64,000 nucleotides of DNA from Blastocladiella emersonii ATCC 22665 (GCA_025594325.1 JANHCV010000005.1:992001-1056000), one strand, 5' to 3'. Shown: positions 1 to 64,000, counted from the stretch's first letter. The notes: generated from the letters alone by a model not told the origin. Made by a program: numbers and translations.

Positions 1-1
1 C

Positions 2-424
2 ATGGCCGGCATGGCCCTCTTCGCGGCGCTCTTCACCGTGTCCGTGATCGTCGACGCGCCCGTCATGTCCATGATCATGTTCGTCGCGGCCGTCTCGATC
101 TTCGCGCTCGGCCTGTCGAACGTGCCCTTCATCCTCGTCGCCGAGGTGGTCCCGGGGAACGCGATCGGCGCGGCCGCCAGCGTCGCCCAGGTCGTCAACA
201 CGCTGTCGTCGTTCGTCATCCTGTTCGTGTTCCCGCTCCTCCTCGAGCCCCTCGGCGGGTACACGTTCCTCTTCTTCACGGGATACCTCGTCCTCGCGGG
301 CATCGCCCTCGCGGCGATTCTGCCCGAGACGAAGGGACGGTCGCCCAGCGATGTCGTCGCCGAGCTCCGGATGCGGTCGGGGATTCTCCCGGACGATGGC
401 GGCGAGCATCCGGCGGCCGCGTGA
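2..424 (+). CDS. MFS sugar porter, C-terminal part (truncated by the window edge)
   Basis: Hydrophobic TM segments, then the sugar-porter C-terminal motif LPETKGRS and a VAEV-PG motif; stop at 422-424. Confidence 0.85.
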   Translation: MAGMALFAALFTVSVIVDAPVMSMIMFVAAVSIFALGLSNVPFILVAEVVPGNAIGAAASVAQVVNTLSSFVILFVFPLLLEPLGGYTFLFFTGYLVLAGIALAAILPETKGRSPSDVVAELRMRSGILPDDGGEHPAAA

Positions 425-1478
425 GGCGAGTAGTAATACATTTCATCCATTCACTCAGTCACAATCTTGTTCACACGGAGAAAGGAAGGGAGCGGAAGGG
501 AAGGGACGAGAGCCGATGACCTCGCTCGCGATCGTGTCCGCGCGCCCGCGCGAAAGGGGAGGCGGCCCGCGTGGGCACGCGCACACGCGTTGCGCCACAT
601 CGCGCGCGCCGCGCCCCGATCGAGGCGCACACACTTTCGACGCGGACGGGACGCGTCAGCCGAGCATGCGACGGGGCCTCGTCGTCCCCGAGGGTTAGCC
701 CGGCCATGCTGCCTCGCCGACCGCGGCCGGGATGGATGGAGACGCCGCGGATCGCGCGCTCGTGGCCGCGAGGCGGAGCTGTTCATCGTGTCGTCATCAT
801 GGCAACGTGAGCGAGAACGAGAGCGAGTGAGGTCGGCGGCAGTCAGAGCAGCGGGAGACGGCCATGGTGGGAGCAGAGGCGGGAGCAGCGACCATGGCCC
901 CCGCTCGGCGGCCCCCACTCGGTGGCCACCGCCGCTGTGATCTGAGCTGATCCCGCCTCGTACCCCGTCCCCGCGGCTTTGTAAGAGTCTAGAGTCCTCA
1001 ACGGTTAGTCGTCAGCTGCTCGCTCCTTCTCTCGCGGGGGACGGGGGGCGATGCCCGATGGCGCCATGGACACACGATGGCGCAACCCACGCAGGGCCAC
1101 GCGCCGCGCCACACTTTGCACCGCACCCGTGGCGACCTTAGCTTAGAAATCCCCTTGCGCGCCAAGGTCCAGTATTCTGCCGTGGCGGCGGGGTGATTTG
1201 TCAGACGGGTCGCCGCGGGCGTGCGGGTACACGGGAACGGGCGCGCCGCGCCTGCCAGCGCCAGCGAGTTCATGAGACGGGGCGGGGCGGGGCAAGCCGG
1301 TCCCTCGCGCGCAATCGGATCGCTGCGCGCGCCTGGTCCTGGCCTCCACGGGGCGAGAGCCGACGGCAGCGGAGAGGAGAGGGAGACGCGCGGCGCTCGC
1401 CACCAACGACGGCGGCCATCGGGCCCCGCCGTGCTTTCAGGCGTTCGGTCGCGCACGGCGGACGTCGAACCTCGAGAC

Positions 1479-1485
1479 TATATAA
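1479..1485 (+). promoter_or_regulatory. Putative TATA box of the RIB1 gene
   Basis: TATATAA in otherwise very GC-rich DNA, about 230 nt upstream of ATG 1713. Confidence 0.5.
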
Positions 1486-1712
1486 CGGGCGCGGGCCCCC
1501 GCTCCCTGGCGCTGCTCGGGCTTCAAGAATACCCCCATCCCCCTTGCCTTGCTCCCTCGCTTAGCAACCAGCACGCTCCCTGACGTGATCCGTGATCTCC
1601 GACATCACTCGCTCTGCATTCATCCACCCTCGGCCGCTGTTTCCGCACCCCTGCCCCTCTCCTCTCCCTTGACTTGGCGCAACGCATCAACAACACACTC
1701 TACTCTATTGAC

Positions 1713-2972
1713 ATGGCCGGCATGACATCGACCACTTCCACCACCAAGTCCACCACCGCCGCCAACGGCACCTCCTCGGCTCCCGCCGCCGCGCTCTTGG
1801 CCGTCCCCGCCGGATCGGCCGAGTGCCTGGTGCGCACGCGCGTCCCGACGCGGTTCGGCGCCGACGTGTACGTGCACCTGTACCGCAACACGCTCGACGA
1901 CAAGGAGCACCTGGCGCTCGTCTTCGGCCCGCGGTTCCGGTCCAAGACGCTCGACGCGGCGCGCCCCGGCGAGTCCGACGCCGACCGCCTCACCCGCGGC
2001 GCCGCCGTCGCCAAGCCGACGACGTCGGGCCCCGGCGTGCACCCGCGCCACGCCTCGCGCACGGGCGACGTCGCGACGGCCGCCCCGGCGACGCTCGGCG
2101 CCAGCGTGCTCCCGCTGGTCCGCCTGCACTCCGAGTGCTACACGGGCGAGACGATTTCGAGCGTGCGGTGCGACTGCGGCGACCAGCTCGACGAGGCGAT
2201 GCGGCTCATGGCGCTCGCGGGCGACGGCGTGATCGTGTACCTGCGCCAGGAGGGCCGCGGCATCGGCCTGCACGAGAAGCTGCGCGCCTACAACCTGCAG
2301 GACCAGGGGTTCGACACGGTCGCCGCCAACCTGCTCCTCAACCACCCGGCCGACCTCCGCACCTACGACGTCGCCTCGCTCATCCTCCGCGACCTCGGCG
2401 TCAAGCAGGTCCGCCTCCTCACCAACAACCCCGACAAGCTCGAGCAGATCACCAAGGTCGGCATCGAGGTCGCCGACCGCGTCGGCATGGTCCCCGCCCA
2501 CTGGAAGGACCGCGCCCACCGCCCGCACGGGCTCGCGCATGTCCTCTCGGGCAAGTCGCACGCTCACTTTGCGCCCAGCGCTAAGAAGGCTGCCCGCCGC
2601 GCCGCCCGCAAGGCGGCTGCCGAGACCCCCGCCGTCCCCGCCCCGATCCTCACGTCGACCAAGTCCTCGGGATCCGTCACCTCCGACGCCCACTCCGAGT
2701 CCGACTCGGGCCTGCCACCCACCCCGCCCGAGACCGCCGCCGACGTGCTCGCCCTCCGCGGCGCCCGCGACGACGTCGAGGATACCGGCAGCAGCAGCGA
2801 CGAGGACGAGTACGACGAGGACCTCGCCGACGCCGAGGCCGCACCCGTGTTCCCAGAGATGGAGGCGTACCTGCGCACCAAGGTCGAGCGCATGCGCCAC
2901 ATCATCGACCTCTCCGAGTCGCCCACGCCAGGAGCGACGGCCGCGCCCGCGCGCGAGTCCGCCACGGCGTGA
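1713..2972 (+). CDS. RIB1: GTP cyclohydrolase II (riboflavin biosynthesis)
   Basis: Motifs [55 protein letters not shown] and C-terminal YLRTKVERM; intronless; first plausible ATG at 1713. Confidence 0.95.
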
Positions 2973-3145
2973 GGCGTGTCGGGTGTTGGTGGTGGGGGGA
3001 GGAAAACCGTTGCCGCATCTCGCCTCCCTCCCGCATCTTGTTTGTGATTATTTGTACCTCGCTCCTTGCACACACACACCTGTCTCGTCCTCTCGGCTCT
3101 ATTAACAACGCTGATACTCGACTGTATTCGTCTCTCTCAGTGTCG

Positions 3146-5614
3146 TCAGGAAGGCATCGCCGACCTCTCGCGGCGCTCGGACCGCGGCCTGGCTGGCGCC
3201 GCGCTCGCCTCCTCGGTCTCCTCGCGCTGGACCTGCGCCAGCGCATCGTCGAATGATATCGGCGCGCGCCGGTGCTGCTTCAGGTACTACACACACGCGC
3301 GCCGTCAGCTTCCTTCTCTCAACCCTAGGACGCGCGAGCGAGCGAGACGTACCGCCATCGTGTCTTCGAGCGTCGTCCACTTCATCTTCTGCCGCGGCGC
3401 CTCGGCTGTCGACACGGGCACCACGGCGAGCACCGTAGCGAGATGATCGACCAGGTTCACCTGCGCCGCCAGCATCGCGTGCCACGCATCGACCTGCTCG
3501 CGCGTCAGCTGGCCGAGGTGCGCGGGCGGCGGGGAGGAGGGGGGCGGGGCGGGGACGGCGTAGGGATGCGATGTGTGGCTGTAAGACGGAGCGGGAGCCG
3601 TCGGGTGGTGGTGGTGGCAGTACGGCGACGGCGCGGGCGGAGCGGGGGCGTGGCAGTGGCATCCGCAGCACGACGAGGTGGGTGGTGGTGGTGGAGCCGA
3701 GCACGACGACGGCCATGTCGGGGCGTGGTGGGGGTGCGGATGCGTGTGAGAATGAGGGTACTGCTGCGGCTGAGCTGGTAGCGCGCGGGCAATGACCGCG
3801 GCGATGATGGACGCGAGGTCGGACGCGTCGTTCGCGAATGCGGCGGCCGGAACGACTGGTGGCGGAGGCGATGCCGCGGGAGCAGCGGCCGGCGTCGGCA
3901 CAGGCCGGCTGGATCCCGCCGCTGGTGCGGGTGCAGACGCGGTGATGGGAGCGGGCGGCGGAGGCGAACGCGCCGCGACGGGTGCGGGTTTCGGCGCGGC
4001 GGGTTCGACGCATACAGGTGGTGCTGGTCGCGTGGCGGGCACGCTGGCCGGTGGTGGCGAAGCGGACGCTGCGGCAGCCGGTTGAGCGACGGCGGGCGTA
4101 GGCGCGGCGGGTACTGCGACAACCGCCGCGGTCACTGGAACTGGATCCGCGGCCCGCGTCGCCGCAGGCGCGACAGCGACCGACGCGACAGTCGTATTCG
4201 CGCCCGTCGTATTCGCTGCATCGTCGTACTCGTCAAAGTCGTCGTCATCGTACAACGCCGGGGACGGCGACCGCGGCGCCGCGCTCCTTCTCCCGCTGGT
4301 CGCCGACCGCCGCGAGCTCGCGATCGACGCTGCAGACGCGGACAGCGACGCCACCGATGCGGACCGTGAAGTACTGCTGCGCACGGACTCGGAGACGACG
4401 GCCGACTCGCTTGCGCTCCGTTCGGTCGAGATGGCTTCGGAGCTGATGAGCGAGTCGGACGCCAACTCGCTCGCGATCTCGCTGCTGATGGGTGAGGAGG
4501 AGGACGTGGCGTCGGCTTCGGACGCGACGCTGAGCGGGATCGAGGACGCGGAGATGGACGAGACGATGCGGCTCGAGATGGTGGCCGAGTGCGGGGTCGG
4601 GGTCGCGGGCGGTTTGAGGGTTGCTGCGACTGGCGGCGCAGGAGGGAGGATGGGCGCGGGGGCGGGCGCGCTCGCGGGCGGAGGAGCGGCAGCAGGTACG
4701 GGGACCGGTGCAGGCGGGCCAGGCGCCGGCGCAGCCACGGTCGAGACCACAGCGGGCGACGGCGACGGTGAAGCGACCACTCGTGCAGGACCACCCCCGC
4801 CGCCGCTGGCCGCCCTGCGCGCGAGCCACCGCTGCTTGGCGAGGGGCAAGTCGCTCGCCGTCTCGGGCGCGACATGGTCCGAACTGCTCGTGTCCGAAAC
4901 GACGATCTCGCTGCTGTCGACCGAGATCTCGGACATGGACAGCGAAAAGTCGGCACCGGCGGTACTCCCGTTCCCGCGCCCGCTGCCGCGGCGGCGGCTC
5001 GACGTGGACACGGTGATCATGGATGGCTCGTCGCGAGCTGGCGCCGCCGCTGCAGCCGCCGCGGAGGCAGCGGGAGGGCGTGGCCGCGCCTCGAGCGTGT
5101 GCAGGAACTGCGACAGGTCGTCGAGCTCGGGCGACGCGGCCTTGGGCGGCGGCGCCTTTGACCGCGCGCTTGGCCTCGGGTTCCGGATGACGATCGAGAC
5201 ATCGGACGGGATCTCCGACTCGGCGAGCGAGATCGAGATCGAGTCCGTGTTGAGGTCATCGGTCGCGATTGAAATGGAGCCCGTGGGCGCGGCCGACCTC
5301 AGTGCGCCGAACGAGCGCGGGGTCGCGGGCGACCGCGACGTGGCGGCGCCGGCGAGGTCGTGCGCGGACCGTGTCGGGGTCGCGGCGGACTGCGTCTTGC
5401 GCGGCGACGCGCTGCCCGCGCGCAGGTACCGCTCGGCGCGCTCGAGGGCCGACGGGCCGCCGGTGGTCCCGACGCGCGTAGAGGCCGCGGGGGCAGAGGA
5501 GGGCACGCCGTAGCGCAGCGGCGAGGTGGTCGGGGCGGAGGCGGCGGCGGCGGGCCGCTGGCGCACGGGCGACGCGGTGGCGGTCGAGGCGCCCGACTTG
5601 AGGTACTTGGACAT
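3146..5614 (-). CDS. Ser/Pro/Ala-rich protein with C-terminal DUF4614 (C19orf44-like) domain; intron 3287-3352
   Basis: Removing the 66-nt GTACGT..GCTGAC..TAG intron gives ...KWTTLEDTMA|YLKQHRRAPISFDDALAQVQREE..., which resembles the DUF4614 end as I recall it (HTLEETKEYI-RHRP-PLT-EDAL); stop at 3146-3148. Confidence 0.65.
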
Positions 5615-5854
5615 GGTCTAGTCTAGTTCATTGGCTTGGCTTCATGGATGGAGCGCGATGCCGCAAGTCGCGTCGCCATGGTCATGGTGGCGGGGCAGCG
5701 ACGCGCCCGTCTGCTTGAGGTGCAAGGAGCAAGAGCGCGAGACGTCTCCCGTCGCGTCTCGCACCGGGCAGCACGCTCGTCACGCGCCTGATGGGCCAAT
5801 CGCGCCGATCCTCTTCTCCCCTCAAGCTGAACGACGTAGCGCATGAACAAGACC

Positions 5855-6799
5855 ATGTCCGACTCGGAAGACTATGCAAACGACCCGCCGCAGCGCGGCG
5901 CCCTGCCCGTCGCCCTGGTACGCCCCCCGCACCCACACCCGCGGGCGGCAACTGACCCCGGCGCGACCCAGTAGTACCCAGTAGGCGACCCGTCGCTCCC
6001 GCCCGTGTCGGGCGAAGAGTACCTGCGCCGCGTGCGCGAGGAGTCGCGCGCGCTCGGCCCCGTGCGCGTCGTCGCGCCAAGGCCCGACCTGTTCCCCGCC
6101 GCCACCGACGACTCGGTCGACGACGCACCACCATCCGGCTTCCCGCAGCCAGACGACCCCGCGCCCACCCTCGACCGCGCGTGGGCGGACCGCACCCTCG
6201 CCGAGTTCACGCGCCTGCACGCGCGGCTGCTGGCGACGCGCGAGGCGCGGGTCCCGCGCGGCCCGGGCGGGATTGCGTACACGAACTCGACCCCGACCTT
6301 GCCACCCGTCCCGTCGGACCTCGCCGCGCTCGCCGCCGAACTACCCGCGGCGCCACGCGCGCGGCCGCAGGACTGGCACGCGTTCCTGTACGGCGGCGCG
6401 GGGCAGCACGGCGGGTTCGGGTCGCCGCCGCTCGACGCGGGCGCGCGTGCGGTCTGGCGGCCGTCGATGCTGCTGCGGCTCTCGCACCGGTCGCTCGTGG
6501 CCGTCCTCGTCGCGCACCGGTACTGGATCACGCCCGCGATGCACCCCGCGGCGCTCGTGGTCCGCGCCAAGACGATTTACTGCCTCCTCGCCGCGCTCGA
6601 GCCGCTGCTCACGACGGATGATGTGAGTGGGATCCGCGAGATGGCGAAGCGGTGTGCGGCTGTGATGCGCGCACTCGAGGGGCGGCAGGGTGAGGGGGAG
6701 GAGGACGCGGTGAGGCAGGACGCGGTCGCCGGGCTCGGGATCGTGCTCCTCATCGCGAGCCAGCACCTCGGGCAAAAGGATTTGTGCGAGCTCGTCTAA
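5855..6799 (+). CDS. GEMIN2: Gemin2/SIP1 (SMN-interacting protein; Brr1-like); intron 5918-5974
   Basis: Exon 1 MSDSEDY..GALPVAL, donor GTACGC, branch ACTGAC; exon 2 has P-SGEEYLRRVREE, later IYCLLAALEPLLT-DD-S-IRE-A-RC and HLGQKDL. An alternative in-frame ATG lies at 5843. Confidence 0.85.
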
Positions 6800-6818
6800 T
6801 ACACAATTTTCCGAATGC

Positions 6819-6822
6819 AAAA
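6819..6822 (-). terminator. Putative RNA polymerase III terminator (TTTT)
   Basis: First T4 run on the minus strand downstream of both tRNA-like units; there is none in the 59-nt spacer between them. Confidence 0.55.
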
Positions 6823-6827
6823 GAGAC

Positions 6828-6940
6828 TGTGGAGGGAGGGATTTGAACCCCCGTCCGGAACTTTGAGCAATATGTAACGCGGGTCCCATCCGTTACATAT
6901 TGTTCAAAGTTCCGTGCGTGCCCAACTCCGCCACCTCCAC
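6828..6940 (-). ncRNA. tRNA-like RNA 1 (113 nt): tRNA acceptor/D/T scaffold with a 24-bp hairpin replacing the anticodon and variable arms
   Basis: GTGGAGG/CCTCCAC acceptor stem, A-box-like TGGCGGAGTTGG, D stem GCG/CGC, 24-bp stem with one mismatch and 11-nt loop, GAC linker, T arm GGGGG-TTCAAAT-CCCTC (B box), TTTT 6 nt downstream. Confidence 0.8.
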
Positions 6941-6999
6941 CTGTTCGCGCCCGCACGCCACGACCGACCCAAGTACTCACCGCCCAGCAACGTGTGTGA

Positions 7000-7125
7000 C
7001 GTGGAGGGAGGGACTCGAACCCCCGTCGCCGCTCCCGAAGGGGTGCCTCGCGGAGAAGGGACCCGTGGTTCTCCGCGAGGCACCGCCCGCGGGAGCGGCC
7101 GCGTGACCAACTCCGCCACCTCCAC
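7000..7125 (-). ncRNA. tRNA-like RNA 2 (126 nt): same scaffold with an unrelated 10+16-bp hairpin
   Basis: Same acceptor stem, D arm, GAC linker and T stem as RNA 1; T loop TTCGAGT; hairpin GCCGCTCCCG/CGGGAGCGGC plus GGTGCCTCGCGGAGAA/TTCTCCGCGAGGCACC with an 11-nt loop. Confidence 0.8.
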
Positions 7126-7380
7126 GTATTGATTGGATTGCATGGACTGGTTGCACTAGGTCTGCTGCGGTCATGGTCGCCGGCGAGAGGGAGAGCGAGA
7201 GAAGTTGGGCGGCCGCTGGACGAGCAAGAGCGCGCGCGCGCCACAAACCGAGCATGTCCACGCGCCACGTGAGGCGGGCTGATCAGGTCGCGCTCCTCCT
7301 GTCTGCTCTCTCCACCTCGTCTCGCGGCCGCTGCAGCTCTGTCTCGCACGCACACGCTAGACGCAACGGAACACACTCAA

Positions 7381-8365
7381 ATGACATCAAGCATTGACCG
7401 CAAACGCATCAACGGGCCCGAGCGCTCCGTGGTCCCGCTGCCGCTCGTGGCCGACGACGCGACGCTGTCGCGCGCCGTGCGCGTGCTCAACGTCCACGGC
7501 AAGCGCGCCGACGGCCGCGATCCCGAGGCCATGCGGCCCATCTGTATGTCGGGGATATCATCATCGCCAGTGCGACGACCATCGCGCTCACCCCCCGAAC
7601 CCCGATCCCCGTCGTCGTCTAGTCATGCAGACGGGCACGATCAGCAAGGCCGACGGGTCGGCGTACATTGAGCAGGCCAACACCAAGGTGGTGTGCGCCG
7701 TGTACGGCCCGCGGCCCGACCGCAAGATGACGGACCCGGACCAGGGCCGGCTCGCCGTCGAGTTCCGCCTCGCCACCTTCGCGCAGCCCAAGCGGCGCGG
7801 GTTCGTCAAGGACGTGGTCGAGAAGGAGTACTCGCGCGTCGTCGCCGAGGCCCTCAGCCCCGCCGTCCGCCTCGACTCGTTCCCCAAGGCCTCGGTCGAC
7901 GTGCACGTCACGGTCCTGCAGGACGACGGCACCCTCGCCGCTGTCGCTGCCGCCATCACCGCCGCGAGCCTCGCCCTCGCGGACGCCGGGATCGAGCTGT
8001 TTGACCTCGTCTCCGGCGCCGCTGCCGCGTTCGCCGACGACAACACGATCCTCATGGACCCCGCGGCCGACGAGGAGAAGCTCGCCCGCGGATCGCTCCT
8101 CCTCGCCTTCATGTCCAACGTCTCCCAGGTCTCGCAGCTCATCCAGTCCGGCAACGTCCAGGGCGAGACGGCCGAGGAGGCCATGGACTACTGCATCGAC
8201 ACGGCCGCCGAGATCCACACCCTCATGCAGGAGTGCCTCTCGCACGCGGCTGCTGCGGCTGCAGGGGCTGCGAGCGACGACGAAGAGGACGAGGACGCGA
8301 TGCAGGTCGTCAAGAGTGAGGCGGAGGACGCGATGGAGGTCGTCAAGAGCGAGCCATCCGCGTAG
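7381..8365 (+). CDS. MTR3: Exosome RNase PH-like subunit Mtr3/EXOSC6; intron 7544-7622
   Basis: N-terminal DRKRINGP, DGR-P-AMRPI|FMQTG-IS-ADGSAYIE, KVVCAVYGPR, FPKASVDV-VTVLQDDG, A-SLALADAGIELFDLV; GTATGT..CTAG intron restores the frame. Confidence 0.85.
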
Positions 8366-9647
8366 TCGCGCTGGCCGGCGGTATAATACATGAATCCTTG
8401 AACCTAGCCTCCCTCACGTCGTCTCCCTGACTCGACCGGGGTCGCGTCGCCGACGACACGGCGCACGCGCTCGTTCGCCTTCGAGCCCGCGATGGCGAGC
8501 CGTGCGAGGCTGCTCGCCACGTCGCCGACCGCGGAACACGCGGTGGCCGCCATCAGCGAGTCGTACCCGTCACTACGCCGGCGACGCGACGTACGCCATG
8601 ACCGCCTTCGCCGAACCGTCCGCTTCGCTACGTCGACGACGCACCGCACGCCGCGGCCGTCGGCAGCAAGCTCTCCGCCTCACCTCGACGTCGCCGCCCC
8701 GGCACACACGGCGCCCGCGCTCGCGTCGCTCACCGACCCGCTCCCGGCACCCGTTCCCACGTCGACCGCGACGCATCGCCCGCGTTCGCCCGTTCCCACC
8801 CGGGCGCGTCCGCGTTGCCGTGCTCCCACGCCGCCGAACGTGGCCCGGGTCCACCGCTTCCCACCGTGCGCGGCGCGCACGCCGTGTTGGGGACCCGGCC
8901 AACGCGCGCGTCGGCCGCGTTGAGCCGACGCCGACGCCGACGCCGACGGGACCCAAGCGTCCGCGTTCTCACGACGTCGGCGGCACAGGCCTCGCGCTCA
9001 GCGAGGGAAGCGAGCGATGGAGGTCGCGCGAGCGCGAGGGGGTGAGGGCGCGAAGGTGGCAGCGTGGGACCGAACTTGGAGCCAAGGCCCGCGTTGGCGC
9101 GTTGGCGCATCGGTGGCCGCACGCGCGTTGGACCGGCGGCAGCGGCCCCACACAGGCCGACCTCATTTCACGTTGTGGCCGGCCGCAGCGAGGCAAGCAA
9201 TTTCGGGGGGTGTCCAGGGCGAGGTGCACGCGCGGTCGCGCGGTGAGACAGGCGGGGCAAGCCGAAGCGAAACGCGCGTTGGGCGGCCGACGCGTCGCGC
9301 CGCACTGGCTCCACTCTGCGCGCCCACCCGCTCCGCCGCCGACCCCACCTCCCCTCGCTGCCGCATCCGCGTTGCGCTGACGTGGCTCGCATCGAGCTCC
9401 CCGCACTTGCCGCAATGGACTCCGCACGCCAGATCAGCCGCCCGTGGCCCCGCGCCCGCGTCGCCGACGGGGGAGCGCGCCTGCCGCACACGGCGCTCGC
9501 GCCGCCACTGCTGGGCCCCGCGCCGCCGCGCCGCCGACTATAAGTACCGGCCGGTCCCCCGCCCTCCTCCTCGGTTGGTCCGGCAGGATCCCTAGTCTCC
9601 ACCGAGCTCTCCGACCCTCTCTCTCCAACCACATACCCACCACCACC

Positions 9648-10766
9648 ATGTTCGGCTTCACCTCGGCCCGCCCCAACCCCACCCACAACACGACGCTGTT
9701 CATCTCCGAGGGCGACTCGTGGATCGGCTTCTACGCCGGGTGGTCGGCGCTCAAGCAGGCGCACAAGTTCAACAAGGTGATCATGGGCGTGCGCAACGAG
9801 GACAACGAGTACGTGCGCGAGCTGCACAAGCTCGGCGCCGAGATCCAGCGCTACGACCCGATCAACGACGCCAACCGCCTCAAGGACCTGCTCAAGGGCA
9901 CCGACTCGCTGCTCCTCATCCCCGTCCACGACGAGCACAAGATGGTCGAGGCCTCGGAGAACATCCTGCGCGCCGCCGAGCACAACAACGTCGGCCGCGT
10001 CATGCTGTGGTCGCACGTCGGCGTCGAGCACCACGGCGGCAACGTCGCGGCCGTCGCGGGCACCAAGCCCGTCCGCCCGACCCACGAGTGGATGAAGGTC
10101 CTCGAGTGCTTCGCCAAGCTCGAGAAGTCGGTCCGCGACTCCAAGATCAAGAACGACGTGATCTTCCGCCTCGGGTTCATCAGCCAGGCGTACGTGTTCT
10201 TCTCTTCGCTGCTCGCTCGCCCCTTTCGAACCCCCCACTGACTCGCCACCGCTCCCCTCCCACCCACCAGCTTCTTCGCCCTCTCGAACGTGATGCAGAA
10301 CCGCGGCCTGTTCCCGCTCACGTCCAAGGACGGCAAGATGGCGCCCGTCAACGCCAAGGACGTCGGCCAGGCCGGCGCCGTGCTGCTCGCCGACCCCAAC
10401 CTCTTCGACAAGCACAACAAGCAGACGCTGATCCTCACGGGCCCCAAGGCCTACACGGGCCCCGAGCTCACCAACATCGTCAACAAGACGCTCAACGCGC
10501 GCATCGAGTTCGAGGAGGTGCCGCTCGACTCGATGCACGAGATCCTCGAGAAGGGCGCCGACGCCGACAAGACCGAGATCGCCATCACCATGGCCGGGTT
10601 CCAGCTCCTCCACGAGAAGAAGCTCGACATCGTCTCCAACGACCTCCACAAGGTGCTCGGCCGCAACCCCGCCGACATCGACACCTTCTTCCGCGAGAAC
10701 GCCGACTCGTTCCGCCCCCGCTCGGTCGCCGGCTACGCCGTCCGCGACGCCGCCGCCCGCCAGTAA
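9648..10766 (+). CDS. NmrA-like NAD(P)-binding atypical SDR protein; intron 10190-10270
   Basis: Rossmann-like N-terminus; NmrA-type motifs APVNAKDVGQA-AVLL-DP, LILTGPKAYTG-EL and DLHKVLGR-P; the splice gives SQA|FFALSN; TATAA at 9539. Confidence 0.8.
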
Positions 10767-13095
10767 GCGGCAGGTCGTGGGTCGGCCCTCGTGTACAACA
10801 GCAGCAGCAGCAGCAGGAGCAGTCGAGCGCCAGAGTGGTGTGTCTTGTCGTGTTCTCTCGTGTGTGTGTGTGATTCGTGGCGCTCGTGTGTAATATCATC
10901 GATGGGGCCTCGTGCCCCTGGTTTCTTTTGAACTCTCTCTCTCTCGTCTTGTCTCTTGTTCTGCACCTCAGTCTACCGCTGCTCGCGACGCCCCACGAGC
11001 TCGCCTCTCATCGACCGAGGCTGATAGGTCCACACCACGAGCTTTCCTCTGACAGGGATCTCGCGCGACAAGTCTCTGCCAGAGCGAGCGTTTGACGACG
11101 CGAGACGCGTCGATCAATCATGTGAGCGGCTCGGACGATGAAACATGCTCGTTCAGCTCGCTTTGTCTCGACGCGCTCTCCCCTCGCCCGCCGCCACCCA
11201 TGAAACTTGAACGCAATCAAATGAATAGTCACTTGGCGCAAGGTTCGCCTACTGCTGGCCCGAAGCTCGACCTCGGTGCGCTGCCGGTGGAGCTGCTGAT
11301 CGCCGTCATGCAGCTCGCGCAACCGCGCGACTGCGTTTTGGCCGCAACGCGCGAGCTTCACACGGGAGCGTCCGATCCCATCTTGCATTATGTGTGGAAC
11401 CACCGTCGTTTGTCTCCCTGGATCCACAGGGCACTAGTTGAGCTCAAAGCCTATGGCGGGGCAGCATACACCGACCTTGCCAGCTACTTCTCCCGCGTCC
11501 ACTCGGGCTCGGCCGTATGCCCGAACAACAACTTTTACCGTGCCGCTTCGACGGTCTTTCTTCAGCTCATCAAACCTCTTGCTCTTAAGCCAGAGATTCT
11601 CGCGGACCGCGTTGGGCTCAACGCGTGTTTGACGGGGCTCTTGTACAGCAAGGAAAAACTCCACATATTTTGCGCGCCGACGGGGCTGAGCATCAGCGTA
11701 CCCGACTTCTCGCACGTGCAGCTTCTCGTCGCCGCTATTACACAGAGCGACGCGTCGGCGACCCGACCAATGCTCCAGGACACGCTCGAGCTGGTACCCG
11801 CGCTCCTTGCCGTCGAGCGCGCTGACTGGCCGCGCTCGCATGCGCCTGTCGGGTACTCTCGTGCCTATTCCGAGCCATTTTCACGGCCGATTAGCCTCCT
11901 GACGTACCTCGCAGCGCTCGCTATCCGGTTTTGGAAGCCCGAGTTCCTCGAGAGGCTCACCGGCCTGGACCTCAAACTTGACGCGTCGGCTCTTCTCCAC
12001 GTGTTCACTTCCGCGAAAAGCTTCACTGGTCTCCCGCCCTACGACCCCAGGGTCGGGTCTGTTTCGAATGCGACCCGCACGTTCGGCTGGCTGCACCAGT
12101 CCGCACCGGCGGTTCTTGACGGTATGATCCAGTCGCACTACGGTGAGTCGCCGCTCGGCTTGACCATGCATGTGGGCCACGCCCACGCACTCGCTGCCTT
12201 CCCGGGCCAGCCGCTTCACGCCCTGGGCCCGAAGCGGTGCGCCGAATTCGTGCTTATGCCGTGGCGGCTTGCTGACGCGCCTGATTGTTTGGTTCGAGGT
12301 TGCGCTTTCCCAGACCTGTTTGAAACGCTCAAGGACCACGACTTGCTTGACCTCGAGGTTCTCGCGCATATTTTGCCCCGCGCTTTCACCGATTGGGGTT
12401 CCGCCAATCTGCTTGCTCTTGATCGACAGGTTGAAAGGTATGCTGGAGCGCGCTTCTCGGGCGTGGTTGTCGCCGGCACGTCCGCGCGAACATGGTTGGG
12501 TACTCGAATCGAGGGCTGACACTTGGAATCCAGCTTTCCATCTCTGTATCACCCCGGGGGCGTTTTCCAAGGGCATGGCCTATGCCAAACCACGCGACTT
12601 TCTTCAGTTTGTGCACGAAGAGCTGCCGTCGGGCGAGTGGTCAACTTTCCTTGACAAATTCGCGACGTGTATCGTCACGGGTCGCGATCCGACCACCATC
12701 ATTCAGCAGGAGGCACCCCTAAGTCGAGTGAGGAGTTTCGAGGTTGCTTTCACCTACACGAGCCACGGCAACTTTGATATCGGACAGCTTTTCGAGTTTC
12801 TCGTGGTCACCATCGCCTGCACGCCCACCAACGATTGCAGCCGCTACCTCTCGGCCAGCTGGCTCATCGTTAGCGCGCTCCAGCACCCGGCGGCGCGCGA
12901 AATGGCGAAGCATTTGCTCAATGAACGCGTCGACTTGCCACCGTCTCTCCTTGGGATCTTAGGGCCCGTTTGGTTCCGGGGTGAATCAGGTGGATCAATC
13001 GATTTTACACGGTCCGGTGTTCACCCAGCTGAAACGTGGCATTTTCACCCCGTCGCGTTCATCGCGGCGTTTGGGTCGACCCCCGGATGAGCTGA

Positions 13096-13560
13096 ATGGA
13101 ACCCTCGTCGCTGAATTGCCCGTCTGCTCGCCCCCGAAACCTTCAGGCTGTGCTTCCCGGCCTATATAAACGCTGTTTTCCTTCGTGGGGCAGCTCGACC
13201 ACCACCGGCGAGTACTCGCACCTCGAGCAGGACGGCAAGGAGTCTGGTGACGTGGAAGGTGTCGATGGTCAAGACGACGCGGCCCCCGCCAGCAAGCGCA
13301 GCCGCACTTCGGACAGCAGCTCGCGTCGCCTCTCGGACTCGGAATTCCTCATGGGCATCAAGGAGGTGTTCCAGAGCGTCGCGACCGCCGACTCCAAGCC
13401 CGTCCTGACCGCCGCACTTGAATGGGTCCAGGACGCGTACAACGACAATGAAGAGTACCAGATCGACGTCGCCACCCGCCTGACCGAGGATCAAGCGCTT
13501 CGCGTCATGGCCGTGTCCGAATCGAAGCGCAAGCGCATCCTCGAGATTTTCATTCAGTAG
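13096..13560 (+). pseudogene. 3' remnant of the Harbinger accessory (Myb/SANT-type) ORF
   Basis: Coding-like acidic/helical ORF (FPSW..TTGEYS.., ending KRKRILEIFIQ) convergent with the transposase; only about 130 nt to the TIR, so no room for the N-terminal DNA-binding domain. Confidence 0.5.
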
Positions 13561-13873
13561 CTCACTCGCACATGTCCCCCTCCCCTCGCGTTGCTTCCTG
13601 GCCTTGTTCTCGCCCATTTGTGTCCAATACATCTGGCTTTGTGTCCATCGTATCTTCAATCGTTACCCTTGGCTCGAAAATGACGCGACTCGTTGAGAAA
13701 CGCGTGGTTCGCAAAGTGTCTCACACGTCACGTGATTGATCGACGCGTCTCCACCGATGCGTTCTGACCTCAGCGACGCGTCAAATCATCTAGAATCGCT
13801 TATATAACATTATAGTACTTGACAAATCAGTATATTACAGCATGCATGCGGGTACAACAATTATTTCGCGCCT

Positions 13874-15191
13874 TCAAAGATGGGTCCCACGAGCGGCCAT
13901 GACGCGCCTGTACTCGGTCCAAAGAACATTTGCGATGCGGTTCCGAAGCGAGATACCGCGCTGACGAGCTCCGTCCAGCGAGGCCTCGAGGACAGCGGCC
14001 TCGTCGTCCTCCTCGTTCTCGTCGTTCAGGGGCTCGCGCCCACGCACACGCGCCTCACGCGCCGCGTCCCGCGCGCGCCGGAGCTCCGTCTCGGCGTCGC
14101 GAAAGAAGGCGTCGCCGCCTTGGTTCCACCTGTTGATCATGTTGTGCAGCGTGCAGAGCGCGTACACAAGCTTGACTTGAGTCTTGATTGGGTAGGCCGC
14201 GCCAATCGAGAGGACGCGGAACCGCTTCTTGAGCACGCCAAAGATACGCTCAACAGAGTTGCGGAGCGACGCGTGACGCAGATTGAAAAGCTCCTCGCGG
14301 TTCTTAACTCTACGTACGTTGATGAAGCGGATGAGATGGCGCCAACGTGATGGTCATGGCAGTGAGAACGTACCCATCCTTGCCGCGGGCAAACTCGCGA
14401 AGATGATAGCGAGTACCGCGGAAGGGCACGATGATGGACGTGCGGTTTGCGTAGCCGCCGTCGGCGAGGTAGAAGCGGCCGGCGGGGATCTTGAACCCAC
14501 GGGCGAAGGCGTCCGAGAGCACGCGCGAGTCGTGCGCCTTGCCCTCCCACCCTGCGAGAACGTAGGTGAAGTTCAAGTCAAAGTCGCAGGCAGCGAGGAC
14601 ATTTGAGTATATGGTCCCCTTGCGGTTTCGGAACGAGTCGTGAAGCTTAGTGGGCACAACAAACGGGATGTGCGTTCCGTCAAGCGCGCCGACCGCGTTC
14701 TGGAACGGAGCGTATTTCGGGTCGTGGGCGATGCGCTCATGCACGGGCGTAGAATCGGACGGCTGGACAATGAACTCGGGCATCAGGCGGTACAGAGCGT
14801 CGAGCACTTGCTTCAGAACCCTGGACGCGGTCTCGCCAGAGATTTGGAACCGCTCCCTGAGGTTGCGGTTGGTGCTGCCCTCGCCGGCCATGACAAGAAA
14901 AACCATGAAGCGCGCCTCGACGGACAGCTCGCGGCCGTCGGCGAGAAGGCCACGGTCGCGGAACAGGCGGCAGATGGCCTTGAAGGTCTCGCGGGGCATA
15001 CGGGCGATTTCCGAAAAACGCGTTTCGCTGTTGCACGTCAGCAGCTCTTAAACCCACGACTCGCCGGAAAGCGTGGACGTGCGGATAGGCTCCCACGAGC
15101 GGCGCTCGTTGCGAGCAGCGAGACGTCGCAGGAGAGCGAGGGCGGCTGTGAGCATTAGGCCGCGCAGCTTGCGGTTGTATCCCTTGCCCAT
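13874..15191 (-). pseudogene. Harbinger DDE transposase (DDE_Tnp_4 type); intron 14310-14373; premature TAA at 15048-15050
   Basis: GALDGTHIP, RNRKG, NVLAACDFDL-FTYVLAGWEG-AHDSRVL, YLADGGY, PFRG-RYHL-EF, ELFNLRHASLRN-VERIFGVLKKRF; GESWV*ELL contains an in-frame stop. Confidence 0.92.
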
Positions 15192-16123
15192 GTTGTTTGA
15201 GGGCTCGAGAACACGATGCGTGAGGTTAGGTGTTGATTCGTTGCAATAAGTGCGGCTGCAAAGAGGTGGGAAAGATTTTATTGCGGGGGGGCGTTCATCC
15301 AGCGGGGCGTTTGGTTCGCACGGCCGCTGAGATGAACGGGGGTGAGGTGAAACGTGGCAACTGTTTCAGCTGATCCACCTGATCTGAACCAAACGGGCCC
15401 TTAATCGAGGCGCAGCTCAAGGACGGCCGCCCGGTTTACGCAGCTCTCCATTTAGGCAAGTTTGGCACCCAGACGTGCGGCAAGTGTCCGCTTTGGGACC
15501 AGACGCCGTGGATCGCGACGGTCGATGTCCTTCTCCTAATGGTGGGCGGACTCTCACGGTTTCCTGATTTTTGCAAGGCCACGCTTCGCATGCGGCTGAG
15601 CGACCCGACCTTCTTTCACTCACTCCACCATGACGCCAGCCAGCTCAGCGGGCTGCCGCAAAACTGCCAGTCGCATAGCGCGGCGGACCCACACGGCGAT
15701 CTGGTTCGCACCCTCATTCGCGTCGATCTTGATGGGGTCCTCTGCATCGCAAAGCGCGACGGGTATCCGACCGAGGCCATTTTTTTGGCGCCTCGTCCCC
15801 GACGGCGCGCTCGACCGTGTTCGCGACGCTGCGTGGGTCAAGGTCGCCATTGCCGTGTGCGAGCGCGAGTCGCGCGCCGACTGCATCAGGGAGCTCAAGC
15901 GCGTTGCGCCGATCGGGTCGGCGGTGTTTTGAACCTCGCTTGTTAAATAATTATCATCTCCACTGCAAGTACGTTGTTGCCTCGAGAAGAAACGCGTCGG
16001 AAGACTGAAAGGCTTGAGACGCGGAGAGCCGAGAGACGCGTCAAGTTATCATGTGACCCGCGGTGAGTCGATATTCGCCGATCCGGGTGCCTGCGACCGG
16101 CACTCTCCACCTCATCCCCATCC

Positions 16124-18333
16124 ATGAAGCAAGCACCACTTACCATGGAGCAGAACTTGGCGCAACGCGCCCCCGACAACACGCATTACCACCTCGGCGA
16201 TGTTCCGTCCGAGCTGCTGGCCGCGGTCTTACAGCTCTCTCAGCCGCGCGCGTGCGTCTCCACCGCCACGCGCGAGTTCCAGCAGCTCGCCATCGCTGCC
16301 GAGGTAGCGCGGGTCTGGAACCGGCGTCGCTTGACTCTGTGGCTCCGTGGGGCCAAGTTTGACATGACCAACCGCTCTCCCCAGTTCCCGCTCACCGATC
16401 TCGATCGGTACCTCAAGCGTACCCGGCCCGGCAGCGCGGATCATCGTAGTCTTGCGTTTTATCGTGTCGCTTCGCGTGTCTTCCTCGAAATTATGAAGTC
16501 AAGCCGCGACTTGGCTCTGAGCCCTCTCGCGGCCTTTCTGGGCGACCAGGCTTGGACTCGAGCTTCCGGTCTCGCGCCGTACGGCTATAACTACCGCTTG
16601 GAAGGATTTGAAGACGACGACATGGAGCAAGATGGTGATGAAAATCGGCCTTCGCACGAGTGGCCTGCGCGTCCCTCCCTTAAGAACTTGGGCCGCCGCG
16701 TCCAGTCATGCACCCGCTCGCCCATATTTTCGTACCTCCAACTCCTTGCCACTGGCTTTACGGAGATTGATTCAAGCGTGGTCCGTTTCCTTCTCCAAGA
16801 CGCGCTCGAAGCAGCGCCCGAACTGTTCCAAGTCGTACGCGACAGCTGGCTTTCAGTCTCTTGCGGCGCCTTTCTGCCACGGCAATTATTGTTCGCAAAG
16901 TTCGACCAGCCAATGACACTGCTTCAATTTCTTGTGCTCTTCTCCATTTCGGCTTGGAAACCGGGTTTCCTCGAATGCCTCAGTGAGCTGGGTATTCCTG
17001 TTGATGCAGCTTTCCTCGCTGGCGCGTGTGCAACACGGCACGGAAATCTCAACAGATTTCTCATGCGCTGTTTCGAGGACGCCATCAACGTGACTCGCAC
17101 GCTCGAGTGGGTACTCCAAGTTGTTCCTTCGCTCGCGGACCGCATGATCGCGTCGGGCCTCATCACTTTGTTAATGCAACCTTACATGGCCGTCGCGCTC
17201 GCTCGGCTACTCCCTCGCCACGCGGGGAAGTTGCTCCTTGACGTTGGCCCGAACGTACGCGCAGATCTCGTTTTTCAGGCGTGCGGCGACTTGGACGTGC
17301 TTGACATTCTCGATGCCCATGACTTGCTTGACATCGAGACGTCAGCTTCAATTCTGGCACGCGCTCTTGTTCCAAGTCACGACGAGACTCTGGTCGGTCT
17401 CAAGAACGGTGTTGTCTCGCGCGCCGGCCCAACGCTATCGGATGTCGTATTCGCAGGTACAACGCGTTTCCGTGCACGGCGAGCAACGACTGACGTCTGA
17501 ACCAACTCGTAGCGTTCATCACTTGCTTCTTCTCGCCTGCCTACAACACCGCCAGTGCGCGTTCCGTCATTGCTTTTGCGTTCGAGCACCTCACCAATGA
17601 CCAGCTGGCCTTGCTGATGGACTCGTTCGCGAACTGTATCCACCTTGGCCGCGATCCAGCCTCTGGCAAGCAGTTAGACGCGTACGCCTTCCCCAAGGAT
17701 CGCTTCGACTCCATCTTCGCTGTGCCGACCAACGAGAATGTGCTTCGGCTTTTCTCGCTCGCCTTGTCCGTCGTCGCGCAGTCTCCGGACAAGTTTTGCA
17801 AGGTGTATGCCTCAGTTCACTGGCTTGTCGTCGCTGCATTCCGAAACCCCGCGGCGCGTGCTGACGCGACCCGCCTGCTGCGCTCGCAGCCGGGCCTCGC
17901 CGACAAGCTCTTAGCGATCATGATCGAGGCTCAGCTTGAGATCGGCGGGTGCCAGACTCGCGCGGCGCTTCTCCTTGGCGATGACGGTAGCGAATCGTGC
18001 GATGTGTGTCCTCTTTCAGGCCAGGCGCCGTGGTTTGCGACGCTTAACGATCTCATTGCAATCTGCGGCGGTCTCGCGCGACTTCCTCAGGTTGCCAAGA
18101 AGTCGCTTCTCAACGGGTACCTCCGCGAGTGCTGGTCGTTTCGCGACCTGCGCCCCAACAAGCGCGTTCAGGGCGCGTGTCTCGCGCACAACATCGACTT
18201 TGCGTCGCGCGAGCTGTTCTGCGTTCTGATCCAGGCCGACCTTGAGTCGCTTCTTGGGAGCTTGTCGCCCAGCGGTTGTCTCGACAAGTCCGAGTTCTGG
18301 GAACTCGTACGGCACGCTAGACGTTGTTCGTGA
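16124..18333 (+). CDS. F-box-like family copy 2; intron 17457-17512; C-terminus frameshifted
   Basis: LGDVPSELLAAVLQLSQPR; the splice joins exon 1 to AFITC...LLMDSFANCI in frame; after FWELV the paralog-like DGTLDVVRDAKW lies in another frame. Confidence 0.7.
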
Positions 18334-18621
18334 CGCGAAGTGGGGTCAGGGCTTTATTTCGAGGTGCCAGTGGTAGTGGTCCGCGATCCCCCTTAGGGGC
18401 TCGCGAGTGTCGCCCCGAATGGCTCAAAGAAGCTGTCTTCGTTATGGTCTGTGCTGTGTTTCATGATATTTTTAATCCACGCGCTCTTTGTCTCGCGTCT
18501 TGGGGGTGGGGGTTGCTGCGAGACGCGCCGATCAATCATGTGACTTGATGGTTGGCTGTTTGACGTTTCACAGCAGGCTGGGCCGTCTCCGCTCGACGCT
18601 CTCTCCCCTCGTCGACTGCCC

Positions 18622-21600
18622 ATGAAGCATAAACGTAATCAAATGGATAGAGACTTGGTGCAACCCGTTCCCGTTACCGGCCCGGAGCGCAGCCTCGGCG
18701 ACTTGCCGCCCGAGTTGCTCGCCAACATGATGCAGCTCGCGCATCCACGCGATTGCGTTCCGACCGCTTCGCGCGGGCTCCACACCGCGGTAGCCGAGCC
18801 GTTCTTGCATTATGTTTGGAACTGTCGGCTCTTGACTGCCTGGCTCAGCGATGCGCTTGGCGACCTCGGTATCTCTCAGGACGGTAAAAACCCGCTTACC
18901 GACTTCATCAGCTACCTCAGCCGCGTGCACCCGGGCTCGCTTTTCTATCCGAGCAGCAACTTTTACCGCGCTGCTTCGTTGGTCTTCTTGCGCCGTATGA
19001 GGCCGATTGGAAACAAACCAACCCGTCTCGCCCATCTTGTCACCTTTCTGCCACCTGATGGGGACGATGACATAACCGACGACGAGGAGGAGGAGGAACA
19101 TCAGGGCGTTGCCGTCGTCGAACCTGCCGCTGGCCCTACAGTCGTTCCTCCTGGCGCGAATGCTACCGCTGCTGCTCCTCTGGCCATGGCTCACTCCAGC
19201 AACTATGATTCTCACTCCTATGGCGCCTGGGTCCTCGTTCCTACCACCTACTATGCGTATCAGCCCTTCGGCGCTTGGACTTCCGCTCCCACTGCCAATT
19301 ATGCCTACAGCACGTTCCACGCTTGGATGTTCGTCCCCGCCGGCAGCTATGTCTATGACCACACCCTCCACCACCACCACTCGAGCGCTCCCACGCCTCT
19401 CGACGTTGGCGCCCCGGCGAACCCCGCGCTCGCAATGCCTGTTGTCCAAACCCAAAAGTCGCCCTTGGAAGTGCTCCTGCGCCTGCATGGCCCCGTCTGC
19501 TCGCACGTGCGTCTTTTGGTTGCTGCTATCGCGCAAAGCGATGCATCGGCGGCGCGCTCGATGCTTGAGAACACGCTCAAGTACGCGCCCGCGCTGCTTG
19601 GCATCAAGCGCAAGGATTGGCCGGCTGTGCAACCGCCAAAGGGTTACCCCTACAACTACCCCCAAGAATTCTCTAAGCCGATCAGCCTGCTCAACTACCT
19701 TGCGGTACTCGCCATTCTGTACTGGAAACCCGAGTTCCTTGACGCGGTTTCTGAGCTCGGCCTGGAGCTCGACGCGTCCGCGCTCCTTCGCATCTTTGGG
19801 TCCAAGCAAGGCTGGCTCGGCGGCCTTCCGCCTTACACCCCCAGCGATGCGCCCGCTTCCGACGTCACCCGGACATTTGACTGGATGCTTCGCTTCCTGC
19901 CCTTGGTCCTTGACAGCATGATCAAGGCGAGCTACCCCAAGAACCCGCTCAGCGCGACCATGCACAAGGCGCACTCTCTCGCTTGTGTCGCCTTCCCTGA
20001 TCGAATGCTTGCCGCCGCGGGCCCGAGGAAGTGCGCTGAGCTCATACTTATGGCTTTGCGATTTTGCAACGCTCCCGAAAATGCGTACCAGTCCGTCTTT
20101 GTTCCCGATTTGCTTGGTGCGCTCAAGGGTAACGACCTGCTTAGTCTCGATGTTCTCGCGGCTCTCGGCAGTATCAACAAGCCTCGACGGCTGCCCCACA
20201 CCGACCTTGACGGATACTTGAAGTTCATCTTCCCGCATTCAAAGTTTTACCCCGGACCGCACTTCTTCCGTGCCGCCTCGACCGTCTTCCTCGATCTCAT
20301 CAAGCCAATCCGCGTACTTTACGATCACGATCCAAAGCAGCTGTCCGCGTTTGTCACATGCCTGGACTGGAATGCACTCCTTAGCATCATGTCCGATCAT
20401 GCTTCTGACGCTGCGCGGGACTTGTACCTCAACGGCTTGGATTCGGGCCGCGACTACAAATTAGACGACGGTGACTACAGCGGCGATGATGACTACGAGC
20501 CCGGGGACGACAGCGACGACGATTGGACCGACCGCATGTTCCTTCCCCGCCGCGTCCTCATGCCTCGACTGCCATCCTGTCTCCTTGGGCCGGTTTTCTC
20601 CCACGTCCGACTCCTCGTTTCCGCGTTCACACGGGACGATGCAAGTGCCGTCTGCATGCTCCTTCAGAACACCATTGAGCGGGCCCCAGAGCTGCTCTCA
20701 GTCGCGCGCAAGGATTGGTTCAAGATCCATTGTCCTTACGACGGCCCTTCACACCACGAAGTCTCGGATTTATCGCAGCGGATCCGGCTTCTTGACTACC
20801 TGGCTCTTTTGGCTCTTCACTCCTGGAAACCTGCATTTCTTGAGGTGATCAGCATCGACCTGGACCTTGACCTTGATGTCGAGGCGCTTCGCAACGTGTT
20901 TTTCTCGGACTTTTCTTCATTCAAATACCACATCCCGCACATCCTCGAGACAAAGTCAGCAGTCGACATGTCCAGTATGTTTGCTTGGATTTTTCAATTC
21001 GCGCCGCCGCTCGCTGGCGGCAAATTCGCGGCCGCTTTTCTTTCCTCACTGGTCAACGTGTCCAACAAGGAGCTCGTCAACGGTCTTGCTTCCTACCTGG
21101 AGCCGCTTATTTGTAACCTGCTGCCTGCCGACCGTGCAGATATTTTGGTTTTGGCGCGTCGAGGCAAGTGCGTGACACATCTACTGAAAGCCCTCGAGCA
21201 CAGTATCCTGTTCGATACGGAGACGCTTGGGATTCTATTCGCTTGCGCATTGAGTACCAATGGCAAGAAAACGCTGCCAGGGCTCAAGGACGAGGTTTTG
21301 CTCCGGGCCGGCAGGCAGATTTCAGACGTGGTTCTTCATGGTACGCCTTCTGACGTTACGTGACAGCCGAATATTGTGGACTGCTGAATCAAGCTAACAA
21401 ACGCACCGCTCAAAGCTTTCCGCTACTGCTTCATCTCGCGTGGGCGCGGAGTACCCGCCCCATCTCGCGTTTTCAGTTTCGCCCATCAACACCTCTTGGA
21501 CAAGATGCCCTCGCTCCTCGGCGCGTTCGCGTCGCACATCCTCACGGCGCACGGTGAACCGGTGTTGAAACAATCACCCGGCATTGATTCTGGGCTGAAG

Positions 21601-22387
21601 TACCGCTTTGAGCTCGTCTTTTACAGCCCTTCGTCCAGTGACAACGCAATGAAGTTGTTCGCACTTGCGGTTCAGGTCTTCTCCCTTGCGCCGGATGCCG
21701 TCTTTCAAGGACTTTTACCCGGCCCATTGGCTGCTTCTCGCTGTGTTCCAAAACCCCGCCACTTGAGCGGAAGCCGTGCAGCTGGTTGAACAGCAACCTG
21801 GCCTTGCCCCGAAACTTCTTGGGATCATGATCGAGGCCCAACTCAAGCCTTGGGGGTGCCTGACATGCGGCAAATTCGTCTTGGACAACAGCGGAACACG
21901 GACGTGCAAACAGTGCCCTCTTTCAGGCCAAACGCCTTGGTTTGCGACACTTGCCGATCTCTTGGCCATGAGCGGTGGGCTCGCTCAGCTCCCGGACTTT
22001 GCCCAGCAGACGCTTGGTGAGCTTCTCAACAACGAGGCCATTCTGCAATCCCTGGTCAATGGGAAGCCGCTCAACAGCAACATCAAGGAGCGGAAGGTAT
22101 TGGACGCATGCCAAGCTCACGCTATGAACTGTCCACAGGTTGAGCTGCTTTGCGCGCTTATTCGCTCCAATCTCAATGCGCTACTCACTATCGTAAAGCG
22201 TGACGGGTCGCCCGCGTTATCCAACTTTTGGCGACTCGTCCCTGATGGTGCTCTCGATGCAGTGCGCGACGCTGCGTGGGTCAAGCGCGTGATCGTCGAG
22301 ATCCAGCGCGAAAACCGCGCCGATTGCGTCCATTGTGTCAAGCAGCTCAAACGCGTCGCACCAATGGGATTGTCAACCGAGCTGTGA
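18622..22387 (+). pseudogene. F-box-like family copy 3 with internally duplicated exon-1 domain; intron about 21341-21415
   Basis: LGDLPPELLANMMQLAHPRD; 913-aa exon-1 ORF carrying the core domain twice; exon 2 has frameshifts and an in-frame TGA at 21764-21766. Confidence 0.7.
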
Positions 22388-22440
22388 GCACCCCTGCTGT
22401 GATTTTGCTCCGTCATGTCGCGAGTGTCTGGATTGATGTT

Positions 22441-22763
22441 AGTTCAAGTGTACACGCACACGCGGGGACCGAGTGCGAGACGCGTCTCGGACCAGCCGCG
22501 CGTGATGCACGTGAGAATCGCGTCATCCCGACCACTTGTTCTGTTTTGATCGCCGCCGCGGGGGAGCGGCCGCCCGCCCGACCGTCGCACCACTCACCTC
22601 GACCAGTCGTCCCCGCTTCCCCCCTCCTCTTTTGTTCCTGTGATTGTTCAGTTGCTAGTCTAGCCGTCGTCGATACATTCTGTTCCTCTCTGTATCGTCA
22701 CGGCTGCGCATCCAGCTTAGCTTCCACCTCCCTGTCAAGTACGCTACTCTGTTTCCTTCTATA
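22441..22763 (+). repeat. 5' LTR (323 bp)
   Basis: Matches 29485-29807 except for two G>A differences at CpG sites. Confidence 0.97.
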
Positions 22764-22777
22764 GGTTATGAGCCCTG
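22764..22777 (+). promoter_or_regulatory. Primer-binding site complementary to the anticodon stem-loop of initiator tRNA-Met (half-tRNA priming)
   Basis: GGTTATGAGCCCTG directly after the LTR is the reverse complement of CAGGGCTCATAACC of fungal tRNAiMet. Confidence 0.9.
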
Positions 22778-22976
22778 GGCTCGGATGCGCGCATGTTTAG
22801 CAACAGCTCTTCCTCGACACCGAGCGATCCGCCCGCGCGCTCGCCGCGCGGTGCTCACATCGCCCTCAATCCTTGCCGCCTTGGGCCCGGACGTCGCCTC
22901 GTGTGCGTCCGCGGCCTGCGGCCCATCTTCCTCTCATCGCATGGCGTTCCGCACCAGCCAGTCGCCACCCATGCAC

Positions 22977-23443
22977 CCCACAGCGCACCCACTCGAGCGG
23001 TCGCTGTTCGTCGTCTTGTGGGTGCCTCGCGCCGCGACCTGCTGTCGGCGCGCGCACGCGCATGGCGCGCCGCGACCTGCTGCCAGCGCGCCGGATATCG
23101 GACGGTCGCCGCGACCTGCTGTCGGCGCACCGGATATCAGGCGGCCATCGTCTCACAGCGCACCCACTCGAGCGGTCGCTGTTCGTCGTCTTGTGGGTGC
23201 CTTGCGCCGCGACCTGCTGTCGGCGCGCGCACCCGCACGGCGCGCCACGACCTGCTGCCGGCGCGCCGGATATCAGACGGTCGCCGCGACCTGCTGTCGG
23301 CGCACCGGATATCAGGCGGCCATCGTCTCACAGCGCACCCACTCAAGCGGTCGCTGTTCGTCGTCTTGTGGGTGCCTTGCGCCGCGACCTGCTGTCGGCG
23401 CGCGCACCCACACGGCGCGCCGCGACCTGCTGTCGGCGCGCCA
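22977..23443 (+). repeat. 175-bp tandem repeat (about 2.6 copies) in the retroelement 5' leader
   Basis: CAGCGCACCCACTC.AGCGGTCGCTGTTCG starts at 22981, 23156 and 23331; each unit has three CCGCGACCTGCTG sub-repeats. Confidence 0.9.
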
Positions 23444-23843
23444 GCTATCGCACTCGGTGACGTCGTCAATCCTGATTGGCGGTCGCAGGCACCCGTTCGT
23501 CGGGACCTCGGTCGCCGTGACGGTTTGTTCGCAGCGGGTCGCGCCAAGCGTCTGCCGTGGGTGGGTCGCGCCAAGCGCCCGCCATGGGTGTGTGTGTGTG
23601 CGTGCGTGTGCTGGGTGTGCGGAATCGCATGCGTGGGCTTGCAGCCACGCAGCGCGGGACGATTGGGCTGTGGGACAAGACGAGGCGGTGCTGCGCGACA
23701 CGAGGGCCCTTCATTCCTTTGCTTCCAAACCCGCTCACTCACTCTCCATCACCTCGCTCGTCCATAGTTCTCTGCATCGCCACCCTCCGGTACCGACCGG
23801 CTGCTCCGAGTGTTCACACTAGCAGGCCACAAGCACCTCCACC

Positions 23844-24687
23844 ATGACCACCGACACGGTCCCGTCGCTTGCCAACGAGGTTCGCGCTGAGTCTGAGAAG
23901 CGCGTCCTCATAGTCCCGACCGCCGACATGGTCCTCAAACACGCAGCCACCGCTACTGGGCTCCCCGCCAACCAGCTCACAGACGAGCACATCCGCCAGT
24001 CCCGCCAGGCCCTCGCGTCGTCCCTCATGGACGAGGCCGACGACGGCGAATTTGACATGATCCGCGACGGCATGACGCTCTTGGTCTGCTCGCCCGACGA
24101 TCTGCCCGAGATGCTCGAGTTCCTCATCCCGTTGCCACTGACCTCAACGTCGGAGACGGTCGAGCACCACTGCCAAGCTGTGCGCCAAGATCGTCGCCCA
24201 CTTTGGCAGCGACTCGTGGCCCATCGTTCGCCGCTTGTCATCGTCGCACAAGCCCTCGACCGGCGTCAACAAGCGCAAGAGCCGCGCTGACGACTCTGAC
24301 TCGTCGTCGGAGGACAAGGAGGAGCGCTCGTTGCGCTCATTGCGCTTGGGCAAGACCAAGGGTAACCGCTTCGGCACCCGCAAGGGGAAGAAGCAGAAGA
24401 CCGCGCCTGACGCGGGCGGCGCGTGCTCCTGGTGCAGTTTCGTCGCCGACCCGGATAAGGGCGAGCGCGGCCACTCGGAGATCTACTGCCCTGAGCGTCC
24501 GTGGGGTGAGTTCTCGGCCAAGGGACCCCGAAAGTGGCGCGGGTACGAGTCCGGCCCCGCCCTGCCCGGCTTCCATCCGTCCCAGCGACAGAAGCCAGGC
24601 TGGAACCCGGAAAAGTACGCGCCCTCGTCGTCGGGCCAGCCGTTGCTGTCGTCCTCGTCGTCGGGAAACAGGCGTCGGGAGCAGTAG
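23844..24687 (+). pseudogene. gag of the copia element (frame lesion near 24170; zinc knuckle at 24424-24489)
   Basis: ATG 23844; the codon-biased frame switches near 24170; basic region, then CSWC-x12-H-x4-C; TAG at 24685-24687. Confidence 0.75.
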
Positions 24688-27600
24688 GTGCCGCGCCTTG
24701 TCTGGTTACTGCTCCCCGACCTCCACCATTGCCACCCGACCCCGAGACCATGTACCTCGCTGTCCCCGCCGCCGCCGCTTTGGGCCCGTCCCCCGTGGCG
24801 GCTCCTGCGGGCAAGCTGGCCCCGCTTGAACCCGAGGCCATGCTCATCAACATCACGCCGGCGCCGCCGCAGGACTCGCGTCCCGCGCGATTGTTGGCAC
24901 CCGCCGCGTCTCCGCCACAGTCTGCATCGCGCGGCCGCTCGCGACCCCGCTCTTGTTCCCGCTCGTGTTCTTGCACCCGCCGACGCCCTCAACCAGCCGT
25001 TGTGCACCTCGTCGCCTCTCGGCCCTGCAAGGTCAAGCACTTCCTTGACCCAAAGTGCCTCGACGAGAAGCTTGTCCGCTTCTGTGGCCTCAAGCGGGTG
25101 CTCCTCGTCGGCGACTCGGGCGCGTCCAACACGATGACGCCTGACCTTCGGCACCTGCACAACGTGCGCCTGCTGCGCACCCCAGTCAAGATCCGCGCCG
25201 CGTCGGGCGAGTTCGTCACCTGCACCCACACAGGCGAGATGGTGCTCATGTGCAACACCGTCGAGGGCAGCGCCGTGTGGATCAAGTTTGTGAACGTCTT
25301 CTACGTGCCCAAGCTCGTCATCCCAATCGTGTCGCTCGGCGTGCTCACGGCCGCCGGCAGCGGGTTCAAGGTTGAGATGGGTGAGGGCGCCGTGTCCATT
25401 ATTGCGCGCGACCCGCTGTCGACCTCGTGGGACGGCTGCGTCACCCACAAGATCTCGCTTGAGAAGGCCGGCAAGGTGCCGCTCCTCAACGCCCGCGTCG
25501 TCACCAACGCGCGCGTCCGGCACCCAGCCAACATTGTCATGGACCCGTCTGTCCTTCTCGGCATCGCGTTGTTGGGCACCTTCTCCGCGGTCGCGCCCGT
25601 CATCAACCCACACTTTGCCGACCCTGTACGCGCTGACCTCAATGGTGTGCGCTTGGGTGGCTACCTTGACTATCTCGCCGCCACTTTTGAGAAGTACGAC
25701 CCGCCGCCCAGCCTCAACGAGCGCGTGTTTGTCACCCTCGTTGACTCGTTCCTCGCCGACTCAACGCTCCTGCCCAACCCGCCGCCTGTCGTTGGGGGAG
25801 CTGGCTCGTCGGTCACCGCCAACTCCTCGCTTGCCATCAGGGGAGCCAACTCGTCGCGCCTGCCGTCCGCCGCCGACGTCGGGGGAGCGGACGTGCGTGG
25901 TGATTCTCTGCGTCGTGTCCTGTCGCTCGCGCTCGCCGTTCTCGCCAAAACGGGGGGAGAGAGCACGGACCCGACCCTGGCGCCTGGCACCGGCAAAAGC
26001 GCATCGTCTCCGACTCCGGCTTCCGCCGCAGCCGCCGCCGCCGCCGGTGCATCGTCCTCGTCATCGACCAGTCCTCGTCACTTGTTCTCGAGAACCGAGG
26101 CCAAGGCTGTCATTTCGGCTGCACTGGCTCACGTTTGGTTTGACCACGCCGGCCGCGACGCGCTGCTCAAGCTGTTCGACCCTCTGTACGGCCTCGTCAA
26201 CAAGCACCAGCGCCATCTTGCCGACACGACGCTTGACAATCTCTGCGTGATCTGCGCGTGCTTGAAGGCGCAGTTTGAGTCGTTCCCGTTGACAGACAAC
26301 ACGTCCAAGGTCCCGCTCAAGCTCCTGCAGGTCAACCTCGCCGTCCTCGAGCGCGTGCCGTCGCTCACGCATGGGTACCGGTTCGCCATGATTGTGCACG
26401 ACGACTTCTCCAAGTTCAGCTGGGTCGTGCCGCTCCGCACCAAGGCCAACGCCGCCAGCAAGCTGCGCGAGCGCATCGCCCACATCGAGAAGAACCTGTC
26501 GCACCAGGTCAAGCGCCTCCGTCTCGACGGCAAGGGCGCGTTCACCAGCACTGACTTCATTGAGTGGTGCAACCAGACGGGCATCACGCTCAAGCCCACG
26601 GCGCCCGGCCACTACAAGGGCAACGGCTTGGTCGAGCGCCTGATCTGCACGCTCAACAAGCGCGTCTGCGCCTACCTCCAGCACGTTGACTGCGACCTGG
26701 AAGGGTACACCAAGGATCGCGATGCAGCACGCGAATTACGTGTTCGTGCGCACGCCGCGCGCCGGCCTCAAGTGGAAGACGCTGTACGAGATCCTCACGG
26801 GTCGCGTGCCGAAGCTTGCCAACGTCTGCGCGTGGGGCGTGACCGTGTACGCACCGCCGCGGCACGGCACGCACGTCAACAAGCTGCAGCCCACGGCGCG
26901 CCCGTACATCTTCCTCGGCCACGGCGACGACAAGGCCAAGACCCACATTTTGCTCAATTTGTGCACGCGGCGCATTGTGCGCGTCTGTCTTGCCATCTTC
27001 GACAAGCGCGCCCTTGTCAAGCGCGCCATGTCCAGCGCCAAGGCGTTCCACCGCCTGTTCAAGGACTACGACACGCAGCACGTCGAGGACGATGGCGCTC
27101 GCCGCCTCGCTGACGACGACGACTACGCTCCGCCGCCGCCGCTCGCTGACGACCAGGGCAACAAGCGGTACGGCGACAAGGAGGAGCTCGACGACCGGTT
27201 CTTCAAGCAGTACCGCCCGCTTCCCATGCCCAAGCAGTCGTCGCCCGAGTCGACCACGCCGCCGACGCCCGAGTCGGCCCCTGATCCTCGCGTCGACCTG
27301 CCGGCACCCGAGTCGGTTCCCGCTCCTCGCTCCGTTTCGCCGACGCCCAAGTCGGATTCGGAGGACGACGACAACGCCGTGGACGAGCTCGAGCACAAGG
27401 AGTTTGACGGCCTTGTCTACAACCCCAAGACAAACAGCTTCGAACCACGTCATGTCCCGGTGACAACGAGCCGCGGTCGGCCCACCGCGCGGCGCCAGGC
27501 CAACGTCGCACTGCCCAAGAACTACGCGCTTGTGACGCTGTTCCGCAGCCCGTGCGAGTCCACGGCCGTCAACCGCAAGCTGCGCAAGGTCGCCAAGGAC

Positions 27601-29454
27601 CAGGCCATGACCGCCCAGGCCCAGAAGCCGTCGGGTGACGCCGCCGCCGTTGCTGCTCCCGCTCATCCACTCGATCCAACTGCCGTGCTCCGCGACGCCG
27701 TCAATGCGGCCCCGCTGGCGCACCTACCGTGGCGACTGACGCAGCAGCCATTCCAGTCGATCGTCCTCACAATCATCAACGTTCCACGCAACTACCGCAA
27801 GGCGTGTCGATCAGCGCACCACGAACAGTGGCGCAAGGCGCAGAACACGGAGCTCATGGTGCTCATCAAGAACAGCACCTGGATCGTGATCAAGAAGCAC
27901 AAGGTCCCTGCCGACGCGCGCATCATTGGCTCGCAGTGGGTGTACGCACATAAGGCCGCCAAGGACATCTTCAAGGCGCGCCTTGTCGCTTGAGGAGACC
28001 AGCAGCGCGCCGGCCTTGACGTTGGGAACTGCTACTCGCCCACGGTCTTGTACGCGTCGATCCGCACCTTCTTCGCCGTCGCCGCGTTGCGCAGGTGGCG
28101 TATCCACTCGATGGACGTGTCAAATGCGTATGTGCACGCCGAGCTGCCAAAGCCCGCGTACATGTACCCGCCGCCAGGCGTCGGCGCCGCTCCCAACAAC
28201 GTGTTCCTGCTCAAGAAGTCGCTCTACGGGCTCAAGAACGCTGGCCGCCAGTGGTTCCTCCTCTTTTCGCGCGAGGTCGAGAAGCTCAGGTTCAAGAGCA
28301 CCACGGCCAACCCGTGCGTGTTCACGCGTATGCTCAACGGCGTCGTGACCAACATTGTGTGCTACGTCGACGACCTCCTCATCGGTGGAGACAACAAGCA
28401 GCAGGTCGAGCGCGTCAAGATCGACCTCGCCAAGGTCTTCGCCATCAAGGACCTCGGTCTCGCCGACTCGTTTTTGAACCTGGAAATCGCGCAGCACGAG
28501 GACTACATCTGGATTGGCCAGTCGCGGTACATCAAGGGCCTCGTCGAGCAGTGGGAGCTCGAGCCCTCAAACGTGTCGGTACCCATCTCGCAGCTGCCCG
28601 ACTCGGGGCTCACCAACTCCATGGTCGCGTCGCTCGGGCTCAAGGGCGGCGTCCCGAACCCCGGCGACAAGAACGACAAGGAGTACGACAAGTCGCAGGT
28701 CGAAGCGACTTGATCGACCAGCACGCTTGACGCCGATCGTACGCGCGAGTACCAGTCGGTCCTCGGCGCCCTGCTGCACCTCGCCACCGTGTCGCGACCC
28801 AATATCTCGTTCGCGGTCGGCGTCGCGTCCCGCCGCGCGTCATGCCCCACGTTCGCCGACCGCAAGCTGCTCGCCCAGATCTCGCGCTACGTGTCCAACA
28901 CGCCCAAGCTCGGCCTCAAGTACGTGCGCGGCGCCCCGATCAGCGAGTCGCTGCGCTGCTACGCTGACGCCGACTACGCTGGCGACAAGGCGACGTGCCG
29001 CTCGACCACGGGTGTCGTCATCTCGATCGCGGGCGCCGCCGTCGCGTGGATCTCCAAGCGGCAACCATGGGTCGCCCTGTCCACGGTCGAGTCGGGACTC
29101 AACGCCGCCACCAAGGCGACACGCGAGATCATCTGGATCAAGGACCTCCTTGAGCAGATGACGCACACCGAGATCGGCACGCCGGTGCTGCTCGAGGACA
29201 ACCAGCCGCTGATCGCCGTGACCGAGTCCAAGGCCGTGTGTCGCTCCATCAAGCACATCACGGTGCGCATCGAGTTCCTGCGCAACAAGGTCAACCGCAA
29301 CGAGATCGTGCTCCAGAAGGTCGCGTCGGCGCTCAACCTCGCCGACTTCTTCACCAAGCCCACCACGCACAGCGAGTCGTTCGAGTGGGCCGTCTCTGGC
29401 CTCGGCCTCGTCCCGCGCCCGCTCGTCACGGACCAGAACAACGCCAAGGTGTGA
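24663..29454 (+). pseudogene. pol of the copia element (PR, IN, RT, RNase H) in the -1 frame relative to gag
   Basis: PR DSGASN; IN DDFSKFSW, RLRLDG, NGLVER; RT KARLVA, MDVSNAY, LKKSLYGLK, YVDDLLI; RH YADADYAG, EDNQ, ADFFTKP. Frameshift near 26700; in-frame TGA at 27991-27993 and 28711-28713. Confidence 0.95.
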
Positions 29455-29484
29455 GCTCCTCCCCCTGACCGGCGATCGGGGGAG

Positions 29485-29807
29485 AGTTCAAGTGTACACG
29501 CACACGCGGGGACCGAGTGCGAGACGCGTCTCGGACCAGCCGCGCGTGATGCACGTGAGAATCGCGTCATCCCGACCACTTGTTCTGTTTTGATCGCCGC
29601 CGCGGGGGAGCGGCCGCCCGCCCGACCGTCGCACCGCTCACCTCGACCGGTCGTCCCCGCTTCCCCCCTCCTCTTTTGTTCCTGTGATTGTTCAGTTGCT
29701 AGTCTAGCCGTCGTCGATACATTCTGTTCCTCTCTGTATCGTCACGGCTGCGCATCCAGCTTAGCTTCCACCTCCCTGTCAAGTACGCTACTCTGTTTCC
29801 TTCTATA
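29485..29807 (+). repeat. 3' LTR (323 bp)
   Basis: Follows the PPT and is followed by TSD ATGTT. Confidence 0.97.
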
Positions 29808-30260
29808 ATGTTCATTTGAAATTTATGCACCTGCATTTTGTTCCCATGCACGCTGATTGTGATTCTTAAGTCGCGCCTAGTACCCAGCGACGCATTCGAC
29901 AGCTCGGAGCGCGAGATAGCTTTCAGCACGATCGTGAGACGGGTTCGAGGCGCGACCCTCGAGTGCGAAGGCGAGGTCGGCTCAGGCGACATCGATCAAT
30001 CCAAACTCGTTGCGCAGGCCGAGTCGGTAGACATTGACTTTTCACGTAGTCCTTGAACGCAGTGTATCGCACTACAATTTGGGCAGAACTCGAAACACTT
30101 CTGACGCGTTGCGGGTGGAAACCCCGTCAGGCGCGCGAGACACCGGCGATGAGAGACGCGATGCGCAATCATGTGATGTGATGTTTGAAACAATCGGATC
30201 GAGCGTTTGAAATCGGCTTCGGGGGACTCGGACGGTTCGCGCTCTCCACTCCACCCCAAC

Positions 30261-32577
30261 ATGAAGCGTAAACCCCCTACCATGAAGCAAAACTCGGTGC
30301 AACGCACCAATGATACCGACATCGTCCCGATCGCTGGCGGTGGCGACCCGGGCTCGCAGTTCAGCTTTGGCGACATCCCGGCCGAAGTGCTCAGTGTCGT
30401 CTTGCAGCTTTCGAACCCGCGCGATTGCCTCTCCACCGCGACCCGCGAGCTTCAGCGGATCGCCGCCGATGACGAGGTTGCGCGCGTCTGGGATCGCCGC
30501 CGCCTGACCCCGTGGCTTCGTGGTGGGACCAAGTATATCGTGACCTGCCGAATGACGCGACATCTCACCGATCTCGACTGGTACTTGAAGCGTGTCAAAT
30601 CAGGCACCTCGGACCATCCGAACCTCAACTTTTTCAAGGCGGCATCGCGCGCCTTTCTCGATCTCATGACGCCGAAACTACTTCATGCGTACACGTCCGC
30701 TGAAACTTCGTACGCACAGGGCTCATCAGCGACGTGGCTCGCGGCGTACGGCTACGAGCGCGACCTCAATTGGAGTGCTCGCGGTTACGACGAGGAGCCC
30801 GTGCCGTCCTGCCTCGAATCCCCCATCTTCTCGCAGCTCCAGCTTCTCTTTTTTGCCATCGCCAGCGGTAGTGCGACGGCGGCGTGCTCGCTCCTCAGGG
30901 ACACGCTCATGCGGGCGCCCGAACTTCTCCAGACCAAGCGGAACAACTGGTTCTTGGTCCCCTGCGCTCCACTCACCTCGTGGTACGCCGACTTCCTACA
31001 CTTTGGGCAAACCATGCGCCTGGTCGACTACCTCTAGCTTATCTCTGTTCTCGGCTGGCATTCCGAGCTTCTCGAGGGTCTTGACGAGTCGGGGCTTTCT
31101 GTCGATGATCGAGTTCTCCGTGACGTGTGCAATTCAACTATCGATCTGGTGGACTTCTTTTCGAGGCACTTCCCGAAGGACGCCCAAGCTGCCACGAACG
31201 TCGCGCGTACACTCGACTGGCTGTTCCAGTCCGCCCCGCTGCTTGCCGAGCAGGTAGTAGCGTCGGACCTTTTGACTTGCCTCATGCGGCCACACATGTG
31301 CGATGCTCTTGTTTACGCCTCCAAGCATCACGCGAACAAACTGCTGGCCAACACGACGCCCGACATTCGTGCCCGAATCCTTGTCTTGGGCCTTCGGAGC
31401 AACAATGGCGCGAGTCTACTTGACGTATTTGAGGCCAACGGATATCTCGACTTGCACACGCTTGGGCTTCTTCTGGCACGGATCCTCGGCGCGCCAAACG
31501 ATCACTACCTCCGAGGGTTCAAGGACGAGGTGATCAAGCGCGCTGGTACTTCGCTCTCGAGCGTGGTCTTTATCGGTGCCATTACTCCACGGCCACGGAC
31601 GAACGGGAAGATCAAACGCTAACTCATACTCGATCCCTAGCCTTTAGCGCCGTTCTTTTCTCTCGGTCGCCTGGTGCGACCGCTGCGCGGTCGGTCTTCG
31701 AGTTTGCGCTTGATCACTTGCACGACGAGTCTCCAGAGCTTGTATTAGACAAGTTTGCGACGTGCATCCGCACGGGTCGCGATCCGCTTGACGCGAAGCA
31801 GCTCGACCCTCATGACTTTCCACAGAAACGCTTTGATGCCTTCTTTGCCGAACCGACCAACGCGAACGTGCTGCAGCTCTTCTCACTCGCCACGTCCATA
31901 ATTGCCGAGTCTCCCGAAAAGCGTTGCAAGAGCTACGCGTCCGCCCACTGGGTCATTGTCGCTGCATTCAAGACCCTGCGACGCGCGCTAACGCGACTCG
32001 TCAAGTCCGCGAGCAGCCGGGTCTCGCCGCGAAGCTCTTCGGAATCATGATCGAGGCGCAGCTTGCCATCGGTTGGTGCGATGCCCGCGCTGCCCTTATC
32101 ATTGACGCCGACGGGACCCAAACTTGCGATCGCTGTACGCTTTCGGGCCAGGCGCCGTGGTTCGCGACACTGGACGAGCTTATGGAAATGAGCGGCGGCC
32201 TCGCTCAGCTTCCCAACTTTGCCAAGAAGTCGCTCTTCAACGCGTACGGCCGCGAGTGCTGGTCGGTGCGCGACATTCGCCCCAACAAGCGCACGCATGA
32301 CGAGTGTGTCGCGCACCACGTCGATTTCGCCGCGCGCGGGCTGTTCCGGCGCCTGATTGTTGCCGACCTCGACGTGTTCCTGACTATTCTGACGCAGGAC
32401 AGCAAGTGCATGGACAAATCCGGCTTCTGGGAGCTCGTCCCCAACGGCGCACTCGATGCTGTCCGCGACGCGGCGTGGATCCAGCGTACTCTCGCAGGGT
32501 GCAAGCGCGCATCGACCTGCATCGAGCAGTTGAAACGCGTCGCGCCGGCTGGGTCCGCCCAGCAGTCCTCTTCGTAG
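30261..32577 (+). pseudogene. F-box-like family copy 4; intron 31576-31640
   Basis: FGDIPAEVLSVVLQLSNPRD; in-frame TAG at 31035-31037 where paralogs read YLA; exon 2 starts AFSAV; 1-nt frameshift near 31970. Confidence 0.7.
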
Positions 32578-33000
32578 GTATGACGTTTTGGAGGTGTGGG
32601 CCTCTATTTGGTTGTTTTGCGTCACGTATCAGTACAACAAGGATTGTTTGTTACCAAACCAGAGTTTGCATTAGCATATGCTGCGTGAGGAACCATCGAC
32701 TAACACGGTCGGTGGCCCTACGAGACGCGTCACGATATCACGTGGGCGGCGTGAGACATGCGCTGATGCATGGCCGTCTCGTGACGAAGGATGATTCTAT
32801 TGCGTAGTAACTACGGCCTAACGTTGGGACCTGCGTCGATGCTGAGGAGCTGAACTGTGCACCGATGCGTCAATGGCCAAGAAGCTGGTCGCGACGTTGG
32901 CCATGATCGATCTGTGACCTCAAACCAGCGCGTCAGAAAGTTGGTTCGCAGAAAGTCGAGCCGGTACGAGAATATGAAGGAGGAGACGCGTAGAATATAT

Positions 33001-35263
33001 TCAACCGTCCAGCTTTCGCAGAGCGGTGACAAACTCGGCAGACACGACCGTCAGTGGAGCACAGCGTTTGGCCGTGGCCACCATCGCTGAGACGTCGATA
33101 CCTTGCGCGTGAGCTGTTCTCTTCACCAACTGTGCCAACATGCCCGGTGGTACGCGTTTGTCGAGCGCGCCGCCAGGAAGCAGCTGCCAAATCGTTGGCG
33201 ATTCGAGGTAGGGCTCATAGCGGATTGCGTCACAAAGCTGTGCCGCCGATGCGGCCGCTTGCATGTCAAAGTACACACGAGCAATTTTCTGAGCTGACGC
33301 GAGGGGGTCGCAGCCGTACGACGAGTCGCACGCGCGCGCGCAATCCACAAACTTACACAGTCGCGACCAGTCTGGCGTTGCATAGTGCAGCCCAAGGCTT
33401 TGAATAACTGGAGAAAGCGCGGCCACCGTGTCCCGCCACGCCTTCTGTGCAAGCAGCGGACACTGAGGGCAAATAGGGAGTCCGGGAAGCAGCCATGTGG
33501 CAGAATGAGGAGCGCTTGACGTATTCGTGTCCGCGGGCAACACGAAGGCAGCGAGCATGGCGGCGAGAAGTGCGGGCTTACGTTCGGCCTGCATAATCGC
33601 GGCCATGGCGGCGTCTCGAGTGGATGGGCTAGCAAGCGCGGCAACGAGTAAACGCGACACGCTAACGGCGAGTTTTCGCGTGGCTGCCACGTTTGCAGCG
33701 AGCCTGTACTTGATCGGCGCGCCGTGAGCATTGCCACTAGCGACAAACATGTGCAGCAAATCCAACGGATGAGCAATGAAATCGTCTTCTAGCAGGTAAG
33801 ATGCAACGGATAGATCAGGGCTGCAAGGTAACAAAGAAACTTCGACGTAAACGTTGGCAAAGTCCGCAAGGTCGAGCGGGCTCAAACGGCCTTCGTGGTG
33901 GTGATGGTCAACGTCATCGTGGTTGAGAGAATTGGAAGCAACATGGCGAAGAATGTGCTGAGAGATTCCACGGCGGCCACGCGGTTCAAGACTGACTTTG
34001 AACGCTACACGTCACAGCATTAGTGAGCGTTGTGGAGCTTTGACGCGTAGTGCGAGCGAGATCAGTACCTTCGAGCGGGAGCGTATGCCACGTTTGCTCG
34101 TCGCGTTGCTCGCGAAGTTTAGCGGCCAGCGAAATCTCCCCGCGTGCAATTGCAGCGCCAAGGATAAAGCTCCAAGCCTCGGGTTGAAGAAAGCCATCGC
34201 GATCAAGCAGCTCGAGCTCGTCGACTGACAAGTCTTGGTCGAACCAGCGGATAAATTGACTACCAAAGCGATGGACGCTGGTAAACGTACCAGGCTGGAG
34301 CGGCAAGGCAGGGACAATGAGTTCAGGGAACCGTCGAAGAAGCTGGATGAAGCGGCTATGGTGACAAGTCGCAAGGGCAGCGGAGACGTAGGACGCGTGC
34401 GCGGACAGCGGCAGGTGTTTCAAATTTCCAAGGAGCCACGCAACCATGGCCACTTGCTCATCCATTTCGCTGACATCGCGACGCAAGTAGATCGAAGGAG
34501 TCTCCCCAATAATCGCAAGCACCTGGGGTATGTCAACGCGGTGGACGCCGTCGTACGGAAGTAGGGCTTGGAGCGAGGAGTGGCGCAGGTGGACGATGGC
34601 GTTGTATGCGAGAACATCGATCATGAGCGGTTTGAACCGTGGTATGGGTTCGGATCGTGAGTCCAGCGCGGACGCGGTTGACTCGTACCCACCAAAGTCC
34701 ACGTTCATGAGCAATGCCCACCTCCTCCGATCCATCGAGACGCCAAGAATTTGCGGAAAGTCGCAGGCAAGCGCATGGAACAAGTTGCGAAACAAGTCTG
34801 AACGGCCTTCTTCGATGGCCGCCAACAGGAAGCGCAAATATCCAACCACGGGATGACGCAGGGGAGGGAGTGCAAGTAAGGTCGAGCGAGCTTGCCCAGC
34901 AGCGAGCACTTGAAGTGGCGCCGCACCCACGTCGCTGATGCGAATGCGACGACGGACCAAGCTGGCGTACTGGAACATGAGCTCGTCAGGCGCAGCGGGA
35001 GGTCCGAGTTGGAACAACCGCGCGATGAGTCCAATCGGTTGGTGCGGGTCTGCAGTAGCAACATCCAGCCGCCCAACCAGTCGCAGCACCCATGAGTGGT
35101 GAACTAGTTCGTCGCACGCGGTTTCCCGAAGGATGGAGGTCGCGGCCGCAAGCGAGCTACGCGACTCGCCGAGCCGAACCACGTCGGCGAGGAGTTCTGG
35201 AGGAAAATCCGCAAGAGAGCGCGCGGGCGGGCCCTGTTCATCTGATTGCATGAGGTTATACAT
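33001..35263 (-). CDS. F-box-like family copy 5 (inverted, most divergent, apparently intact); intron 34005-34068
   Basis: LADFPPELLADVVRLG; a GTACTG..CTAAT..TAG intron joins to AFKVS...SPLDLADFANV in frame; exon 2 has CPQCPL-AQ-AW, WQLLPGGALD and KRCAP like the paralogs. Confidence 0.7.
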
Positions 35264-36128
35264 TGCGTTCGTGACGGGGTGTCAGTTTTGCAAGAGGTGA
35301 CGGAGCGGCGACGGGAGTTGAGAGCGGGTCCTCGCGCCCTTCGCGACGCGCCACCGCAGCCTTCGCCCACCAAACGGTCATGACCGACAGAAAGTAGCAA
35401 CACAACCCTCGATCCGGGCACACGTCCAGCAGCACAAAGTAGCAAGACGGGGGAGAGACGCAACAATAGTCTGTATTGAGTGCGCGCCGCCGTGAGGGGC
35501 GCTGCAGCATATTGCACTGAATAGAATGTCCCCGCTGTGGCCGCTTTCACTGTCACACGAGGCGACCGACTTGCTGGTGCCACACGTCCACCCGTGTTCC
35601 GCATCGGTCCCGAGAGACCGACGGCCGAGGAACAGACAGGCCTCCGCGAGAGGAACGCGCCCGAGGAGGAGGGACTCGAGGCGCGCAGGACGACGGGGTT
35701 CACAGACCTTCCCAAGGGGCGACGATGGCGAGCAACAAGGTGTGCTCCGAGTGTTTTCCCTTTATGCTGCTAGTTACATCTCTCGGGGACAGCGCGTGGG
35801 CGCGGGTGATCGCCCAGCTTTATAGCGCGGCGCCGCCGACGCGCGCGGCGGTCGGCGAGGGGAGCGCGGCGGCCATGTTCAGGAGCGCCCGGTTACGCAT
35901 CAGGTGATGGCGGGTGACCCGAAGCTGTCTCTCGCGCTCCACCGCGACCGCCGCCGCCGTCTCCCTGTCGATCCTTGGGCCCCGATGACCACGGCGGCAT
36001 TACCTGCTAGAGTGTCACCACACATACTTGCTACGAAGCACCTGTAACTTTACGCATCAAGCACCCCGGGAACCGCCCTCGACGACGATCAGCAGCCGGC
36101 CAACCACCACCGTGACCGTATTTCCAAG

Positions 36129-38307
36129 ATGGCGGACAGCGTGAACATCATCATGGAGGCCATGGTGCCTGAGCTCAAGGACGCGGAGCGCAAGAAGCTA
36201 TTCACCGCGGTACGGCTTGCCGCTCACCCATCCTCCGCCTCGGACCAGGGCCGCTCACACCCTCCCACGACTCCTCATCTAGACCGAGGTCAAGATGATC
36301 GTCGACAAGCGGCGAAACTTCGAGTACGCGCTGCGTCGCCGCGGCGCGATCCTGGCCGACTACATCAAGTACATCGATTACGAGTGGTCGCTGGAGAAGA
36401 CGCGGCGCAAGCGGATTGCGCGGTTCGGGCTCAAGTACAAGACGTCGCTGATCGACCACGCGGGGGTGCGCCACCTGCACAACCTGTACAACCGCGCCGT
36501 GTCCAAGTTCCCCGGCGACGTGGACCTGTGGATCGCGTACGCGACCATGGCCAAGCGGTGCAAGTCGTACCGCCGCATCTCGAGCATCTACGCCCGCGCC
36601 CTGCAGCTGCACCCGCGCAACGCCAGCCTGTGGATCCTCGCCGCCGCCTGGGAGTTTGAGGACCAGGGCAACGCCGCGTCCGCCCGCAAGCTCATGCAGC
36701 GCGCCGTCCACTTCAACCGCGAGATGCGCGAGCTGTGGATCGAGTGGTTCAAGCTCGAGTGCATGTACGTGACCAAGATCCGCGCCCGCGCCGAGATCCT
36801 CGACCGGTTGAACCGCGCCGACAGCGAGGCCGACTCGGACATGGACGAGGACGAGGACGACGCCAAGGAAGACCCCGCTGTTCTCGGCGACGACATGGAC
36901 GAGGACGACCTCGCGACGCCCGCGCTCCCCGTCCCCGATAACAACGCCGAGCTCTCAGCGCTCGACGAGTCGCTGAGCAAGGCCGAGGCGTCGGCGCAGG
37001 ACGGCGCCGACGCCGACCCGATCGTGCAGTACGCGATCCCGCGCCTCGTGTACGCCGAGGCGATCGCCGCGCACCCGGCCGACCTGGCCCTGCGCCGCGA
37101 GTGCCTCCGCATCGCCGTGGCCGCGCACGGCGCGCAGTCGGTGGTGGATGCGATCCTCGCGTCGATCCACACCGACCTCGCGCCCACGTCGGCCGACGCC
37201 GTGGTCCTCGCGACCGCGTGGCGCGTGGTCCCGGGTGTCGGCGGCGTGCTGCCGAGCGACCCGGCGTACCCGGCCGCGCTGCACGCGGCGATCACGGACC
37301 TCGACGCGGCCGTCGCCGCCGCCGCCACCCCGGCGCCGCTCGTGCAGTCCCTGCGCGACGCGGTCCTCGACTTCCTCGCGGCGCAGCGCAACGCGGTCGC
37401 CGCCGTCAACCCGGACCTGGCCGCGTACGTGCACGCGCAGATCCGGCGCCACATGGTCGGGTACCTCGCGGTCGCCGACGCGCGGACCGACGGCGAGCCC
37501 GCGTCGCCCAACGGCGCGCCGCACGCGCTGCTCGACTCGACGTACGTGCGGCTGCTCGAGCACACGGCCGCGCTCGACGCGGCGGACGCGGCGCGCGCCG
37601 CGTCGCTCGTGTCGTCGGTCCGCATCGCGCGGCAGGCGACCGCCGCGTACCCGGGGTCGGCGGACCTCGCGTGCCGCCGCATCGCGCTCGGCCGGGACAA
37701 CCCGGCGTGGGCCGCGAGCATGCCGGGCAAGTTCACGCGCGCGCTGGATATCGTGGCGGTGTGGACCGCGGTGCACGCGCTGGTTCGGGGCAGCGCGAAG
37801 CGCGCGGCGTTCGGCGCGCCCGCGCAGACGGCGAGCGTCGAGGACGCCATGGCGCAGTGGCACACGGTGGTGCGCGGGACGGCCGAGGGCCGCGACGCCG
37901 ATGCCGTGGTCGAGGCCAAGGCGCGGTTCCTCGCGAGCGTCGTGGCGACGCTGCCCGACGACACGGCGCGCGACGCGTTTGTCGAGAAGTTCGTGGTGCT
38001 GATCCCGATCGAGTCGCCGACGTGGCTCACGGCGGTCGCGGATACCTTCTCGTCGGCGTTTTCGGGCGACAGCGCGGCGGCGCAGGCCCCGCCCGCGGCC
38101 CGCCTCGCCATCTACCGCCGCGTGATGCAGCTCGGCGCGCGCCGGTGGCCGACGAGCGTCGCGTGGTGGCTGCGGTACCTGCAGTTCGAGGTGCAGGTCG
38201 CGCGCGATGTCGCGGGCGCGACCCAGGTGTACCTGAGCGCGGTGCGCGCCGTGGGGAGCGACGACGCCGAGGCGCTCGCGGCCGGGTGGAACGCCATCAG
38301 GTCGTGA
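36129..38307 (+). CDS. UTP6: U3 snoRNA-associated protein 6 (HAT repeats); intron 36210-36282
   Basis: MAD-V---MEAMVPELKD-ERKKLFT|TEVKMIVDKRRNFEY-L-RR, DYIKYIDYE, RAVSKFPGDV-LW, ALQLHPRNASLWILAA-WEFE, LWIEWFKLE. Confidence 0.93.
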
Positions 38308-38373
38308 AGGTCGGTGGTAATGAGAGACAGATTTTTTATATGTATCAACTAGTGCTTCTTAATTACTCCAGAC

Positions 38374-40610
38374 TCAATCGAAAGCGGCCGACGCCATGGG
38401 CCCCGTCGCGCGCGGAGGGCCGAGGACCATCTCGTCGAGGGCCTTGCCCGCGGGGACCATCGGGTAGACGTGCGCGCGCTTGCAGACGCGGGCCTTGAGG
38501 ACGACGGGCCCGTCGTTGTAGTCGATGAACTCGCGCATAGCGACCTCGAGCTCCTCGGGCGTGGTAGCGCGGAGGCCCTTGACGCCAAACGACTCGGCGA
38601 ACTTGACGAAATCCGGGTTGACCATCGGGGTGCCGGCGTAGCGCTCCTCGTAGAAGAGGTCCTGCCACTGCTTGACCATGCCCTGGAAGTCGTTGTTGAG
38701 CAGCAGCACCTTGACGCCGATCTTGTACTGCGACGCCGTCATGAGCTCCATGGCCGTCATCATGTACGACGCGTCGCCGTCGATATCGATCACCACCTTG
38801 TCCTCCCCCAGGGCGACCTTGGCGCCGATGGCCGCGGGCAGGCCGTAGCCCATGGTCCCGAGCCCGCCCGACGTGATGAAGGTGCGCGGGTGGGTCCAGC
38901 GGTAGAACTGGGCCGCGAACATCTGGTGCTGGCCGACGCCCGTGGTGATGACCACGTCCTGCTTGATGTCGCGCGTCATGCGGTTGAGCGTGTCGACGAC
39001 GTACTGCGGGCGCATCGGCTCGCCGTCGACGTTGGCCTCGTAGCGGAAAGGGTAGTCGCGCTTCCACGCCGCCACGTCCGCGAGCCACGCGGCGCGCTGC
39101 GGGTGGTCGGGCGCGCGCTCCTCGACCTGCGCGAGCAGGTGGCGGAGGTTGGCGACCACGTCGCCCTCGACCGCCTCGGTGCACGTCACCGTCTTGTTGA
39201 TGTTCTTGGGCATGATCTCGAAGTGGAAGATGCCGCCCTTGCCATCGGCCTCGGCGGCGCGCGCCGCGGGCGCGAACTTGGCGAGGTTGCCCGTGACGCG
39301 GTCGTCGAACCGCGCGCCGAGGGCCAGGATCACGTCGGCGCGCTGCATGGCGAGGTTGGCGTAGGCGGACCCGTGCATGCCGAGCATGTGCAGGGCGAGC
39401 GGCGACCGCTCGTCGTACCCGCCGAGCGCCTGCAGCGTGGTCGTCACGGGGATCTGCGCCTTCTCCGACAGCTCCTTGAGCAGCTTGGGCCCGTGCGGCG
39501 ACGACAGGATGCCCTGGCCGGCGTAGATGACGGGCCGCTGCGCGCCGTTGACGGCCGCGGCGACACGGCGCACCGTCGCGGCGAGCCCGGGCGACGGCGC
39601 CGAGGACGTGGGCGACGTGAAGTGCGGGCTGAGGAAGTTGGGCGGGCGGCCGGGGAATCGCGGCACGTCGGGCACGCGCTGGATGGCCTTGCGCAGGACG
39701 CCGGCCGTCACGTCCTTGGGCAGGTCGACGAGGACAGGGCCCGGGCGGCCCGACGTGGCGATGGTGAAGGCCTCGGTGATGCGGCGCGGCAGGTCGGCCA
39801 CGTCCTTGACCATCACGTTCCACTTGGTGCACGCGCGCGTGATGCCGATGATGTCGGCCTCCTGGAACGCGTCCGTACCGATGGCCGCGTTGGGCACCTG
39901 GCCCGTGAACACGACCATGGGGGTGCCGTCGCTGAGCGCGTCCTGGAGCGGCGTCACGACGTTGGTGGCGCCGGGACCCGACGTGACGATCACGACGCCC
40001 GGGCGGCCCGTGGCGCGCGCGTAGCCCTCGGCCATGTGCCCCGCGCCCTGCTCGTGGCGCGGCAGGATGAACTCAAAGTGCGGCGACTCGTAGATGGCGT
40101 CGAACACGGGCAGGATCGCGCCGCCCGGGTACCCGAAGACGTGCCGCACGCGGTGCTTGCGCAGCATCTCGTGCACGATCTGGCCGCCCGTCATGCCGAC
40201 AAAGGACGCGTCGAGGTCCGAGTCGGCCGCGGTGGCCTCGGTGGTCGGATTCGGTCCCGGCGGTGGTGATCCTCGGGTCGCCGTGGCCGTGGCCGCAGCG
40301 GTCGACGGCGGCGGCGGCGGCGGGGCCGAGTGGGCGGCCGCGGGAGCGGGATCACTGGACGATGGGCGCGGTGTGAGTGTGAGTGTTCTGGTCATCGGCG
40401 ATGACGACCGTGCGAGAGTAAGGCGTACCCAGCGACCGAGGCAATGGTGCGCGCGCCGGAAGTCCATGCCGAGGTGGAAGTCGACAGCGACTTGGCAGCG
40501 GCGGCAGTAGGAGCACCGGCGGCCGCAGCGATTCGTGGCGGTACGAGCGGGCGGAGTAGGGGAGCGGGCAGGGGACGCGCGAGGCGGGCGGCGCGAGCGG
40601 CAGCGAACAT
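38374..40610 (-). CDS. ILV2: Acetolactate synthase catalytic subunit, mitochondrial; intron 40355-40428
   Basis: Arg/Ala-rich presequence MFAAARAARL; FGYPGGAILPVFDAI, RHEQGAGHMAEGYARATG, TSGPGATN, GVGQHQMFAAQ, SGGLGTMGYGLPAAIGA, IDGDAS. Confidence 0.97.
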
Positions 40611-41340
40611 GGTAGCGGTGTGGGGTAGTGTATGAATTCGTAGCAGGGACCGTGGCCCGTGGTCGTCGATGAGTTGGAGGAGAGAGGGCAAGGGCGGCGC
40701 GGGGGCGGCTGGCCTTCTTATGCTTGCTGCCGCTGTCTCGGCGCGTCGCCGTGTGTCTCTCTGTCTCGCGGGGCCGGGGCCGCCCTGTTGTCGATAGCGA
40801 TGGGAACAAGTCGCGCGCCGACGTGACGTGAGGCACGCGCGCGCCTTCCTCCGCACTTTCATCACTCGGCCCTCCACGGAAATTGGTCGCGTGCCTCGCC
40901 CGGCGCCGCAGCGTGAATCGCGACTCATCCTCGCCCGGCGTCTCGGCCGTTCAGCGGCCCGGGGCGCGTTTTCAGCCGCGGTCAGCCCGCGGCGCGAGTC
41001 ACCGCGGCGCCGCCGACTCACCTCCTCGCCCTCAAGCCGGCCAATCAGCAATTCGCGCTCGTGCGGAATTCCAATTTTGGCGGGACGAAGAGAGGAAGCG
41101 AATTTCATGTCACGCGCCGGAGCGGTCACGCGTGCAGCCAATCGCATGAAAATGCTCACGCGGGCGCCGGGGCGGGCGCCCACGCGTGGCGACGCGTCGC
41201 GCTATCGCCCGCGCCGCGAGTCATCTCCCTCGCAAACGTGTCTCGCGCCGCGTGTCTCCAGCCCCGAGGCCGCGATTATCCGCTTGCGGGTCCTGCGAGC
41301 CTTCGTGAGGAGCGAGCGACCATGGACCCGGCCGGCCGAG

Positions 41341-41346
41341 TATAAA
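41341..41346 (+). promoter_or_regulatory. Putative TATA box of ILV5
   Basis: TATAAA in GC-rich intergenic DNA upstream of ILV5. Confidence 0.55.
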
Positions 41347-41732
41347 GTGCAGCGGGCCCTCTGCCCACCCTCGCCGCTTTGACCCTCATCCGCATCCGCT
41401 GCAGACCCAACGCTCGCTCGCTTGGTATGGATCCATGCAACGAACGCACCATGCAATCGACGCGCTGCCGGGCGGCGGCTGGCACACACTGGCGGGCGGG
41501 CGACTCCCACGCCTCACACCTGCCTGCCCGCCCGCCCGCTGCCCGGCGCGACCCGACCATCACCGCGACCTGCAGATCAGCAAACTGACGAGCCCGTCCG
41601 TCTCCCTCCCTCGTCTATGTGAACGTGTTCGCACCCTCGCGCTGCTACAAAACCCGACCCGCCGCTCGCCGCTCGCTCTCGCTCTTCCCGCCGTGCAGCG
41701 TCATCCACTACCCCACTACCACCGTCAGCAAC

Positions 41733-43001
41733 ATGATCTCCTCCGCCTGCCGCACCGCCCTGCGCGCCGCGACCCGCACCACCGTGTCGCGCGCCGTGCC
41801 CCGTGCCGCCGCGACCGCCGCCCTGCGCGCCACCGCGTCCGCGACCGCCATGACGATGCCGCAGCGCCGCGGCATCCAGACGCTCGACTTTGGCGGCACC
41901 AAGGAGGTGGTCTACGAGCGCTCCGACTACCCGCGCGAGAAGCTGCACCAGGTCCTCGGCAAGGACGTGCTCGCCGTTGTCGGCTACGGGTACGCTTTCC
42001 CTCGAAATGTGAGGCGGCACCGCGAGCCACGCGACTCACCCCCATCCATCGCACCCCCACCTCGTAGCACCCAGGGCCGCGCCCAGTCGCTCAACGCGCG
42101 CGACAACGGGCTCAACGTGATTGTCGGCGTGCGCGAGGGCGGCCACTCGTGGAAGCTCGCCCAGGAGGACGGCTGGGTCCCCGGCAAGACGCTGGTCGAC
42201 ATTGACACGGCGTGCCAGCGCGGCACCATCGTCATGAACCTGCTGTCGGACGCGGGCCAGAAGGAAGCGTGGCCGGCCATGCAGAAGCACATCACCAAGG
42301 GCAAGACGCTCTACTTCTCGCACGGCTTCGGCGTCGTGTACAAGGACCAGACGGGCATCGTGCCGCCCAAGGACGTGGACGTGATCCTGGCCGCGCCCAA
42401 GGGCTCGGGCACCACGGTCCGCTCGCTGTTCCTCGAGGGCCGCGGGATCAACGCCTCGATTGCCGTGTTCCAGGACGTGTCGGGCGAGGCCAAGGAGCGC
42501 GCCGTCGCCATGGGCATCGCCGTCGGCGCCGGCTACATCTACGAGACCACGTTCGAGAAGGAGGTGTACTCGGACCTGACGGGCGAGCGCGGGTCGCTCA
42601 TGGGCGCGATCCAGGGCATCTTCCGCGCCCAGTACGAGGTGCTGCGCGCCAACGGCCACTCGCCGTCCGAGGCCTTCAACGAGACGGTCGAGGAGGCGAC
42701 CCAGTCGCTGTACCCGCTTATCGCCGCCAACGGCATGGACTGGATGTACGCCAACTGCTCGACCACGGCCCAGCGCGGCGCCCTCGACTGGGCCCCCAAG
42801 TTCTACCAGGCCACCAAGCCCGTGTTCGAGGACCTGTACCGCTCGGTCAAGACGGGCGAGGAGACGCGCCGCACCCTCGACCTCAACTCGCGCTCCGACT
42901 ACCGCGAGGGCCTCGCCAAGGAGCTCGCCGAGATCGCCGACTCGGAGATGTGGCGCGCCGGACAGACGGTGCGCAAGCTCCGCCCCGAGAACGCCAAGTA
43001 A
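41733..43001 (+). CDS. ILV5: Ketol-acid reductoisomerase, mitochondrial; intron 41990-42067
   Basis: Presequence MISSACRTALRAA; AVVGYG|TQGRAQSLNARDNGLNVIVGVR, MNLLSDAGQ, LYFSHGF, APKGSGTTVR, SDLTGERG-LMG, CSTTAQRGALDW. Confidence 0.97.
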   Translation: MISSACRTALRAATRTTVSRAVPRAAATAALRATASATAMTMPQRRGIQTLDFGGTKEVVYERSDYPREKLHQVLGKDVLAVVGYGYAFPRNVRRHREPRDSPPSIAPPPRSTQGRAQSLNARDNGLNVIVGVREGGHSWKLAQEDGWVPGKTLVDIDTACQRGTIVMNLLSDAGQKEAWPAMQKHITKGKTLYFSHGFGVVYKDQTGIVPPKDVDVILAAPKGSGTTVRSLFLEGRGINASIAVFQDVSGEAKERAVAMGIAVGAGYIYETTFEKEVYSDLTGERGSLMGAIQGIFRAQYEVLRANGHSPSEAFNETVEEATQSLYPLIAANGMDWMYANCSTTAQRGALDWAPKFYQATKPVFEDLYRSVKTGEETRRTLDLNSRSDYREGLAKELAEIADSEMWRAGQTVRKLRPENAK

Positions 43002-43157
43002 CTTTCTCGTCGCCGTTGTCTTCCACTACCTTCTCTTGTACAGATGTTGTCATTTCCTCCCTCTAATAGCCAATCCAGCTCATACTCACCCATCTCTTTC
43101 GTCTCCGCGCGTCGAGAGTGTAAGCTAAGAGATCCTATTCATCGTAACGACTACCGC

Positions 43158-44494
43158 TCAGATATCCGCCGTCGCGTGCATGTGCTCCTGCTTGAGAATC
43201 CCCTCGCTCTCGGCCACGAGCTTGTCGAGCGTCTTGAGGATGGCCGGCATCTTGCTCGCCGGCACCACGAGCCCGCGCCGGTCGCCGCGCAGGCCCGACG
43301 CCAGCGACATCCCGTCGTCGAGCTCCGACTTGGGCTGCACGTGCTTGAGCGTAAACGTGAACTTGGCGTGCTACATGAAGTGGGGGACGTCAGCCACGCG
43401 CGAACACGCCGCAGCGGCGGGAGTGAGCAAGAGAAACGTGCCTGCGCAATGTACTCCTGCTCAAAGTACGAGTAGGCCGCGAGCTCGGCCGCCGCGGGCA
43501 TGGGGCCCGCTGCCGCGGCCTGCTGCTTGTTGCGCTTGAGTTTCATGTCCTTGCTGGCACCGTCAGCGCCGCCCTTCTTCTTGCCCATGAGCATGGCCTT
43601 GATGTCCATCTTGCGCTTCTTGGCCTTCTCGGCTTCGGCCTCGGCGGCGCCCGCCGCGTCGGCGGCCTCGTCCTCGTCGGGACGGAACATGGGGCACAGG
43701 AAGATGAGGTCGTCGAACCGGAAGCTAAGGTCGTCCTCGTCGGGGTTGACGAGCGGGTCGACGGGCGAGCTCTCCATCTCGTCGTGGAGCAGCGAGAAGA
43801 GCGGGGCCGCGACCTGCCACGGCATGTTGATGAGCCGCTCGTACACGACGAGCCCGACGCGGCGGTCCGTATCGGGCGCCAGCAGCTTGGCGAGCTTGGC
43901 GTCGTTGCTGCTGCGCTCGACGAGGAACTTGGCCACGGGCTTGACGGCGCGGTGGCCGCCCCACTGCGGACCCGTCAGACCGAGCACCGTCGCCAGCGCG
44001 TACGGGTCCGACGCCTCGCCGTCGCACTTGACGCCGGTCCCGATCCCCTGCGAGATCAGCAGCTCCGTCACGTCCACGAGCCCCTGCAGCTTGTCCTGCG
44101 CGTCCGGGCCCAGGCACAGGGTCAGGAACCGCTTCACGGCGTGGTAGTCCGTGTCGACCATCCCGAAGAAATCAAACTCGACGTCGATGATCTCGCCCTC
44201 CTACACTCGCGCGCAAAGCGGCGACGGCGGGTGAGATCGGGGCGACGGGTACGCGCATGACCGGTCCGAAGGATGGCGTACGGGCACTTCCTCATCGGCA
44301 TCGCTATCATCCTCGTCCTCGCTCTCGGCCGGCTTCGTCTTGGCCTTTCCCTTCCCCTTGCCCTTCGCCTGCTCGGGCTCGGCGGCGGCAGGGGTGGGGG
44401 CGGCGGCCTCGGCGTCGCGCTTCCGCTTCGCCGGCGCCACGCTCTCGGGCTTCGACTTGCCGGAAGTCTTTGATGCGGCCGCGTTCTGCTTCAT
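43158..44494 (-). CDS. BCP1: Bcp1/BCCIP (p21-C-terminal-binding family); introns 44201-44281 and GC-AG 43371-43441
   Basis: Basic/acidic N-terminus, then IIDVEFDFF, DYHAVKRFL, VGLVVYERLINMPWQVAAPL; last exon HAKFTFTL...RGLVVPASKMPAIL. Confidence 0.9.
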
Positions 44495-45402
44495 GGTTTA
44501 ATTGACGGGTTCGAGTTCAGGGAGTTGGAGACCAGAACGCCGTGCATTACGCCACTGCGTTCGCATCACATGCTCGCGTTGCTGGGCCACCTTCGCGAAG
44601 TTCGACCAGGGGGACTTGGCCCCCCTGGTTCGACGAGCACTCCTTCTTCCCCACGATCCCGAGCTCGGGCTAGGACACGAAACAACGCAACCATGCGCAA
44701 TGTAACTCATGAACCGTGCCCTGTGTGTGGTCGGCGTCCGCCGTCCCCGAACGCAGACACGGGTAGCAGTTGATTGGGCCTCAGCACACTTGCCGCGGCA
44801 TGCTTCACTCGCGGGGCCGAACGGCCTGCTATGCAAACGAAGAGTTACAAGAGAGCTTCACGACTTCGCATACTTACTTTGAGTGACGGGCCGGTCCGAG
44901 CCTGCTTGCCATGGTAGAAGCGGTTGCTCGTTCAGGCCTCGCCCCGCCGCCGTCCGTGCGCGGCGTGCGCACGTCGCCGCTGGGTGACATACACTACCGA
45001 AGTTTCCCTGCTCGCGCCGCGCATATGTGTGCGCGCCCGAGCTTCATCTGCGTCGACGTGGCCAAGGACGGGTGCACGGACGACTTGAGCGAGGCAGGCG
45101 CTGTGTACCTAACTTCAAGTGGGATCGCGGCATTACCGATGCGATCGAACTCATACTGGATGCCGCCCGCGCTCGCTCCGTCGAGCCCGACCGGCCGCCG
45201 CACCGAGTCGTTTTCTCGGCTACTTCGTCACGCCGCGTGTGTGCAGTGCTGGTTAAGAATCATCTGCGGTCGCGCCGAAGCAGCGCGCTCATGACACACC
45301 CACGTACTCTCTCAATTGGGTATTTACGCCGGCCGCACGGTTGATTACATATTCAACAACGCTACTTCATCCGTCGATGCAACACGCGCAACCAACCCTT
45401 TC

Positions 45403-45437
45403 CGACGCGACGCGACGCGACGCGACGCGACGCGACG
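45403..45437. repeat. (CGACG)7 microsatellite
   Basis: Seven perfect 5-nt units. Confidence 0.9.
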
Positions 45438-48400
45438 TAGTATCAGGATCGGCTCCACACAGGAGCCAGCGTGTAGTCGCGCAGCCTGCCAGGTTGGCGA
45501 CGGCGAGGACCGTTTCCCATGATCAGCAACGAGGCCGCGACGAGAGCTTCAAGGCGGGAAGCATGGCGCCATCGTCCGAGTCTTCCAGTTGGGTGTGAAC
45601 GCTTGAGCAACTCTGGCGTGGGTCCGGCTGCAAGTGGCGGGATCCGGGCGGTGGATGGTGCCATGCTCATGAGCACATGAGCTTCGCGGGCTGAGCCACA
45701 CTTGAGACACAGGCGTCTCGCAACGGGTCGCGGGCGCGTCGCACCATCACTCGCAACTACTCAGGCGACACGCTCAACTTGTGCGGGAGTATGCGGTTAC
45801 TCAACGCCTTGCTCTATCGCATGACTGCTCACCGGGCCGAACTGGCCGAAGAAATGGAAGCCCACAAAGGGATCATGGCCGATGGCTTGCGCTCACCTAG
45901 CACGACCGCCGCTGGGAACGAGAACCGGTCGCAACTGATCTCCCGAGGAAGCGATAGGGTTAAGTTTCGAGGCGCTCGCCGACCGAACGGATTGGACACC
46001 CTTGATCCGTTGAGCGAGTCGGCGGAGAAGGTGGGAGACGAACCTTGTTCAGCTCGCGAGACTGAGTCAACGGCCATCACCCTGACGGATCGTTGTTGTC
46101 TACGCCGTGAACCGTAACGGAAGTTGCTTGCGAAGAAACCTTGTCGAGCGACGGTCCTCCGCGCCCAAACTTGGATCCCTGAAGCAAGGACGGCGCGGGA
46201 GACGGTGACCGGCCCTCTGCGCGATCATCGTGTCTCTCAATCTCTCACTGCGGCCTACGAACAATGTCGTTAACGCGTTGTGACACACACTGCGTCAACT
46301 GTGAAGGGCGGTCAAGGGCTGAGAGGGCGAACGAGCGGGGGGAAGGCCATGTTCGCGGAAGGAAGCGAAGCAGCCCGCGTCTCGGCCGCTCCTTCCCCCC
46401 GCAAACCGCGAACGGCGCGCGCGCGGGGAAGCGTGGGAACTTGGTCGCGACACGCGCGGGGCGGATCACAGCGAACAAGCAACGCTCCGCACGGCGCACA
46501 CGTTTACCCGTCCGCGGACCCCGGGCATAGATGGATGGGATGCAGGCGACGATCAATTTCGGTGGTTGGATCTTCAGGAGTAGTGTAGTGAAGTGCGAGA
46601 TTGGACGACCCCTGACGCTGCCCGCTCCCAGTGTCCGCGGAGCAGTGGGTCACTTGCGGGCTGATTGCGTCGCGCACAAGACCTTCTCGTTCAGGACGAA
46701 GGGTGATCTCACAGCGCGCGGCCCTGGGCCGGGTGAAGAAGCGTTCGGCCGTCGTCGCTACTCGAGCGTGATCCTGTCACTGATCTTCGCGCGGGCGGCC
46801 TCGGTCGCGCTGGACTCAAAGTGATACATGATGCTGCTTAACGTGTTCCATCATTGTGCCCAAGTGCAACATGTTTTTCTCCCCCTCGATGCGAGAGAGG
46901 AAGGCGCGCACGCGTCAAGCGCGAGAGGGCTCCTCTCGCGGCATCCCGCACTTCATCAAACCGCAGCAGCCGACGAGAGCGTGCAGCTGATCCATCACAT
47001 GGCCCCGTCGTCGATGAGGGTCGTGGTCACCGGGCCGCGACGACAGCTGCGACGGATGGTGGTCAGGCGATCATCGCGCTCGTCATCTCGTGCGCTCACG
47101 CGAAGTTGATCCGAAATGAGGTCATGGTGATCAGCACCTCGGAGAAAATCGCGCAACTTTCAAGACAGCTGACCCAAAGCTCGGCGAGTCGTGCGGGGTG
47201 CCGAACGACGTGCGCCAACGCCTGACGCGACGCGCCCGACGCACGCACCCGCACTCGCTGTGGCGTTGTGGCGCTGGGTCCACCACCAACCCTCGCTGTT
47301 CGACGCGGCCGGCGCGACGCGGCCCAGGCCAAGGACGCGCGAGAGTGATCGACCCACGCACGGCCGAAGAGAAGAATAAGGAAGCGCGACAATGAGCGAC
47401 GCGCGGGAACCGTCGGATCAAACGAGCCGATCGCGCCGACGTGGCAACTCCTCTCGGCGGGAGATGAGCACGGGAGATGAACATCCAAAGTTTGATTGAC
47501 GATGAGGGAGCGCGCGCGCGCACACTCGGGCAACACACGCGGGGGTGCGCTCGCGACAGCGCGAACAGGAGTCCAGAAGCCCACGCCCTCGGGCGGTCGG
47601 GCCCGCTTGGCTCCAAAAATCCGCCGCCACGGGCAAGGGCGGACCCGCGTGGGGCCACTCGAACGCTGCTTGATCTAACAAATGATGCCACGAAATAGGC
47701 AACGAGGCGCAGCAGCGGGGAAGGCAGGCCCCATGCGCGCGCGTCCGTGGCCGCGTGAGCGCTGTCTGGTGCAGCGAACGACGAGATTGCATCACTGCGC
47801 ATCATGCTCTTCCATGCCGGAGCTCGTGCTCGCGGGCATGGGGCCTGGTGTGGGTGCGAAGAAAGTGTCTCGCATGCGGGCGGCAGCGGCGACGACTGGG
47901 CGAGGTGGCAAAGCACCACCGCCGCTGCCCATCAGGGACGGATCAGTGACGTCGCACTCAACGACGACGAGCCGCACAAGGTGTCGCCCTAGACAAGGGC
48001 ACGCGCACACACACAAGGTCGGCCTTGTCCAAGTTTCAGCAAAGGTCAAGCGAAAGAGAGCAAACGGTCGCTCGCAGCTCACGGTTTGCTCTGCACAAGG
48101 CTCATCTCAAGACTGAAACGCGGCGGCAGTCGGCCTGCGTGAAGGCGTCGCCACGAACGCCTGCAGAGGGGATCGACGCCGTAGAGAGGCCGCGCGACGC
48201 GACGACGCGTGGCGGGGCGACCATCGTCAGCAGCCGCAAACGCCGCGTTGCCGTCGACCACAAAAGTCGGCGGAAGGGCGGAAGAGCGGATCCAGGGGCG
48301 CGCCCGGAAGAATAACACGCGCGCGGTGTCGGTGCCGTGACCGTGGCGGCAGCCGCTGATACATGAGAGCGAGGTCGCCTGACTCGGGCGGCGGCGGCGA

Positions 48401-49840
48401 TGCCGCTGCGGCGCTCGGGGCGCGACGTTCATTGCGTTGCATCGAGCTACGATTGCTCTCATGGCAGGTGAAGATGGACAAGGGAGCGCCGGCAGAAAGG
48501 TGTGGAGTGAGAGAGAGAGACACGCCGACCTGAGACAGTCGTCGGCGAGTCGGGTCGATCCGGTCCGGTTGGCCCCGATGACGGTCATGGCGACCACGGT
48601 GGGTGACGCCGCCGTCCATCGGGTTCCATGGCCACCGGTGGTGCGGGTGCAACTTGGGATCGAGGACGTGGCCGTGACGAAAAGGAAGACGATCGCGTCG
48701 ATGGCGCGAGCCCAGAATGTTCCTCATGGACATGGATCTGATGCGTCGACATCGATTCGTAAGCATTGTTGGCGGGCGAGCATCATCCATCGCATCAGCA
48801 GCAGCAGCAGCATCGATGCTGGCCAAAGAAAGGTTCGAGTCGATCAGCCTCACCCCCCGCTGCGACGATCCGCCGGCGGGTGCAGAAGCCAGCGGATCAA
48901 CAAGCCCTTGACTCCATCACCGGCACGCGCGCACGCGGTCGAGCATGCACGCGTGCGTGCGAGTCGACACGCCGTCAACAACGGCAGCGAGTGCGGGGTG
49001 GCTCAGTCGTGCACCCGCGCGCGCGATCAGCAGCTGCTCAGTTGCGCGCTCGGCAGCACGTCCGGGTGCGTAGAGCATTTACACAAGGGGAGCGGTCACG
49101 AAGCACTCGAGGAACAAGGCTGTGGCGGAGCTCATCAAACTTGAGACGCGGCCTAGCTTGATCAGCTCACGTGCGGGGGCGGAGACACTCGGGCGGCAGC
49201 GAGAGCGAGCCTTGTGTTGATGCGAGAGTGCGAGCAGGGAGCAGCAGCAGGGCCGCGGCCCCAGGAAGCGTGTGGCGGCGGCACGTTCCCTTGCTTCCCC
49301 GCACTTTGCCGCCGCCAGCTGCCGCCGCCGCCGTGTCCGCCCGGCCGGGCTCGCCCGCACGTTTGCTCGCATGCTCACTTGGGTGCGGCACAGCGCGAAA
49401 TGAGAGACGGAGAGCGGTGACTCGAGGCTGAGCCGGCGTGACTGAGGCGGTTTGCGTGCTCGGGGCGCCCGCGGCCCCGTCTCCCATATTGGCGGGGGTG
49501 CCTAGCACGCTATCCGTGTCATCGATGGCACCAGCCAGCCGGTTTCTTCTTTTCCCGCCCGCCGTGCCTTGCCGCCGCCGCACCCCTGCCTGTGTCGCCC
49601 GCCCCGCCCCGCCCAGCCGGCCCTTCCACCGCTGCCCGGCCGGCACGGCGGCAGCCGCGGGCCCTTCAAAAGGCCCTGGGCCCCCCGCCGCCCACCTCGC
49701 CGTGCCGATCACCACCAACCCGCCGCTGCCTCCCGTCCTCGCCCTCGCCCTCGTCCACCACCACTCCTCGGGACGACGACGACGCACACGCACCACTACC
49801 GCCCGACTTCACCATCATCATCAACCACCCATCACCAACC

Positions 49841-50548
49841 ATGGACCTCTCCTGGTGCCTCGTCTGCGAGAAGCACACCACCGGCGGTGCCTACTGCTCC
49901 GAGGTACATACTACTCTTTGCGATCGGGATCGCCGAGAAGAACCCTCGATCTGACTCGTCTCCTCTCCCTCCCACCTCCCTCCATAGCTCTGCCGCCGCG
50001 TCGACGTCGCCCGCTCGCTGCGCGTCTCCGACACGGGCTGCTCGGGTCGCCACGGCCACGGCCACTACCACGGCGCGACCGCCGCCGCCGCGTCGCCGTC
50101 CATGATGGCCATGTCGCCCGCGACCTCGGCGTCGCCCATGTCGTCGGTCCCCGCGTCGCCGCTCGCCTTCAGCACCGCGGCCGCGTCGCTGCTCGCCGCG
50201 ACCACCGCCTCGGGCTTCCCGTCGCTCTCGGGCCGCCGCATGTCCACGTCGTCGTCGACTTCCTCGGCCGGCTCCAGCCCGTCGTCGTCGCCCGCGTGGA
50301 GCCCCGCGCCCGCCGCCGCCGCGGCCGCTGCCGCCGCGCTGCACTCGATGCCGTCGCTGTCGCTCGGCATGCCCACCATGGCCCTCGGCGGCGCGCCGTC
50401 GTCGTCCTCGCACGCGTCCGCGTCCGCGTCCGCGTCCAATCCGCCCGCGTCGCCCATCACGTCGCTGTTCGGCACCTCGGCCCCGTCGCCCTCGACCTCG
50501 CCGCTGTCCAATCACGGCGCCTTCATCGCCCCGCTGCTCCTCCGCTAA
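49841..50548 (+). CDS. Ecl1/2/3-like small Cys-motif protein with Ser/Ala-rich tail; intron 49904-49987
   Basis: MDLSWCLVCEKH-GGAYCSE|LCRR matches the C-x2-C..YCS-x-C-R pattern of the Ecl1 family; the GTACAT..TAG splice is in frame with ORF 50102-50548. Confidence 0.65.
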
Positions 50549-53003
50549 GCTGCTGCTGCTGCCGATCGACGACGACAACCCATCCACCATCCTCGACGCG
50601 CAGGTGCGCGCGCGACGGGGGCGCTGCCGACGGGGCGCGTGTCTCGCCTCAGACCCTCGCCTTCCTCCTTGCGTCGCCGCGCGCTCCCTCCCTCCCGCTC
50701 GACTCGACTCTACCCTCGTGTTACTGTCCTAGTCCCCCTCTCTATGTCCGCCCGTGTGCGCTGCCGCTCAACAAAATCGTGTTTTCCCTCGCCCTCTCGC
50801 CGCTTGCGCACGCGCACCGCTCCTCTCTCCCTTCTCCTCGTACCATGTAAATAGATATCATGTACAGATTCCCCACCACCACCGTCTCCTCTCGCCTCAG
50901 TTGCTGCCCTCTTCAGGATCTCGATGGCGGTCACGGCCATCGACCGCGACCCACGACGCGTTCGCGTTTGCAAGTCACAACGCGCGTTGGGGTGAGAGTG
51001 TCTCACGCGGTCGGCGCGGTGGGGTGGGTGGCTCAGACTCGCGGCGGGCAAGTGTCTCACACCCGCGCCGCGCCTGCCGCCGTGGCCGCCAACGCAACCC
51101 GCCGCGGAACACCCGCCGGCGCGCGCGCGCGACACCGTGGCGGGCGCCGAACGACACTCAAACCTTGATGGCGCAGCGCTGACTCCAACTCTCTCCGGAA
51201 CACGCACGCCGCATCGATGGTCTCAGCGCAGCAGTGGCGAGATCGGTGACACACCGACCCGCGGCTGAGCCACCCTCGACGAAATAGAGTCACGCGCTCC
51301 GAGAGGGCCGGCCAGCTCGCTTCTCGTCGTCGTCGTCGTCGTCGGCGGCGGCGTCTTCGCAGCAGTCGCGTCGCCGCGGCGAGAGGCGGGCGGACGATCG
51401 GGCTTGATCACGGCCAACGTGGCAGCTGCTGAAGCATGACGGCGGCTCGGGCTCGCGGCTCCGCGCCCGCGGCGACGCGCCAAACGACATGCAACATGCA
51501 ACATGCTCCGCTGCACGAAGCGGTGCGCACGCGACACGTTTCGTGGACGCGCGCGAGCGCAACGCACCGCTCGCCGCTCGCCGTGGCTGGTGGAATGAGG
51601 TCGGGTCGGCCGGTCGCTGCTCACCACACCCGGTGCGCGCGACGTACTGTACGGCACCACCCGCCCGCCCACTCGCCTTGTTGTTGTTGTTGTTGTTCCT
51701 GCCCTGCGAGTGCCCGTTGTCCGCCATGACTTGCTGCAAACTGCCGCGATCGCGCTTCTTGTGCCTTCCTCACCTCAACCAAACCGCTGCTCGCGCCTCG
51801 AGCTGGCGATACGGAGCGAATGGAACCGCCAAGCCCTTCTTCCTCTGCGATCCTCGCGCTCCACGACTCGCTCACTGGCTCAGCGCATCTGATCCGCATC
51901 TGCGCGGCCCTCTCGACTCGAGGTGGCTGACGTGGGCACGCTCGGCATCGCCCAGAGGGGCCGGTGGTGCACTGAGACGGGCAGCAGAGCTCGGCGGCAC
52001 GGATCGGCATCGGCTGGCTGAGTTTCCTTCCCCCTTGGGTCGCTTCTATCATTCTCGCCGCAGCAAGACACCGTCGCGAGCCGGCTTGGCGGATCCGCTC
52101 CTGCGTGTCTGCGCTTCGGGCATCGCAGCGTTGTTCTTACGAGTGCCGAAGACTGAGGTGCGGACGGGTTAAGGGCTCCTGCCGCTTCGGGACGGATCGA
52201 AGCAGCGGCGCCACCGCCTGCACTGCTGAGCCACAGCGTGACCGTGTCGCCCGCCGAGTCCCAGCTCGAGTCAGTTCGTCAGCTCGACTTCGACATCCCT
52301 GTCTCAAACGGAACTACCGCGTGTGTCAACGTTTCGACCTTGTTCCTGGCTGTGAGGGGAATGTCTTCGGAAAGTGATCAATGCACCTTGTCCAGCGCCG
52401 CACTTGCTTAAACGCCGTACTTCAGCTCCCAGACCGACCGCATTGGATGCTGAACCGTTCGCAACCTGACCACCGCGGAGCCGACCTCCAGTCGGTATCA
52501 AACATGGTCATTGTCCTCCTCAACTGCGACGACCCGGTAACGAGTCCGCTGCTCGACTGCCGGGTAACATCTAGCACATGGATAGGAAACGGGCGCACAT
52601 CACGTTCTCTCGAACCCGTTAGTGATTTTAAGTGGATATAGCCGGCGTCTGTGTTTAATTAACTCGAGTCGTTATAGATGTGTGAAACCCTGAAATGGCC
52701 GTTCGAAGCTTTCCAGGCGCTCTCGGTGAGAGCAAAGACGCGCTGCGCCACGGCGTGACCATGGCGAGCGCTGAGTGGTCGCGGTCCGCACTGCTCATCA
52801 TCTTCGCGTCTCGCATGTCTCGCACTGCGCCTCTCCGTCAGTCGGTCCTGTGCCCCCTTCGTTTGCACTCGCCGAGTCCCCGCCGCATGCGTGTACCGCC
52901 TCCGACCGTATAAATCCGGGCCGTTCCCCGCTCTCCCCACCTCTTGCTCAACACGCTTGCATACCTTGCTCACGTACCCGACGAATCTCCCTACTATCGA
53001 AGA

Positions 53004-54185
53004 ATGGGTCGCACTCAGCTCCACTCTGCCCAGCGCCAGGCCGTGCACCAGCACCAGGCCCAGGCCGCCAACGCCAAGTCCGCCACCGCGAACGACAACA
53101 ACAACGCGCCCACCGCGAACAACAACAACAACGCGCCCGCCGCGAAGCAGCAGCAGCAGCAGGCCCGTGCCCAGTCGCCGCAGCTCAAGCAGGCTGCTCC
53201 TGCCGCCGCTCAGCAGCAGCAGAAGCAGGCCCCGCAGCAGGCCCGCGCGCAGCCGGCTCAGCCCAAGCAGGCCGCCGTTCAGCAGCAGCAGGCTCGCGCG
53301 CAGTCGCCCCAGCTCAAGCAGCAGCAGCAGCAGGCCTTGGTCGCCGCCGCTCCCCAGAAGCAACAGCAGGCCCGTACCCAGTCCGCGGCCGCCGCCGCGC
53401 AGGTGTACCGCGCCACGCCCGTCCGCGAGCATCCCGACGACGCGTTCCTCTCGGGCGCGTGGATGTTTGACGAGGCCCGCATTCCGCAGTGGATGGCGCC
53501 ACAGCTTCCGAAACAGCAGCAGGCCCGCGCCGCTCAACCCACCGTTGCTGTTCGCGCCCAGTCGCCTCAGCAGCAGAAGCAGCAGCTCAAGCAGGCCGCT
53601 CCCGCTCCCGCTCCCGCTGCCGCCGCCACGCCCGCGAAGCAGCAGCAGGCCGCCCGCGCACAGCCGCAGCAGCAGGCCCAGCTCCCGCGCAACGCCGCTG
53701 CCGTGATCCCCGTTGGCGCTGTCCGCGCCAAGAACGCGTCGGCCGACGACGCCTTCTTCTCGGGCTCGTGGCTCTTTGACTCGGCCGCCGCGCCGCAGTG
53801 GCTCCAGTCGCAGCTGCCCGCGCCCAAGGCGCAGCAGGCGCAGCAGGCGCAGCAGGCGCAGCAGGCGCAGCAGGCGCAGCAGGCGCAGCAGGCGCAGCAG
53901 GCGCAGCAGGCGCAGCAGGCGCAGCAGGCGCAGCAGGCGCAGCAGGCGCAGCAGGCGCAGCAGGCGCAGCAGCAGCAGCTCAAGCAGCAGGCCGCCGCTC
54001 CTCGCGCGCAGCCGGCTCAGATCAAGCAGGCTGCCGCCCCGACTCAGCAGCAGCAGCAGGCGCGCGCTCAGTCGCCGCAGCTCAAGCAGGCCGCCCCTGC
54101 TCCGCAGCAGCAGAAGCAGCCGTCTCAGAAGCAGCAGGACCAGCGCCGCCCGCATTCGCCGACCCGCGGCAACAAGCGTGGGTAG
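53004..54185 (+). CDS. Gln/Ala-rich low-complexity protein with two DDAF-SG-W-FD motifs
   Basis: ATG 53004, TATAAAT at 52909, strong C/G third-position bias, AT-rich 3' region; no recognisable folded domain. Confidence 0.8.
   Translation: MGRTQLHSAQRQAVHQHQAQAANAKSATANDNNNAPTANNNNNAPAAKQQQQQARAQSPQLKQAAPAAAQQQQKQAPQQARAQPAQPKQAAVQQQQARAQSPQLKQQQQQALVAAAPQKQQQARTQSAAAAAQVYRATPVREHPDDAFLSGAWMFDEARIPQWMAPQLPKQQQARAAQPTVAVRAQSPQQQKQQLKQAAPAPAPAAAATPAKQQQAARAQPQQQAQLPRNAAAVIPVGAVRAKNASADDAFFSGSWLFDSAAAPQWLQSQLPAPKAQQAQQAQQAQQAQQAQQAQQAQQAQQAQQAQQAQQAQQAQQAQQAQQQQLKQQAAAPRAQPAQIKQAAAPTQQQQQARAQSPQLKQAAPAPQQQKQPSQKQQDQRRPHSPTRGNKRG
53829..53972 (+). repeat. (GCGCAGCAG)16 coding minisatellite (AQQ x16)
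   Basis: Sixteen perfect 9-nt units. Confidence 0.95.
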
Positions 54186-55546
54186 CGGCCTCGACGCGTA
54201 ACGATACCCTTGGCACGCATCGCGAGGAGCGAAATCGGCTCTCCATGATACTTGTGCGATCAATAAACGCTTTCTTCTTCATTTCATGTACAAAAGCATT
54301 GGTGGACGCGTCAGAGATCGCCGCCAAGTTTGTTCGAGCGGGACGCGTGCGCGTTTCGGCCGGCCGACGGAGAGGCGCTTGTACGCGCGAGGCCTTGATG
54401 CAGCCAGAGTCACCGTCGCCGTGCGCTTCTTTCGCCGTATCTACTCGTTCATTGGATTCATGGCAAGTAGTGGTGGTGGAGGACGGTGACAGGAGTGGTG
54501 AGGGCGGCCGACGATGGCTCGCCCTTGAACCGGTTGCGCCTTTGTTCGCGGGCAGGCTCGCGGGCAGACGTCTTCGGCTGCCCCAGCGCAATCCTCGAGC
54601 ACACCTTCAGCCTCGCCCTCAACGGCGACCAACCCGTCCGTCGTGAATCTACGCTTCAACGTGCTTCCCGACCTGCGACCTCGCGCGCTCAACAAAGTGG
54701 ACGAGCAGCTCGAAACCCGGCTCGTGCTGCGCGCCGTTGGCGGTGACGCGCTTGTAGTTCACGGTGATGTCGCCCTCGGTGAAACCCCATGCTGCCCGCA
54801 CGGCAACGTTGAAGGGCCGAGAGTCGGCGCTCAGTGCGGTGCCGCTGTTTCCTGCAGCTCACAACGCTTCCATGCGAAGATCCGTGTTCGTTGCATAGAG
54901 TGATGGGCCGCGAATAAGCACAGATGCTGCGAGGATGTTGATCGACGGATGGGAAGGGAGGGAAGCAGCGGCGCCTGGCCTGGCGCAAGTCACGGCAGAT
55001 CGTGTCTCGCGCCGCTCACGTGTTTGTTTGACGCGTCCCTCCGCGCGCGAGACAGGTTTCGGGTACGCCGAGAGAAACGCATGAGGTCCCCTCATGAAGG
55101 CTTTAATGGACAATCAACTCGTTAAAAAATGACCATTAGAAGACAAGGCGGCGCAAAAGGGATGTTCGAAACAGAGGAAGAGGAGGTTGACACCAAGACA
55201 GGATTGGATCCTGTGGCGGCAGACTCCCCCGGCCCTGTTGAGAGCATCACCTTTGGCCGGCTGGCTAAGGCCGGGCCGACATCTAAGCCTGAATACGTGC
55301 TCAAGTACTGCTCGCCGTCGTCGCAACACGAGTACTTGTTAGGCACAACAAAGTTTCAAAGGTGCGAGGACGCGACACACACGCGTGTGTCGCAGCGCGG
55401 TTCAGAACGCGGTAGCGCCCACCGGGCGTATCATCGAAGAGTTCGGATCAACATTGAGCCTCACATGCACGGTTTACAGAGAATCGCGCGTGTATTGAAT
55501 GCAGGTCGTGCAGCGTTGGCAGACACGACCAACCGTTGATCGCCGC

Positions 55547-56713
55547 TCAAAAGTTGCCGCGAACCGGGACGGGCAGGTACGGCGCCTCGAGGGCGGCCTT
55601 CTCCTCGGCCGTGAGCGTGATCGAGAGCGCGGCGACCGCGTCCTCGAGGTACGCGACCTTGTTGATGCCAACGATCGGCGCCGTGATCTCGGGCTTGGCG
55701 AGGACCCACGCGAGCGCGACCTGCGATGCCGGAACGCCGCGCGCCGCGGCCACCTTGCGCAGCGCCGCGATGCTACGGTCGTCGGTCGCCGCCACAATCG
55801 CCTTGGCGCGGTCCTCGTTCGACAGCTCGGCCGCCTCGACCGTCTCACCCGAGCCGCCGTCCGCCAAAGAGGACGACTCGGTCAGGTGGATCACGTTGCG
55901 CAGCGTGTCAGTCTGCGCGCGCAGCGAGGTCGTCGACTTGCCCTTGTCCGAGAGCAGGCCGCCAGCGAGCGGCGACCACGGGATCACGCCGACGCCCATG
56001 TCGCGGCACAGCGGCAGCATCTCGCGCTCCTCCTCGCGGTACGCCAGGTTGACGAGGTTCTGCATGCTGACAAATTGCGTCCACCCGTTGCGCTCGGCCA
56101 CGGCCTGCGCCTTGGCAAACTGCCACGCGTACATGGAGCTCGCGCCAATGTAGCGGACCTTGCCGGCCTTGACGAGGTCGTGCAGCGCGCCCATGGTCTC
56201 CTCGATGGGCGTGTTGTAGTCCCAGCGGTGGATCTGGTACAGGTCAATGTAGTCGGTGCCGAGGCGCGCGAGCGAGGCCTCGACCGCCTCGAAAATGTAC
56301 TTGCGCGAGAGGCCGCGCTTGTTGGCCATGGCGTACGCGGGCAGCGACGCGAGCGCCGGCTGGTCGGTCGGCGTGTCGCCGACCTGGAAGAAGACCTTGG
56401 TCGCAATCACAATCTCGGACCGCTTGATGTCGCCGTTCTCGCGCATGAACTGGCCAAGGAGGCGCTCCGACATGCCCGAGGAGTAGACGTCGGCCGTATC
56501 GAAGAAGTTGATGCCGTGGTCCCACGCGGCGCGCAGGAGCGGCAGGGCCTTGTCGGCGTCGAGGACCCACTTTTCCCAGTCGGACGAGCCGTACGACATC
56601 ATGCCGACGCAGATGCGCGAGACCTGGAGGCCGGTCTTGCCGAGGCGGGCGTAGTGCATCTTGTGCGCGTTCGGGCGGTCGGTGGCGGTCGCAGCGGTGG
56701 TAGTGGTCGACAT
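55547..56713 (-). CDS. Aldo-keto reductase (aryl-alcohol dehydrogenase/YajO-like subgroup)
   Basis: YARLGKTGLQVSRIC-G-MSYG, GINFFDTADVYS-G-SE, LGTDYIDLYQIHRWD, GKVRYIGASSM, PWSPLAGGLL, QVALAWVL; intronless. Confidence 0.95.
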   Translation of the reverse strand: MSTTTTAATATDRPNAHKMHYARLGKTGLQVSRICVGMMSYGSSDWEKWVLDADKALPLLRAAWDHGINFFDTADVYSSGMSERLLGQFMRENGDIKRSEIVIATKVFFQVGDTPTDQPALASLPAYAMANKRGLSRKYIFEAVEASLARLGTDYIDLYQIHRWDYNTPIEETMGALHDLVKAGKVRYIGASSMYAWQFAKAQAVAERNGWTQFVSMQNLVNLAYREEEREMLPLCRDMGVGVIPWSPLAGGLLSDKGKSTTSLRAQTDTLRNVIHLTESSSLADGGSGETVEAAELSNEDRAKAIVAATDDRSIAALRKVAAARGVPASQVALAWVLAKPEITAPIVGINKVAYLEDAVAALSITLTAEEKAALEAPYLPVPVRGNF

Positions 56714-59199
56714 GCTGGTGATGTGGTTTTGGGAGTGGCGGTTGCTGGGTGCGTTGGACTGTGTGTCTTGGGAGAGAGCGCTGCGACCGACCGACCCTTC
56801 TTATACCGGAGCCGTGTTGGGCTCGTTGGTCGCCACGGGTCGCCGGCGGAGGCGAAACGCGCCCGCTTGCAGCGCTCCGTCGGAGCCCAGCGACCGCGCT
56901 GCGCCACTCCCCGTCGGGGCCCATCGGCACGCCACCTCGTCATCGCAGCGCCGCCGGGGCCGGCAGTTTGCTCGCAACTCAAGTGTGCGTGAAGCCGCGA
57001 CATGAGGGTATACTTTCCTGCTCACTCGTCTCAACACTCGTCCGTGTCACCGGGTAGGGCCAAAAGTGAACTGTTCTTGACGGCGAGTGGCATCGTATCC
57101 ACTCGACCAAGTTTCCACGGCCGGATACGCCGTTGGAGATGCTGTCGCTCACGTCGGGGACAGGCGAGAGCGCCGCGGGCAAAGTTGGCGGCTCAGCGCT
57201 CGCGTCCAGGTCCTCGGCAAATTACGAGTTCGGCAGCAGCAGCAGCCTTCGGTCCCACGTACGACATGTTCCCGCCCGGATCGCGGGCGGCCAACGAGGT
57301 CGAGCAGTACCGCCGACATCTCAAAATGAGAGCCTCGAGTATCGGACAAGTCATGCATGTACTCGGCGCTCTGTTATCCTGCCTTGCGTTCGAAGCAACC
57401 GAGGTCGAAGAAGGTAAGGCTCGAGGCCAAAGGAGGTAATGCTCGAGCCGGAGAGGACGGCGCTCTGCGATGCGGCCACGTTGGCGAGCGCGACCTCGAT
57501 CTGCATGGACGCTGCTGGTTTCGCGACATGAGCACACGTTCTCCGCTCGCGTGACAGGTCCCAAGAATGCGAGAGTAAGAGGGCGGGAGGCTGCACCGGG
57601 CCTGCGCGTTGCGCGAGTGCAGTCGCAGGGCGAGGCGCGGTGCACACGCAGCACCGGTCCCTGGCTGCTGCCCGCGGCAACGAGAGCGTGAATAGAAAGA
57701 CTCTTGAAGCGCGATGCAGCAAGTGACGGTTGGTTTTCATGCGATTCGTGGGTGGCAGAGCAGCGCAGGTGAGAGCAGCGACCGCCGGCTCGACGTGCCG
57801 CTCGTGGGCCGCCGGGGCGCCTCGTCCGGGTGGTGCTCAGGCACGGTTCGCAGGCAACTCGACAAGAAGAATCGCGGGGATCGCGTGAGCCAACGCGCGC
57901 TCTCGGGGGTCGGCATGTTCGCGGCGTTCTCACGCGGCGTTCTCACGCGGCGCGCGAGGAGAGAAGCGGGGGCAACTGCGTGCGCGTTGCATCGGGACGC
58001 GTCCATGGGCGTCGGGGAGCAGCTGCAACGCTCGTCGGCTCAAGATCTCTCTCCCTTGGAGCCATGCAGCAACATGGAAGCCGGCCATCTTCGAGCCCGC
58101 TGGCGACGCAGACGGGGGCGCGAGGCGAGTGGTCCACGCCGCGAAGAGCAGGATGGGATGTGTGACGTGAACGATGCTATAGATCGGTCGTGGGCGCCAT
58201 GAAGTACATGAGATGTGGATGCTGGTGGTTCTGCCGAGGACGAGAAGCGGTGGCGATCGCGCCCGTCCGAGACGCGAGAGAAACGGTCCGCGGCGTCCCT
58301 TCGGGGCCGGATCTCCTCGCGTGGCCGTGTGCACGCACCTCGGAAAGCGTCTCGTATAGCCACAGCTGCCGATCGAGTACGGTTGAAACGACCCGAACCA
58401 CCACACAGTCCTCCGAGCGCGCCGACGCAGCGGCAGGCGATCGGCGCGGCTGTGGGAGCGCCGTTGCGGGCAGTTGCGCTTAGTTATGTGCGGTGCATGG
58501 TGCCCCGGGACGCCTGTGAACGCGCCAGCAAGGCGAAAGCTCGGGGGAGCGGGGGGCCGCCGTTGTAAGGAGGGTGTGGGAGTGGCGGACCGCCACGCAC
58601 GCCGAGTCCGTGGTGATGCAATGTGGCGTAACGCGTCGATCGCGCGCCCGGCGACGTGCAGTGCCTTCTCTACGCCTCAGCGCGCGAGGGCGTGCGGTAA
58701 CTCGGGTGTGCCGATGAGAGCGACTTGATGGAACGCATTGCACTTGATGCTGGGGCGGCGCGTGGTGAAACGCGTCGCGTCGCGGAATCACGCCAGCGTC
58801 ACGTTTTGTCTCGCGGCCGCGGCTGCGGGAGACGCGTTTGCGGGTACACCGGCCACACGCTTGCCTCCCGAAACGCGACGCGTCGAATCTTCGGCGCGTC
58901 AAGCAACGTGTTCTCTCGCCACATGCGTTGACTCCTTTACGTGCAATGTCATCGACTCCCCGCCTTCCGCCGCGTGCTTCTGCAACACCACGCGCAACCG
59001 CTCTACGTTCTTGCGGCTCGCACCCGGGATCCACGCGTTCCAACCCGCGCGGGCGGACCGCTGGCTCAACGGGGCCGGGTCCCACCTGTCGCGGCCGGTT
59101 GTCGCACGACGAGTGGTACGGGCAGTGCGATGGTCGCAACGCCGAGCACTCCAGGCCCGTGCACCAACACCACGTCGCGTCCTCGGTCGTACTTGGCAA

Positions 59200-62100
59200 C
59201 TGCGCGTCCGGTACGCCAAGTGCATGCGCCGAGATGTCTGCTGACACGACGCCTGTCCGCCTAGTCGGCGACGACCTCAAGGAGATCCTGGGCATGGCCG
59301 GCCGAGCCCGCGACTGCCTGCAACTGGACTCATCGACCTCGCGTCGCGCTCGCCGAGTGATATCCACGCCAAGATGCAGGTCAAGTTCGACGCGGATCGC
59401 GCATCAACGGCGAGCGGTTCGGTACGCGGGCGCTTGAGGCACATTGCGCGGCTTGCACTAACATGAGCGCCGGTTCCCGTGTAGCAGCGACTTCAAACCC
59501 TCCCTCTCGGCCGCGCCGATGGCGGCTGTTCCCTTGCGACCATGTGCCGCTCACCTCCTGCCTGTACTCTTCCTCGCAATAACCTCGCTTCCCGACTTGA
59601 CCTCACTGCACGGTGGTACGTGTCCATGGCCTCGTCGTGACTGCCATTCCCACTCACGACCATCAGTCCGTTTCATATAGCCGCCGCGTGGCTACGCGCG
59701 CGCGAGTTCAAGGCCCGAGTCGTTTGGCTACGCTGCGACGATGCGTCAAGGCGACCGTGCTCACGGTCGGCGTACGGTATCCAGCTCGAGCCTGCGGCAC
59801 GGGTGCAAGATAGCGGCGTGCATTGCCTGGAATGGGACGTGTCGTTTCGTCGCTCGCCGCGGAACATGACTGATGATCACTCACATCTTGATGCTTCCTT
59901 TCACCAGACCGTTGTCGTGTCTCCCAATCCAACAGCTGGCGCTCCTCCGCGGCAACACACGGTGAACGAGTAACCGTACGCACGCGCTCAAGGTCGGGAT
60001 CTGCGCGGGCCAGATTGCGCACGAGAAGGTCGGCGCTCGCTCGAGGACTCGCTGCTGATCGAGATCGAGGTCGAGGGCGCGACCATGGCCGTGCCTCGGG
60101 TCGCTAGCCACGGGCCGATTGACGAGCGACCGTGGGCAGCTCAAGCTGGCTGTCACCGTCTCCTATGTCGAGCTCACGCGCTGGGTACAATCCGAGCGCG
60201 AGTGGCTGGCGGCTAAGGTGCGGTACGCGGGGATTCCGTCGCAATCCGCAGACTCATGACGCCTCGCTCGAATCTAGGGCGAGGTCAACGCCACGACTAC
60301 CGCCACAAGAGGCGCCGCTGGGCCTCGCTCCTTCGACGACCGCCAGCGAGCAGCAGCAGTGGGGCAGCGTGCAGGACTCGGAATCGAGCCAGCGACACTC
60401 GCACCGTGGCCCTGTCTGTCAAGCATGTCCGGCCGAGTCGCGACGCGAGCCACCTTCAGTCGGCGGCGAGCGGCGAGCGGCGAGCGGCGAGCGGCGAGGG
60501 CGCAGGCTATCGTCGACCTGGGACGTGTCATTGCTCTGGATCCCTCACCCGCGCACACGGATCATCACTCATCGCTGCTCTGCGCTCTAGAAACCCGCTG
60601 CGTGCTTCGCCCGAGTACTTTCAACAGCTGGACAGCTCTCGGACCTTTGCGGGCACGTTATGACCATCGCCAGCGCCCGCCTCGCGTTACTCTCTTACCA
60701 GCGTCGATCCAGTTCAATCACTCGTTGCCGTGGCCGGGCTCGCCGCCGCCGCACGGACGGGTGGGCGGTGGCACTACTACGGGGTCACGCTGCAGATCGG
60801 TGACCGCGTCGCGGGAAATGACGCATCGCTCGGGTGTAGGGAGTGCACGATCCACGGCAGCGACGAGCCGCTCGACACTGGGCTTCCGAACGGCGGCGAA
60901 CCTGGTACGCCGCGCCTTCCTCCTCCGATCAAGCCCTCGCCCAAAACCGTAACCGCTGACATTCGTTCCCGGTCACTGACACATGCTACGGTTCATTGCT
61001 CGGCCCGATCTGGTCGAACGCGCGCATTGCCGCCCTGACGCGAGGTCTCCGCAGAGTATCGCGCGTTGACCGCTCGCGACCAGCGTGCCTCGTACACAGC
61101 CTCGCCGTTCCCATCTCCGAGTAACCTACACGCCGAACGAGAAGGTCAAGGCTCGACGAGTACCAGGAATCAACAGCAGCTCGGTACGCGTGGCCAAAAG
61201 TATCGCACGGCGTGTACTGACTCGCGCGACTGACTGCATCCGTGTAGCTCAATCGACCGGCCATCGGGCTTCTTCTTTCCTCGCTCGACTCGTACAGCAT
61301 GCCGCTCGACCCTGCCAGAGCGAGCACTCGAGACGGCGACATCCATCACCTGGCATGGGACGTGTCGTTCACCTTGTCGCTTGGTCGCCACAGTACGTCA
61401 CAACACTGCTGAATGACCGATCACTCACATTTTGCTCGTGGGTGTAGCTCGTCTACTTCCTCACCGTAACCTCGTCGTATCTCTCGATCCATCTGCAGCT
61501 ACCTCCATGGGCGACACTCGGGGACACTCGACGACCAAGAGCCAGGACGCGCGCGCGCTCAAGGGCGGCAGCATCGGTGCGGGCGAGTTCGATCGCGCTC
61601 AAGAACTCGCTGGTCCAGATCCAGCAGGGCGCGACCATGGCCATGGTCATGGCCATCGTGGCTCGGGCCGCGGACCGCACGGCAAGCAGCAGCAGCTCAA
61701 GCTGGCCACCATCAACTCCGAGATCACGCTGACGCGCAGTGGGCAAGCCGGCCAGGCCGTCAAGCGACTCTGGCCATGGCGCGACGTGATCCAGGCCGAG
61801 TCGGGGGTGGCGGCGGGCGTCGGGCGGCGGGCGGCGCAGGCCGTCGTCAACCTGGGACGTGTCATCGCGCTGGATCCCTCTCTCGCGCGGACACGGACGA
61901 TCGCTCACGCTACTCGCTCGCTCGATCACCGCGCTGCTCTAGAAACCCACCGTGTGTCTCGACCGCATTGTATCAACAACCCGACCATTCTCGATGTTTG
62001 ATTGGCCGTCGTCTCGGCCATGGCCATCGCGTGCGTTCGCGTCGTGATCCTGCCCCGGCCAGCACTCCTCCACGTCGATCCAGGGCAACGTCGCGCCGCT

Positions 62101-64000
62101 GTTGCAGCAGCACGGCCCATCCGGGTCTGGCGGCGGTAGCGGTAATACAACAAAGGTATGCTACGGATCGACTACCGCGTCACGGGAAATGACGCGTCGC
62201 TCGGTCCTAGTAGACATTCAGCTCGCCATGTACACGGCCTCGGGCGGCGGTGTTCCTGCTCCATGGTTTCCGCAGCCCCTGTGCGTGTCTCGACAACAAC
62301 GACTACCTCACGCTCGCCCGCCCGCCGAATGATCTCCTCCTTGCCGACAAGGTCGACCTCGACGTGGGCCGCGTCTCCAGTAGCAAGCAGCTCGGTTCCG
62401 GTACGCGTGGCGTGGTCGAGACCGCCACACGACTCGCGCTAGCACGCGACCGCATCTGTGTAGCTCAGTCGACCAATTGACCGACCAATCTCGTCCTGCC
62501 CAAGCTCGCACACGTTCGGCGGCGCCTTTGCTACCTCCGGTACGCCAAAGGCACGCTTTCTGGCGTCTGCTGACGTGATGCGCATCGTTACAGACCTCCT
62601 ACAACAACATCAAGAAGCCTTTCGGCGGCTCCACCTCCTCGAGTCGGAACGGTACGTGTCCTGTTCTCCCTCGAGGCGCTCTCATCGAAAACGCGTCGCT
62701 TTGCGCTCGTCATCCAGCTGTCCAGTTTGTTTCGCGTTACGGCCTCAAGTTCTCGACGGACCGTTTGCACGTCCGGCTCTCGAGTCCGGCCAGCCATGTC
62801 GCTCGATGGCGACGACGACGCGAACACGCGCTCGCCGAGGCGATCCGGGTGCCAAGATGCAGGTCAAGCTCGACGCGGATCGCGTAGATCCCGGTACGGC
62901 AGCAGCAGTTTGGTGACGGTGCGCGCGTGTTCACAAAAGATCCGCCACTCGGCTCAACACTGACCTGGGTCGGCGGCTTCCGCGTAGCAGCAACGACATC
63001 AAGCTCGCACTTGGGCGTGCTGGCCGCGGCGTCGGCCGGCTGTTCCGCGACCATCAACCGCTCCTCGTGTTTCTCGCCCAGTTCTCGCAGCAAGGTCGTT
63101 TCCTCCAGGCATTTCCTTCAAGCATGGCGGTGGCGGCGGTACGTGTCCATGGCCTCTTCGTGGTCGTCATGCCCTCATCGCTCACTCTTGACGACCGACC
63201 GTGTAGTCGCGGTGCGCGGCTGCTCGCGGAGGCTGTGCGCGCAAGTTCGAGGGACCGAGTCGCTCGACTACTACAACAACACGCTACGACAACGCGTCAA
63301 GTCGGCCACGCTCAAGTTCAACACTCAACAGTCAACAATCGACACTCAGCACTCACGTTCAACGTACGGCATGACGCTCTCGACTGACCGTGCAGCGCGC
63401 AAGTCCAAGACGGCGGGCGGCGTACATTTCCCAGCATGGATGGTACGTGTCGTTTTGCGTCGGTCGCCGCCACGAAAGGTATTACCGACGATCACTCACA
63501 TTTAGCTGTTGCCGCATCTCTCCAGATCCTCACTGTGTCGCGCGATTGAGGCACTGGCTCCCCACGGCGACACGGCACACCACGACCGAGAACCAGCACG
63601 CGCACGCTCAAGGGCAGCGGCAGCATCGGGCGTGGGCCCTCATTGAGAAGCTCGCGCTCATGGAGAAGATCATCACATACACGCTCGTTCGAGGACTCGC
63701 TTGAGGACTCGCTCGCTGATCGAGATCCGGCGCGCGACCATGGCCAAGGGTCGCGGTCGTGGCCATCATGGACTCGCTTGGGCCGTGGGTCGTCTGGGAA
63801 GGAGCAGCAGTGCAAGCAGACCATCGTCGTCGTCCATCCCCGAGACCACGCGCGCCAGGTGCGCAAGTCGGACAATCGGTAGCGTGTATGGTACGCGAAG
63901 AGTCCATCGCCATCCACAGAATAGCGACTGACGCGTCGCTCAGGGCTAGGGCGAGTACGGCACCACGACTTCTGCCCGACCAACACTAACGGCCAAGCTC
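59200..64000 (+). pseudogene. Decayed intron-rich modular repeat (three partial copies; runs off the window)
   Basis: Homologous blocks, e.g. GCCAAGATGCAGGTCAAG.TCGACGCGGATCGCG at 59368 and 62851 and GATCACTCACAT near 59875, 61420 and 63490; many intron-like segments; no long ORF. Confidence 0.55.

What the first reader, a model, noticed from the sequence alone, without database searches (positions are those of the whole stretch)
6828..7125. Two tRNA-scaffold RNAs carrying unrelated long hairpins in place of the anticodon and variable arms
Seen (minus strand): RNA 1 = GTGGAGG-TG-GCG-GAGTTGGGCA-CGC-A-[CGGAACTTTGAACAATATGTAACG/GATGGGACCCG/CGTTACATATTGCTCAAAGTTCCG]-GAC-GGGGG-TTCAAAT-CCCTC-CCTCCAC-A. 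RNA 2 = GTGGAGG-TG-GCG-GAGTTGGTCA-CGC-G-[GCCGCTCCCG-CGGGC-GGTGCCTCGCGGAGAA/CCACGGGTCCC/TTCTCCGCGAGGCACC-CCTT-CGGGAGCGGC]-GAC-GGGGG-TTCGAGT-CCCTC-CCTCCAC-G. The scaffolds match at 49 of 54 nt. The hairpins share no sequence (one AU-rich, one GC-rich) yet both pair almost perfectly and both end in an 11-nt loop containing GGG(A/T)CCC. Structure kept without sequence implies selection on the RNA fold. Established: A and B boxes define a Pol III type 2 promoter, and tRNA folds are cut by RNase P/Z. RNA 2 lacks U33 and any canonical anticodon loop. Inference: a non-decoding tRNA-like RNA class, for example a Pol III chassis delivering a 24-30 bp Dicer-sized hairpin (compare gammaherpesvirus tRNA-miRNA precursors), or a ribosome/synthetase decoy. 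I know no described fungal RNA with this architecture.
Basis: partly seen in the sequence, partly recalled or inferred. Interest (0 to 1): 0.92.

Follow-up and report, generated by a model that had tools for sequence, protein, structure and literature searches.

The report
Paired tRNA-like genes with long hairpins
The water fungus Blastocladiella emersonii has two adjacent genes that look like intact tRNAs, except that a long, near-perfect double-stranded hairpin replaces the anticodon arm; no such natural RNA was found described, but whether they are expressed or what they do could not be tested here.

Summary
On the minus strand lie two tRNA-shaped genes, RNA1 (6828-6940, 113 nt) and RNA2 (7000-7125, 126 nt). 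Their scaffolds match at 49 of 54 nt, and all five differences fall at unpaired, normally variable tRNA positions. Where the anticodon arm should be, each carries an unrelated hairpin of 24 bp or about 29 bp.

New findings:
- The host is Blastocladiella emersonii, and these are the only two copies in its 32.6-Mb genome.
- Only RNA1 has a T-run of the kind seen after ordinary tRNA genes, so the pair is probably one dicistronic Pol III unit.
- The two 11-nt loops are perfectly complementary to each other over 8 nt (chance about 10^-3).
- The hairpin arms match nothing else in the genome.
- ARAGORN in intron mode calls both "tRNAs with introns". It does the same for 300 of 300 random hairpins placed in this scaffold, so those calls carry no weight.

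The tmRNA, vault RNA and retroelement-primer readings failed their tests. No copy lies beside the orthologous neighbour genes in four relatives. No RNA data could be obtained.

Best reading (about 0.5): selected, non-decoding tRNA-like RNAs that present a dsRNA arm, function unknown. Rivals are spliced odd tRNAs and inert relics.

The parts
7000..7125 (-). RNA2, the upstream tRNA-like gene (126 nt). Acceptor strands 7119-7125 and 7001-7007, discriminator G at 7000, D arm about 7101-7116, T arm 7008-7024.
   Evidence: No T4 run follows it. The Rfam tRNA model does not reach threshold on it.
7028..7099 (-). RNA2 hairpin (72 nt). Basal 10-bp stem (7090-7099 with 7028-7037), a 5x4 internal loop, an upper 16-bp perfect stem (7069-7084 with 7042-7057), and an 11-nt loop (7058-7068) containing CGGGUCCC.
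   Evidence: (I4). The hairpin alone folds at -62.4 kcal/mol.
6941..6999 (-). 59-nt GC-rich spacer between the two genes, with no run of four T.
6828..6940 (-). RNA1, the downstream tRNA-like gene (113 nt). Acceptor strands 6934-6940 and 6829-6835, discriminator A at 6828, D arm 6916-6931, T arm 6836-6852, and a 3-nt GAC linker at 6853-6855.
   Evidence: Rfam tRNA scores 42.4 bits (gathering 29) with a 44-nt insertion in the anticodon loop. Also.
6856..6914 (-). RNA1 hairpin (59 nt). A 24-bp stem with one A.C mismatch at pair 12, and an 11-nt loop (6880-6890) containing GGGACCCG.
   Evidence: I1. The hairpin alone folds at -32.0 kcal/mol.
6819..6822 (-). TTTT followed by GC, starting 6 nt after RNA1: the likely Pol III terminator for the whole unit.
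   Evidence: Nearly all of the 53 distinct flanks of ordinary tRNA genes sampled in this genome have a T-run within about 10 nt, often as TTTTGC.

Best explanation
The locus is one dicistronic Pol III unit: RNA2, a 59-nt spacer, RNA1, then TTTT. It lies in the nuclear genome of Blastocladiella emersonii. It encodes two paralogous tRNA-like RNAs that do not decode. Each keeps a complete tRNA 'upper half' and elbow, so RNase P, RNase Z and the CCA-adding enzyme should accept it. In place of the anticodon arm, each presents a rigid 24-30-bp double-stranded arm joined to the core by one purine on the 5' side and GAC on the 3' side. The body is closest in design to class II (leucine-type) tRNAs.

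The two genes are old duplicates. Selection has kept the scaffold, the pairing of the arm and the loop motif, while the arm sequence has turned over completely. The two loops can pair with each other over 8 nt, so the two RNAs may act as a heterodimer.

What is shown: the anatomy, its uniqueness in the genome, the terminator arrangement and the loop complementarity. What is inferred: transcription, processing and selection. What the dsRNA arm does is a guess; it could be a small-RNA precursor, or a platform or decoy for a dsRNA-binding protein.
For: 1. The tRNA core is intact in both copies. All 5 of the 54 scaffold differences sit at unpaired, normally variable positions (20, 26, 57, 59, 73), and purines are kept at 26, 57 and 73.
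2. Similarity stops at or within about 5 nt of the gene ends and is absent in the hairpin, flanks and spacer. That fits an old duplication with selection on the scaffold, not a recent copy.
3. Counting from the base, 9 of the first 10 hairpin base pairs differ on both sides between the two RNAs, yet all are Watson-Crick. Both folds are extreme against shuffles.
4. The loops are cross-complementary over 8 nt. P(>=8) is about 5-9 x 10^-4 for random 11-mers. The predicted heteroduplex is -16.6 kcal/mol, against -11.3 and -10.3 for the homodimers.
5. The A and B boxes fit consensus. RNA1 has the genome's usual TTTTGC-type terminator, RNA2 has none, and the region upstream of RNA2 is A/T-richer, as for real tRNA genes.
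6. They are not ordinary tRNAs. Among the tRNA genes sampled here, only tRNA-Tyr has an intron, of 10 nt, and a canonical tRNA-Pro(CGG) with a different body exists.
7. The scaffold occurs only twice in the genome, and the arms are not repeats.
8. A 3-nt variable loop joined to a longer anticodon stem is a workable tRNA geometry, as in tRNA-Pyl and mitochondrial tRNA-Ser(UCN) (PMC7609411).
9. Engineered tRNAs whose anticodon arm is replaced by a hairpin are stable in cells and can be processed to small RNAs (PMC9827509).
Against: There is no expression evidence of any kind. There are only two members, in one genome. No copy lies next to the Gemin2 or Mtr3 orthologues in B. britannica, two Allomyces species or Catenaria, and the whole genomes of those relatives could not be searched. 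The argument for selection rests on two sequences. The loop complementarity was noticed after the fact. No near-perfect target exists for the arms. The distance between the A and B boxes (about 70-85 nt) is longer than in the ordinary, mostly intron-less tRNA genes of this genome.
Confidence: 0.5

Rival explanations
1. They are real decoding tRNA genes with unusually long introns of 40-55 nt that are spliced out. RNA1 could become Ser(UGA), with the intron at the canonical 37/38 site, a 6-bp anticodon stem and a 3-nt variable loop. Other readings give Gln(UUG) or Leu(CAA). RNA2 could become Pro(CGG), with the intron at 31/32.
For: ARAGORN in intron mode calls both. Rfam tRNA scores RNA1 at 42.4 bits. 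Eukaryotic tRNA introns range from 6 to 133 nt, and the splicing endonuclease works largely by a ruler mechanism (PMC4090602). The 7 nt before the 3' stem strand read CUCAAAG in RNA1 and UUCGGGA in RNA2, both with U33 and a purine at 37. The only helix irregularity in each RNA lies at that putative 3' splice site.
Against: ARAGORN makes the same call for 300 of 300 random perfect hairpins in this scaffold. No single intron position fits both RNAs at the canonical 37/38 site. The putative splice sites lie inside a continuous helix, not in single-stranded bulges, and there is no bulge-helix-bulge motif. One shared body would have to serve two different amino-acid identities. A canonical tRNA-Pro(CGG) with a different body already exists. 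The U33/R37 coincidence has a probability of only about 1/64 per model, and several models were tried. Among the tRNA genes sampled here only tRNA-Tyr has an intron, and it is 10 nt.
Confidence: 0.12
2. They are inert relics: a pair of former tRNA genes, each disrupted by a palindromic insertion at the anticodon loop. They are no longer functional, and possibly no longer transcribed.
For: They are unique to one genome as far as could be seen, and absent beside the orthologous neighbour genes in relatives. The tip motif GGGWCCC is a DNA palindrome, so the whole insert is a near-perfect DNA palindrome, which a DNA-level fold-back event could generate. There is no expression evidence.
Against: It would take two independent, unrelated palindromes inserted at exactly the same position of two neighbouring copies. 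The palindromes occur nowhere else in the genome, so they are not mobile repeats. The genome holds no intact parent tRNA with this body. Every conserved core nucleotide and stem survives in both copies, although the flanks have diverged beyond recognition. The loops show an 8-nt cross-match.
Confidence: 0.2
3. They are Pol III-driven precursors of small silencing RNAs. The tRNA chassis provides transcription, end processing and stability, and a Dicer-type enzyme cuts the 24-30-bp arm into 21-25-nt RNAs that load into Argonaute.
For: The genome has four Argonaute (Piwi-domain) genes. The arm length is right for Dicer. Engineered tRNA/pre-miRNA chimeras of the same design are processed to small RNAs in human cells, by Dicer-dependent and Dicer-independent routes (PMC9827509).
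Against: Nothing else in the genome matches either arm within 3 mismatches, and two virus-collection scans found no exact match. The arm has no free end for Dicer to measure from. The presence of a Dicer gene was not checked. No small-RNA data were available.
Confidence: 0.15
4. They are a eukaryotic counterpart of the tmRNA tRNA-like domain, acting in ribosome rescue.
For: The Rfam tmRNA model aligns RNA1 end to end at 34.1 bits, through the P2-like helix, the GGAC linker and the T arm. The architecture, a long helix joined to the T arm by GAC, resembles the tmRNA tRNA-like domain.
Against: The score is below the gathering threshold of 47. The alignment does not use the true acceptor stem. 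The third acceptor pair is G3-C70, not the G3.U70 alanine identity pair. There is no coding module. No SmpB was found in the genome, while the same search found it in 10 of 10 bacterial control genomes.
Confidence: 0.02

Closest known systems
Engineered 'tRNA scaffold' RNAs (Ponchon and Dardel 2007) and tRNA/pre-miRNA BioRNAs (reviewed in PMC9827509)
   Same: The design is identical. The anticodon arm of a tRNA is replaced by a foreign hairpin, and the rest of the cloverleaf is kept so that cellular enzymes recognise and stabilise the molecule. Class II (Ser and Leu) bodies worked best as carriers, and the body here is closest to class II Leu.
   Different: Those RNAs are man-made. These are natural nuclear genes with their own Pol III signals, arranged as a pair with mutually complementary loops.
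Murine gammaherpesvirus 68 tRNA-miRNA units (TMERs)
   Same: A Pol III tRNA-like promoter module is linked to hairpins, and the tRNA-like part is non-decoding.
   Different: In TMERs the hairpins lie downstream of a complete tRNA-like unit and are released by RNase Z. Here the hairpin is internal, replacing the anticodon arm. TMERs are viral, whereas this is a cellular fungal locus.
tmRNA tRNA-like domain
   Same: An acceptor stem and T arm are joined through a GAC linker to a long helix instead of an anticodon arm. There is a sub-threshold Rfam match of 34 bits.
   Different: These RNAs have a real D stem, no G3.U70 pair and no reading frame. The genome has no SmpB. This is a nuclear eukaryotic gene with A and B boxes.
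tRNA-Pyl and mitochondrial tRNA-Ser(UCN)
   Same: A 3-nt variable loop is combined with an anticodon stem longer than 5 bp (PMC7609411).
   Different: Those have a 6-bp stem and a normal 7-nt anticodon loop, and they decode. Here the stem is 24-30 bp and the loop is 11 nt.
Intron-containing eukaryotic pre-tRNAs, such as yeast tRNA-Ile(UAU) with a 60-nt intron (from memory)
   Same: A long insertion in the anticodon region pairs with the anticodon-loop nucleotides.
   Different: [quoted passage not shown] None of this holds for both RNAs here.
Vault RNAs, adenovirus VA RNAs and mascRNA
   Same: They are small Pol III or tRNA-like non-coding RNAs with a conserved terminal module and a variable centre. 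Vault RNA genes occur as tandem paralogues, and VA RNA acts through its dsRNA character.
   Different: No major vault protein was found in the genome. The mascRNA model scores only 16.5 bits. VA RNAs are viral and lack a full tRNA core.

Membership tests
Canonical decoding tRNA | 7-bp acceptor stem, D arm with G18-G19, and T arm with GTTCRANYC | tested here: met
   Both copies keep U8, A14, G18-G19, G53, U54-U55-C56, R57, A58 and C61.
Canonical decoding tRNA | 5-bp anticodon stem with a 7-nt loop (U33, R37), and a 4-5-nt or long variable region | tested here: not met
   The stem is 24 bp or about 29 bp, the loop is 11 nt and the variable region is 3 nt (GAC).
Canonical decoding tRNA | Rfam RF00005 score at or above gathering (29 bits) | tested here: inconclusive
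   RNA1 scores 42.4 bits with a 44-nt insertion. RNA2 is not reported.
Intron-containing eukaryotic tRNA | Intron at position 37/38 | tested here: not met
   RNA1 can be slid to 37/38 only if the stem is read as 6 bp. RNA2 can only be read with an intron at 31/32 or 32/33.
Intron-containing eukaryotic tRNA | [quoted passage not shown] | tested here: not met
   Both putative 5' sites lie inside a continuous helix. There is only one mismatch (RNA1) or one internal loop (RNA2).
Intron-containing eukaryotic tRNA | A gene-finder call that is specific, not forced | tested here: not met
   ARAGORN -i of 300 random hairpins placed in the same scaffold.
Intron-containing eukaryotic tRNA | Spliced mature product exists | not testable with these tools
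   No sequencing run was listed.
tmRNA | Rfam RF00023 score at or above gathering (47 bits) | tested here: not met
   34.1 bits for RNA1 and 11.1 bits for RNA2.
tmRNA | G3.U70 alanine identity pair, SmpB partner and tag reading frame | tested here: not met
   The pair is G3-C70. PF01668 is absent from the genome, although the same search found it in 10 bacterial controls. There is no room for a reading frame.
Vault RNA | The genome encodes the major vault protein | tested here: not met
   No PF11978 match. Caveat: the search also had no positive control.
Hairpin precursor of small silencing RNA | Argonaute present and a stem of at least 21 bp | tested here: met
   Four Piwi-domain genes, each at about 300 bits. 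Stems of 24 and about 29 bp.
Hairpin precursor of small silencing RNA | Discrete 21-25-nt products, and complementary targets | tested here: inconclusive
   Products could not be tested. No genomic site lies within 3 mismatches of either arm. Seed-type targets were not assessed.
Primer tRNA of an LTR retroelement | Primer-binding sites complementary to the 3' end plus CCA | tested here: not met
   65 matches with up to 2 mismatches against 54 for the reversed control, and none exact.

The most novel reading that the evidence does not exclude
This would be a natural 'tRNA chassis' RNA family. A selected tRNA core is used only for Pol III expression, end processing and stability, and it displays interchangeable dsRNA arms. 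The two members, made in equal amounts from one transcript, dock through an 8-bp kissing-loop contact into a rod of roughly 60 bp capped by tRNA elbows. That rod then either feeds the fungus's Argonaute pathway or titrates a dsRNA-binding or tRNA-binding protein. It would be the cellular counterpart of a design so far known only from laboratory tRNA scaffolds and, in a looser form, from a herpesvirus.
Probability: 0.3. Interest if true: 0.85.

Novelty: new variant of a known kind. Interest (0 to 1): 0.6.

Why it matters
tRNA-shaped non-coding RNAs are known: the tmRNA tRNA-like domain, mascRNA, viral tRNA-like structures and herpesvirus TMERs. I found no report of a cellular gene that keeps a full tRNA core and swaps the anticodon arm for a long dsRNA hairpin, which is exactly the design bioengineers invented to stabilise recombinant RNAs. 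If these RNAs are expressed, the tRNA fold was co-opted naturally as a carrier for structured RNA. That would give an entry point into small-RNA or dsRNA biology in the poorly studied Blastocladiomycota, and a natural test case for how RNase P, RNase Z, CCA addition, export and aminoacylation cope with a grossly extended anticodon arm. If they are not expressed, the locus is a curiosity of tRNA gene decay.

Tried and rejected
- tmRNA-like system: rejected. The Rfam score is sub-threshold, the pair is G3-C70 and there is no SmpB.
- Vault RNA: rejected. No MVP shoulder domain was found, though that search had no positive control.
- Primer tRNA for a retroelement: rejected. Primer-binding-site-like matches are not enriched over the control.
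- Mobile palindrome or MITE: rejected. The arms are unique in the genome.
- Arms derived from a virus: no exact match in IMG/VR.
- Bacterial origin of the scaffold: no match in 185,579 prokaryote genomes. The body is about as close to the fungus's own class II tRNA-Leu.
- Metagenome scan with a scaffold-plus-gap pattern: 12 hits, all of them ordinary bacterial tRNAs or tmRNA 3' ends with a chance upstream match.
- Synteny search in relatives: the Mtr3 loci of B. britannica, Allomyces arbusculus and Catenaria anguillulae and the Gemin2 loci of A. macrogynus and B. britannica hold no tRNA-like gene. The neighbour genes differ there, so this is weak evidence.
- RNA evidence: no run was listed.
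- My search for a canonical tRNA-Leu(CAA) was mis-spaced by one N and is uninformative.
- A covariance model was not built, because MAFFT did not align the two hairpins in register and the alignment could not be edited.
- ARAGORN's isotype labels (Ser and Pro) were discarded after the random-hairpin control.

Full report
**What is there.** The minus strand of window 6819-7125 carries two tRNA-shaped units. RNA2 (7000-7125, 126 nt) lies upstream, RNA1 (6828-6940, 113 nt) lies downstream, and a 59-nt spacer separates them.

Each unit has these parts, in order:
- a 7-bp acceptor stem (GUGGAGG paired with CCUCCAC);
- U8 and G9;
- a 3-bp D stem (GCG/CGC) with a 10-nt loop holding A14, G15 and G18-G19;
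- one purine (A or G);
- a long hairpin;
- the trinucleotide GAC;
- a 5-bp T stem with a loop reading UUCAAAU or UUCGAGU;
- a purine discriminator.

The repeat finder independently recovers the two scaffold halves as direct repeats (90% and 93%). It also recovers the hairpins as inverted repeats: 24 nt at 96%, and 16 nt at 100%, each around an 11-nt loop. RNA2 has an extra 10-bp basal stem below a 5x4 internal loop. Both RNAs fold far better than dinucleotide shuffles, with z = -8.1 and -7.6. With the cloverleaf stems enforced, the energy is within 3-6 kcal/mol of the unconstrained optimum.

**Where it is.** The neighbouring Mtr3 (RNase PH) protein is 100% identical to a protein of Blastocladiella emersonii ATCC 22665. 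The other neighbour is that strain's Gemin2/SIP1 protein. The window is contig 17, positions 992,001-1,056,000, of a 32.6-Mb assembly. The two RNA genes fill the gap between Gemin2 (plus strand, stop at 6799) and Mtr3 (plus strand, from about 7400-7625). They are antisense to any Gemin2 3' UTR.

**How many.** Three whole-genome pattern searches find only these two copies. The patterns were the 5' half with up to 2 mismatches, the 3' half with up to 3 mismatches, and a looser D-loop/gap/T-loop pattern. The hairpin arms have no other match within 3 mismatches, so they are neither repeats nor copies of a gene.

**Signals of a working Pol III gene.** The A box (TGGCGGAGTTGG) and the B boxes (GGTTCAAATCC and GGTTCGAGTCC) fit the consensus known from the literature. 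I extracted 63 ordinary tRNA genes from this genome's tRNA clusters. Almost all are followed within about 10 nt by a T-run, often TTTTGC. RNA1 is followed by gtctcTTTTGC. RNA2 has no run of four T anywhere in the spacer. The region upstream of RNA2 is A/T-richer, like the 5' flanks of real tRNA genes, whereas the region upstream of RNA1 is GC-rich. The simplest reading is one transcript, RNA2-spacer-RNA1, ended by a single terminator.

**Are they ordinary tRNAs with introns?**
- ARAGORN without introns finds nothing.
- Rfam's tRNA model scores RNA1 at 42.4 bits with a 44-nt insertion, and does not report RNA2.
- ARAGORN in intron mode calls RNA1 'Ser(UGA), 40-nt intron' and RNA2 'Pro(CGG), 55-nt intron at 31/32'.
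- As a control I placed 300 random perfect hairpins in the RNA1 scaffold. ARAGORN called a 'tRNA with intron' in all 300. The calls therefore reflect only the scaffold.

On the merits, the intron reading has four problems:
- No single canonical 37/38 intron fits both RNAs.
- The putative splice sites are buried in a continuous helix. They are not in the single-stranded regions typical of eukaryotic pre-tRNAs (PMC4090602).
- One body would have to serve two different amino-acid identities.
- A canonical tRNA-Pro(CGG) with a quite different body already exists, and among the tRNA genes sampled here only tRNA-Tyr has an intron, of 10 nt.

Two points favour the intron reading and are recorded for fairness:
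- The 7 nt before the 3' strand of the stem read CUCAAAG (RNA1) and UUCGGGA (RNA2). Both have U33 and a purine at 37.
- The only helix defect in each RNA sits at that putative 3' splice site.

After allowing for the several models tried, this is about a 1-in-16 coincidence. I keep the spliced-tRNA reading at 0.12.

**Evidence for selection.**
- All five scaffold differences fall at positions 20, 26, 57, 59 and 73. These are unpaired and normally variable, and purines are kept at 26, 57 and 73.
- Similarity ends at or within about 5 nt of the gene boundaries. The flanks, spacer and hairpins are unrelated. A recent tandem duplication would have copied the flanks too. An old one would have degraded an unselected scaffold.
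- Counted from the base, 9 of the first 10 hairpin pairs differ on both strands between the two RNAs, yet all are Watson-Crick.
- The two loops share a conserved element. GGGACCCG in RNA1 and CGGGUCCC in RNA2 are perfect complements over 8 nt.

Random 11-mers reach 8 nt of complementarity with probability 5-9 x 10^-4. Shuffles of the actual loops reach 7 nt or more in 0.9% of trials. The predicted heteroduplex is -16.6 kcal/mol, against -11.3 and -10.3 for the self-pairs, which have a central A.A or U.U mismatch. The loop comparison was made after seeing the data, and only two sequences exist, so this is suggestive and not proof.

**What the body resembles.** The nearest ordinary tRNAs in the genome are the class II leucine tRNAs, which share TGGC-GAGT-GG and a 3-bp D stem. 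None is a close parent. A 3-nt variable loop joined to a lengthened anticodon stem is a known workable geometry, seen in tRNA-Pyl and mitochondrial tRNA-Ser(UCN) (PMC7609411).

**Alternatives tested.**
- *tmRNA tRNA-like domain.* An earlier scan note suggested this. Rfam's tmRNA model aligns RNA1 at 34.1 bits (gathering 47) through the helix, the GGAC linker and the T arm, but it ignores the true acceptor stem. The RNAs have G3-C70, and the genome has no SmpB, although the same search found SmpB in ten bacterial control genomes. Rejected.
- *Vault RNA.* No MVP shoulder domain was found. Rejected.
- *Retroelement primer.* Sites complementary to the 3' end plus CCA are not enriched. Rejected.
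- *Silencing precursor.* This stays possible. Four Argonaute genes exist, and engineered tRNA/pre-miRNA chimeras of the same design are processed in cells (PMC9827509). Against it, no near-perfect target exists in the genome or in IMG/VR, and the arm has no free end.

**Relatives.** The Mtr3 loci of B. britannica, Allomyces arbusculus and Catenaria anguillulae carry no tRNA-like gene. Nor do the Gemin2 loci of A. macrogynus and B. britannica. This holds under ARAGORN with introns and under a T-arm scan. Gene order is not conserved there and the species are distant (Mtr3 is 60-67% identical), so this says little. A metagenome scan returned only chance bacterial hits, and a prokaryote genome scan returned nothing. 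The relatives' whole genomes could not be searched with the tools at hand.

**Expression.** No sequencing run was listed for the locus, so transcription, processing, splicing and small-RNA production are all untested.

**Verdict.** The anatomy is real, statistically non-trivial and unusual. The best-supported reading (about 0.5) is a dicistronic Pol III pair of selected, non-decoding tRNA-like RNAs. Their tRNA core serves as a processing and stability chassis for a dsRNA arm, and their loops may dock the two RNAs together. The biochemical role is unknown. Inert relics (0.2), a silencing precursor as the specific function (0.15) and spliced unusual tRNAs (0.12) remain open. Four literature searches found no natural RNA of this design. 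The closest things are laboratory tRNA scaffolds and the herpesvirus TMERs. I rate it a new variant of a known kind (tRNA-like non-coding RNA). Interest is moderate to high, held back by the lack of expression or comparative evidence.

Noticed in passing
window 35453-35784 (-): Nuclear RNase P RNA gene: Rfam RF00009 at 59.2 bits, E 1.9e-14, full-length match with large insertions.
   Followed up: no
L045-L064 (tRNA clusters on contigs 1, 3, 8, 12 and 14 of G000): Ordinary tRNA genes of this genome end in a T-run that very often reads TTTTGC. Among the 63 sampled genes, only tRNA-Tyr(GUA) has an intron, of 10 nt.
   Followed up: partly
G000:C17:1404132-1405055 and G000:C17:1586553-1587476: Two Argonaute (Piwi-domain) matches on the same contig, 182 kb apart, have identical scores and an identical 759-aa open frame, which suggests a recent segmental duplication. 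Two further Argonaute genes lie on contigs 11 and 20.
   Followed up: no
L037 and L038 (metagenome contigs JACCDQ010952473.1 and JACCDQ010494134.1): The chance hits of the scaffold pattern include bacterial tmRNA 3' ends. Their GGACGGGGGTTCAAATCCCCCC stretch is nearly identical to the RNA1 linker plus T arm, which shows how tmRNA-like that part of the scaffold is.
   Followed up: partly
L068 and L069 (Gemin2 loci of Allomyces macrogynus and B. britannica): Gemin2 lies in a conserved cluster with HCNGP, LSM, Rpp14, ATP synthase subunit F and a class II aminoacyl-tRNA synthetase in both relatives. In B. emersonii, Gemin2 instead lies next to Mtr3, so the region was rearranged in the B. emersonii lineage.
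   Followed up: no
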